A DNA stretch of 53,279 nucleotides, from contig JAEOTQ010000073.1 in NCBI GenBank assembly GCA_016839785.1, positions 1-53,279 of the forward strand, given 5' to 3'. Of the stretch, positions 1-53,279 are shown piece after piece; the first letter of the stretch is position 1; every line of letters begins with the position of its first letter. The notes below the pieces were generated by a model. The model ran no database searches. It had not been told where the DNA came from and was given only the letters and a program-made list of their open reading frames with translations. Position numbers and translations under genes: made by a program. Source of the DNA: Candidatus Hodarchaeota archaeon. GTDB lineage: Archaea > Asgardarchaeota > Heimdallarchaeia > Hodarchaeales > Hodarchaeaceae.

Positions 1-792
1 GGATTCAATAACTCCACTTGAGAGAGTAAGTTTGGTTACACTCGTTCCAAATGAGATAAGCCCTACAAAGATTGCGGCGAAGATTAAGGAAAGGGTAAAT
101 AAATCTAGTTCCATTTGTCCAAGGATTATAAATATGAGAGGTAATAAGATCCATTTGAAAGCTTCTCTTAATCCAGAAAGTAAAGTGCTAATTAATTTTA
201 ATGGATTTAGGATTAAATCAACATAATTTATCGTAACTTGACGACCATAGAAGAGAATTAGCTCAAAAAACCCGACAGCTAAGAAAGTTATCACTGCAAT
301 ATCTTTTAGAAAATTTAATTCACTTAGATTCACTAAAAAAAGGAAGAGTATAGACAATTTCCATAGATTTAGGATAATATTACTAATATGGGGAGGTAGA
401 CCAAATACGATTTCTTGGGAAACTTTTCTTGGTGTAATGGAAAACCAGAAAATAAAGGTGAGCACTAGAAAACCCACCATTACCTCATTTAAGGACAGTT
501 GGAAAGAGGATACCAAAGCATCTTTCTGGTTGTAGATAAAATAGGAAAGGGTCCATATCACAAGATAACCAAAAATCCCACCTTCATTTTCCATTTGTCG
601 TTTTTTCCTAGCTTGAATTCTGAGGGTAAACATCAGAAGAAGATTCAATCCCCCGAGAAACACAAATAGATTTGGATCCTCCTGGAGAATACTTATCATT
701 ATCCAGAGAAGGGCGAATAGAACTCCTAACCCAGTCAATCGGGAGGGACGAATATTTGTGGGATCTTGCCACTGAAAACTTGTGTCAGACAT
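1..792 (-). CDS. Multi-pass membrane protein, partial (runs off the left edge; absent from the ORF track)
   Basis: Read by hand: ATG at 792, apparently open to position 1 (MSDTSFQWQDPTNIRPSRLTGLGVLFALLWIMISIL...LSLIFAAIFVGLISFGTSV...), with many hydrophobic helices. Confidence 0.8.
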   Translation of the reverse strand, partial: MSDTSFQWQDPTNIRPSRLTGLGVLFALLWIMISILQEDPNLFVFLGGLNLLLMFTLRIQARKKRQMENEGGIFGYLVIWTLSYFIYNQKDALVSSFQLSLNEVMVGFLVLTFIFWFSITPRKVSQEIVFGLPPHISNIILNLWKLSILFLFLVNLSELNFLKDIAVITFLAVGFFELILFYGRQVTINYVDLILNPLKLISTLLSGLREAFKWILLPLIFIILGQMELDLFTLSLIFAAIFVGLISFGTSVTKLTLSSGVIES

Positions 793-962
793 CTAATCAA
801 CCGTAGGTTTTCTTTTGCATCTGCGATTAATATTTATTCGCTTGCCAGAATAATTCAGGTGTAATCGGTGAAATAAAACACACTCCTTTTATCGGAAGCA
901 AAAGAAATCAACTCGAAGAGCAGTTTTTTTAAGAACTAAGGAAGAAATTAATTTGACTGAAT

Positions 963-1679
963 ATGGCAACAGGAAGCAATCTTTCTGATAATGTTATGTT
1001 GAAATCCTATATTGATGGAACGACTGGACTAGTAGATTATCAGAAATTGAAAAATGATACTTGGTTACATAAGAAAATTGAGGAATGGGAGAAAACGGAT
1101 CTTTCCAATTATTCCAAGCAGGAAAAATACGCTTTTTGGTTAAATGCGTATAATTTATTTACCTTGAAGGGTGTCCTCTTGGAACTCGAGAAGAATCCTA
1201 ATTGGAAGGGGAATACATCATTTTATTCGAAGTTTAAATTTTTCTTCTTACGTAAATTCGTCATTGCAGGAAAGAAGATCAATTTACGAGATTTAGAAAA
1301 TAAAATCTTGCGAGAACAGTTCCAAGATCCTCGACTCCATTTTGCTATAAATTGTGCGAGTTTCAGTTGTCCTTTTTTACCTGGACGTTTATTTCAATCA
1401 GAGACATTAGAGGAATATTTGAATCAATTAACTGTAGATTTCATCAATAATCCAAATAATGTAATGTTTAATGACCAAGAACAAGTACTCAACTTGAGTA
1501 TGATCTTCAAATGGTACAAAAAAGATTTTAGTCGAAGTGGTGGAGTACTTAAATTTATCCAGAAATATCACATATCAATACCTGAACAATTATCTGTGTA
1601 TAAAATTAAGTATTTCAAGTACAACTGGGAACTAAATGAACAAGTACCAGCGAATTCGAGTCTAACAGTTAATGTGTAA
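963..1679 (+). CDS. DUF547 domain protein
   Basis: Family motifs VDY, AFWLNAYN, DPRLHFAINCASFSCP, LSMIFKWYKKDF, YNWELN. Confidence 0.9.
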   Translation: MATGSNLSDNVMLKSYIDGTTGLVDYQKLKNDTWLHKKIEEWEKTDLSNYSKQEKYAFWLNAYNLFTLKGVLLELEKNPNWKGNTSFYSKFKFFFLRKFVIAGKKINLRDLENKILREQFQDPRLHFAINCASFSCPFLPGRLFQSETLEEYLNQLTVDFINNPNNVMFNDQEQVLNLSMIFKWYKKDFSRSGGVLKFIQKYHISIPEQLSVYKIKYFKYNWELNEQVPANSSLTVNV

Positions 1680-1709
1680 TGATATTTGAATTAAAAAAAG
1701 AGTATGATA

Positions 1710-1734
1710 ATTAATGAGTTAAATACTCATTAAT
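1710..1734. terminator. Perfect 10-bp inverted repeat ATTAATGAGT-N5-ACTCATTAAT; terminator or protein-binding site
   Basis: Seen directly about 30 nt downstream of the DUF547 stop; an A-tract at 1693-1699 gives a U-tract on the minus strand. Confidence 0.4.
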
Positions 1735-1892
1735 CATCGGTTGCAACAACATCGATATCTACTGCAGGATCTAAAGCATCCACTCCAAAGAATGTCAACT
1801 TAAGAATACTAGTTTTATATTCAAAATTACTGAATTTCACCTTTATAGTTAAACTCTTGAAAATTGATAACTAATATTTTGAACTTTACCTC

Positions 1893-2819
1893 ATGGAATC
1901 AATTAAGCTGGTTCAATTGATGGAACTCAGAAGCATTACTGATAATATCTGGTTTATCCCCAATGTAGTTAATATCGGTGTGATTAGGGACACGGATAAT
2001 TCTGTTATCTTGATAGACACAGGTATCGATAGGGGTATAGGTAAAAAGATACTTAATCTCTTATCCATGGAGAAATTATCTCTTAAGGCTATTATTAATA
2101 CTCATTCTCACGCGGATCATTGTGGCGGGAATAAATACTTACAGGATACTACAGACGTGACAATTTATGCGCCTGTGATTGAAGATGCCATTATTAGTCA
2201 TCCATACCTAGAACCCTTGTACTTATTTTCTGGTGCCGCCCCAATAGAAGATTTACAGAACAAATTTTTAATGGCAAAGCCCTCGAAAGTGGATCGTGTT
2301 ATTGAAAATCATGAGCGAAGCTTGAAATTTGAGAATGCAGAGTTAAATATTCTTCCTTTGCCTGGACATGCATTAAATCAAATAGGTATCGAATTCGATT
2401 CAGTGTGCTTTTGTGCGGATAGTATCTTTTCCGAAGAAGTATTGGAAAAACATAAAGTGCCCTTCTTTACTGATATTAAGAAAACATTAGAGACCCTTAA
2501 CTACTTACTTTCGACTCATTTTTCGTTTTATGTTCCAGCACATGCAGATCCAAGTCCGAATATTTCAAAAGTTGTTAAAGCGAATATCAATAGTATAAAG
2601 AGGATTGAAAAATTCATCTTTGGCATTCTTACACAACCTATGACTACGGATCAAGTGATAAAAAGTACGGCTGATCATTTTCAACTGGCATTGACACGAG
2701 TAAATCAGTACTTTCTATTAAAAACTCCAATACTAGCTTATCTGAGTTATCTGAGGTATCAAAAAATGATCGAAGTCAAGCTGTTATCAAATGAATTGGT
2801 TTGGTGTAGAGCTAACTGA
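1893..2819 (+). CDS. MBL-fold metallo-hydrolase (glyoxalase II-like) with C-terminal helical domain
   Basis: LIDTG, THSHADHCGG, LPGH, ADS, PAH motifs; true start may be ATG 1920. Confidence 0.9.
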   Translation: MESIKLVQLMELRSITDNIWFIPNVVNIGVIRDTDNSVILIDTGIDRGIGKKILNLLSMEKLSLKAIINTHSHADHCGGNKYLQDTTDVTIYAPVIEDAIISHPYLEPLYLFSGAAPIEDLQNKFLMAKPSKVDRVIENHERSLKFENAELNILPLPGHALNQIGIEFDSVCFCADSIFSEEVLEKHKVPFFTDIKKTLETLNYLLSTHFSFYVPAHADPSPNISKVVKANINSIKRIEKFIFGILTQPMTTDQVIKSTADHFQLALTRVNQYFLLKTPILAYLSYLRYQKMIEVKLLSNELVWCRAN

Positions 2820-2902
2820 GGGTTATAAAGCAGATACCAATAGGGTGTAACTCTCTTAGAATTCAATTGTGAAAGAAGGTTCATGTTGGACAGTGGAAGA
2901 AT

Positions 2903-3376
2903 TTGGATAATACTAGTTCAGAGTACGAGACTCGGCTTAAGGAATATGTTGAAGCTCAAAATATCAAAGCAGAACATTTAGTGTATAAAGAATCTCTCCA
3001 TACTGTTGCTGACGCTGTTAGAGTGTCTGGAATAGGTATTGAGCTAATTGCTAAGACAATCGTCATGGTTGGTCAAGATGGTAAAACAATAGTTGCATTT
3101 GTTCCTGGAAAATCACGCGCTAGTACTAAAAGGGTCGGTAAACTACTAAATCAAGCACCTCCAAACATTGCCTCCGCAGAAGAAGCTCTAGAACTAACTG
3201 GTTATCCTATAGGGGGTACACCGTTCATCGGTTATCCTGCAATTAGAGTTGTGGATAAAAAAATCTTAGAAGTGGAAGCAGTTTATTCAGGTGGGGGATC
3301 TGATAGATCTCTATTGAAATTATGGACAAGTGAAATCGAAAAATTTGACACTAAAATCGCCCGAATAAGGAAATAA
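2903..3376 (+). CDS. YbaK/EbsC-family aminoacyl-tRNA deacylase (trans-editing)
   Basis: IAKTIV (conserved Lys), TGYPIGGTP, VYSGGG; TTG start. Confidence 0.88.
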   Translation: MDNTSSEYETRLKEYVEAQNIKAEHLVYKESLHTVADAVRVSGIGIELIAKTIVMVGQDGKTIVAFVPGKSRASTKRVGKLLNQAPPNIASAEEALELTGYPIGGTPFIGYPAIRVVDKKILEVEAVYSGGGSDRSLLKLWTSEIEKFDTKIARIRK

Positions 3377-3388
3377 AAGAGCTTTTTA

Positions 3389-4138
3389 ATGGGAATACGC
3401 ATGGAACTAGATTTAACATCGCTAAAGTTAGGTCTACGATTGATGTCTCCTATTATTCCCTCTATGATAATTTTTGGATTAATATTTGGATTTACTGGAG
3501 GAAATGCTGACTTACCATTACTTTTAGTCTCATCAACCTCATTCATTATATTCGCTGGTACAGCTCAGTTTTTCGTGATATTAGCAATTATTCAAAATGA
3601 TCCATTAGTGACAATAATTGTTACAGCTATTATTATTAACATTCGACACCTGTTGTATGGTGCAGCTCTACATCATGACATTAAAGCAAAAGGATTGAAG
3701 AAAATTTTAGTTTCTTATCTTCTCACTGACGAAGTATTCATTGTAGCATCGGAAATAAAGAAGAAAATCCGGGTGAATGAACTGGATGAAAATAGTGTAA
3801 AATTTGAAGATATGTTGATAGGAGCGGGATTTTTTGCTTGGTCTGTTTGGAACGTTTGTACAATTCTAGGACATCTTTTTTCTGGTTTACTTGTTGGAGT
3901 ATTTACATTTTCTTCGGAATTTATTGTTGCTGGAACATTTCTTGGTTATCTGGTCATACAGTGGAAAGATTATCCCTCTGATAGATTGTTTATTCTAGAA
4001 ATAATTGTTGTGGGCTTTATCCTCAGTTTTTGGTTTCGAAGTAGTACTCTTTTAATTGGAATTCTGTTAATTGGTGCCTTCTTAGCGATGGTTGAACAAT
4101 ATAGAGAGAATCAAAGAATAAGTAAAGGTGTTACGTAA
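3389..4138 (+). CDS. azlC: AzlC-family branched-chain amino acid exporter, large subunit
   Basis: FAGTAQF, NIRHLLYGA, LTDEVF signature motifs; hydrophobic helices. Confidence 0.9.
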   Translation: MGIRMELDLTSLKLGLRLMSPIIPSMIIFGLIFGFTGGNADLPLLLVSSTSFIIFAGTAQFFVILAIIQNDPLVTIIVTAIIINIRHLLYGAALHHDIKAKGLKKILVSYLLTDEVFIVASEIKKKIRVNELDENSVKFEDMLIGAGFFAWSVWNVCTILGHLFSGLLVGVFTFSSEFIVAGTFLGYLVIQWKDYPSDRLFILEIIVVGFILSFWFRSSTLLIGILLIGAFLAMVEQYRENQRISKGVT

Positions 4139-4139
4139 T

Positions 4140-4469
4140 ATGGATATTACTCAAATCACGGTTTTTGTCCCAGTTTTCACTATTATCGGATTAATAACAT
4201 TTTTTTTGAGAGCATTATTCTTGTATATTCTTCCTGAGATTATGGAGAATTCAATAATTAAACAAGGATTGCAAAGTGTTTCAAATTCTCTCCTAGTTGC
4301 ATTAGTAGTTCCATTCACTTTTTTCATAGCTGGAGTATTCTCTCCATGGCGTATAGAAGTTTTAGCATTAATTGTTGTAGTTCCGATTATATGGATCACC
4401 AAAAAACCCGGATTTAGTATAATTTTGGCCCTCGGAATATTCTTAGGATTAGATTTTATTTTCATTTAG
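4140..4469 (+). CDS. azlD: AzlD-family small subunit
   Basis: Small hydrophobic protein directly after azlC with GLITFFLRALF; SD AGGTG precedes ATG 4140 (the ORF-track GTG 4128 lies in the SD). Confidence 0.8.
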   Translation: MDITQITVFVPVFTIIGLITFFLRALFLYILPEIMENSIIKQGLQSVSNSLLVALVVPFTFFIAGVFSPWRIEVLALIVVVPIIWITKKPGFSIILALGIFLGLDFIFI

Positions 4470-4500
4470 TAGATTAGAAATAATATAGTTGAGTGCATGA

Positions 4501-5664
4501 ATGGTGGATAAAGATCCAAGGAGAATGTTAAAATTTCTCTTTCTTTCTGACACTCACTTTGGGGTCCATTATGCTGTCAATCCCCGAAATAAAATTCGTT
4601 ATCAGTATGGGAGTCAATTTTTTAATAAAGTAGATGAGATTTTCCGTCACACAATAAGAGAAAGAAAAGTGGATTTTATTTTACATGGGGGAGATTTCTT
4701 CAATCGCTCAAAACCTCCTCCAGATGTTGTTAAGAGATCTACCTCTTTACTCTTATGGGCATCAAAGTATGTCCCGATTTATCTCATTCCAGGCAACCAT
4801 GAACGCAGTAAGTTACCATTAGGTTTATTGGAATATCAGGAGAATATTCATATTTTTTCTAAACCCTGTTCCTTTATTTATGAGAAAGATGCTATAAGAA
4901 TTAAATTAACTGGTTTTCCATATATAAGGCATCATGGTCGGAAAAAGATTAAATCTGTGATTAGATCTGCTTGGAAGAATGAAATCGATAGCGTTCATGA
5001 ACGTTCTCATTATAACATATTGTTGATGCACCAATTGATACAAGGATCGCGAGTCGAACACTACACATTCAATAGGGGACATAACGTAATTAGGAGCAGC
5101 GATATTCCTCCATTGTTCCATTTGGTCGCTACTGGTCATGTTCATCGCTATCAAATCCTATATGGAAATTACCCTAGAATTAATTCCTCTCATTCACGCC
5201 ATAGAATCGTACAAGACGTCACTAGTGGAAAATGGTCATTTACCCCATCTAAAACTGAAAGGGTGTTTTATTACACTAATCCAATTATATGCTATTCTGG
5301 ATCAACTGAACGTGTTTCACAGATGGAACGAAAAGAGGATAAAGGATATGTCATAGGAAAAATATGGATTGAGGAAAAAACTAAGAGAACTTCAGTGAAT
5401 ATGGATTTAAATTTCATTCCTGTACCCGCGACAGAAATGAGATATTTAAAATGGAATCTTGACCAGAAACCACTCTATAAATCCATTAGAGATCTCCAGA
5501 TGACCATTCAAGAGATGAGAGAGATTAACCCAACTTCACCACTTGCTGGAGTGGTCCATGTTTCTATTACAAATGCTGATACTTCTCACTATTCAAGGAT
5601 CTCTCATTTAAAAAAATTTGCTGAAGAGAACTCGGTACTCTTAACTATTAGAATAAAGGATTGA
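4501..5664 (+). CDS. SbcD/Mre11-like metallophosphoesterase nuclease
   Basis: SDTHFG, GGDFF, PGNHE, LLMHQ, GHVH, YSGSTER and E..E.KGY motifs. Confidence 0.85.
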   Translation: MVDKDPRRMLKFLFLSDTHFGVHYAVNPRNKIRYQYGSQFFNKVDEIFRHTIRERKVDFILHGGDFFNRSKPPPDVVKRSTSLLLWASKYVPIYLIPGNHERSKLPLGLLEYQENIHIFSKPCSFIYEKDAIRIKLTGFPYIRHHGRKKIKSVIRSAWKNEIDSVHERSHYNILLMHQLIQGSRVEHYTFNRGHNVIRSSDIPPLFHLVATGHVHRYQILYGNYPRINSSHSRHRIVQDVTSGKWSFTPSKTERVFYYTNPIICYSGSTERVSQMERKEDKGYVIGKIWIEEKTKRTSVNMDLNFIPVPATEMRYLKWNLDQKPLYKSIRDLQMTIQEMREINPTSPLAGVVHVSITNADTSHYSRISHLKKFAEENSVLLTIRIKD

Positions 5665-5711
5665 GAAGGAAAAAGAATTTCCTACTCCCAGAAATTAGAA
5701 TTGGAGGAGGA

Positions 5712-6830
5712 CTACATTAAATCTGAAGGATCTACTTGACGATTCGTGGCTTTTTGAGTCATCCAATCCATGAAATCTGAGGGAGGAATAGTTTTTTCAT
5801 TCGCTGGCCTTTCTACAAGTGTCAAAGCATCTTCAGGGCAGACTATTGCGCAAACTCCACATCCGACACATTTTTGGACATCTATAACCAGCATATCGTC
5901 GGGTACATCAAGAGCGTGAAATTGACAGCGATCTACACAGGTTTCACAACCTACGCAGAGTTCTTCATCCACAGACATAACGAAATTAGCATTCAGAAAA
6001 GCTAAGGGTTGATCACGTTCTGTTAAACCTCTTAATACTCCACAACAACAAGAACAGCAATTACAGATATAATAATGACCGGTTTGGATATTCATGGAAC
6101 AATGAATCAGTCCATCTTCTTCTGCTGTTCTTAAGTACTCCAGGGCTTGTTCCTTTGATATTGGATCTGTGAATTTGCTATCATCAAATGCATTTTCTTT
6201 ATGGGAAAAGGGTAGACAGACAGTTTTATTTGAGGTAACTTTGCAAGGGTCATTAACAAGATCTTTCTGCATTTTACATATGCATTCTCTTACACCCCAA
6301 CTCTTAGCATTCTTAATCATATCTTCAGCGGTCTCATATGGGTAAATTTCCAACTCTGGTTTTATCACACGATTAATGGGTACCACTCTGAAAATAGAAG
6401 GTTCAGTGTCAAACATATTATTTGGAAGAGATTTCTTAAAATATTCTTCGATTAGAAGGGCAAAGTCCTCGTCCATACGTTTCCATTGCTCCTCATATAT
6501 TCCCACCGCAAATGGCATCAATCCATACCGTCGTCCTGTGCTAGTATTATAAACCGTGATTTGCCCTTTGTCATGCATAATCTCAAGTTTCTCTTTTAAT
6601 CCTTCAATTGGAATTTCCAATCTTTCTGCTAGCTCTTCGACTGTTTCTCCTCGTAATTTCATCTTACTAGTGAGATCAGCTTCCTCCTCGGAAAAGATCC
6701 ATTGTAAGACACGTAAATAAGTATCATCAGAGGTTTTTGCGTACCCGTTGGGGATTTTTTCAAGAGTTGCAGCAAGTTCCTCATATGCTTTTGGTATTGA
6801 ATCGGTTGCTTCCGTCATTTGTTCGACCAT
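5712..6830 (-). CDS. 4Fe-4S dicluster protein with N-terminal HTH-like region and Cys-rich middle domain
   Basis: CVGCETCVDRC and CVGCGVCAIVCP ferredoxin motifs, plus CICK..C..C and ICNCCSCCCG. Confidence 0.88.
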   Translation of the reverse strand: MVEQMTEATDSIPKAYEELAATLEKIPNGYAKTSDDTYLRVLQWIFSEEEADLTSKMKLRGETVEELAERLEIPIEGLKEKLEIMHDKGQITVYNTSTGRRYGLMPFAVGIYEEQWKRMDEDFALLIEEYFKKSLPNNMFDTEPSIFRVVPINRVIKPELEIYPYETAEDMIKNAKSWGVRECICKMQKDLVNDPCKVTSNKTVCLPFSHKENAFDDSKFTDPISKEQALEYLRTAEEDGLIHCSMNIQTGHYYICNCCSCCCGVLRGLTERDQPLAFLNANFVMSVDEELCVGCETCVDRCQFHALDVPDDMLVIDVQKCVGCGVCAIVCPEDALTLVERPANEKTIPPSDFMDWMTQKATNRQVDPSDLM

Positions 6831-6956
6831 CCTATGTGCTAATAATTCCCATAATTGTCTTTTTTATATGTTCTTCCTACTAAAATATTGTTAAGTCTGT
6901 CTCTTTTTTCTTAGTCTTCTAACACCTACTAGCAAACTCAACATTTTCTGCGTGAC

Positions 6957-7307
6957 TTATGAGAGATTGAGCTTGGTTTCGAGACTATAATTATCAGGAA
7001 GTAAATAGACCTCTCGGAATATTTTTTCGAGAATAAGGCTTCCTTGTTCAGGAGTAGCCTGCCCTTGATACGCCTGTTCCATCTCTTCAAAGAGGACAAA
7101 GATCCTAGTAAGATTTTTTCGTTCCAAGCTATCCAAGGAAATTTTGGGAAGGTCAATGATGACTAAACGATCACCTTTAGTACCTGCTGCTTGGATGAAT
7201 TTTTTAGTTGATATTTCACTAAAGATGACGATATTATTATCTCCCCCCTCGTAAATCAGTGCCTCTAAGTACATTTGGAAGATTTTCTTTCTCTCATTTT
7301 TACGCAT
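6957..7307 (-). CDS. Hypothetical protein (possibly YbjN/TY-Chap-like)
   Basis: Globular composition; SD AGGTG before ATG 7307 (ORF-track start 7343). The family guess is weak. Confidence 0.6.
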   Translation of the reverse strand: MRKNERKKIFQMYLEALIYEGGDNNIVIFSEISTKKFIQAAGTKGDRLVIIDLPKISLDSLERKNLTRIFVLFEEMEQAYQGQATPEQGSLILEKIFREVYLLPDNYSLETKLNLS

Positions 7308-7428
7308 CAGAAATTCTACACCTAGATGTAAATACTTGTACAATCGGTTATATCGTCTAGAAAATTAAAAGTATTCTTAAATCAAAATTTCCCAATTTCT
7401 AGTTAAGGAAAATTTGGAGTTCATCGCA

Positions 7429-8298
7429 ATGGATATTGATCTTTCTTCGCACAGTTATATTTCTACTCCTGAAATTGATATTACAATTAAACTAGCCTTA
7501 AAACTTAATCGACCAATTTTGATAGAAGGCCCTGCAGGTACAGGAAAAACTAGTATAGCTATTTCACTTGCTGAAGCACTAAATTGGTCTTTATATCGTA
7601 TTCAGTGTTATGAAGGGATTACGGTTGAAAGCGTTATCGGAGAGTTTGATTATCGGAGACAACTACTTCATATTGAATTGGAAAGACAGAAACCTCATAA
7701 TCCAATGAATGCTGAAATGGATCTTGAGAATATATTTTCTAGGGACTTTTTCATTGAACGTCCTTTATTCCTCTCATTTATTTCAAATCAGCCAAATGTT
7801 CTACTTATTGATGAAATAGATAAATCTGATGAAGAATTTGAAGCTTTTCTATTGGAAGCTCTAGGTGAGCGACAAATTTCAATTCCTGAACTTGGAACTT
7901 TCAAAGCAGACAATCATGATCAGGTTGTGATTCTCACTAGTAATTCCAGTCGGGATCTTAGTGAACCCCTCCGCCGACGTTGTTTATATCTCTATGTAGA
8001 TTTTCCTTCTTTGGAACGAGAAAAAGAAATTCTATCTATTCACACAGATCTGCCCTTAGATTCTCCTTTATTGACAAGCGTAACCAAGATTGTCCAGCAT
8101 CTTAGATCCCTAGATTTACGAAAAGCCCCTTCAATAGCTGAAACTATTGATTGGGCTAATTCTCTTATTCATCTTAGCAAAACCCAGATTGACCAACAAG
8201 TTCTAAAGACAACTCTCCCTGTATTGTTAAAATATCAAGAAGATCTTCTTCTGATCAAAAATAAGCATAGTGAGCTGATCAGATTAAGTAATATGTGA
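7429..8298 (+). CDS. MoxR-family AAA+ ATPase (CoxD-like)
   Basis: Walker A GPAGTGKT, RIQCYEG, Walker B LLIDEIDK, EFEAFLLE, LTSN, LRRRCLY, PSIAETIDW. Confidence 0.93.
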   Translation: MDIDLSSHSYISTPEIDITIKLALKLNRPILIEGPAGTGKTSIAISLAEALNWSLYRIQCYEGITVESVIGEFDYRRQLLHIELERQKPHNPMNAEMDLENIFSRDFFIERPLFLSFISNQPNVLLIDEIDKSDEEFEAFLLEALGERQISIPELGTFKADNHDQVVILTSNSSRDLSEPLRRRCLYLYVDFPSLEREKEILSIHTDLPLDSPLLTSVTKIVQHLRSLDLRKAPSIAETIDWANSLIHLSKTQIDQQVLKTTLPVLLKYQEDLLLIKNKHSELIRLSNM

Positions 8299-8305
8299 GT
8301 TACAG

Positions 8306-9727
8306 ATGTCTGTTATCCTAAATTTCGTAGAATCACTCAGATTTTTTGGTTTACCCATATCCCCATCTGAAACCATAACAGCTCAACAAGCTTATGAATA
8401 TTTAGGCGCTGTGAACAAAAAAACATTACGTATTGGTTTGAAAACAGCAATCCTGAAACGACATGAGGATTTTAATATTTTCGATACCTGTTTTGACCAA
8501 TTCTTTGAGACTAAGAGTTCAAAGTTAAAGGAAAAGGATAAGCCGCTTTCAACAGAATCTGAATTATTTCTAAAATCAGTTAATCGATCAGTAAATAGTA
8601 ATGATGCTGGGGTGGCAGAGTTCTTAGTTAATGATCAGATGAATGAAGCGGTTCAATCTGCAATGATGATAACACCTACTGGTGGGGGTACTACTGGAGG
8701 GCAATCATCTAATCAAGAACTTAGGGACTTGCAACAACGACTATCTCGTGCACTCTATCGTGCTTTCAACCTGGAAGTACCGATTCGTGGATTGACACCC
8801 GCTCAACGCATGGAACTTAATCCAGAAATTGTAAGAATCGGGTTTAATCTCTATCAGCTTTTCAACGAAATTGAACAAAGCACCAGAACAGAAACTCAGA
8901 ATGATACTGTTCAAGAAAGAATTTTCTCTGAAAAACCTGAAGATCTCTATCAGCTTGATCAGTTTTTAACTCAGGACTTAACGACGGTTTCTGCGACCAT
9001 GGGCAATATCAAAGAACATCTTCTAGAAATTGGAAAGATTTTAGCCTCCCGAGAGCGTCGTAGACGAAGACAAGCGAAATATGGGAAATTAGACTTTAGG
9101 AGAACAATAAGAAAGAATCTCAAAAATAATGGCATCATGTTAGAACTCGTCCAAAGGCATAAGAGGATTGAAGATCCTGAAATAATTATCCTCAATGATG
9201 TTTCGGGTTCCACACGTTGGGTGGCAGATTGGTTCTTTGTGATTTGTTATACTGCTCAACAGGTCTATAAGAAGATTAGAGTCTTTGAATTCGATAATAC
9301 AATGGTTGAGGTGTCTTCCGCATTAAATCGAAAAACGATCGATCGGGCGATGAAAGAGAGGAGCATTTGTTGGGAGAAACCATTAAGGAGACGAAGAATA
9401 CACTCTGATTATCAAGATAGTTTTGAAGACTTCTTTAGTCTTTTAAAACATCGTCCTCTAAATAAGAGAACTTCAATTCTAATCTTGGGTGATTGTCGTG
9501 ATTTTGAAGGTATGTGGAGGCATGATCATCCTATTAGTAGTGAATATGTTCAAAAAATGGTTAATAATACAAAAGGAGTATTTATTTTAAATCCAGAGAG
9601 TAAGAACCTTTGGGATGCGGGAGATTCCGTAGTAAAGTATTTTACATATGTGGGTGCACAAGTGTTTCATGTAGCTACCTTACGAGACTTATTAGACTTC
9701 GTATTTCAGTTGAAAATTCACACATGA
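8306..9727 (+). CDS. VWA-domain protein, CoxE-like MoxR partner
   Basis: GKLDFRRTIR, MIDAS DVSGS, ILGD, ILNPE..W..GDS; 7 nt after the MoxR gene. Confidence 0.9.
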   Translation: MSVILNFVESLRFFGLPISPSETITAQQAYEYLGAVNKKTLRIGLKTAILKRHEDFNIFDTCFDQFFETKSSKLKEKDKPLSTESELFLKSVNRSVNSNDAGVAEFLVNDQMNEAVQSAMMITPTGGGTTGGQSSNQELRDLQQRLSRALYRAFNLEVPIRGLTPAQRMELNPEIVRIGFNLYQLFNEIEQSTRTETQNDTVQERIFSEKPEDLYQLDQFLTQDLTTVSATMGNIKEHLLEIGKILASRERRRRRQAKYGKLDFRRTIRKNLKNNGIMLELVQRHKRIEDPEIIILNDVSGSTRWVADWFFVICYTAQQVYKKIRVFEFDNTMVEVSSALNRKTIDRAMKERSICWEKPLRRRRIHSDYQDSFEDFFSLLKHRPLNKRTSILILGDCRDFEGMWRHDHPISSEYVQKMVNNTKGVFILNPESKNLWDAGDSVVKYFTYVGAQVFHVATLRDLLDFVFQLKIHT

Positions 9728-9732
9728 AGTTA

Positions 9733-10260
9733 TTATTTTTTATTCCGTGCTACTGGCTTAAGAATTTGGTTGATGAATGCGGTCTTACCATCAGTATATT
9801 TGTCTCGCTTAGTAGCAAATTTTTTCGCCAGTTCCATCTTTAAAACCTGATATCGAATCCTTTTTCCCTCATCTTGGAGGAGAATATCGCGAAACAAGAT
9901 ATGATTTGTCCATTCTTTTGATTCATATAGAACGAAATGTAGATGAAAAAGTCGGGGTGATCCTTTCTTAAAGAATCGGCGCTTGCCGTCTCCCGCTTCA
10001 GCAGTATAGCTATATTCTAACACTTCAAGAACATTCAGATGGGTAAAGACATCTTTCAAGTCTTTGATTCCTATCAAGATGTCAATAATTGGTTTAGCAA
10101 TGATTCCTGGAATGGCAGTGCTACCGATATGCTCAATACCCATAATTAAATCGCCAAGGGCGAGGAGAATCATCGCACTTTCGAATTGAAAGCGATAATC
10201 CCATGTTTTTTGATATTCGACCAATTGTATTATGTCATCACTAAATCCTAGTTGAGCCAT
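9733..10260 (-). CDS. GrpB (UPF0157) family nucleotidyltransferase-like protein
   Basis: IEHIGSTAIPG..AKPIIDI, HLH, FRD.L, Y..LK..LA, YTDGKTAFI; likely start ATG 10260 rather than TTG 10359. Confidence 0.9.
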   Translation of the reverse strand: MAQLGFSDDIIQLVEYQKTWDYRFQFESAMILLALGDLIMGIEHIGSTAIPGIIAKPIIDILIGIKDLKDVFTHLNVLEVLEYSYTAEAGDGKRRFFKKGSPRLFHLHFVLYESKEWTNHILFRDILLQDEGKRIRYQVLKMELAKKFATKRDKYTDGKTAFINQILKPVARNKK

Positions 10261-10463
10261 CTCAGTAGAGACTTCCAGATACCAGAAATGAATTATTCTC
10301 TGGTCCATTCCTTGAGAGAATGCGATTCCATATGTGAGGTATATATTTGTTACTCGCAATCCTAGAGAGAGGAGCTGAATCGGGGGTCAGACTGGGAGAG
10401 TCTGTTTCCCAAAGATTAAAAAAAAGAATAGGAAATATAATTTGAAAGATATAGGTGAAAAAA

Positions 10464-11117
10464 ATGTCTGGTGATTATTTTTCAAAAATTCTTGGGGAGA
10501 AGGACATCCACAAGAAAGGTACAGAACTCTTTCTAAAACTTGTCGATTCAATAGAAATCGCATATAAAGCGTACGTCAAAGCGATCTTTGCATGGAGAGA
10601 AAAAGATTACGAAAAGGGATTTGAATTAAGAGATGAAATCATTCAACTCGAAAGAGATGCCGATATCGTGAAGGATGTATTTTTCGAGAGTATTTTCAGA
10701 AAGAAGGCATATCTTCCACAGATAACAGAAGAACGACATAAGCTCATGCTTAATGCTGATATCGTCCTAGACTGTATTGAGAGGGGAGTAAGAGTTCTAT
10801 GTTTAAAGAAGATTGATGAAAGTTACTTTCCCCCAGAATTCGATGAGATTCTTGAGGAGACGGAAGATGTGATCGAGCTGTATATTGAAGCACACAGAGC
10901 TTTCTTTGACGATTACGAAAAAGCGGCAAAAAAAGCACGAAAATTAGAAAAAAAACGGGATGAAGTTCGTGATCTATACTACAAAGCTTTAGAGAAAGTA
11001 CTCAATGACGAATTTCCTCGTGGTACAAGAAGATTACTAAATGATACAACTCGTATTAGTATTCGGGCTGAAGAAGGAATTGACTATCTGAAAGTCCTTA
11101 TTGCTAGACACAGTTAA
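10464..11117 (+). CDS. DUF47/PhoU-like phosphate transport regulator
   Basis: All-helical with LERDAD and LEKKRD repeats; sits before a Pit gene; SD AGGTGA before ATG 10464. Confidence 0.85.
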   Translation: MSGDYFSKILGEKDIHKKGTELFLKLVDSIEIAYKAYVKAIFAWREKDYEKGFELRDEIIQLERDADIVKDVFFESIFRKKAYLPQITEERHKLMLNADIVLDCIERGVRVLCLKKIDESYFPPEFDEILEETEDVIELYIEAHRAFFDDYEKAAKKARKLEKKRDEVRDLYYKALEKVLNDEFPRGTRRLLNDTTRISIRAEEGIDYLKVLIARHS

Positions 11118-11132
11118 TCAAGGTGGTTTTCC

Positions 11133-12122
11133 CTGACTGATCCAGCTGTTCTTACTTTAGCGATAGGTATTGGGCTATTTGTCGCTTTTACAATCGGCGC
11201 AAATGATGAAACAATGACTCCTGCTGTCGGAGCCGGACTACTTAGTCTAAGTGCTGCAGTAATAATAGGTGGGGTGTGTAATTTAATTGGAGTATTTTTT
11301 CTAGGTGAGAGTGTAGCAAAAACGGTTGGAAATAATTTCACTTTTCCTGAATTTCCATTAACTCTTCCTATGGTATTTATCATTTTGATATCCATGTCAG
11401 TTTGGTTGTTGATTGTCAGTATGAAAGGTATCCCAATTAGTACAACACAATCAATAGTAGGAAGTGTCTTAGGAATTGCTATTCTGGAATATGGAGTTAA
11501 TTCCATCCGTATTGACACAGTCGTAGTTGTTGTTCTTAGCTGGATAGTGAGTCCAATTTTAGGGCTTCTCGGAGGATATGGATTCTATAAACTAATTCAA
11601 TCATTTCAAAACTCAAGGTTTCTTAAACGAACAGGTTACTCTGATTATGAACGTCAGGAAAAGTATGCTACATATGCCCTAGCTATTTTCTTACTTTTTA
11701 CGGTTTTCAGTCGGTCTGGGAATGATGTAGCAAAGGCAATTGGTCCACTTATGGCTTTACCAGAAATAGCAGAAGATCCATTTTTTGCACTACTAGCGGG
11801 TGGAGTAGGAATGTGTTTCGGAGTAATCATTCTAGGTCGACGTGTTGTAAAAAAATTAGCGAAAGATATAGTCGCCTTGTCGCCTACATCAGCATTAGCA
11901 GCTAGCGTTTCTGTCTCCATTATAATGTTTGTCGGGACTGTAATGGCTATGCCGTTGAGTGGGAGTCATATTCTGGTTGCAGCTTTTATTGGTGTTGGAT
12001 TCGTTAATCAAGAGCAATTAGATATGGACTCTCTAAAAGAGATAGGTTGGAGTTGGATCATAACCACTCCTGCTTCAGCGGTTTTTTCAGGTGCATTATT
12101 ACTCATCTCTAGAATAGTTTAG
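11133..12122 (+). CDS. pit: Inorganic phosphate transporter, Pit/PHO4 family
   Basis: GAND signature lies in frame upstream of the ORF-track ATG 11214; also PISTTQSIVG, GNDVAKAIG, PLSGSH, SWIITTP. Probable CTG start at 11133. Confidence 0.9.
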   Translation: MTDPAVLTLAIGIGLFVAFTIGANDETMTPAVGAGLLSLSAAVIIGGVCNLIGVFFLGESVAKTVGNNFTFPEFPLTLPMVFIILISMSVWLLIVSMKGIPISTTQSIVGSVLGIAILEYGVNSIRIDTVVVVVLSWIVSPILGLLGGYGFYKLIQSFQNSRFLKRTGYSDYERQEKYATYALAIFLLFTVFSRSGNDVAKAIGPLMALPEIAEDPFFALLAGGVGMCFGVIILGRRVVKKLAKDIVALSPTSALAASVSVSIIMFVGTVMAMPLSGSHILVAAFIGVGFVNQEQLDMDSLKEIGWSWIITTPASAVFSGALLLISRIV

Positions 12123-12171
12123 CGAGGAGAAACGAGAAGAAGTTATTTCCTGTGCCTTTATCTGAGACGAT

Positions 12172-12702
12172 CTAGACTAGTTCATCATCGGTGAGATATG
12201 CTCTATAACGGCCAGCAAGAATTACAGCACCAATGATAAAACAAACAACACAGAGAAAATAGACAATTTCCCAAGATATTAAATTCAATAGGGGATTTTC
12301 TACTGGAAGAATATAACACAATTGCAGATCTTCATAGAGAAAGGCATCAAGAAGGACATGGGAAAATGTACCAATAAACGAGCTGAGTAAACACATCTTG
12401 AGTGAATAATGCGGTAGAGTAAAAGGAGTTGGATTATCAAACTTAAAATCAATGCGCTGAATCAGTTTATGAGTAAAGAATGACCCAATTCCCACTAGAA
12501 GCCCTAAAAGAAAAGCTCCGGCTAATGAATGCATGAAACCATGAAGGGGAACTCCAGAATTAGGGAATATGAGGGAATATATTCCTTCAAGATCGTTAAT
12601 GACACTCCCTACAAATAGACCGAGAGGATCCAATGTAATCACTATTGCTTGAATCAATAGTGCTAGACCCCAGTGAAATGGTGTAAAAGGAATTGTACCC
12701 AC
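12172..12702 (-). CDS. Membrane-bound metal-dependent hydrolase-like protein (DUF4184/YdjM-like)
   Basis: PFTPFH, DLE, LHGFMHS, SHVLLD, NPL motifs; possible ATT start at 12693. Confidence 0.78.
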   Translation of the reverse strand: MGTIPFTPFHWGLALLIQAIVITLDPLGLFVGSVINDLEGIYSLIFPNSGVPLHGFMHSLAGAFLLGLLVGIGSFFTHKLIQRIDFKFDNPTPFTLPHYSLKMCLLSSFIGTFSHVLLDAFLYEDLQLCYILPVENPLLNLISWEIVYFLCVVCFIIGAVILAGRYRAYLTDDELV

Positions 12703-12862
12703 CTACTCGAAAAGGAACTCCGTTTTTTTAAAAAGCATCTGACAATTGGACTTAAGCATTTAAAAAACCTCTTAAACAAGTATACTTAAACGCCAATATA
12801 ATATTCGAAGAATTTCAGACATACCCAGATAGATAAGTCAATCTGCAATAGAAGGTCCACAT

Positions 12863-13618
12863 TTGTATACATTAGCAGTCATTTCAGACATTCACGCGAA
12901 CCTTGTGGCATACGACGCGGTAATGGATCATCTTAGAGTTAATTTTCCTGAAATTTCTGAAATTTTATGTCCTGGAGACCTTGTTGGATATGGGCCAAAA
13001 CCTCGTGAAGTCATTGAAGCCATAGTTAATGACCAACAAGTTCTAGCTATCACTAAAGGAAACCATGATCATGCTATAGGTGGGGGAGGACGTGATCTTA
13101 AGAATATCGATACTTACATTGCTAAATTTAATCCCCTAGCTCAAATAGCCATTCGATGGCAAGTATCTCTTCTTTCTGAAGAATTAAAAACATTTCTTTA
13201 TCAATTGCCTCATACTCGGACATGTCTTCATCACTCAGAAGCAAATGCTCAAATTGGGATAATTCATGGTTCTCCTAGCTTTCCTCTGGATGAATACATT
13301 CTTCCCAAAACCCCTGCACAAATGGCATTATTTCCCTTTATGCAGCTTATAGAAATTAACGTCTTACTTCTTGGCCATACTCACATTCCGTTTATTGACA
13401 AGGCAACAGCTGAGGATAAAGAATTATTGATGATTAATCCTGGTAGCGTTGGTCAACCGCGAGATAAAGATCCCCGAGCATCGTATGCGGTGATAGATCT
13501 TAAAAATATGAAAGCAGAGATTATACGGGTCGAATATGATATTGATAAGGTAAATAGCCAGATCATAAAGGCGGGATTGCCTGAATTTTTAGGCGAGAGA
13601 TTATCTAAAGGGATATAA
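12863..13618 (+). CDS. Calcineurin-like metallophosphoesterase (YfcE/MJ0936-like)
   Basis: SDIHAN, GDLVGYG, GNHD, HGSP, GHTH, NPGSVGQPRD.DPRASY. Confidence 0.92.
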   Translation: MYTLAVISDIHANLVAYDAVMDHLRVNFPEISEILCPGDLVGYGPKPREVIEAIVNDQQVLAITKGNHDHAIGGGGRDLKNIDTYIAKFNPLAQIAIRWQVSLLSEELKTFLYQLPHTRTCLHHSEANAQIGIIHGSPSFPLDEYILPKTPAQMALFPFMQLIEINVLLLGHTHIPFIDKATAEDKELLMINPGSVGQPRDKDPRASYAVIDLKNMKAEIIRVEYDIDKVNSQIIKAGLPEFLGERLSKGI

Positions 13619-13657
13619 TTAGGGTTTTCCTTTTGTCCTCTTCGCTAAACCATAAAA

Positions 13658-14191
13658 CTATATTGAAGCAATAAAGACCAAAATAATCATTTGTATTAGA
13701 AAAAACAAGAAATAAAACAAATATAGTTTTAATTTATGAGGAAACCAAGTATTTACAGGATTCTGTTGATCTGTATCCATATTGACTCCTTTAGAGTACA
13801 TTACAACTCGTTCTCCATATGTCGATCCATATAGAGATAGACCTGCCCGTAACCTCGTGAAGATTTGATAACCAATTATCGTAATGAACGTACCTGCCGC
13901 TAATCCCGAAAAATAGATCATTACTCTTGCTAGAATTTGTATTGGTCTTTCCCAAAACGAACTCCAAGTATTCAGTGGAATCCAGTCAGCTTCTATTCTT
14001 AGAAAGAATATATTGATGTAAACATATTCCTCGGTAAAGAAATGGTCAACAATGATGAATGGGGGCTGTAAAATTCCAATAAGGACTATAATTATCGTCG
14101 ATAAAACTATGAAGAGTTCTAGTACTAACACTACGGCTAAGATACTTGAATAGCCCCCTCTTTCAAGGGAAATTGATTTTAGAAAATTCAT
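13658..14191 (-). CDS. Hypothetical membrane protein (about 3 TM)
   Basis: 177-aa ORF with three long hydrophobic segments, filling an otherwise empty gap. Confidence 0.65.
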   Translation of the reverse strand: MNFLKSISLERGGYSSILAVVLVLELFIVLSTIIIVLIGILQPPFIIVDHFFTEEYVYINIFFLRIEADWIPLNTWSSFWERPIQILARVMIYFSGLAAGTFITIIGYQIFTRLRAGLSLYGSTYGERVVMYSKGVNMDTDQQNPVNTWFPHKLKLYLFYFLFFLIQMIILVFIASI

Positions 14192-14296
14192 GTAGGATTC
14201 ATAAATAATTGCGACTTTTATATATTATTAATCCCGAATATTTTAATTGCATCATAAGTAGATTTTTAAATTGCTTAGATTTGAAAATGACTTGAT

Positions 14297-14500
14297 ATGT
14301 CAGAAAATAAGGAAAATGGGACCGACAAACCTGAAAAAAGACGAGAATATACCATTCCACAGGGATTTAGTTGGTATGGAATTTCAAGTGGCCATTCACT
14401 TTCAGTAAAACAGTTGCAAAACAGAAGTATACTTAAAGACTTACTGTTTGGAATTATTACTATTTTAGGAGTTATTATTATCTTACTAATCCTTCGCTAG
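14297..14500 (+). CDS. Small tail-anchored membrane protein
   Basis: 67 aa with a charged N-terminus and a single C-terminal TM helix. Confidence 0.55.
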   Translation: MSENKENGTDKPEKRREYTIPQGFSWYGISSGHSLSVKQLQNRSILKDLLFGIITILGVIIILLILR

Positions 14501-14820
14501 GAAGAGAATTACCAAACAGCTGTTTACATGTGTTAATACTTATGAAATTCGCTTCCACTAATTTTAAGGAAATTAACTTTAGAATGTACTCATTAGATTC
14601 TCGACAAAGTGAATTCGGTTTCAAACCTTCACATGGAATCTATAGGGATTAAATCTGCAAAGAGGGCTGAATATGAAAAATAGAGTAGAACTCTTCCTGA
14701 TTTCATAATTTGATGATAATTTATCTGGAATTCCTTTAAAAAATAAAAACCTAGGAGTCTTAATATTGTCATTAGATTCGCATAGAAATAGCTTCTATTG
14801 CGACACACGGATCGATTGCA

Positions 14821-15339
14821 ATGGCAGAAGATTCTCGAAAATATAAGGTAGTTCTTGCCGGTGAGGGGGCAGTAGGAAAAACTACACTTATAAATCGATT
14901 CGTGACGGGTGGATTTTCAGCTGATTACAAAGCAACCATCGGAGTGCAAATTTTTTCTAAATTAGTTGCGCTGGACAACGATAAAGAAGTTAATCTGCAG
15001 ATATGGGATATTGCTGGGCAAACCCTTTTTCGAAATCTTCGTACAAAGTTTTTTCAAAATGCCTCAGGCGCATTACTTGTTTTTGATTTGACAGTACCCG
15101 CTACTCTGACTAATCTCCATACTTGGATATCTGATATTAAGAATATTACTAATAGTATCCCTTTTGTACTTATTGGGAACAAAACGGACCTAAAAAGCCT
15201 AAAATCAATTACTCAGGATGAGATTAACGCTTTTATCATGGAACATTTTGAGGACATCCAGGTTCATTACAATACAAGTGCCTTAACGGGAGAAAATGTA
15301 GAACAAGCCTTTCTAGATCTTGTTAAGAATATGGTTTAG
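14821..15339 (+). CDS. Rab-like small GTPase (Ras superfamily)
   Basis: G1 GEGAVGKT, G2 YKATIGV, G3 WDIAGQ, G4 NKTD, G5 TSAL; no C-terminal Cys motif. Confidence 0.95.
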   Translation: MAEDSRKYKVVLAGEGAVGKTTLINRFVTGGFSADYKATIGVQIFSKLVALDNDKEVNLQIWDIAGQTLFRNLRTKFFQNASGALLVFDLTVPATLTNLHTWISDIKNITNSIPFVLIGNKTDLKSLKSITQDEINAFIMEHFEDIQVHYNTSALTGENVEQAFLDLVKNMV

Positions 15340-15440
15340 TAAAGCTATATGATTTTCTGACTTCTTTAAGAAGAGTTTATAAGCGAAATGGACTCTTATT
15401 ATTCTGATGTCTGAATATTGAACTCTTTGGATGAGGAAGA

Positions 15441-16952
15441 ATGGTTTCTCGTCGAGATAACCTTAAACGATACATCAAATTAATTTCAAAGCAGCTACCG
15501 ATGTACTTCAATCTATATTCAGAGGAAGATCAGAAATTTTTAGAAATGTTTGTTGAACCGTTAAAATACTGTGAAGAGGCAGATTATAAAAGAAAGGAAC
15601 TTGCTCAGCGTTTTCGTAATGCTCGTAATTATTTCATTAGTCATAAAAATTATCTACAATATCCATTTTTTTGGTTCGTTGAGAGCTACTTCGAAAATGT
15701 TGAAGTTTCTCTAAGAATATCCACTTTTCATGCTGATACATTCTATGATTATTTATTACCAATCTTAAGGGGAACTGCAGGTGAGGAAGATGGAGTATTT
15801 CAACTTTTGAAAAACGCTATACCACTTTCTGACCTCAGGTGGGAAGTGTTACAATATAAAAGTTCAAAATTACACATTCCTCTCAAACCTTATGAATTAG
15901 AGATTATTAAGACAGTTTACAGGCAATTAAGATCAGAGCCATTACAGATACTCAAACCTCGTCGAATTCGTTCAATTATTTTGAATCAACATGATATTCC
16001 AAGACTTTCAAGTAGCTTACCCAAATTATTTGATTGGTTGCGAATTCGAACAACAGTATGGCCCCAATACTCTGCATTTGGGATTCAATCCTTTTACTTC
16101 TATTTCCAAATAAACCCAAAGAACACAATTAATGATATAATTAATTTTCAACTGAAAACGAATGGAATAATTACTACATCAAGCGTTTATACCATTCGTT
16201 GGGCAAATAATGAATATTTGGGAGTATTATATTTACCTGAAGGAACAGAGAAACAGATTACTCAATATTTGGGGGATATAAAATTAAAGGGGGTTTTACT
16301 CGATTTTATATTAACTCCTATTGTTGAAAATCGATGGTGTTACTCATTATCTCAATATCAAACTGAATCAGGATGGCAGGAGCTCAATAGATCATCTTGG
16401 AAAAGCAGAGTTCACTTAATGAGGCTAACAACACTTCCTCGTAGAAGAACGAAGATAGAACTAGAATATCTGACTCCACTTAAGGAACGAGAATGGAATT
16501 ATCGAGAGCTTGATGATCCGCTTGAATCGATCAATTTGATATGTAAAAAAAATATTTTTATGTATGCTGATCTCTTGACAGATATTTACTCCTCGAAAGA
16601 GTTGAAACTTCTAAAAACCTTAATAGAGAATCATTCTCTCTTTATTGACTTTTTCCCTTACCGATTAGGTGCAGAATACTCCTTGGATTTATATATGATG
16701 GAGGCGCCAAAAATTTCCTTTTACCAATTAAAGAGGCTCTTAGTCCTTCTTCCATCTGCTCGAATTGCTGATTCGTCAAATAAGAACTATATTTTTGCGT
16801 ATCTAACACCCACAATGGTGGAACAAATTAGAGAAGATTTAGAGTGGCCACTCTACTCATTATTACCTACTCATACTTCAGCCAAACGCACTCGAGATAT
16901 GTTTGATGCTGATTTACTCAAATGGTATCAACCGAATATATTGACAGATTAG
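15441..16952 (+). CDS. Hypothetical protein, possible degenerate duplicated Lrp/AsnC-like architecture
   Basis: 503-aa ORF with two internal segments PQYSAFGIQSFYFYF and FPYRLGAEYSLDLY, each after a helical stretch. Confidence 0.7.
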   Translation: MVSRRDNLKRYIKLISKQLPMYFNLYSEEDQKFLEMFVEPLKYCEEADYKRKELAQRFRNARNYFISHKNYLQYPFFWFVESYFENVEVSLRISTFHADTFYDYLLPILRGTAGEEDGVFQLLKNAIPLSDLRWEVLQYKSSKLHIPLKPYELEIIKTVYRQLRSEPLQILKPRRIRSIILNQHDIPRLSSSLPKLFDWLRIRTTVWPQYSAFGIQSFYFYFQINPKNTINDIINFQLKTNGIITTSSVYTIRWANNEYLGVLYLPEGTEKQITQYLGDIKLKGVLLDFILTPIVENRWCYSLSQYQTESGWQELNRSSWKSRVHLMRLTTLPRRRTKIELEYLTPLKEREWNYRELDDPLESINLICKKNIFMYADLLTDIYSSKELKLLKTLIENHSLFIDFFPYRLGAEYSLDLYMMEAPKISFYQLKRLLVLLPSARIADSSNKNYIFAYLTPTMVEQIREDLEWPLYSLLPTHTSAKRTRDMFDADLLKWYQPNILTD

Positions 16953-17062
16953 ATTAGAGAAGAAAAAGTTCAAATAGTTACTTCTTACGATACCTCTGAT
17001 AAGCTCAATGTTGATGTTTATCAACAACTTTTTTGTAAAACAGTTTAGGTGATTGATTTTAA

Positions 17063-18808
17063 ATGGTTAACCCTCAAAATAGTCCCAAATATCCATTGTT
17101 GCCAAAATCGTTAGAGTATCCAGAGAAACCATTGTATGATTTGTTAGATCGAGCAGTGGCATCATATCCTGACGCTACTGCGTTAACGATAGAAACTGGA
17201 AGCTTTGATAAGATTGGTACTATGACTTACAGAGAATTTAGCGACGCCACGGATAAATTTGCTGCTTACCTAGCAAGTAAAGGAATAATTCCAGGTGATC
17301 GTATTGCTGTCTTCTTACCTAATATGATCGAGTTTGTAATCGCATATTATGGTATTATGAAGGCTGGTGCTACTGTAGTTAGCTTGAATTTCCAGTATCC
17401 TGCACGTGAATTAGAATTTCAATTGAAGGAAACAGGAACAAAAGGTATTGTCTGTGCGGACATGATTACTCCTGCCGCAAGGCCCTATGAAGTAGTTAAA
17501 ACTGTTAGAGACGCAGGGAATACTCCACTAGAGTTTATTGTCGTCGCAACAATTGGTCAATATCTATCAAAGATAAAAGGTATCTTGGCTGGAGTCATTG
17601 GTAAGAAATCCAAAAAAGATAAGCGTGACATTTTCATGCATGAAATTTATGGACAGTTCAAGCCCAGTGATCGACCGAAGATAGACCCACCTAAACCTGA
17701 TGATATTGCGGTATTAATGTTTACAGGAGGAACAACAGGAGCGCCTAAAGCGGCTATGCTTACCCATAGGAACTTATATGCTAATGTATTACAAGGGGCA
17801 ACATGGTTAGACCCTCCTCCAGAAACTGGTAAAACCTCAGTCATGGGGAGTTTACCATTTTACCACTCGTTTGGTGCTACTACAGCTATGAATGTTAGTG
17901 TCCATTTCTGTGGAAATTTGATCTGTATGATGGACCCGAGAGAAAACAAGTTCTCTCAATTATTGTACCTGATTCAAAAATATAAAATTGAAATTTTCTG
18001 TTCAATTCCCAGTCTTTATGCAGCGTTGCTTAACCATCCTGACTTATCCAAGTATAATCTTTCAAGTCTAATGGTATCTGTATCTGGAGCTGCGCCTATG
18101 CCAGTTGTCACTCTTAATGAGTATGAATCAGTAACAGGTGCTAATCTGGCTGAAGGATATGGATTGACCGAAACCTCTCCAATAGCCTGTGCAAATCCAA
18201 TGATTCCCTGGGAGACAGGAGGAAAACCACTTAAAAAATCTGGTTCGGTTGGAGTTCCATTTCCAGACACAGAAGCAATGATTGTCGACCTTGATACTGG
18301 AACTACGTCATTATCCACTAATGAAGAAGGCGAAATTGCATTAGGCGGTCCTCAGATTTTCAAAGGATATTTCAAAAAGGAGCAGGCAACAAAAGAAGTA
18401 ATGCGTACAATAAATGGGAAACGAATGTTTCTTACAGGAGATATTGGAAAAATTGATGAAGACGGTTATTTATGGATAACTGACAGAAAGAAAGATATGA
18501 TTGACGTCAGCGGCTTTAAGGCCTATCCACGTGAAATTGAAGAAGTCTTAATTGCTCATCCAGCTGTTTCTATTGCAGCGGTAATCGGTGTCCCTCATCC
18601 TAAAGTTGGTGAAACCGTCAAGGCGTTTGTGGTTCTTAAACCTGGAAAGGAAGCAACCGAAGGCGAAATTATTGACTACTGCAAGGAAAATCTTGTTAAA
18701 TACAAAGTTCCTCACTATCTTGAGTTTCGCGATGAGCTTCCAATGACAAACGTTGGTAAAGTCCTCAGACGCACCTTACGGGATGAAGAAAAACAAAAAG
18801 CGAGTTAA
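17063..18808 (+). CDS. fadD: Long-chain fatty acid--CoA ligase
   Basis: FTGGTTGAPKA, EGYGLTETSP, TGD, DRKKDMIDVSG, YPREIEEVL, VGKVLRR; SD AGGTGA. Confidence 0.93.
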   Translation: MVNPQNSPKYPLLPKSLEYPEKPLYDLLDRAVASYPDATALTIETGSFDKIGTMTYREFSDATDKFAAYLASKGIIPGDRIAVFLPNMIEFVIAYYGIMKAGATVVSLNFQYPARELEFQLKETGTKGIVCADMITPAARPYEVVKTVRDAGNTPLEFIVVATIGQYLSKIKGILAGVIGKKSKKDKRDIFMHEIYGQFKPSDRPKIDPPKPDDIAVLMFTGGTTGAPKAAMLTHRNLYANVLQGATWLDPPPETGKTSVMGSLPFYHSFGATTAMNVSVHFCGNLICMMDPRENKFSQLLYLIQKYKIEIFCSIPSLYAALLNHPDLSKYNLSSLMVSVSGAAPMPVVTLNEYESVTGANLAEGYGLTETSPIACANPMIPWETGGKPLKKSGSVGVPFPDTEAMIVDLDTGTTSLSTNEEGEIALGGPQIFKGYFKKEQATKEVMRTINGKRMFLTGDIGKIDEDGYLWITDRKKDMIDVSGFKAYPREIEEVLIAHPAVSIAAVIGVPHPKVGETVKAFVVLKPGKEATEGEIIDYCKENLVKYKVPHYLEFRDELPMTNVGKVLRRTLRDEEKQKAS

Positions 18809-18835
18809 ATTCTCGCCTTATCTCTTTTTTTTACC

Positions 18836-19084
18836 TCAAAGATCAAGTTCAGATCTATCGACTTTGTCAGATAGTCCCCAAACGATAGCTTTTTTCTCTT
18901 TAGACAACTTTTTGGTTAGCATTCCCGCACTATTTAGATCTGCAATGGCCGCAGGCACACGATCTCGACACTCTGCAATTCCCAAAGTTTCAGCTTCACT
19001 AATTAACTCCTCGGTTGAAGATGGCCCCATATCATTTAGAAGTAGGAGTATTAATTGTTTTGTCTTCTCCATGCTTTTAGCCAT
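18836..19084 (-). CDS. Small winged-helix-like protein
   Basis: 82 aa, ILLLL...GP.STEEL...L...G.L..K...IVWGL pattern; 28 nt downstream of sufS. Confidence 0.7.
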   Translation of the reverse strand: MAKSMEKTKQLILLLLNDMGPSSTEELISEAETLGIAECRDRVPAAIADLNSAGMLTKKLSKEKKAIVWGLSDKVDRSELDL

Positions 19085-19112
19085 ATGATTTCACTTCCGT
19101 AATTGAAGTAAT

Positions 19113-20357
19113 TTACCCTAACGTATCCATGATCTCCTTAAGAGCATCAATAAAAGTTCTCACTTCCTCCTCAGTATTGTATAAATACCAAGAGGGACGT
19201 AAAGTTCCTTGATCCAACTCGTGTTGATGATGGAAAGCATGAGTGCAATGATATCCTGAACGAAGGAATATATTATACATATCATCAAGCAATATCGCAA
19301 CTTCATGAGGATTAATCTCTTTTAAATTGATAGCTGCCAATGCTGCTCGATCTTCTGCTTTAGCTGGGCCTAGATAGGAAAGATCATCTCCAAATTCTTT
19401 AAGTCCATCTAGCATAACTCGACTAAGACTTATTTCATGTTGATGTATATTGTCCATACCGATAGATTCAAGATAATCAATAGCCGCCCCAGCAGCAATA
19501 ACACCGCCGTAATTCTGAAGTCCTGCTTCAAATTTAGCAGGTGGAGGTAACATCTTAATAGTATTAGGAATTTTAACATCAGAGACGGTTTCCCCTCCCA
19601 AGATTAATGGATGTAGTTTTTCTAAAATGTGATACTTCCCATACAAGAATCCTATTCCAGTGGGTCCACATGCTTTGTGCATTGAAACTCCCATAAGGTC
19701 GATATCCAACTTTTGGACATCAATTGACAAATGGGGGAAGGATTGAGCTGCGTCCAATTGAAAAATTCCATCACGTTCATGAATAATTTTTGCAATGGTT
19801 TGAACATCGATAATCCCTGCAGTTACATTACTTACTTGCGCTAAACTAACCAGAAATTTGCCTGGGGAACATTCGTTCACTGCTTCGGTCAGACTCTCCA
19901 AAGAGCAAATTCCTGTTTCACCAGCCTCAAGTACTTTTAGCTTTATTTTCCCAGCATTTTCGAGAAACATCCATTTCACGATATTCGAATTATGTGATTC
20001 AGAGGTAGCAATAATGGTCTCAGATCCATCAAGTTTCAGAATCATACTACCTAGATTAAGTGCTTCTGTTGTATTTTTTGTCCAGACAACTTCTGAAGAA
20101 TTCTTTGCATTGATGAATTTCGCAGTTTTTTCTCGTGCTTCTTCATATCGTTTGGTCGTCTCACGGGAAAACATATGAGGTGAGCGACCCGCACATGCTG
20201 TGAATTTCGTGTAATAATCCATCAAAGCTTGGATAACTGGCTTCGGCTTCAATGACATACATGCAGAATCAGCATAAATTATTGGACTCCCATCCTTCAA
20301 TACAAATAGTGCAGGGAAATCTTCCCTGATATTCATTTTAGTTTTCATACGTATCAT
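19113..20357 (-). CDS. sufS: Cysteine desulfurase, SufS/CsdA group II
   Basis: NTTEALN, DAAQS, SMHK (PLP Lys), GPTGIG, RSGYHC (catalytic Cys), RPSWYLYN. Confidence 0.9.
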   Translation of the reverse strand: MIRMKTKMNIREDFPALFVLKDGSPIIYADSACMSLKPKPVIQALMDYYTKFTACAGRSPHMFSRETTKRYEEAREKTAKFINAKNSSEVVWTKNTTEALNLGSMILKLDGSETIIATSESHNSNIVKWMFLENAGKIKLKVLEAGETGICSLESLTEAVNECSPGKFLVSLAQVSNVTAGIIDVQTIAKIIHERDGIFQLDAAQSFPHLSIDVQKLDIDLMGVSMHKACGPTGIGFLYGKYHILEKLHPLILGGETVSDVKIPNTIKMLPPPAKFEAGLQNYGGVIAAGAAIDYLESIGMDNIHQHEISLSRVMLDGLKEFGDDLSYLGPAKAEDRAALAAINLKEINPHEVAILLDDMYNIFLRSGYHCTHAFHHQHELDQGTLRPSWYLYNTEEEVRTFIDALKEIMDTLG

Positions 20358-20538
20358 CGGCTTACATCGGATTTTACTTAACTACAGTGAGGAATCATGA
20401 TTCTCATCTTCATTTGAGGTTCAATATACTGTTAGTATCACTTATATCGCTGGGAATATTGATTTAGTAGAAGAGTTTCACAAGATATGACAATTAGGAT
20501 ATTTGTTTACCAATTGTTAAATTTTTTGTCTGGAACTA

Positions 20539-21729
20539 TTAAATCTCTCCACGCATCACAGCGTCAAGAAAACCATCTAATGCCTCAATATCTTCCTTAG
20601 ATTGAGTAGCACTATCAATTAACTCCGCTGTTTCGGTAGTCTTCTGGGATAAACTAGTTAACATATCACCGATAGCAATACTATGGATTGTTAGCTTCTT
20701 TTGTAGTTCTTGAGCGGTACTGATATGTTCTCCCAATTTTAAAGCTGAACTAAGGTCTTCAATAAATGCAGTCTGGACAGTTAAGAGACCAGACTCAATA
20801 CTTTGTTTGATTTTCAGTGGTAAATCTAGATCAGGGCCGTGACGTTCAATTTTTTCTATCAACCATTTATTAATTAGAAGTATTTCTGGAATTCCTGATA
20901 AATCAGGTAGCTGTCGGTCGTTGGGAAAACGCCATTCATGCTGTATCTGGGTAATAAGGTTTAACGTCTCTCGTCGGATCATTGTAGAAAGTTTATACTC
21001 AACGGTTGAAATTATAAGCCGATCCATCTTTTTTACAACTGCTTTGAAGACATCACGCAGTTGGCCCCATTTATTCTCTTCCTCAGGTAAAGTAAGCTCT
21101 AGTATCCTACTTGGCAAATATTCGGTAATTTTCTGAATTAACCTAAATTCAGAATCAATTCTGCTCAATTTTCCTGTTCTAAATACCTCGAGTTGCTTCC
21201 AATGGGCCGGTTGTTCTATCATATCGCGAATTAGTTCAAATAAATATTGATCAGGATTGTCAACGCGCAATAGATTTACTCCTGAACGAAAATTAAGCCG
21301 ATGACCACGTTCATGGACTAATTCCTTGTATTTTAATCGTGAATGGCTCTCTAACCCTAATGAACCCACGATCATTATCCCATATTTGAATTCGGAAAGT
21401 GAAGTTGTATAATCTTTATGAAAAATCGTTTCAACTGGAATCTTTCTGTCCCAATCGATATTATCCTTGCCCCGAATAGATATATGATGACCTTTGGTTT
21501 CGAATGCAAGTGTTTTTCCACGAAAATCTTGCTGAAAAATTATTCCATCAGAGGCAATAGGAATAAATTTAATGTAATTATCATTAAATTGTTCGATAAA
21601 TAGGGAGAAAAGTTCTGACTTACCAAATCCTCTTGGCCCTAGTATTAGGAGGGCTAGTTGCATCTGACCATCAAAGAGATCGAAATACCCGAGCTCCCCA
21701 TGTAGACTAAAGAGCTTCTGATAATTCAT
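20539..21729 (-). CDS. P-loop protein, possibly a highly divergent small-GTPase-like protein
   Basis: LLILGPRGFGKS Walker A; later PEILLINKW resembles a G4 strand. Confidence 0.7.
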   Translation of the reverse strand: MNYQKLFSLHGELGYFDLFDGQMQLALLILGPRGFGKSELFSLFIEQFNDNYIKFIPIASDGIIFQQDFRGKTLAFETKGHHISIRGKDNIDWDRKIPVETIFHKDYTTSLSEFKYGIMIVGSLGLESHSRLKYKELVHERGHRLNFRSGVNLLRVDNPDQYLFELIRDMIEQPAHWKQLEVFRTGKLSRIDSEFRLIQKITEYLPSRILELTLPEEENKWGQLRDVFKAVVKKMDRLIISTVEYKLSTMIRRETLNLITQIQHEWRFPNDRQLPDLSGIPEILLINKWLIEKIERHGPDLDLPLKIKQSIESGLLTVQTAFIEDLSSALKLGEHISTAQELQKKLTIHSIAIGDMLTSLSQKTTETAELIDSATQSKEDIEALDGFLDAVMRGEI

Positions 21730-21872
21730 CTAGTACTTCTTTCATATTCAAATATTTAATATTTTCCAGAACCTTTGAAAATTGTATTAGAATATGAAGA
21801 TAATCGCTCCTATATCCTTATCTTTCTTCTCGTAAGATTAAAGTGATAAGCACAAATATACTATGTGATTCG

Positions 21873-22772
21873 ATGGAACTCAAATTTCAAGCCTTTGCAT
21901 CTGGAAGTAACGGTAACAGTGGAATCTTATCCACTCCAGAAGGGGCTTTATTGGTTGAAGCAGGTATCTCACGGAAAAAATTATTTGATCTGATGGAAAA
22001 AGCAAAAATTTCCCAAGATGATTTACAAGGAATTTTGATAAGTCATTCGCATACAGATCATTGTCGGGGATTACCAATCATCAATGATACATTAAATTTA
22101 CCCATAATAAGTTCTAAAGGAACCAAGGAAGGGTTTCGACGATATGAATTCTATGATTTACGCTGGAAACAGGTTAGTGAGAAATCTCTCATTTTAAATC
22201 CAAATTCTCCATTGGAACTCGGAGGATTCCAAATACATTCAGTACCTACGGTACATGATGCATTAGGGGCAAACGCATTCTTTATTGAATATAACGACAT
22301 TGGAATTTCAGTAATTACGGATACTGGACGTATTCTACCTGAACATTTTGAAGCAATTAACAAGTCTAAAATCACTCTTCTAGAAATGAATCATGATATT
22401 CCTGCCTTATACCGTTCTAATAGGAGTAAATGGTTGAAAAATCGAATAAGATCTACTCATTTGGATAACAGCCAAACAGTTGACGTTTTAAATCAGATTA
22501 ACACAGAAAATCAGGCACTTCTATTTGGGCATCTTAGTGGGGAGTGTAATTCACCTATTCATGTACAAAGTGAATTATTGAAGTGGGGGGAAGAAATGGA
22601 GGAATTTCCTTGGAATTGTTTTATTTGTCCACGCCACTCCCCAGGCCCATTGCTTACTCTATCGGGGGGAGATAAGTTAAGTTCTTCAGAGGCCTCTCTC
22701 GATTTAAAAGCTATAAAAGAGTCAGAAGAGATAAATAAACCATCTGAGGATCTTTTATCATACTTTTCATGA
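21873..22772 (+). CDS. MBL-fold hydrolase, YycJ/WalJ/PhnP-like
   Basis: ASGSNGN, SHSHTDH, HDA, TDTG, LEMNHD, HLDN, HLS.E.N. Confidence 0.88.
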   Translation: MELKFQAFASGSNGNSGILSTPEGALLVEAGISRKKLFDLMEKAKISQDDLQGILISHSHTDHCRGLPIINDTLNLPIISSKGTKEGFRRYEFYDLRWKQVSEKSLILNPNSPLELGGFQIHSVPTVHDALGANAFFIEYNDIGISVITDTGRILPEHFEAINKSKITLLEMNHDIPALYRSNRSKWLKNRIRSTHLDNSQTVDVLNQINTENQALLFGHLSGECNSPIHVQSELLKWGEEMEEFPWNCFICPRHSPGPLLTLSGGDKLSSSEASLDLKAIKESEEINKPSEDLLSYFS

Positions 22773-22790
22773 TCATTTCGAGAACGATGA

Positions 22791-23222
22791 TCAGATTTTG
22801 AGTCCAGGTTCTAATGCAAGAATTTTTTCCTTCACATTTTCTGGGAGGGGAACTTTTGTTGAGGTTTGGTAGTCGAGAACAACAATCACACCCTCTCCGA
22901 CAGCTGCAGGCCCAACTTTCTCACTGTGTATTAAGTAATCCATTGTAAATTTAGTAGAGTTAATACTTGTTACACGTGTCCCAACTAACAACTTATCTGG
23001 ATAAAATAATGGTTTAATGAATTTGGCTGACGTGCTTGCTAAAATAGGCCCAATTTGTAAATCTTTCATTGAAGCAATAAAACCAATATTTTCAAAATAT
23101 TTAATACGTGCTGTCTCAAAGTAACGAAAGAATTTTGTATTGTTAATATGACCAAAACTGTCCATATCACCCCAGACTACTGGAATTTTTACAACTACAG
23201 GATAATCTTCTAATGTATTCAT
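22791..23222 (-). CDS. Acyl-CoA thioesterase (YbgC/FadM hot-dog fold)
   Basis: DMDSFGHINNTKFFRYFETAR, F.KPL.YPD; likely ATG 23222. Confidence 0.92.
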   Translation of the reverse strand: MNTLEDYPVVVKIPVVWGDMDSFGHINNTKFFRYFETARIKYFENIGFIASMKDLQIGPILASTSAKFIKPLFYPDKLLVGTRVTSINSTKFTMDYLIHSEKVGPAAVGEGVIVVLDYQTSTKVPLPENVKEKILALEPGLKI

Positions 23223-23626
23223 ATTTAACGTCCCTATTACGATAATTGCCTTGAAATTCAAGATGATTGCAAATTTATTTTACTATTACTTCTACTTCTA
23301 ATAGTCTTAAACAATCTCCAGTTGGATTCGTAATGTGGGGTGGAAAAAATTAAACGCTTTAGAATAACCGTTTTTCTTGTTTCAAGAATGAATTTAGTCG
23401 TTAAGCTTCCAAAAATTAGAAATTAAAGAATATTTCAAGTTTACAAGCTTCTAATTGCTGTATTCATGTTTTCAAGATAATTAATATCCAAATTTCGTCA
23501 TTTTTCACGTTATTTCATAAATATTCAAGAATTATATAAAGGGTTTATATATAGAAGAAAAGCATATAAACTACTACTTGGGAGATTATAACATGGACTA
23601 AAATTTGTACGTAATTTCTTGGAGAG

Positions 23627-24484
23627 TTGGTATTGGGGTATAAACACAATAATCAAGGCGATAACTCGCATTTTGAAATGTTTGACAAATCAAGAGAAGC
23701 AACTCAAGAAAGAGAGGCTAGTTGGTTTTTAGGTTCTTTAATTCAATTTAACAACAGGGTCCCATCGCATTTTTACCGAATGAGAAATATTCATAATTGT
23801 ATTACTCACGAGGAAACTGGTTGTGATAACCGATTTCATGCTAACGATAATATTGCATCACGGTTAGTGGAATTCTTTCCATTAAAATGGCTAGATAACA
23901 TAACGAATACGTTCAAAAATACAAAGGCTAACGAATTAGGAGTAAGACAAGATGAAGATCGATTATACGCCTATCTAGCTTATATAGATCTATTATTAAT
24001 GTTTCGTGGGCTTATATTACTTGATTCTACCCTAGAAGAGATAAATAATACATTAGATATGAAACTAACAAAGCATAAATTGAGAACATGGCGATTAAAC
24101 CTATTAAAAATTTATCCAGATTTAAGAAAGAAATGGAGAAGTGTACGCGCAAAATCTCCTTCTAGAGCTCTTCTATCTACCACAATCAGAGTTATGAATA
24201 CTGAAATGAATTTTGATAGTTATTCACAAAGAGAGATTTTTGACATCAAACACCAAACATTGCAGTATGCACAACAATTTGCAGTAATGGAAAGAGTAAC
24301 TCGAATAAAACGTATGGAAACATGGGTCAGAGCCTTATGTCTTAAAGCCATTCGCGATAGTGAAATTACTTATACAAACCAAATATTTCCTTCATTGAGC
24401 TTGAAAGAATTTGATGTGTTAGAAAACAAAAGATGGCAATTAGATAAAATATTGCAAAACCCGACCTTAATAATTTCAGTCTAA
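23627..24484 (+). CDS. Hypothetical protein, possibly divergent TFB/cyclin-fold
   Basis: 285-aa ORF with a TATA-rich upstream region; helical repeats loosely align to TFB core repeats. Confidence 0.65.
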   Translation: MVLGYKHNNQGDNSHFEMFDKSREATQEREASWFLGSLIQFNNRVPSHFYRMRNIHNCITHEETGCDNRFHANDNIASRLVEFFPLKWLDNITNTFKNTKANELGVRQDEDRLYAYLAYIDLLLMFRGLILLDSTLEEINNTLDMKLTKHKLRTWRLNLLKIYPDLRKKWRSVRAKSPSRALLSTTIRVMNTEMNFDSYSQREIFDIKHQTLQYAQQFAVMERVTRIKRMETWVRALCLKAIRDSEITYTNQIFPSLSLKEFDVLENKRWQLDKILQNPTLIISV

Positions 24485-24511
24485 TTCAAGCCTCCCAAAG
24501 CGGTTTTCCTA

Positions 24512-26518
24512 CTATATATCTTTGATAAGCAGTTTAAACCGATTTTTTAATTTCTGTTTCTGTTCAATAATGGTTCTAAATTCTGTAGAAATCTTCTTTC
24601 TTTCATTAGGATCTGAAGGTAAGACGAGAACTACTTCTTTCAATCGGTCCCCCAAAGTAGATATCGTTGCTTGGATGAAAGTTTTTGCTTTGATTTGTTC
24701 TTGCACAATATCTGTATTCAAACTCCAAAGTAATAGGTATTGATCTAGTAATGAATTTTCTGTGGTTATCCTGAGCTTATTTAAGTGACTTTGTATTATG
24801 ATTTGCTCATCAGTAATCATTGCTGTTCGACCAATAAGAAAAGTTCCATCGTTAACAATTAAAATATCTTCCACTCTGATATCTTGTTTCTCTTTATACT
24901 TATTATAGATGTCTGTGCTTACCTGTTTTAGAGGATCAACGTCAATCTCTAGATTTATTATGTCACTTGTTCTAACAAATGGTATCGTACCAGTTCCATA
25001 AGCCTTTGCTCCAATTTCGTGCCCCCTTGTGATAGAAAGAATATTGTTTTGAACCAACTCTCCTAAAGAGATTAATGTAAACCCTAATTTATTATTATAA
25101 GTTTGTAGTCGTTTATGCACACTAGGGTCGTAATATGCTGGAATGAGGATGTTGTTAACAAGGTCATCTCGATGAAGAATAAAACCTAATGATGAATAGT
25201 CAAGACCGTTCCCTTTTTTGAAGATTTGATAGTTTCTTACTATAATGGGTAAGTCATCAGCAATTATCTTTTCTCTGTTTTGATCTAAGATGTGATTCCC
25301 AAATTCGTCTGATCTGTAAATTTCCCTCCCGTTTTTATCATGTCCGACTTCCTTTGCAACAGCAAAAAAGATAGAGTAATTGTTGTACTGTTTAGTTTTT
25401 TCGATGAATAAAAGAGAAGTCTTTATGTGAGTGTGGGGTGCGAAAGCTACTGGACTACAACTAATGACTGCTAATATTGTATAATTCTCGAGTAAATAGC
25501 TGATAATATATCTATCACTAGTGTTGCCAAAAATTCCTTCTGGTAAGACTATAGCCATTCTTCCTCCAGGTTTTAACAGTTGTAAACTCCTTTCGATAAA
25601 CAAAATCTGTGGAGGTTGACGTTCTCGCAATTGAGAATTTTTAATCCAGAGATCATCAGTACTATTCCACTTATGGCCTAATTCATATTTATCTAGGATA
25701 GCTTGTTCCGTGATAGAAATTTTTGCACCGAAAGGAGGATTAGTTAATACAACATCAAACATTTTCAGCTTAATATGAGCTTGAGTCCTGTTAGACCAGT
25801 TTTCTGGTGTTTCTAATGAATTTTCACAAAAGATTTTTGCATTAGAGTAATTTAGGAGAGCGAGATGTAATTTTGATATTTTAACCAGAAACTCGTCTTT
25901 ATCAATTCCATATAGATTGTGGTTATTAATTTCCTTATTAAGAGACATGGTGCTTGTTAAGAACCCTCCTGCTCCGCAAGCAGGATCAATTACCAATTCA
26001 GACTCTAGAGGATTTAATATTTGCGCCATTGTTAATGAAATATTCTTTGGAGTAAAAAACTGTCCCTGTGATCCCCGCAATGACGGCAATAGTATTTGTT
26101 CAATAGCATCTCCAATAGCATCTCTCGGAGCCTCACTTATAGCGAAGGTTTGCAACTGCAACACAATCACCCGAAGATTGCGTTCATCAATAATTAACTG
26201 GTCGGTAGAGGCATCTAAGATAGTATTAAATTTGGCCTTAAGTTCAAGAAATATATCATTAATTCGTGTTACAAGAGCTTGATTATCAGGATGTTCGATT
26301 TGGAAACGAACTGGTTCATTAGGTGCTGTTTCTTGTTCATCCTGAATTTTACAAAATAATAAAAACAAAACTTGCTCTACTAATGTATTATCTTGTGTAA
26401 TTCCCTTAAAATTGCCTGCTAGATGATTACGAATATCAGCAAACACTTTTTTAAGATCTATTGGAATTTTTAGATCCCTTCGGGATATTACCATTGTTAA
26501 AATTGAGTTTGTTTTCAA
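24512..26518 (-). CDS. N6-adenine DNA methyltransferase (HsdM-like) fused to a C-terminal HsdS-like TRD
   Basis: GQFFTP, DPACGAGGFL, NPPFG, LKPGGRMAIVLPEG; C-terminal IPFVRTSDI and EDILIVNDG..IGR.A. Confidence 0.9.
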   Translation of the reverse strand: MKTNSILTMVISRRDLKIPIDLKKVFADIRNHLAGNFKGITQDNTLVEQVLFLLFCKIQDEQETAPNEPVRFQIEHPDNQALVTRINDIFLELKAKFNTILDASTDQLIIDERNLRVIVLQLQTFAISEAPRDAIGDAIEQILLPSLRGSQGQFFTPKNISLTMAQILNPLESELVIDPACGAGGFLTSTMSLNKEINNHNLYGIDKDEFLVKISKLHLALLNYSNAKIFCENSLETPENWSNRTQAHIKLKMFDVVLTNPPFGAKISITEQAILDKYELGHKWNSTDDLWIKNSQLRERQPPQILFIERSLQLLKPGGRMAIVLPEGIFGNTSDRYIISYLLENYTILAVISCSPVAFAPHTHIKTSLLFIEKTKQYNNYSIFFAVAKEVGHDKNGREIYRSDEFGNHILDQNREKIIADDLPIIVRNYQIFKKGNGLDYSSLGFILHRDDLVNNILIPAYYDPSVHKRLQTYNNKLGFTLISLGELVQNNILSITRGHEIGAKAYGTGTIPFVRTSDIINLEIDVDPLKQVSTDIYNKYKEKQDIRVEDILIVNDGTFLIGRTAMITDEQIIIQSHLNKLRITTENSLLDQYLLLWSLNTDIVQEQIKAKTFIQATISTLGDRLKEVVLVLPSDPNERKKISTEFRTIIEQKQKLKNRFKLLIKDI

Positions 26519-26615
26519 TTATGAATAGTTTTTCCTCTCTGAGCTGTGGAGATATTTTTCATAAATTATTTGAATAAAAAATCTTAAGATTTAGGAGATA
26601 AATAGTAACATAACG

Positions 26616-27470
26616 ATGAAGGACTCCTTATTTGATTTTCCAGTTAAAATAAGGAAAATTGAGTGGCCGTGGAATAATAAGGCCACTCCAGAAAAGGTTT
26701 TTTCCTTATTAGAGACATACTTTTCTCATTTGCAGGAAAAAAGAGTAAGAGAATTATCTCAATATAGTTTTCATGAAGTTACACGACCTTGTTTCGGCTT
26801 GGTCCACTCAGTGATAGCTGTGTCTCCCTTCTTCGTCGAAAATAATCACCAAAAATCTGATTATTTCACAATTCGGATTTATCAAAAACCTTTGTCTGAT
26901 CTTCATATGGCGTTTAATTTAGCAGAACATCATAAAACACGTATTGAACAATTAATTGAAGCTTTAGGATCCAAACACTACCCGGAAACATATTTTCTTG
27001 AATCATCTGAATATTTGATCGTCCTTCAACCATTTCTGTTCCATCCGATTTGTGATTTTTCAAAGGAGGTAGATATATACAATTTAATCGAATTGCTTTT
27101 TCTTGCCTCCAAAGCACGCATATTACTAGATTATAATCATAATCACTTTTTAAGATCTCAATCTGGTTCGTTGTACTATGTAGATACTGATTACATGGGT
27201 GTTCTTTGTTCTAGTGAATTTAATGCTTTACACTCTAATTTAAATCAATCAATGATATTCATCAGTGAAGAGAATGCGAAGTACATACCTAAAGGAGTAA
27301 TGAAGTTTTCTTCCCTTAATGATGAGACTTTAGCATTTTCTAAATTATTTCTTACGCTGCTAACAGAGTATGTGTCACTCTGCCATACAGATGAAGTTAA
27401 CGTTTCACCTAAATTGATGAAGAAAATTAACGTGATCTCAGAAATTATTTCTTTGATAAAATTGAGCTAG
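26616..27470 (+). CDS. Hypothetical protein with a probable atypical protein-kinase-like fold
   Basis: Ordered FTIRIY, YPETY, LIVLQPF, LLDYNHNHF, YYVDTD resemble PKL subdomains; SD AGGAG. Confidence 0.65.
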   Translation: MKDSLFDFPVKIRKIEWPWNNKATPEKVFSLLETYFSHLQEKRVRELSQYSFHEVTRPCFGLVHSVIAVSPFFVENNHQKSDYFTIRIYQKPLSDLHMAFNLAEHHKTRIEQLIEALGSKHYPETYFLESSEYLIVLQPFLFHPICDFSKEVDIYNLIELLFLASKARILLDYNHNHFLRSQSGSLYYVDTDYMGVLCSSEFNALHSNLNQSMIFISEENAKYIPKGVMKFSSLNDETLAFSKLFLTLLTEYVSLCHTDEVNVSPKLMKKINVISEIISLIKLS

Positions 27471-27907
27471 TGGGACGTGTTTAAAGAAACTTGGTTTCTT
27501 ATTCGTTCTACCAGATCTAAATTACTCCAAGGTTTTAAAATATAGTCTTTGGCGCCAGCTGCAAATCCGAGTTCGATATCGTTTTCAAAACACATAGCAG
27601 ACACCAAGATGACAGGAATGTTCTGATAACGGGGTTTCTTTTGAAGTTCTTTACAGAATTCAATTCCATCAGTCCCAGGTAACTTCACATCTAGAACGAT
27701 TAAGTCGGGTAATCGATCAGTTGTATCAAGAAGAATTCTGGCCTCATCTGCTTTATACATTTTTTCAGTTGTAAATCCATTTTTCGATAAAATGAGGGAT
27801 AATAATTCAACTGCATCCACCTCGTCATCAATTATAAGAATGTGAGGTTTTTGAGGAATTTTTTCATTACTGGTCTTTTTTGAATTCGGTCGAACCATTC
27901 TATTCAC
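27467..27907 (-). CDS. Single-domain response regulator receiver (CheY-like)
   Basis: IIDDE, PDLIVLDVKLP..DG (phospho-Asp), VSA, GAKDYILKP. Confidence 0.93.
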   Translation of the reverse strand: MNRMVRPNSKKTSNEKIPQKPHILIIDDEVDAVELLSLILSKNGFTTEKMYKADEARILLDTTDRLPDLIVLDVKLPGTDGIEFCKELQKKPRYQNIPVILVSAMCFENDIELGFAAGAKDYILKPWSNLDLVERIRNQVSLNTSH

Positions 27908-28054
27908 TTGAATGAGAAAAGATTTATTCTTCCCAAGAAATTGAGATCAAATTCAAATAGATATTACATTTACTATTTTTTATACCTTGGTGTATGAAAT
28001 CTCATTAGAAATATGGAAAAAAAGAATTTAGTGACTGATAACAGGAACATTACC

Positions 28055-28675
28055 CTAAAGAAAGATTGTACCAGTACGAGTCATTCCGAAGTTCTGGATA
28101 AACGAATACGACACAGAATTTTTATGATATACTTCACAAATGAGTTCATCAACTGAATGCTCTGAAAAAAATTCTGCTGCTCGTGCAGCGAGAAGAAAAG
28201 CTATCTTACGCCTGCGATAACGGGGTTCGACTCCGAGACCTGCTATCACTCCCTGTTTCCCTACTTCTAAAGAGTTTTTGACTAGAGGTTCTATTGTAAG
28301 GAAAATAAATCCCACTATTTGGCCATATAGAATGGCGACAAATGTCGATTCAGGATCAAAATGTTCGAAATCATCTATTGTCAGACTTCGATATGGGTCT
28401 GGCGCCGAGATAAAACTTCGATTGTAGACACGTAAGAATTTTTCTGCATCTTTTTTTGGATCCAAGTTTCTAATACTTACATTTTTAAGCTCTTCACTAT
28501 TTTCAATAATTTTTTGAATTTCATCGACTTTTGACCATGCTTGATCCCATGTCATCTTTAAAACGTAAAATTTGTGCTTTGTCTCCTCTGAGGACACTTT
28601 ATCTTCCCTAGAATCCTTACGAAAGAGAATTCGCCGCATTTTGACTGAAGGACGATCAGATAAAGAGGGCACCAT
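28055..28675 (-). CDS. GNAT N-acetyltransferase
   Basis: IAGLGVEPRYRRRKIA motif A; V...N..S..F...FG. Confidence 0.88.
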   Translation of the reverse strand: MVPSLSDRPSVKMRRILFRKDSREDKVSSEETKHKFYVLKMTWDQAWSKVDEIQKIIENSEELKNVSIRNLDPKKDAEKFLRVYNRSFISAPDPYRSLTIDDFEHFDPESTFVAILYGQIVGFIFLTIEPLVKNSLEVGKQGVIAGLGVEPRYRRRKIAFLLAARAAEFFSEHSVDELICEVYHKNSVSYSFIQNFGMTRTGTIFL

Positions 28676-28780
28676 AAAGAAACAGATCCAAAAATAGGTT
28701 CTAATAAAAAAATAAATTCTTTCCCATAGAATGAAAAGAACTAATAATGGAGGTTAAATTCCAAGCTATCTGAAACGTTT

Positions 28781-37221: not shown

Positions 37222-39738
37222 TCAAAGTAATTCTTTCCACTGATTCTTTTCAATTCCATAAATTTTGAAAACAGTATCATCAATTATTCTCTGATTCTGA
37301 CTAAGCAAGGATTGTAACTTTTGGAGTTTTTTTAGAAGGAACGAAAGATCCAGTTGGGCAGTCTTAGGAAGAAATGAGAATTTCTCTGGATTTCTACAGA
37401 AATGGAATAACCTTCTTTGATTTCTAAAAGGTATTTCAGGAGTATGGGCTTTTACTAATTCCCATATTTCATTATAGACCGTTGTGATCTTCTCCCCTAT
37501 TTGGACATTTTCTTTCACTTTCACTTCTAATTGTTTGATTCTTTGAACCTCTGCAGTAACAACAAATTTCTCTAAATCAATTACTGGAAAGCGATTCATA
37601 TCCTTGATTCGAATTTGAGGATAACGATTTCCTTCAGACCCTGTTGTACGGATAATATTTAATTCTTCACCCAGCCAATTCCCTAAAGTAGATGTAAGAA
37701 TCCCCATTATCAAATACGGAGAGTAAGGTGGTTGAATTTTATGAATTGTGTGTAGATTCCGCAGTCCGAAAAATTCCTTTGTATCATAATTTACTATAAA
37801 AACAGAAGCAGTTTGTCGGAGGAATATTTTTGGTTCAGTAAATCTATTTTTTTCCCCTGATATCAGAAGTACTTCTTTATTTCCACTTTTTGAACGATTT
37901 AAATTATTGCCTCGGAGGTATTCCTCATATTCTTTAGAGAAACGTACGAAGGAATTCTTCATCCCTGGAACCCAAAATGTTACATAAGATTGTGGTAATC
38001 CATTAGAACCGTCAATCACTCGAAATACTTCTTTAGATGGCTTATGGGATAAAAAATGCGACTTGAGAAGACTTCCATATTCTAGGCCACATGAAATTTT
38101 AGAAATTCGACCTAGTTCAATCGTTTTACCATCGATTTGAGCCAGTATGTCACGACTAGCGACTTTTCGGTAGATCTTGTAGATGAAATTCGGATGATCA
38201 TTGAAATGGCTGATTAGTTCTTTCTTCGCTTCAAAATCTAGGGTTTTTTGTCCTAAAAACGACATAGTAGTTTTATCTTGACCCTTATATCCTTTTAATA
38301 TTATTATGGATAAATCTACTACAGCTCGTTTATATTTATAATTTTCTAGTAAATAAATCAAGGTATTCTCGTTCAATAATGTTTTACGTATTTCACTATA
38401 AGAAGACAAATCGAGAAAAGAGTGATCAATGACAAAACTCACAAGACCTCCACTTAGATTCAAAGAATACCGAAGAGCTAATCCAAGAAATATGATGTAA
38501 AGATTATCACGATTTCCTATGAATTTAGGAATCATCTGTTGAAGTATTTGCTTTGTATTATATGAGATTACTTGTTGAGCAAAACGACCTGATAAGGGGA
38601 TGTAGGGAGGATTTGAAAGAATGATGTCATATCTAGTCTGAGAAATGGTTTTCTGGAAATTAGTCGTCAATTCTTCAACATAATTCTTTTTTTGAAAATT
38701 AGGTAGAGTTCTAGATCTATCAGCGGTAAGATTCATGAATAATCTAAGAAAATTTTTACAGAAAGCTAATACAGAATCATCTATATCAAACCCAGTAAAA
38801 GAAGAAAAAAATATCTCTGTTCTCGCCTGTAAAAATGAATCAAATGGTAGCTTACTTTCAAGCTGGAGTACTTGATTCGTTAACCATTCTAATGCTACAA
38901 TAATTATCATCCCAGTTCCAGATGCTGGATCTAAAATGTTTAGTTTTTTAATCTCTTTTATTGTATTGATTTTTTCTGATTTGATGTGTCCAAAGGAACG
39001 GAGAACTAATGTAAGAGCAAGTTCTAAGGGAGTAAAGTATTGTCCTCGCATTTTATCAATATTAAGTACAAGTGGAGGATATTCAAGTAAATGGATCGGT
39101 GTGAGATCAAGAAGATCGATAAGACTGAAATCAACCTCATGATCGTAAAGTTTTTTTGTCTTTATGCGAGTTAGAAATCGTCTCGTTTCAGTAGTTGTGG
39201 TCTGTGGCACAAATCCTTCTTGGATCTTTTCAAAATCAATCAATATCTGTGAAAAAGACTCAGAAAAGGTGGTTGGATCTAAAAATCCTTCTAGAGTAGA
39301 ATTACAAGAAAGTTCATCTTGTATGTTGATTTCTCGTTTTCTAAGAACATCATTAATCTTTCTGAAGATGTTGAAACTAGTTTGATAAGCATTTAAACGA
39401 TATTTGTCGTTAAAAACTTTTAATATTTCTGGATTGACGAAAATTGAACTTAAAAATAGAGGTGAAAGATTCCTAGGAATTATGTTCCAACATAGAATGG
39501 AATTATGTATCAAAGAAAAGACTAACGTATCATTATCAAGAATACTAATAATCCATTCAAGATTTGTGTTACATAATTTTCTTCGAATAAACTGAATAAA
39601 TCTTGGATCCTTACTAGTAAATAATTCATTAACAGAAAAATTTCCATAACATATTCCTAAACAAGATTTAATCCAGAAATCACCGATAGATTTGATATTT
39701 TGCTGCGAGGTTCCCAAAAGATTATTGATTTTGTTCAT
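37222..39738 (-). CDS. N6-adenine DNA methyltransferase, Eco57I/TaqI-like with TaqI-C type TRD
   Basis: GQYFTP, ILDPASGTG, GFDID, SNPPY, NLYIIF, PKIFLRQT, YPQI; may extend to ATT 39888. Confidence 0.88.
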   Translation of the reverse strand: MNKINNLLGTSQQNIKSIGDFWIKSCLGICYGNFSVNELFTSKDPRFIQFIRRKLCNTNLEWIISILDNDTLVFSLIHNSILCWNIIPRNLSPLFLSSIFVNPEILKVFNDKYRLNAYQTSFNIFRKINDVLRKREINIQDELSCNSTLEGFLDPTTFSESFSQILIDFEKIQEGFVPQTTTTETRRFLTRIKTKKLYDHEVDFSLIDLLDLTPIHLLEYPPLVLNIDKMRGQYFTPLELALTLVLRSFGHIKSEKINTIKEIKKLNILDPASGTGMIIIVALEWLTNQVLQLESKLPFDSFLQARTEIFFSSFTGFDIDDSVLAFCKNFLRLFMNLTADRSRTLPNFQKKNYVEELTTNFQKTISQTRYDIILSNPPYIPLSGRFAQQVISYNTKQILQQMIPKFIGNRDNLYIIFLGLALRYSLNLSGGLVSFVIDHSFLDLSSYSEIRKTLLNENTLIYLLENYKYKRAVVDLSIIILKGYKGQDKTTMSFLGQKTLDFEAKKELISHFNDHPNFIYKIYRKVASRDILAQIDGKTIELGRISKISCGLEYGSLLKSHFLSHKPSKEVFRVIDGSNGLPQSYVTFWVPGMKNSFVRFSKEYEEYLRGNNLNRSKSGNKEVLLISGEKNRFTEPKIFLRQTASVFIVNYDTKEFFGLRNLHTIHKIQPPYSPYLIMGILTSTLGNWLGEELNIIRTTGSEGNRYPQIRIKDMNRFPVIDLEKFVVTAEVQRIKQLEVKVKENVQIGEKITTVYNEIWELVKAHTPEIPFRNQRRLFHFCRNPEKFSFLPKTAQLDLSFLLKKLQKLQSLLSQNQRIIDDTVFKIYGIEKNQWKELL

Positions 39739-39900
39739 GTCGTTATTTTTAAGTGCGGAATGATATCTGAAAAGCTCTTCTGAGATTGAATTCCTATTCG
39801 TTTCAATGAACTGCTCCTCAATGACACTAATCTGTGCTTTTAAAGGGATTGCAGGTAAAAGAGGTATGATAGGGGAGAATCTTACAATTGGTACCTCCTT

Positions 39901-41658
39901 CTAGAGACTGGTAACTTTTTTCTCAATATCAGTCTTAATCTTGGAATAGAAAGTACTAGCAAGGTTACGTATTGTCCTATCTGGATCATGAAGGATAATT
40001 TGTTCCAATACACTAAGAATATCTGTAGGTTCTTCTACTGTCTCCATGTCAATATTCCCTAGTTGTTGAACCGCATCTAATCTTGTTATATAATTCTGTG
40101 AAGTGCTAGCTTGTTTAATTAAGTCAGTTAGACTTGATTTTCTTTCCATATCTTCTGATTCTTCCGGGGGAATCAAAAGTGGTAAATCGATAGTAACTAC
40201 AGATCCTTGATTGAATCCCTCCGATTCAATAATAAACGACCCACCATGATCAGAAATCACTTGTTTAGCTAAAAATACTCCTAATCCTAGTTGGCTTGCA
40301 GAGGTGTGAAATGTCCTAAAAGGTTCTCCAATATGTTGAAGATTTTCTCTATTGATTCCAACACCTGAATCCTTACATATTAATCTGGCAATTTTGTTGT
40401 CTTCAATACTAGTTAGGCTAATCTCTACAGTACCATGACCTGTAAATCGGATTGCATTTTCAAAAATGTTTCTTAACGCTTGTAACATTCGAATGCGATC
40501 CACATTAATGACAAAAGGTGTTATTGGATATTCAATCACCAAATGAACCCGATACCGTTTTAAAATAAATTCAAGGCCATCAATAGCTTGTTGTAAAATT
40601 GGTACAAGGTCTTCTAGTATAAGAGTACATTTGAATTTTCCCATTTGGACTGCAGCAATGTCATTCAGATCATTAACTATGGCTTCTAGTTGAGAAAGAT
40701 TTCGACCAAAGGCACTTAACATATTGGCTTCAAGAATTTCCTTTTCTTCAGACGTAATTCCTTCTACTAAACGTGATGTATAAAAATCTAGATGTCCACG
40801 AAGATTGCTGATTGGGGTTCTGAGCGTGTGCTGGGAGAGTGTTAGGAAGTCAAATTTTAAATCAGTTAATTGCTTTATGGGGGATAAATCAACCATAATT
40901 CCTTGTACAATGGCAGTGTTTCCAATGTATAGCTTTTTGACACTAGCCATAACTGGAACCCGACTTCCGTCTTTACACAATAATTCTAGTTCGGAAGTCT
41001 CATCAGGAGAGACAATTTGGGTATCAAGGTTGTTATTATTAGTTATTTTTCCTGTGAATAAATCTCTTTTAGTTTCGAGCAAGTAAGAGGCAATTCTCGC
41101 TCTGTGTTCAGGTGCAACGAAGAAAGTCGGAAGGCATTTTCTTTCTTCAATTTCCAATTCAGAGTACCCTAGTTTTTCAACAAATGCTCTATTATAATAA
41201 TCTATACACCCATTCCTGAAAATAAATAGAAAATTGGGTGATTTACTAAATAAATCTTGAAACTGTTTCTGTTGTTTTTGTTGAGCATCTAAATCAGCTC
41301 GAATTTGCATGAGTTTACCAATATGTCTGATTAAGACCATATCATATCGCTCATCAATAGAGGAGACTCTTACTTGAATCCATGTAGATGTACCATCTGG
41401 TAGTAATGCCTGCCATTCGGATTCTTTGGGAAGGGGTATATCTCGATTTGCAACCGTCCGTGCAAATTTTTCTCGTTCTGAAGGAACAAGGAATTCCACA
41501 AATTGTTCAACAGAAAGGTTTCTCTGTGCTGTGGGAATGTTTAAATCTATCCGTGCTTTTGTATTTGTATGATAGATTCTTCTATCCTTCAATATAATTA
41601 TACCAGCAGGTAATTTATCAAGAAAATCTTGATCAAACGGTGGGTCTAGGGAATTCAC
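39901..41658 (-). CDS. Soluble PAS-PAS sensor histidine kinase with C-terminal HEAT-like repeat
   Basis: Two PAS domains, H-box HTLRTPI, NIFENAIRFT, DSGVGI, GLGVF, HGG; tail RLDAVQQLG..DPDRTIRNLA. Confidence 0.92.
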   Translation of the reverse strand: MNSLDPPFDQDFLDKLPAGIIILKDRRIYHTNTKARIDLNIPTAQRNLSVEQFVEFLVPSEREKFARTVANRDIPLPKESEWQALLPDGTSTWIQVRVSSIDERYDMVLIRHIGKLMQIRADLDAQQKQQKQFQDLFSKSPNFLFIFRNGCIDYYNRAFVEKLGYSELEIEERKCLPTFFVAPEHRARIASYLLETKRDLFTGKITNNNNLDTQIVSPDETSELELLCKDGSRVPVMASVKKLYIGNTAIVQGIMVDLSPIKQLTDLKFDFLTLSQHTLRTPISNLRGHLDFYTSRLVEGITSEEKEILEANMLSAFGRNLSQLEAIVNDLNDIAAVQMGKFKCTLILEDLVPILQQAIDGLEFILKRYRVHLVIEYPITPFVINVDRIRMLQALRNIFENAIRFTGHGTVEISLTSIEDNKIARLICKDSGVGINRENLQHIGEPFRTFHTSASQLGLGVFLAKQVISDHGGSFIIESEGFNQGSVVTIDLPLLIPPEESEDMERKSSLTDLIKQASTSQNYITRLDAVQQLGNIDMETVEEPTDILSVLEQIILHDPDRTIRNLASTFYSKIKTDIEKKVTSL

Positions 41659-41810
41659 GATTTTTACATTCCTCTTGTAAAATTTCTAAACAAGAGTTGG
41701 ATTGTAACTAGTACTTTTCTGGCAATAAACATACTTTTTAAAACATACTTTGAGACATATATACTAAATTCCTTTGTTTTCGAAGTAGGTATTTCTGGAA
41801 ATGATCTAGT

Positions 41811-42449
41811 ATGAGTCTCGACGAAAAAATGAAATCTTTGGAACTCCAAAAGAATTATAGTGAGATGATTAACGAACTTCGTATAAATGAGAGTGCTAAA
41901 ACATTGTGGTATGCCAAATTAAGTTCGCTTATGGCCGAAGACCGTCCACAAATCGCTGGGATGTTGCAATCTTTAGAGGAAATATCTCAAACAATGACAA
42001 CTCTTCTTAGAAAATGTACAATGTTTCTTGATGAAAATTTCGCTCCAGTACCAGTCGATATTGAGGCCTCAACAACAATAGGTACCCCCACTCCTGATCT
42101 ATCAAGTCGAGAACGAGATGATGTATTTTCTATTAGCTCTTTAAGATCCTTTATTCAAAGACTTCCTCAAAAAGAAACAGACAAAGAACAACCCACCTCA
42201 GTAAAATTTTGGTACATCACTGCAAAAGGAAAAAGTGAGTCAATCGATCTTTCATTTTCGGAAAAGGAATACTTCGCGAATGTCTTAGTATCCGTACTTA
42301 CTCAAATCGAAGGTGTAAAAGACGATGAAAAATTTTCTGTTTCTCCATTAGGATTCAATCCCTTACTACTTCCTCAATTTGAAACCTCCTTGGATCAGAT
42401 TCTTTCCTCATATTCAGAAGAATTTACCCTCATTAAGTTTTATCACTGA
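41811..42449 (+). CDS. Hypothetical protein: N-terminal helical/coiled-coil region, linker and C-terminal beta-grasp (ubiquitin-like?) domain
   Basis: 212-aa ORF; aa 131-212 show a strand-strand-helix-strand-strand pattern. Confidence 0.7.
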   Translation: MSLDEKMKSLELQKNYSEMINELRINESAKTLWYAKLSSLMAEDRPQIAGMLQSLEEISQTMTTLLRKCTMFLDENFAPVPVDIEASTTIGTPTPDLSSRERDDVFSISSLRSFIQRLPQKETDKEQPTSVKFWYITAKGKSESIDLSFSEKEYFANVLVSVLTQIEGVKDDEKFSVSPLGFNPLLLPQFETSLDQILSSYSEEFTLIKFYH

Positions 42450-42485
42450 ACGTGGAAGTGTAAATCTTACAATGAGAGACTGTCA

Positions 42486-43286
42486 ATGGATTTCAACCCA
42501 GTTTTATTTGGTTTAGCCCTAGCAACGATAGCAGGCTTATCAACAACAATTGGTGCATTGGGGATTTATTTTATAAAACAAGAAAGCAAATTCATTAGTA
42601 TTGCAATGGGTTTCTCGGCTGGAGTTATGATAGGCGTCTCTATGCTCGAATTATTGCCCTCTTCCCTTATTGAAATAGGCTTATTCAAAGCTGGTCTAGC
42701 GTTTATTGTCGGATTGATTACATTCTCAATCTTGGATATACTTGTCCCACATGACTACATGCACGAGCATTCCTGCGATGATGAAGCTTCCTCCCTACAA
42801 AATGGAACAAAAATTGATCTAAAACGAACAGGACGACTTGTAGCAATTGGTATCGCAATTCATAATCTACCAGAAGGATTTATTACTCTATCTGGATCTT
42901 TACATTCCAATGAATTGGGAATATTATTAGCAGTCGCAATTTCTTTTCATAATATTCCAGAAGGTCTATCTGTTGCTGTACCGATCTATGCCTCTACAAA
43001 TGATAAACGACAAGCATTTAAAATATCATTTTTATCTGGATTAGCAGAACCTCTTGGTGCAGTTATTGCAACTGTTGTACTTCTTACGTTTGGATTAACC
43101 ACAGATGAATTTATTCAAATTGCGTTGGCATTTGTGGCAGGAATCATGCTATTTATATCTTTAGATGAACTATTACCATCTGCTAGAGCAACCTGTAAGG
43201 ATAATGGAAATGAATCACATATAGTTACACTGGGAATTATTGCAGGTGTGTCAGTTATCTTTATGACACTAGTAGCTTTATCCTAG
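42486..43286 (+). CDS. zupT: ZIP-family divalent metal transporter
   Basis: GFSAGVM, His-rich loop PHDYMHEH, HNLPEG, HNIPEG, GLAEPLGA, ISLDELLP. Confidence 0.93.
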   Translation: MDFNPVLFGLALATIAGLSTTIGALGIYFIKQESKFISIAMGFSAGVMIGVSMLELLPSSLIEIGLFKAGLAFIVGLITFSILDILVPHDYMHEHSCDDEASSLQNGTKIDLKRTGRLVAIGIAIHNLPEGFITLSGSLHSNELGILLAVAISFHNIPEGLSVAVPIYASTNDKRQAFKISFLSGLAEPLGAVIATVVLLTFGLTTDEFIQIALAFVAGIMLFISLDELLPSARATCKDNGNESHIVTLGIIAGVSVIFMTLVALS

Positions 43287-43305
43287 GTTCATTTTCCTAG
43301 GGTTA

Positions 43306-43899
43306 TTGTTTTTATTTTTCACCTCAGTAAATAATAAAAAGACAGTATTAGCTTTAAGTTACTCGCATAAATCAAATGTGAGTTATCAACACTTGAAAGA
43401 TCTTCAAACTATTCTAAGAGAAATCATGAAAGAAGGAAGGAAGAACCCCGGTGAGTGGAAGAGTATATCTGCTCCGACACGTGACAACATGGGTTCGGAT
43501 TTACTATTGTTTCATCCTATATCTGGACCAATATTTCAGGTACGCGCCTATGAAAAGAATCCCTATCAAATGCAAGGAATGGGTACACGTATATCACGAT
43601 CTATTGATGAAGATTTTTTAAAGCTTATTGATAAACGAAAACAATCAGGAGATTTAGGTATTCTAGATTTAAACTTAAAATTACTTCAAAAATCTATGAA
43701 AGATGAGAGGGATATTGACAAAATCCTTTTTAATGCCCTCCTTGGTCACAAAAATCAAGGAATCGATTACCTTAATCTAGGTGACTCTTTTCATCGTCCT
43801 GTGAAACCCCTTCCATTATTAAACGATGAACAAAAACGTTTAGACAAAGAATTTAAGCGTCTCGTAAAGAGAGATGGTAAAGATTCAATGTTTGGTTAA
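43306..43899 (+). CDS. Conserved archaeal hypothetical protein
   Basis: P..W......G.DL...HP..G...AYEKNPY...G.G pattern recalls an uncharacterised euryarchaeal family (from memory); true start probably near 43392. Confidence 0.75.
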   Translation: MFLFFTSVNNKKTVLALSYSHKSNVSYQHLKDLQTILREIMKEGRKNPGEWKSISAPTRDNMGSDLLLFHPISGPIFQVRAYEKNPYQMQGMGTRISRSIDEDFLKLIDKRKQSGDLGILDLNLKLLQKSMKDERDIDKILFNALLGHKNQGIDYLNLGDSFHRPVKPLPLLNDEQKRLDKEFKRLVKRDGKDSMFG

Positions 43900-43959
43900 A
43901 ACTTTTTTCCAAAAGACTTTCAAGTAAAATGAGGGCAATAAACCAATCAGTGATCTAAG

Positions 43960-44757
43960 ATGTCTGACTCTGAATATTCCAATTTGCTTTCTGAATTCAC
44001 TAGTGCAGTTGAATCTGAATTACTAGCGTATGTCCGTGGTTTGATTTTATATGGGTCATTTCAAAAAGAGCAAGACAAAGGCCCAGGATGGATTATCCCT
44101 GGAACATCTGACTTAGACCTAGTATTGATCATTGATGTAGACGATATTAACCCTAAGAAGCCAGCAAGGCGTTTTGCAAAAATTGCTGAGACATTATCCG
44201 TATTTTTCGTTCACCCTGTGTACGCACCAATCTTAGATTTAAGACTTCTTGAATACCATGATTTACCTGCTAAACTTGGAATGGCCTTCTCTCCAATTCA
44301 TGCTGAATCTACAGCCCGTCACGGAGAAGTCATCCTCGGAAACAATGTGTTGGAAAATTTCACTTATTCAGAAAAACAGTTGAATCGTTGTACAAAAATC
44401 GCTATCAATCAAGCTTATGAATCCCTTAAAAGTGGTTACTTACAACGAGTAGTAATTGGGGAACAACCACTGACTTACGAATTTGCTGATCTTATGCTTG
44501 ACATAGCACACTCCACACTAGCATTCAAAGGAAGATTAGATCTTGTACGTTCTGAAGTTCCAGAAGAATTTGACAAAATTCTAGGTGACGAATTAGGAGC
44601 CACCAGTGTTGATATCATTTACGAAGCAAAGAAGACTCGAATGGGCTCACAAAAAATGCGTCGATCGGATTTCATAAGGGGTGTTATGGAAGTTTCACAG
44701 AAAATAATGAAATATATTCGAGATCCATTTACATTCGAGGAAAATCAAAGATCTTGA
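43960..44757 (+). CDS. Minimal nucleotidyltransferase (Pol-beta fold) with C-terminal helical HEPN-like domain
   Basis: LILYGS...SDLDLVL, third carboxylate near LDLRLL, GEVILG; helical C-terminus. Confidence 0.8.
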   Translation: MSDSEYSNLLSEFTSAVESELLAYVRGLILYGSFQKEQDKGPGWIIPGTSDLDLVLIIDVDDINPKKPARRFAKIAETLSVFFVHPVYAPILDLRLLEYHDLPAKLGMAFSPIHAESTARHGEVILGNNVLENFTYSEKQLNRCTKIAINQAYESLKSGYLQRVVIGEQPLTYEFADLMLDIAHSTLAFKGRLDLVRSEVPEEFDKILGDELGATSVDIIYEAKKTRMGSQKMRRSDFIRGVMEVSQKIMKYIRDPFTFEENQRS

Positions 44758-44842
44758 CTAACCATTTGATAATTCTTGAATAATAGATCTTATTACTTAT
44801 CGTATATTCCTTAATATACGAAAAATATGTAGAGAGACAACA

Positions 44843-46435
44843 ATGAATCTAAAATCAATAATGTTACTTTCTATACTATCTAGTTTTGCTTTATTGACAG
44901 GATTCATTTTATTATATTTCATTCCAGTAACAAGACCAAATATTCCTGGTTTTCCATTCCAAATTACAGGAGGTGCCTTAATTGGATCTAATCTTGAAAA
45001 TAATTCTGGAATTGTATGGGGTCAGAGCTTTAACATTGAAATAATGCAAAAGTATGATGTAACCCTTAGAAATGCACAGTTTACAGTTCTAATATTGAAT
45101 TTTCCTACATCAGGGGTAGTGATTTCAGGTCTAGAGGATAAAGAAACCTTCACAATAGAAGGTCCGTTAAAAAGTAGGTTGGAATTAACGGGAAAAAATC
45201 GGAATGGTCGAATAATACAAATTTCAAATGTTCCTGATGATGGATCTTCCATTAAATTCCTTACAATGGGTGATACTCAAGGATTTTCAGATCTATATGA
45301 AGAAATGATATCAAGTAAAGAGGCTGTAGAAAGTAGTTTTATTCTGCATCTAGGAGATATTACTGCATCAGGTGATAAAGAAAGTCTTCAAAATTTTCAA
45401 AATATCTCTGAGCGCTCAAAAATCCCAATATACACAACTCCAGGAAATCATGATCTCAAATCATCGAATTCTACAGAATTTTATGAGATGTACTTTGGAA
45501 ATGCTGAATATTTCTTTGAATACAAAGGATTCTTATTTATCAGTCTTAATTCATCAACGGGGTATTACTCAGAAAACAGTTTTTCATTTCTATCAGAGCT
45601 ATTGTCAGAATTTCCTAAAAAGCCCAAAGTAATATTTACCCACATTCCGATTTTTGACCCTAGGCCTGGTGAAGATCATGCTCTCATTAATCTAACACAA
45701 TCTACAAGAATGCTTACTCTTTTGAATAATACTAATGTAAAAGCAGTAATATCAGGGCATATACATTTTTTTAATCATACTATTTTCAATGGAATTCACT
45801 TCATAACCTCGGGTGGAGGAGGAGCTTACTTATATGAGACCCCTGAAGATGGAGGTTTTCATCATTTTGCTGAAATTACCATAAATACTGATACTCAGGA
45901 GTTAACTGTTAGTACCATACCATTAACTAAACTGGAGCAAGAGACAGATATTATTGTCTTGAAAGATGCTGTTTCACGAATTTTTTCACTTGAAGACATT
46001 CTGAGTGAATTCACATTTGCATCTGGAAATAGTAGTTTCCAGAACCAGTATGATAATTGGCGTGCAAATGGTTCCTATATTGGGATAAGAATTAGTGATT
46101 TATTAGAAACAGTTGGAGGGATGTCTACTAATCAATGGTTAACCGTAGACTCGTGGGATGGTTTAACTTCTAACTTTAGCTATTCTGTTGTTTATCCTAA
46201 TAGTACTTGGTATCAAATTCAGGGTGATATGGTTTTAGCATTTTCCTTTGATGGCTTGGTAGTTCCTGATTATGTAGATGGATACAGAATTGTATTCCTA
46301 CCCCCAGACGGTAGCTACAGTAATGAGGATTGCAAAAATACTTCTTCTCCAAATGAAGGATGGAATGTTTATCCCTCAGCAGGATTCAGATGGGTGAAGT
46401 ATGTTTACTCACTTTCAATCAATGGAGGAGGTTAA
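44843..46435 (+). CDS. Membrane-anchored metallophosphoesterase (Icc/CpdA-like) with C-terminal molybdopterin-oxidoreductase-like domain
   Basis: N-terminal TM; GDTQG, HLGDI, PGNHD, FTHIP, SGHIH; C-terminal YIGIRISDLL, DG, MVLAFSFDG, RIVF, RWVKYV; many NxS/T sequons. Confidence 0.85.
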   Translation: MNLKSIMLLSILSSFALLTGFILLYFIPVTRPNIPGFPFQITGGALIGSNLENNSGIVWGQSFNIEIMQKYDVTLRNAQFTVLILNFPTSGVVISGLEDKETFTIEGPLKSRLELTGKNRNGRIIQISNVPDDGSSIKFLTMGDTQGFSDLYEEMISSKEAVESSFILHLGDITASGDKESLQNFQNISERSKIPIYTTPGNHDLKSSNSTEFYEMYFGNAEYFFEYKGFLFISLNSSTGYYSENSFSFLSELLSEFPKKPKVIFTHIPIFDPRPGEDHALINLTQSTRMLTLLNNTNVKAVISGHIHFFNHTIFNGIHFITSGGGGAYLYETPEDGGFHHFAEITINTDTQELTVSTIPLTKLEQETDIIVLKDAVSRIFSLEDILSEFTFASGNSSFQNQYDNWRANGSYIGIRISDLLETVGGMSTNQWLTVDSWDGLTSNFSYSVVYPNSTWYQIQGDMVLAFSFDGLVVPDYVDGYRIVFLPPDGSYSNEDCKNTSSPNEGWNVYPSAGFRWVKYVYSLSINGGG

Positions 46436-46442
46436 AATAACA

Positions 46443-47582
46443 ATGAATGATGGATCAAGGAAACCTAAAGAAATTTCAGATAGTATTGGCGGCTCTCCTT
46501 CCCACATTCCTTGGATAAGACCTGATTTAGTAAAACACAAGAAAAAGGAACCGTACTTCCAAACCAGTGATCTTGTGATAATTGCACTGTTTAGTAGTTT
46601 AGGGGGTATTTTCAGTACATTTATTGGATATTTGGCTAATTTATTGAATAGTCTAATTGGAATCCCGTTTGGGGGAGGTCAAATCTTAGCTGGACTTCAT
46701 ATTTTTTGGTTAGTTTTTATTTTTCTCTTAACAGACAGGAAAGTGGGTGTAACATTCTCAGCTGGAGTTTTGAAGGGATTTGTGGAATTCTTTACAGGTA
46801 ATGCACATGGATTACTGGTCATACTTCTCTCTTCTAGCCAAGGACTAATTATAGAACTGGTACTAATTTTATTTCTTTCCACAAAACGAAATAGTATCGT
46901 AGCTATTGCAGCTGGATTCGCTGGATTGTCAAATGTACTATTACAACAAATTCTTTTCTTTAATTCTCAGATACCATTCACTTTCCTTGCTATGATAGGT
47001 ATTATCAGTTTTATCTCGGGAATGACCTTAGGAGGAATTTTTCCAATTTCTATATTCTTCGGATTTAAACAAGCTTCACTATTGCAATGGAGAAAACCTA
47101 AATCCATATCTCCTAGATATGCTAGGAACATAAAAACTATTCGTATCAGTATTATTGTGATTATACTGCTTGCTGAATTCTCACTTATTGCATTTTTAGT
47201 GCTTCAGCATAAGAATTCAATCCAAATCACAGGTGAAGTCTACAATCCTTACACATTTTATGTAAGCGATTTTCCTCATATAACTATAGAAGCAGAATTA
47301 ACAAGTGAATATTTTCCTCAACCCCCAAGGAATTACACAGGGGTCCCTCTCCATGTTATACTTGAACACGCCCAACCGAAATTCCAATTTTATGGAATTC
47401 TCCTGAAAGCTCGTGCACCTGATCTCTATTCTGTAATGTTTAATTCAACTGTTGTAGACAATAATGACAAGTTCATTATTGCTTTGGTTGACGGTGTATT
47501 GAGACTAATTGCTTCTGAGTATCACGGCACATATTGGATATACGATATAGGTACTATTGAAGTAACCACGATTGCATTCTGA
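46443..47582 (+). CDS. ECF transporter S component (YkoE-like) fused to a molybdopterin-oxidoreductase-like domain
   Basis: DLVIIAL, GLH, RKVG, GFVEFFTG, QGLIIEL; C-terminal IQITGEV.NP, YTGVPL..IL, RLI, YWI; SD GGAGG. Confidence 0.85.
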   Translation: MNDGSRKPKEISDSIGGSPSHIPWIRPDLVKHKKKEPYFQTSDLVIIALFSSLGGIFSTFIGYLANLLNSLIGIPFGGGQILAGLHIFWLVFIFLLTDRKVGVTFSAGVLKGFVEFFTGNAHGLLVILLSSSQGLIIELVLILFLSTKRNSIVAIAAGFAGLSNVLLQQILFFNSQIPFTFLAMIGIISFISGMTLGGIFPISIFFGFKQASLLQWRKPKSISPRYARNIKTIRISIIVIILLAEFSLIAFLVLQHKNSIQITGEVYNPYTFYVSDFPHITIEAELTSEYFPQPPRNYTGVPLHVILEHAQPKFQFYGILLKARAPDLYSVMFNSTVVDNNDKFIIALVDGVLRLIASEYHGTYWIYDIGTIEVTTIAF

Positions 47583-47659
47583 TTACGACTTCTTTTTCAT
47601 CGCCTCTAAGAAAGAAAAGAAATTTGATTAAACGCTGGTATGAAAAATTTTGATTAACA

Positions 47660-49150
47660 GTGGATTCTAATCAGATTATTATACAAATGAAAGATATAAA
47701 CTTTCAATATTCTGATTCCCAACCAAAAATAATATCAAATGTAAATCTAAAGATTAACAAAGGAGAATTCATCGTAATCACTGGAAGAAGTGGGAGTGGA
47801 AAATCCACACTAGCACTAATACTGAGTGGATTCATCCCTCATTTGATAGGGGGAACCTATACGGGAGAGGTCATATATCAAGGCATAGAAACCCGTTCAT
47901 TGACTTTAGGTGAGATTAGTCAACTGGTAGGTTTAGTGCATCAAGACCCAGAAAATCAAATTGTGACCTCAAATGTGTTGGAGGAAGTAGCATTTGGACC
48001 AGAAAACTTGAATCTCCCAAAAGAAGAGATATTAGAGAGAATAAGCTTATGTTTATCAGCTACAAACTTGGATGAACTGATTTCTAGGGGAACTAATGAA
48101 TTATCAGGAGGGGAAAAGCAACGAGTGGCACTAGCTTCTTTACTAGCAATGGGAGGATCAGTTTTAATTTTAGACGAACCAACATCGTACTTAGATATCG
48201 TAAATAGAGCACAAGTATTGAAAACCCTTCAGAAATTAAATTTAAGTCAAAATATGACAATTATCGTAATTGATCATCAACCAGAGATATATAAGGATTT
48301 ATTGACCAGATTAATAGTTCTTGAAAAAGGTTCAATTATAGGAGATTACTATGCAGAAGAGATCGATTATACTCCGTACCAAGTCTCAGTAAATAGTCTA
48401 AAAAAAATCCGAATCCTTCCACCAAACAATTCAATTGATAATATTCTTCAAACAGATGAATATTCTGTTTTTCTTAAGAATACAAAGATTTTATCTGATA
48501 TTTCGTTGAAAATTAATTCTGGACTGATATATGGCATAATTGGTCGAAATGGTTCTGGAAAAACCACATTTGCTAATTCTTTGTTGAATCTACACACAAA
48601 TAAAGGAAAAATGTCAATTTTCGGTAAAAATACAGCAAAAAAACCTACACATGAGATAGCAAAAGACTGTGGATTGATTTTTCAAAATCCGAATCACCAG
48701 ATATTCGAACAAACAGTCAAAAAAGAAATCCTTTTTGCTCCATCAAATCTAAATTTAGATAGTGAACTTACTGATGAAAAGATCCATCAACTTCTAGTGG
48801 ATTCATCACTAGAACAATACAAAAATTCTCCACCATTCGGATTATCATTTGGTGAGAAAAGAAGATTAACAGTTATATCTATAGATGTATATTCACCATC
48901 GATTTTAATATTGGATGAACCTTTTATCGGTCAAGATCGGTACAATTTCGAATTTATCCTTAAAATACTACAAAAGAGAAAAGAAAATGGGTTAACCTCC
49001 GTAATAATTTCTCACAGAAAAGAATTATTCAATTTAGTCGATAGATTTATAATATTTGACCAAGGACATCTGATTGGGGAAGGGAATCCGAGAGAAGTCT
49101 TACCCATAATTAAGAGTAAACACTTATATCCCATAATGGAGGAGATTTAA
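47660..49150 (+). CDS. ECF transporter duplicated ATPase (EcfA-A' fusion)
   Basis: Two ABC cassettes: GRSGSGKS/QDPENQ/LSGGEKQR/LDEP and GRNGSGKT/QNPNHQ/LSFGEKRR/LDEP. Confidence 0.94.
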   Translation: MDSNQIIIQMKDINFQYSDSQPKIISNVNLKINKGEFIVITGRSGSGKSTLALILSGFIPHLIGGTYTGEVIYQGIETRSLTLGEISQLVGLVHQDPENQIVTSNVLEEVAFGPENLNLPKEEILERISLCLSATNLDELISRGTNELSGGEKQRVALASLLAMGGSVLILDEPTSYLDIVNRAQVLKTLQKLNLSQNMTIIVIDHQPEIYKDLLTRLIVLEKGSIIGDYYAEEIDYTPYQVSVNSLKKIRILPPNNSIDNILQTDEYSVFLKNTKILSDISLKINSGLIYGIIGRNGSGKTTFANSLLNLHTNKGKMSIFGKNTAKKPTHEIAKDCGLIFQNPNHQIFEQTVKKEILFAPSNLNLDSELTDEKIHQLLVDSSLEQYKNSPPFGLSFGEKRRLTVISIDVYSPSILILDEPFIGQDRYNFEFILKILQKRKENGLTSVIISHRKELFNLVDRFIIFDQGHLIGEGNPREVLPIIKSKHLYPIMEEI

Positions 49151-49950
49151 TGTCAGGAGCGGTTAAAATTTCTAGAGAATTGATTGATGTTAAGCTCGAA
49201 GCTTCAAGTAATGCTACAAATCCAGTAATCAAATTTATTGCAATTATAGCCATAGCTGTTTACTACTTCATGATTACTGATCTGTATAGAATGTATTTAC
49301 TAATATTTGCTATTTTAATCTATTATAATTTCAAAGCTTTGCCATATCAGGTAGCAAAACCAAAATATCGGTTTTTAATTATTTTTTCTCTTCTTATTGT
49401 CATAGTTCAACTAGCTGCGAGTAGACAAGGCGATTTAGTATTTTTTTTGATACCAAAAATATTCAATTTGGGACCATTTTTCCCTATTTACCAAAAAGGA
49501 TTATTCTACGCAATATTATTTGTAGGTAGGTTTTGGGGTGTAATAACAATTTCCTGGGTGTTTATCGATTCAACCAACCCTTTTGACTTTGCACAGTCAT
49601 TAACTAATTTAAAAGTTCCTTATCGGCTTGCATACTCCCTAAGTCTTGCTCTACGGTTTACTCCTGTCTTAAATAATGAAATAACAGTAATTAGAAACGC
49701 TCAACAAACTCGTGGATTAAATTCAACTCCAAATTCAATAAAAGGGACTTATAATCTACTAAAATTTACATTATTTCCGATAATTAGTTCTACACTAAAT
49801 CGGATTAAAGATATCACACTAAGTATGGAGGGAAGAGCATTTGGATTATACGTCGATAGAACTCCTCTAAAAGAAATGCCTCTTCAAATTTTGGACATAA
49901 TACAACTCTTTGTTCTAATTTTGTTACTCATGCTTCTCTTGATGTTTTGA
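49150..49950 (+). CDS. ecfT: ECF transporter transmembrane component T
   Basis: LALRFTP, AQQTRG and MEGRAF X-R-X motifs; TAATG coupling to the ATPase. Confidence 0.92.
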   Translation: MSGAVKISRELIDVKLEASSNATNPVIKFIAIIAIAVYYFMITDLYRMYLLIFAILIYYNFKALPYQVAKPKYRFLIIFSLLIVIVQLAASRQGDLVFFLIPKIFNLGPFFPIYQKGLFYAILFVGRFWGVITISWVFIDSTNPFDFAQSLTNLKVPYRLAYSLSLALRFTPVLNNEITVIRNAQQTRGLNSTPNSIKGTYNLLKFTLFPIISSTLNRIKDITLSMEGRAFGLYVDRTPLKEMPLQILDIIQLFVLILLLMLLLMF

Positions 49951-50033
49951 CATAATTCAAGAAAAAAATTACTTAAATTAATGATTTTTCTATTATAAAA
50001 TAATAAACTTCTTCTCTTTCTTACTATGAATAG

Positions 50034-50762
50034 GTGAGAGCAATTCAATCACATGGTAAAGACAACCCTTCATCTGAAAAACCATTAATGCAGTGCAGAA
50101 TAGTTTTGATAGATATTGATCAGCTCCATGGACATGAACAAGTAGTTGAATCGCAGGTAGACTATTTAAAAGCAAATTTACAAGAGTTAGGGTACTTTTT
50201 TCGACCGATATTGGTTGTAAAAAAACATAATGTCGTTTTAGATGGTCATCATCGTGTTCAAGCATTGAAAGAATTGGGTGGAGTAAGAATTCCTTGTATA
50301 GAAATTCCTTATCTGAACAATCCTGATATTACCCTAGCAACATGGTTTCCTATCTATACAGGATCGTCAGATGTATTTCCAAAGAGTTTTAAAAAGCTTA
50401 ATATTCAATGGAAGCAAGTAGAAGGAACAAGTACAACCCTCTTCTCAGATCCTAATTATGGATTTGCCTTATATGCAAAAAATGGGCAGTGGATCTTGAA
50501 AGGAAGCCAAAAGGAGATTTTTAAGATCTTTCTTAAGAATTATAATTCTGAAAGATTTGAATATGTTAAAACAACGAATTACGCAGTAAACTCAGTAAAT
50601 AATGGCTACTCCTCCTTCGCTTTACTCCGTAAAACGTTAACTAAGCAAGATGTTATAAATACTGCAAAGTCTGGAAATGTATATGCCCCTAAAACAACCA
50701 GACATATCCTTACCTATCGCTATCAAGATATAAAAGTTCCACTCGAAAATTTATTTGATTAA
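50034..50762 (+). CDS. serK: ADP-dependent free serine kinase SerK-like (ParB/Srx fold)
   Basis: HEQVV, FFRP, DGHHR, TWFP, TKQDV...G.V..PKTTRH, VPLENLF match Thermococcus SerK motifs along the full length. Confidence 0.82.
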   Translation: MRAIQSHGKDNPSSEKPLMQCRIVLIDIDQLHGHEQVVESQVDYLKANLQELGYFFRPILVVKKHNVVLDGHHRVQALKELGGVRIPCIEIPYLNNPDITLATWFPIYTGSSDVFPKSFKKLNIQWKQVEGTSTTLFSDPNYGFALYAKNGQWILKGSQKEIFKIFLKNYNSERFEYVKTTNYAVNSVNNGYSSFALLRKTLTKQDVINTAKSGNVYAPKTTRHILTYRYQDIKVPLENLFD

Positions 50763-50793
50763 ACCGAATTATGATGACTTTTGATGTGAGATT

Positions 50794-51384
50794 TTGGATA
50801 TTGAACTAATTCAAGTAACTGGTACAGAAGGCATTCTTGAAGGAATGAAAACTTCAAGACGTCGAAATACAATCGATAACGTTTCTGAAAAGGTCTTTAA
50901 TTGGGGACATTGGTCTGTACTTGAACATAGTTCGATTACAGTAAAAATTTCAAATATTAGTAGAGCTTGCACACACCAACTTGTACGACATAGAGTAGGA
51001 AATTCATATACTCAAGAATCGCAAAGATATTTCGATCCTTTAACTGATCCTGATTGGTATGTTATTCCACCAAGAATCAAGCGGAACAAGGAATTATTAG
51101 AGAAATATCGAAGTTCTAGAGAAGAAGAAGCGAACGAATATCGGTATTATCGTGAGAATGGGATCCCAAAAGAGGATGCCAGATTTTGTTTACCCAATGC
51201 ATGTAAAACGATAGTTACGTGGACTTTTAATATGAGTAGCTTGATTTGGTTCTTGGAAATGCGTATGGCAAAGGCCGCACAATGGGAAATTCGAATACTT
51301 GCCGAAAAAATCTACAAACTTGTGATGAATTTGCCAGAATGGGCTGAATTCTTACAACATTGGGAACCTGGACAAAGAAGATAG
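50794..51384 (+). CDS. thyX: Flavin-dependent thymidylate synthase
   Basis: GHWSVLEH, SRACTHQLVRHR..S..QESQRY, EDARFCLP, AQWEIR. Confidence 0.96.
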   Translation: MDIELIQVTGTEGILEGMKTSRRRNTIDNVSEKVFNWGHWSVLEHSSITVKISNISRACTHQLVRHRVGNSYTQESQRYFDPLTDPDWYVIPPRIKRNKELLEKYRSSREEEANEYRYYRENGIPKEDARFCLPNACKTIVTWTFNMSSLIWFLEMRMAKAAQWEIRILAEKIYKLVMNLPEWAEFLQHWEPGQRR

Positions 51385-51456
51385 ACAGGTACTAATCTTT
51401 GAATGAAATCAAGTTGTTAACACATATAGCTAATGTTAAAAACGATTTAACTTATA

Positions 51457-53076
51457 GTGGTCTTAATTCGACATACTTGCTTATTTAAGGAAATGAGGAC
51501 GAAACCATTATTGAATTCTGTTGATAAAGGACATATTGACTCTGCTTCCAACCTTAAATTACAAGATTATGGGGAAATTACTCTCCACAGTAAAAATCAG
51601 TTTGAATTGCGACTTGATTATTCCGTTGATCCACAAGATGAAGAAACAAAATTTGAACTAGAATCATATTTCTTTATTCCACAAAGTTTCAGGATTTCCC
51701 CTCAAAATTATTCAAAAGAGCGCTTCTATGAAGATATGCAGGTTTATATTAGGTTTAATCCTGTTTTAATGACTTTACAGGAACTTATTAATCCTAAGAA
51801 TGAAATTTCTCCTTTAAACCGAGCAATGAATTTACTAAAAGAAATTTTTGCTGGAAATACAGCTATTGAAATAGTAGCTCAAATTATTCATGAATTAAAA
51901 ATGCTTGCAATGATAGTAACAGCAAGTATTGAAAAACACACTGAATTGATTTGTTCTTTGCTTCAGATTGATAATATAACAAGCCAAAACCTAATAGATA
52001 CCAAAAAACAGGCAATATCCTTCTTAGATCAGATTCAAGCTTTCAATTTTGCTTTCCAGAAAAAGAGGAATGAGTTCTTAACTCCATTTACTCCGATCGA
52101 ATTAATAGAAACCTTTGATTTTGTTTTGGAATATATCAGTATTTTCATTCAATATGAGTTAACAAAAACTCTCACCTTTCTTACTCAAGAAAATCCCTTA
52201 ACTGGTAATTTTACCGATTTAATCAAGAAAATTAGAACAATATTGAATAAAGAAAGAAATTTTCGATCTGCTTGTGGATTCACTTCGGTTCTTAACAAAA
52301 ACGAAGAAAATGAAGAATTTACATATCGATATTCAATCCTCAAGAAATTTACATCTAATGTACTCTATCTAACTGCACGGCCTGAACCAACGCCAAGAGT
52401 GCTCAAAGAGATCACTTATGCTGGAGCCGCAGGTATAGCCATGCTAATTGCTATACTTCTCACATACTTTATACAATTATTTTTTGAAGATTATACTTTA
52501 CCTTTTATAACAGCTTTGATTGTATCTTATATGATAAAAGATCGTTTAAAAGATTGGTTAAAGATTGTTTTTGGTCAAGAAGGGAGATTCAGAAAATCCT
52601 ACGATTATAAATCCACAATTAAAGATAATGAAGGAAATATTATTGGATATTCTAAGGAGCGTTTTCAGTTCATCAGGAAAATTCCGCAGGATATCATGCA
52701 ATATAGAAGTAGTTCTCATTTAACGAAGATCGAAGGTGAAGGTAGACCCGAAAATGTCATTAAATACTTTAAATCTATCAAATTATTTCCTAAAACAATA
52801 TCAAATATTCATACTCGGGTATTAAATACGAGTGATATAATTCGTTTTGATGTGAGTAATTTTCTCTCCAAAATTGAAGATCCTTATAGCGTTTACCAGT
52901 GGTACAATATTGAAAACCAACAAGTAGAATTCATTAATGCCGCGAGAGTTTATCATCTAAATCTCATCGTGAAATTCACACGCTCGAGTCTGAAAGGAAA
53001 AATAACCGATATTAATCGTGTAAGATTCATTGTAGATAAAAAGGGAATAAAACGGATTGAAACAGAGTTTGTATAA
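51457..53076 (+). CDS. Conserved hypothetical protein with a TM hairpin in the C-terminal half
   Basis: H.K.QFELRLDY, YFFIPQS, FY.D..YIR, LKKF..VLYL, AAGIAM, SYMIKDRLKD, YHLNLIV. Confidence 0.8.
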   Translation: MVLIRHTCLFKEMRTKPLLNSVDKGHIDSASNLKLQDYGEITLHSKNQFELRLDYSVDPQDEETKFELESYFFIPQSFRISPQNYSKERFYEDMQVYIRFNPVLMTLQELINPKNEISPLNRAMNLLKEIFAGNTAIEIVAQIIHELKMLAMIVTASIEKHTELICSLLQIDNITSQNLIDTKKQAISFLDQIQAFNFAFQKKRNEFLTPFTPIELIETFDFVLEYISIFIQYELTKTLTFLTQENPLTGNFTDLIKKIRTILNKERNFRSACGFTSVLNKNEENEEFTYRYSILKKFTSNVLYLTARPEPTPRVLKEITYAGAAGIAMLIAILLTYFIQLFFEDYTLPFITALIVSYMIKDRLKDWLKIVFGQEGRFRKSYDYKSTIKDNEGNIIGYSKERFQFIRKIPQDIMQYRSSSHLTKIEGEGRPENVIKYFKSIKLFPKTISNIHTRVLNTSDIIRFDVSNFLSKIEDPYSVYQWYNIENQQVEFINAARVYHLNLIVKFTRSSLKGKITDINRVRFIVDKKGIKRIETEFV

Positions 53077-53279
53077 ATGAATCCACTTTAATGCAGAGCG
53101 CTGGAAGCTTTTGTTCCAAAGATTGTTTTGTTTGAACGTCGTCAATGGACTATTTGGCGATGTTCTTGAAAACATTATGTCGTATAACCAGCCAGTACTT
53201 CGTAACTATGGGAGAAGGTAATAAGCATGAAAGCTCGAAGGGGAAAGACTTAAATGTGGAGAAAAGTGATTAGCAGTTA

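Follow-up and report, generated by a model that had tools for sequence, protein, structure and literature searches.

The four co-oriented plus-strand genes at positions 44843-49950 of the window (the whole 53,279-nucleotide stretch of Asgard archaeal DNA analysed here) encode a metallophosphoesterase, an ECF S component, a double ATPase and EcfT. With a probability of about 0.68, we read them as a salvage importer of the YkoEDC type (ECF group I) that would take up the Mo/W-pterin cofactor itself, or one of its late precursors (e.g. molybdopterin), from the environment. Three independent lines tie the module to the Mo/W cofactor, namely Moco riboswitches, the gene distribution in Asgard archaea, and the gene distribution in a second phylum. 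A first-pass annotation had described a four-gene ECF operon with an anchored phosphoesterase, which is confirmed by the ORFs, Pfam and NCBIfam, and had proposed a hydrolyse-and-import system, possibly for a pterin or Mo/W cofactor; the riboswitches, the complementarity with MoaA and MoeA, and a cytoplasmic kinase adjacent in 43 of 80 loci lend this reading support. In the literature searched, we found neither an earlier report of such a system nor an importer for the Mo/W cofactor.

Table. Features of the operon, in window coordinates.
Feature	Positions	Strand	Basis
Surface metallophosphoesterase, membrane-anchored, 530 aa (anchor, N-terminal region, catalytic domain, C-terminal SUOX-like domain)	44843..46435	+	ORF; PF00149, E 7.3e-15
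Phosphoesterase N-terminal hydrophobic anchor/signal segment, residues 6-24	44858..44914	+	Kyte-Doolittle
Catalytic metallophosphoesterase domain, residues 138-308	45254..45766	+	Pfam range; near-invariant columns
Phosphoesterase C-terminal SUOX/PruR-like domain without Cys ligand, residues 370-530	45950..46432	+	AlphaFold, Foldseek
YkoE-family ECF S component (ABC_cobalt/YkoE) with 7th helix and fused extracellular domain, 393-aa ORF	46401..47582	+	Pfam PF09819, E 5.3e-15
S-component extra (7th) transmembrane helix, residues 249-267	47145..47201	+	Hydropathy, flanking residues
S-component C-terminal Cys-free SUOX-like domain, residues 271-393	47211..47579	+	AlphaFold, Foldseek, hhalign
Fused double ECF ATPase (A-A', YkoD-like), 496 aa	47660..49150	+	Two ABC_tran domains, 1.1e-48 (Pfam); ECF_ATPase_1 TIGR04520, 8e-108 (NCBIfam)
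ECF T component (CbiQ/EcfT), 266 aa	49150..49950	+	PF02361, 1.8e-30

The search yielded 90 homologues of the S component and 84 of the phosphoesterase, the latter for the most part from Asgard archaea. As a 98%-identical homologue of the S component has 379 aa, translation probably starts at Met15 (position 46443), which gives the same length. The phosphoesterase family profile matches GpdQ (2dxl, 2.2e-10), purple acid phosphatases (2.4e-8) and Rv0805. All five metal motifs claimed for the enzyme were found (GDTQG143, HLGDIT169, GNHD201, FTHIP265 and GHIH305), the first one being of the GDxxG form, similar to purple acid phosphatases, with a conserved Gln in place of the His of DxH. The anchor (2.42 in a 19-residue window) is the sole such segment of the protein, and the abundance of N-glycosylation sequons noted earlier also holds, as there are 12 N-x-S/T sites compared to 6.6 +/- 2.2 in shuffled sequences, at least 12 being reached in 2% of the shuffles.

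Both the phosphoesterase and the S component end in a domain for which the first-pass annotation had suggested common origin and a sulfite-oxidase/MsrP-like fold. Pairwise BLASTP between the two domains gave no match (E 1.6); profile-profile comparison by hhalign aligned them over 81 columns (96.7%, E 4.4e-10), and independent locus-derived alignments gave the same result (96.8%, E 2.6e-10), hence the domains are related. The suggested similarity to PF00174 was borne out at E <= 0.01 for 28 of 87 S-component and 17 of 69 phosphoesterase homologues, but the window's own copies, with 12.5 and 18.1 bits, respectively, are below the Pfam cut-off of 24. The AlphaFold models of the S-component domain (pLDDT 91.7) and the phosphoesterase domain (pLDDT 96.9) retrieved SorA, SoxC, YedY, chicken sulfite oxidase and PruR in Foldseek (E about 1e-6). 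For the S-component domain the matches were SorA (2blf, 1.8e-6, TMq 0.80), SoxC, YedY and PruR (5.5e-4), and for the phosphoesterase domain PruR (7kom, 5.7e-6) was on top, followed by SorA and chicken sulfite oxidase. The S-component profile also matches SoxC (2xts, 1.7e-4), and the MsrP-like proteins of the same genome align by hhalign with the S-component domain at 99.1% and with the phosphoesterase domain at 95.1%. A PDB search with the phosphoesterase-domain profile from alignment A5 gave no matches, and thus none to PruR at the sequence level. Tyr, Asp-Gly and Trp are invariant across both domain families and are common to cofactor-binding SUOX enzymes, and the active-site hairpin region is shortened in both domains. 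Thus, as modelled, both C-terminal domains adopt the SUOX Moco-binding fold, akin to the Cys-less pterin sensor PruR.

The window's S protein has no Cys over its full length. In the S-component domain, the position of the Mo-ligand Cys of the genome's MsrP-like protein is occupied by Gly in 78 of 79 sequences and by Ser in the window; in the phosphoesterase domain, it is an invariant Asn (46/46 in alignment A5, 69/69 in A2). The lack of a ligand Cys, noticed already in the first pass, is thus confirmed for both domains. The only Cys of the phosphoesterase, C497, is in a non-canonical place and is kept in 43/46 sequences of A5 and only 36/69 of A2; its presence counts against the salvage reading. 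In the S component, the alignment with the YkoE core stops before a K/R-rich loop followed by the strong 7th helix (hydropathy 2.88), hence by hydropathy and the positive-inside rule the fused domain is predicted to be outside the cell, as is the anchored phosphoesterase, so that the two domains would face the same side of the membrane.

The S-component profile matches the thiamine-bound structure of YkoE (5edl, 1.4e-14), and the operon could accordingly be a thiamine/HMP importer like Bacillus YkoEDC, with the phosphoesterase acting on TPP, TMP or HMP-P and the added domains binding the aminopyrimidine ring. The PF09819 core, the YkoD/YkoC-like arrangement of the fused double ATPase and T component, and the retained pyrimidine contacts Glu77 and Gln95 all agree with this alternative, which we nevertheless consider unlikely. 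Only these two of the five thiamine contacts are kept: Tyr46 is replaced by Ala, Asp131 by Gln, so that both thiazole contacts are altered, and Trp49 by an invariant His. The contact residues are those given in passages of PMC5037267, according to which loss of the thiamine-stacking Trp49 abolishes thiamine binding. The fold of the added domain is that of a pterin/Moco binder, and the genome contains a second PF09819 ORF, unfused, that could serve thiamine. The S component is therefore probably not simply a thiamine YkoE that can do without the extra domain, the latter being fused to it in 78 of 80 related loci. An invariant Trp is situated one helical turn past the His, which, like the two retained contacts, leaves some probability to a thiamine-related substrate.

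These 80 loci come from Asgard archaea, Thermoplasmata, Methanofastidiosa, Theionarchaea, Hadarchaeota and Firmicutes, and the two without the fused S component are cut by contig ends. The ATPase adjoins the S gene in 75 loci, and EcfT is present in 69. The phosphoesterase is present in 50 of the 80 loci and in 47 of the 72 with enough upstream sequence, spanning Asgard archaea, Thermoplasmata and related archaea, and Firmicutes, so that its conservation beside the ECF genes, on which the first-pass proposal depended, is upheld; its absence from the other 25, including the two closest relatives, counts against the salvage reading. An APH-like kinase with intact VAK/E/GDxxxRN/DFE motifs adjoins the operon in the 43 loci mentioned, and APH PF01636 matches 17 of the 20 kinases that were aligned out of these 43; no orthologue was found in the window's genome or in two closed Heimdall chromosomes, which counts against the salvage reading.

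At least one further partner protein with the SUOX-like domain is located near the S gene in 70/80 loci (64/72 in the subset). This could mean that the domain mainly serves for docking, bringing surface enzymes together on the transporter through protein-protein contacts without a ligand of its own, and PruR works by binding a membrane partner (as stated in part of PMC11194511). We consider this very improbable, since the residues invariant in both families are those common to cofactor-binding SUOX enzymes, and in one Asgard family (f2) the domain is found together with a transporter of another type. In f2, the A5 profile matches proteins of about 335-365 aa in 15 of 18 genomes, and in all five regions fetched (Pfam was run on one of them) a double SUOX-like protein is directly followed by two ABC_membrane+ABC_tran half-transporters. 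The f2 arrangement is a second transporter type carrying the same domain.

In the window's own genome and four closed chromosomes, we observed MoaA in 0/5, MoaC in 1/5 (partial), MoaE over the cut-off in 0/5 and MoeA in 1/5, with AOR (9, 8, 10, 1 and 5 copies) and DMSOR-family enzymes in 5/5. Among 151 Asgard genomes, each at least 85% complete and mostly MAGs, MoaA exceeded the cut-off in 0 of 39 genomes with the fused S component versus 65 of 112 others, and MoeA was found in one of the 39; related genomes are not independent, hence no valid P value can be assigned to this anticorrelation. One fused-S genome has a sub-threshold MoaA-like match. All 39 encode AOR-type tungsten enzymes and none has a WtpA-like tungstate-binding protein, all 13 matches to the latter being in MoaA-positive genomes. 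If the f2 system is counted together with the fused S component, MoaA occurs in one of 57 genomes with either system and in 64 of 94 without; the only f2 genomes lacking the double-SUOX transporter system are the two MoaA-positive ones. The same tendency was observed in the second phylum (0/5 fused-S genomes versus 74/146 others). As the system occurs in the sampled genomes where cofactor-making genes are missing, the cofactor is probably taken up ready-made, and the best explanation is that the host probably cannot make the Mo/W cofactor yet depends on it. Neither system nor MoaA/MoeA was found in 29 of the 151 genomes, 27 of which have AOR; this counts against the salvage reading, and implies either a further route to the cofactor or gaps in detection.

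The absence of ThiC from all 39 fused-S Asgard genomes would also suit an importer of thiamine. However, the fused S component and MoaA alternate within three families (f1, f10, f16) and one genus (g39) throughout which ThiC is missing, hence the alternation tracks the Moco genes and not the thiamine genes. In f10, for example, all 37 genomes lack ThiC, while the 25 with the system do not overlap with the 11 with MoaA over the cut-off.

Seven matches to the Moco/W riboswitch (39.5-68.2 bits, cut-off 36) were found in three bacterial loci, directly upstream of the S gene or operon and upstream of a giant SUOX-like surface protein. Searches of 13 loci (141 kb) and of a set made up of the window and six loci (132 kb) detected no TPP riboswitch, which further argues against thiamine. 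One bacterial locus of 19 kb contains the full module but no riboswitch, which counts against the salvage reading; the contigs of two more bacterial loci are too short for a riboswitch call. MoaA and MoaE are present in all three bacterial hosts tested, hence in these hosts the system is not complementary to biosynthesis, which also counts against the salvage reading.

The bacterial loci also bear on the possibility that the ECF system imports the oxyanions tungstate or molybdate, with the SUOX-like domains being anion receptors. Metals such as Co and Ni are known to be imported by ECF systems, the bacterial hosts synthesise the pterin themselves, and the three loci are situated among genes for Mod/Tup-type ABC transporters, TupA-like binding proteins, MoeA and a MoCF_biosynth protein. 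Moreover, Mo/W transporters are often controlled by Moco riboswitches (Rfam family description; part of PMC3766115). Still, we regard oxyanion import as improbable: it leaves the conserved phosphoesterase and kinase without account, a classical Mo/W ABC system is already beside the bacterial loci, and neither Arg nor Lys is invariant at any position of the S-domain alignment. In addition, MoeA is missing from 38 and MoaA from all 39 of the fused-S Asgard genomes, hence the imported metal would be unusable.

What was seen directly is the domain fold, the absence of the Cys, and how the genes are linked and distributed; from this we infer how cofactor salvage might proceed. The Cys-ligand-less SUOX-like domain of the anchored phosphoesterase would hold the pterin moiety, while the enzyme would trim the phosphate-bearing end, plausibly by cleaving the MGD/MCD dinucleotide or removing a terminal phosphate. 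The homologous domain of the S component, linked via the 7th helix, would capture the trimmed product at the cell surface and hand it over to the pocket that the YkoE-like core forms in the membrane, where the retained Glu/Gln pair may accept the aminopyrimidine ring and the Trp that stacks on thiamine in YkoE is replaced by His. Import would be powered by EcfT together with the double ATPase, and in many lineages, the window's genome not being among them, the APH-like kinase beside the operon may re-phosphorylate the imported compound. As MoeA, the metal insertase, is also missing from Hodarchaeales-type hosts, the compound imported there would most likely carry its metal already. The lability of free Moco counts against the salvage reading.

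PruR bears on the nature of the ligand in two ways. Its SUOX fold, truncated and without the Cys, binds free extracellular pterins, and the truncated site is too small for the whole Moco, as described in part of PMC11194511; the latter point, together with the shortened hairpin region of the domains described here, counts against the salvage reading. The system could thus import another pterin- or purine-derived compound (a small unconjugated pterin, a folate/methanopterin precursor or 7-deazaguanine), its link to Moco being indirect. PruR, the best or a high structural match, binds small pterins and not Moco, the Cys-carrying hairpin of the enzymes is short here as well, and, according to a passage of PMC13259868, it is not known how pterins get across membranes. 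On the other hand, a simple pterin cannot replace MoaA, MoaC, MPT synthase and MoeA, whose distribution is mirrored by the system, and the riboswitch class is Moco/W rather than THF or preQ1, which makes this alternative quite improbable.

The putative cofactor importer shares with YkoEDC, the group I ECF thiamine transporter of Bacillus subtilis, an operon with a dedicated S component from PF09819, a fused double ATPase and a T component, as well as equivalents of Glu77 and Gln95. Unlike in YkoEDC, its S component additionally has the 7th helix and the extracellular SUOX-like domain, no THI-box was found, the bacterial relatives carry Moco riboswitches, and there are a partner phosphoesterase and a kinase. 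PruR (7KOS, 7KOM, 7RKB), the periplasmic pterin-binding DcpA regulator of Agrobacterium and other Proteobacteria, likewise has a small SUOX fold that is located outside the cytoplasm and lacks the Mo-ligand Cys; it differs in having Trp (PW motif) at the Cys position, where the domains described here have Gly/Ser or Asn, and in controlling a GGDEF-EAL enzyme as a free protein, whereas the domains of the operon are fused to a transporter subunit and to a hydrolase. With the SUOX molybdoenzymes (sulfite oxidase, SorA, SoxC, YedY/MsrP) the domains have in common the fold (TM about 0.8 over the query) and the motifs Y/W-x-G-V-P-L, D-G-Y and W-V, but they lack the Mo-ligating Cys, the full-length active-site hairpin and the dimerisation or haem domain. 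In salvage schemes for phosphorylated vitamins, such as NadN/PnuC/NadR for NAD precursors or a phosphatase, transporter and kinase for thiamine, a compound is dephosphorylated or cleaved outside, taken up and re-activated inside; hydrolase, importer and kinase genes are similarly linked here in many loci, with the difference that one ligand-type domain is common to hydrolase and transporter. The metal importers CbiMNQO and NikMNQO likewise belong to ECF group I and have additional extracytoplasmic or membrane parts, but their S family is different, and they have no SUOX-like domain, hydrolase or kinase.

The four co-oriented genes described in the first-pass annotation, encoding a metallophosphoesterase, an S component, a double ATPase and EcfT, are confirmed by their open reading frames and their Pfam and NCBIfam matches. 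They lie on contig C24 of a 4.04-Mb assembly (completeness 84.5%), and the closest named homologues of both the phosphoesterase and the S component come from Hodarchaeales. The S, T and A/A' genes are adjacent and on the same strand, which is the group I ECF layout; for the S gene, Met15 (46443) is the probable start, downstream of the stop codon of the first gene.

Location of the operon genes, of neighbouring ORFs and of related loci elsewhere
Feature	Location	Strand	Length and matches
Metallophosphoesterase	within 44843-49950	+	530 aa; PF00149 E 7.3e-15, 56.3 bits
S component, YkoE family	within 44843-49950	+	393 aa; PF09819 5.3e-15
Double ABC ATPase	within 44843-49950	+	496 aa; 2x PF00005; TIGR04520 8e-108
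EcfT	within 44843-49950	+	266 aa; PF02361 1.8e-30
ZIP-family metal transporter	42486-43286	+	
Upstream ORF, first	43306-43899	+	197 aa
Upstream ORF, second	43960-44757	+	265 aa
SerK-like ORF	50034-50762	+	5x0b E 9.3e-25; NCBIfam SerK 126 bits, under the cut-off of 380
ThyX	50794-51384	+	
Unfused S-component ORF, same genome (L004)	G000:C56:599-1189		206 aa; PF09819
MsrP-like protein, same genome (L001)	G000:C141:1-2982		350 aa; PF00174
MsrP-like protein, same genome (L002)	G000:C60:24915-28352		342 aa; PF00174
Giant surface protein, bacterial locus L047	L047:13727-19012		
Giant surface protein, bacterial locus L060	L060:13285-17526		
Giant surface protein, bacterial locus L064	L064:13895-19084		
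Giant surface protein, bacterial locus L108	L108:1494-4790		
SUOX-like protein and ABC heterodimer, family f2	L097:6862-11722		

By hydropathy, the phosphoesterase has a single N-terminal anchor, and the five metal motifs read in it earlier (GDTQG, GD(IT), GNHD, H(IP) and GHIH) are all present and near-invariant among 69 aligned sequences. These blocks are of the purple-acid-phosphatase type, and the catalytic profile is nearest to GpdQ, purple acid phosphatases and Rv0805. The claimed abundance of N-glycosylation sequons holds as well (12 observed, 6.6 +/- 2.2 expected).

By the textbook rule, ECF transporters need no binding domain outside the membrane, as their S component captures the substrate by itself. 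The S component of the operon departs from this rule, as a soluble domain of 123 residues follows its seventh helix; this fused domain is present in 78 of 80 loci, the other two being cut by contig ends. A K/R-rich loop and the seventh helix place the domain outside (hydropathy and charge), and the anchor of the phosphoesterase places its C-terminal domain there too, hence both are predicted to face outside, as had been supposed. The membrane part scores 56.1 bits against PF09819 (cut-off 25.2), and the family profile matches the YkoE structure 5edl at 1.4e-14 and 2.2e-12. In thiamine-bound YkoE, according to the available part of the source, Trp49 stacks on the pyrimidine, Glu77 and Gln95 read this ring, and Asp131 and Tyr46 contact the thiazole (PMC5037267). 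Two profile alignments show that equivalents of Glu77 and Gln95 are retained in the fused-S family, in which Trp49 is replaced by an invariant His, Tyr46 by Ala and Asp131 by Gln; a caveat to the loss of Trp49 is that a Trp, likewise invariant, stands three residues past the His. Judged from these residues, the pocket would fit a different ligand that still carries an aminopyrimidine-like ring, e.g. a pterin.

The genome also contains a second, unfused PF09819 S-component ORF, found in five genomes of the same genus too; the genome search flags stop codons inside its matched stretch. This ORF may be a true thiamine/HMP S component.

For the C-terminal domains, the last 161 residues of the phosphoesterase and the last 123 of the S component were compared. 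Pairwise BLASTP finds no similarity (E 1.6); the family profiles align at 96.7% (E 4.4e-10), and alignments rebuilt from independent loci match at 96.8%. Thus, the proposed kinship of the two domains stands, being visible only to profiles and folds. Their AlphaFold models (pLDDT 91.7 for the S domain, 96.9 for the phosphoesterase domain) match SorA, SoxC, YedY and sulfite oxidase in Foldseek with E from 1.8e-6 to 1e-3; the matches also include nitrate reductase and PruR (7kom, 7kp2, 7kos, 7rkb), the latter ranking first for the phosphoesterase domain. With hhalign, the MsrP-like proteins of the same genome are matched at 99.1% and 95.1%. The suggested sulfite-oxidase (SUOX) fold is therefore borne out for both domains by Foldseek and hhalign, with the window's own sequences scoring 18.1 and 12.5 bits against PF00174, under the cut-off of 24; PF00174 is matched at E <= 0.01 by 28 of 87 S relatives and 17 of 69 phosphoesterase relatives. 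Single-sequence PDB searches with either domain gave chance-level matches only (lectin, AstC), and the phosphoesterase-domain profile had none at E <= 10 among PDB sequences.

The molybdenum-ligating Cys of the genome's own MsrP-like protein lies within a CVEG motif. The column aligned to it holds Gly in 78 of 79 S domains, with Ser in the remaining one, that of the window, and Asn throughout the phosphoesterase domains (46/46 and 69/69 in two alignments). The entire S protein is free of Cys, and the phosphoesterase domain has a single one at another site, which is Ala in 30 of 69 relatives. Both statements of the first-pass annotation on missing Cys are hence upheld. Tyr, Asp-Gly-(Tyr) and Trp are invariant in both domain families. 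A complex prediction for the two domains, which scored 0.00 (mark 0.32), is given no weight either way.

In each of the two strong PF00174 proteins of the genome, an N-terminal anchor is accompanied by an MsrP-like SUOX domain and, at the C-terminus, a membrane part of several helices; the Cys (CVEG) is present in one of them and replaced by Ser in its paralogue.

A locus scan with one genome per species yielded 183 S-component relatives, and 80 loci were retained, from Heimdall-, Hod-, Hermod-, Thor-, Odin- and Loki-type Asgard archaea, Thermoplasmata, Methanofastidiosa, Theionarchaea, Hadarchaeota and three Firmicutes. Counted with HMMs built from our own alignments, the ATPase is present in 75 and EcfT in 69 of the 80 loci, and the S-A-T order is kept in 69-75. 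The phosphoesterase carries the SUOX-like domain in 45 loci and is found without it in 5; an additional protein built of SUOX-like domains occurs in 45, and 70 loci have at least one partner protein bearing such a domain. Where at least 1.7 kb of upstream sequence was available (n = 72), the phosphoesterase is found in 47 loci, which agrees with its expected conservation beside the ECF genes, and no partner is found in 8, the two closest relatives of the window among them. Clustering of neighbouring ORFs revealed a kinase-like protein of ~240 aa in 43 of the 80 loci, invariably beside the operon. Its protein-kinase-like motifs are intact; APH matches 17 of the 20 kinases aligned out of the 43, and RIO/Bud32 are remoter relatives. 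Strong orthologues are encoded in two Thermoplasmata-type chromosomes, and none was found in the window's own genome or in two closed Heimdall chromosomes.

Immediately after EcfT comes an ORF that is related over its full length to SerK, the ADP-dependent free serine kinase of archaea; the ORF keeps this place in 10 near-relative loci. The two ORFs just ahead of the operon show high conservation across 12 Hod/Heimdall-type loci in addition to the window, even in those without the phosphoesterase; Pfam, NCBIfam and PDB profile searches gave no match for the pair. In a language-model atlas, the 265-aa protein falls near NTP_transf_2/Polbeta clusters (0.95-0.96), no more than a lead. ZIP and ThyX genes flank the conserved block, the order being ZIP, two unknown ORFs, (phosphoesterase), S, A, T, SerK-like, ThyX; this arrangement recurs in 10-13 loci, among which S components can be as little as about 50% identical. 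The SerK-like gene and the upstream pair were considered as the missing cytoplasmic partner in this lineage and set aside, their support being limited to the order conserved in 10-13 near relatives and the NTP_transf_2 lead.

Links to molybdenum or tungsten (Mo/W) cofactor genes were found in bacterial loci. Three of them (L047, L060, L064) contain seven Moco/tungsten-cofactor riboswitches, the only matches of the Rfam scan at gathering thresholds. A riboswitch lies directly upstream of the S gene in L047 and L060, precedes two TupA-like genes leading into S-A-T in L064 and L060, and precedes a giant SUOX-like surface protein in each of the three. Further genes in these three loci code for MoeA, a MoCF_biosynth protein, a Mod/Tup-type ABC system and an HTH-PBP regulator. 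The TPP riboswitch (THI-box) was not found in these loci or in the fourth bacterial locus, L108, nor in the 141 kb + 132 kb of loci searched. Counting against the link, no riboswitch of any kind was found in L108, which has the complete gene set in a row (large SUOX-like surface protein, phosphoesterase, small SUOX-like protein, S, A, T, kinase); two further bacterial contigs were too short to judge.

The giant surface proteins of the four loci are 1098-1761 aa long, and three of them sit behind a Moco riboswitch of their own. Pfam assigns PKD, Shr-like haem-binding HID, chitobiase-C and PF00174-like domains to that of L047; the other three were scanned with our SUOX-like HMMs only.

In the window's own genome and four closed chromosomes carrying the system, MoaA was not found, nor was MoaE over the cut-off (0/5 each); MoaC (partial) and MoeA were found in one genome of five each. 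Of 14 control genomes, 11 were positive in the same searches, including four archaea. All five genomes encode DMSOR-family enzymes and AOR-type tungsten enzymes (9, 8, 10, 1 and 5 copies): the own genome has nine AOR genes and an MsrP-like protein with the Mo-ligand Cys, yet MoaA, MoaC, MoaE and MoeA were all not found there. MoCF_biosynth (PF00994), present in 4 of the 5, was dropped as a marker, since it also matches control genomes beyond Moco producers. Import of the Mo/W oxyanion only is unlikely: with pterin synthesis and the insertase both lacking in most archaeal hosts, metal on its own would be of no use to them, which argues that the cofactor itself, or a late precursor, is salvaged.

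A complementary distribution was observed in 151 Asgard genomes with a completeness of 85% or more. Full-length fused S components occur in 39 genomes, MoaA in 65 and MoeA in 66; these counts include related, non-independent genomes, for which reason Fisher tests on them are not read as probabilities. None of the 39 has MoaA, G040 having one sub-cut-off MoaA-like match, and one (G073) has MoeA; MoaA is found in 65 of the 112 genomes without fused S, and AOR in all 39 with it. The two states alternate within families and genera: 25 genomes with the system, 11 with MoaA over the cut-off and one (G085) with neither in family f10; six and one in f16; seven, one and two with neither in the window's own genus; and genus g39 also contains both. 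Outside the Asgard archaea, the system occurs in 5 of 151 genomes of a second phylum, with MoaA in none of the 5 vs 74 of the other 146; MoaA and MoaE were not found in the one Methanofastidiosum and the one Hadarchaeota genome carrying it, and the three Firmicutes possess both. WtpA-like proteins are confined to MoaA-positive Asgard genomes (13/13 matches), a pattern that by itself does not show that fused-S genomes are without metal uptake; ModA (TIGR01256) was found in 0 of 151 and is hence uninformative.

A thiamine/HMP importer would be the other obvious role for a YkoE-family protein, and this alternative survives insofar as the absence of ThiC makes the hosts thiamine-pyrimidine auxotrophs. 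However, ThiC is absent throughout the families with alternating states (0/9 in f1, 0/37 in f10, 0/7 in f16), hence in both states, and so the alternation follows the Moco genes rather than the thiamine genes; we consider thiamine or HMP an improbable cargo. In the whole Asgard sample, ThiC is found in 0 of 76 genomes of f1, f2, f3, f10 and f16 vs 34 of 34 in f13, so that lineages divide sharply in thiamine-pyrimidine synthesis.

The phosphoesterase-domain profile also gave weaker matches in family f2, where fused S does not occur: 15 of its 18 genomes have one. All five f2 regions fetched encode an anchored protein with two Cys-less SUOX-like domains (~335 aa; ~200 aa in L101), directly followed by two ABC_membrane+ABC_tran half-transporters, i.e. 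an exporter-fold heterodimer; in L097, the one region of the five that was put through Pfam, PF00174 is matched at 26.6 bits. The two f2 genomes with MoaA, the only ones in that family, lack this second system. Either system is present in 57 of the 151 Asgard genomes, with MoaA in one of these (a fragmentary match) vs 64 of the 94 others. Neither MoaA/MoeA nor a SUOX-like system was found in 29 genomes (f13, f2 and others), 27 of which have AOR; these must obtain the cofactor in some further way, unless the searches have a blind spot.

Fold, riboswitches and distribution agree in pointing to Mo/W-cofactor metabolism. Based on the three, we consider the operon to be a salvage importer of the Mo/W cofactor or a late precursor, with a probability of roughly two in three; the hydrolyse-and-import reading of the first-pass annotation, in which the shared domain captures a pterin or Mo/W cofactor, is supported. 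Both homologous SUOX-like domains would serve as receptors at the cell surface. Trimming of the phosphate or dinucleotide end would fall to the phosphoesterase, and the kinase, where present, would put the phosphate back; the exact cargo and the cleavage target are what we infer. A broader picture has, in our view, about even odds as a whole: this would be the first dedicated Mo/W-cofactor importer, with Cys-less SUOX domains as cell-surface cofactor receptors, recruited at least twice, once by fusion to the S component of an ECF system and once alongside an ABC heterodimer of the exporter fold; large sections of the Asgard archaea (including Hodarchaeales and Heimdall-type lineages) and of the Thermoplasmata-related archaea would be Mo/W-cofactor auxotrophs, running many tungsten enzymes on their neighbours' cofactor, trimmed by the dedicated phosphoesterase and re-activated by the dedicated kinase.

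We know of no Mo- or W-cofactor importer in any organism, and a full-text literature search found no description of an ECF-linked one. In the parts available, a regulon survey does not list a Moco uptake category (PMC3766115), and a 2026 review of pterin signalling gives the membrane crossing of pterins as unknown (PMC13259868). On our reading, the operon would encode an ECF importer that combines a receptor domain, fused to it and exposed outside the cell, with dedicated accessory enzymes, and whose substrates belong to a class that is not known to be transported. If the proposal is correct, the Mo/W cofactor would count among the vitamins exchanged by microbes, the ECF rule of no extracytoplasmic binding domain would be broken, and the Cys-less SUOX fold would gain a second role beyond signalling. 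Metabolic reconstructions of Asgard archaea would change, as illustrated by the window's own genome, with consequences for their syntrophy and poor culturability, and a medium supplement would suggest itself. Purified domains and moa mutants would allow a direct test of the importer hypothesis.

Among known systems, YkoE shares PF09819 membership with the fused S component, whose family profile resembles 5EDL, but its five thiamine contacts are not all kept (Trp49, Tyr46 and Asp131 are changed), and its THI-box control is not seen in the bacterial fused-S loci, three of which have Moco riboswitches instead. With the SUOX-family Moco enzymes both domains have the fold in common, but not the Mo-ligating Cys or the Pfam gathering score. 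PruR is described, in the available part of its report, as a Cys-less SUOX fold binding pterins outside the cell, with the pterin ring held between a conserved Tyr and Trp and hydrogen-bonded by an Asn, and its authors argue that such a truncated site cannot hold the whole Moco (PMC11194511). The likeness to it is that of a small Cys-less SUOX fold located outside, as predicted here from the anchor and the seventh helix. The former Cys position is, however, Pro-Trp in PruR (PMC11194511) and Gly/Ser or Asn in the domains of the operon; and whereas PruR shares its operon with a DcpA-type GGDEF-EAL protein (PMC11194511), the domains described here are accompanied by ECF genes, a phosphoesterase and a kinase.
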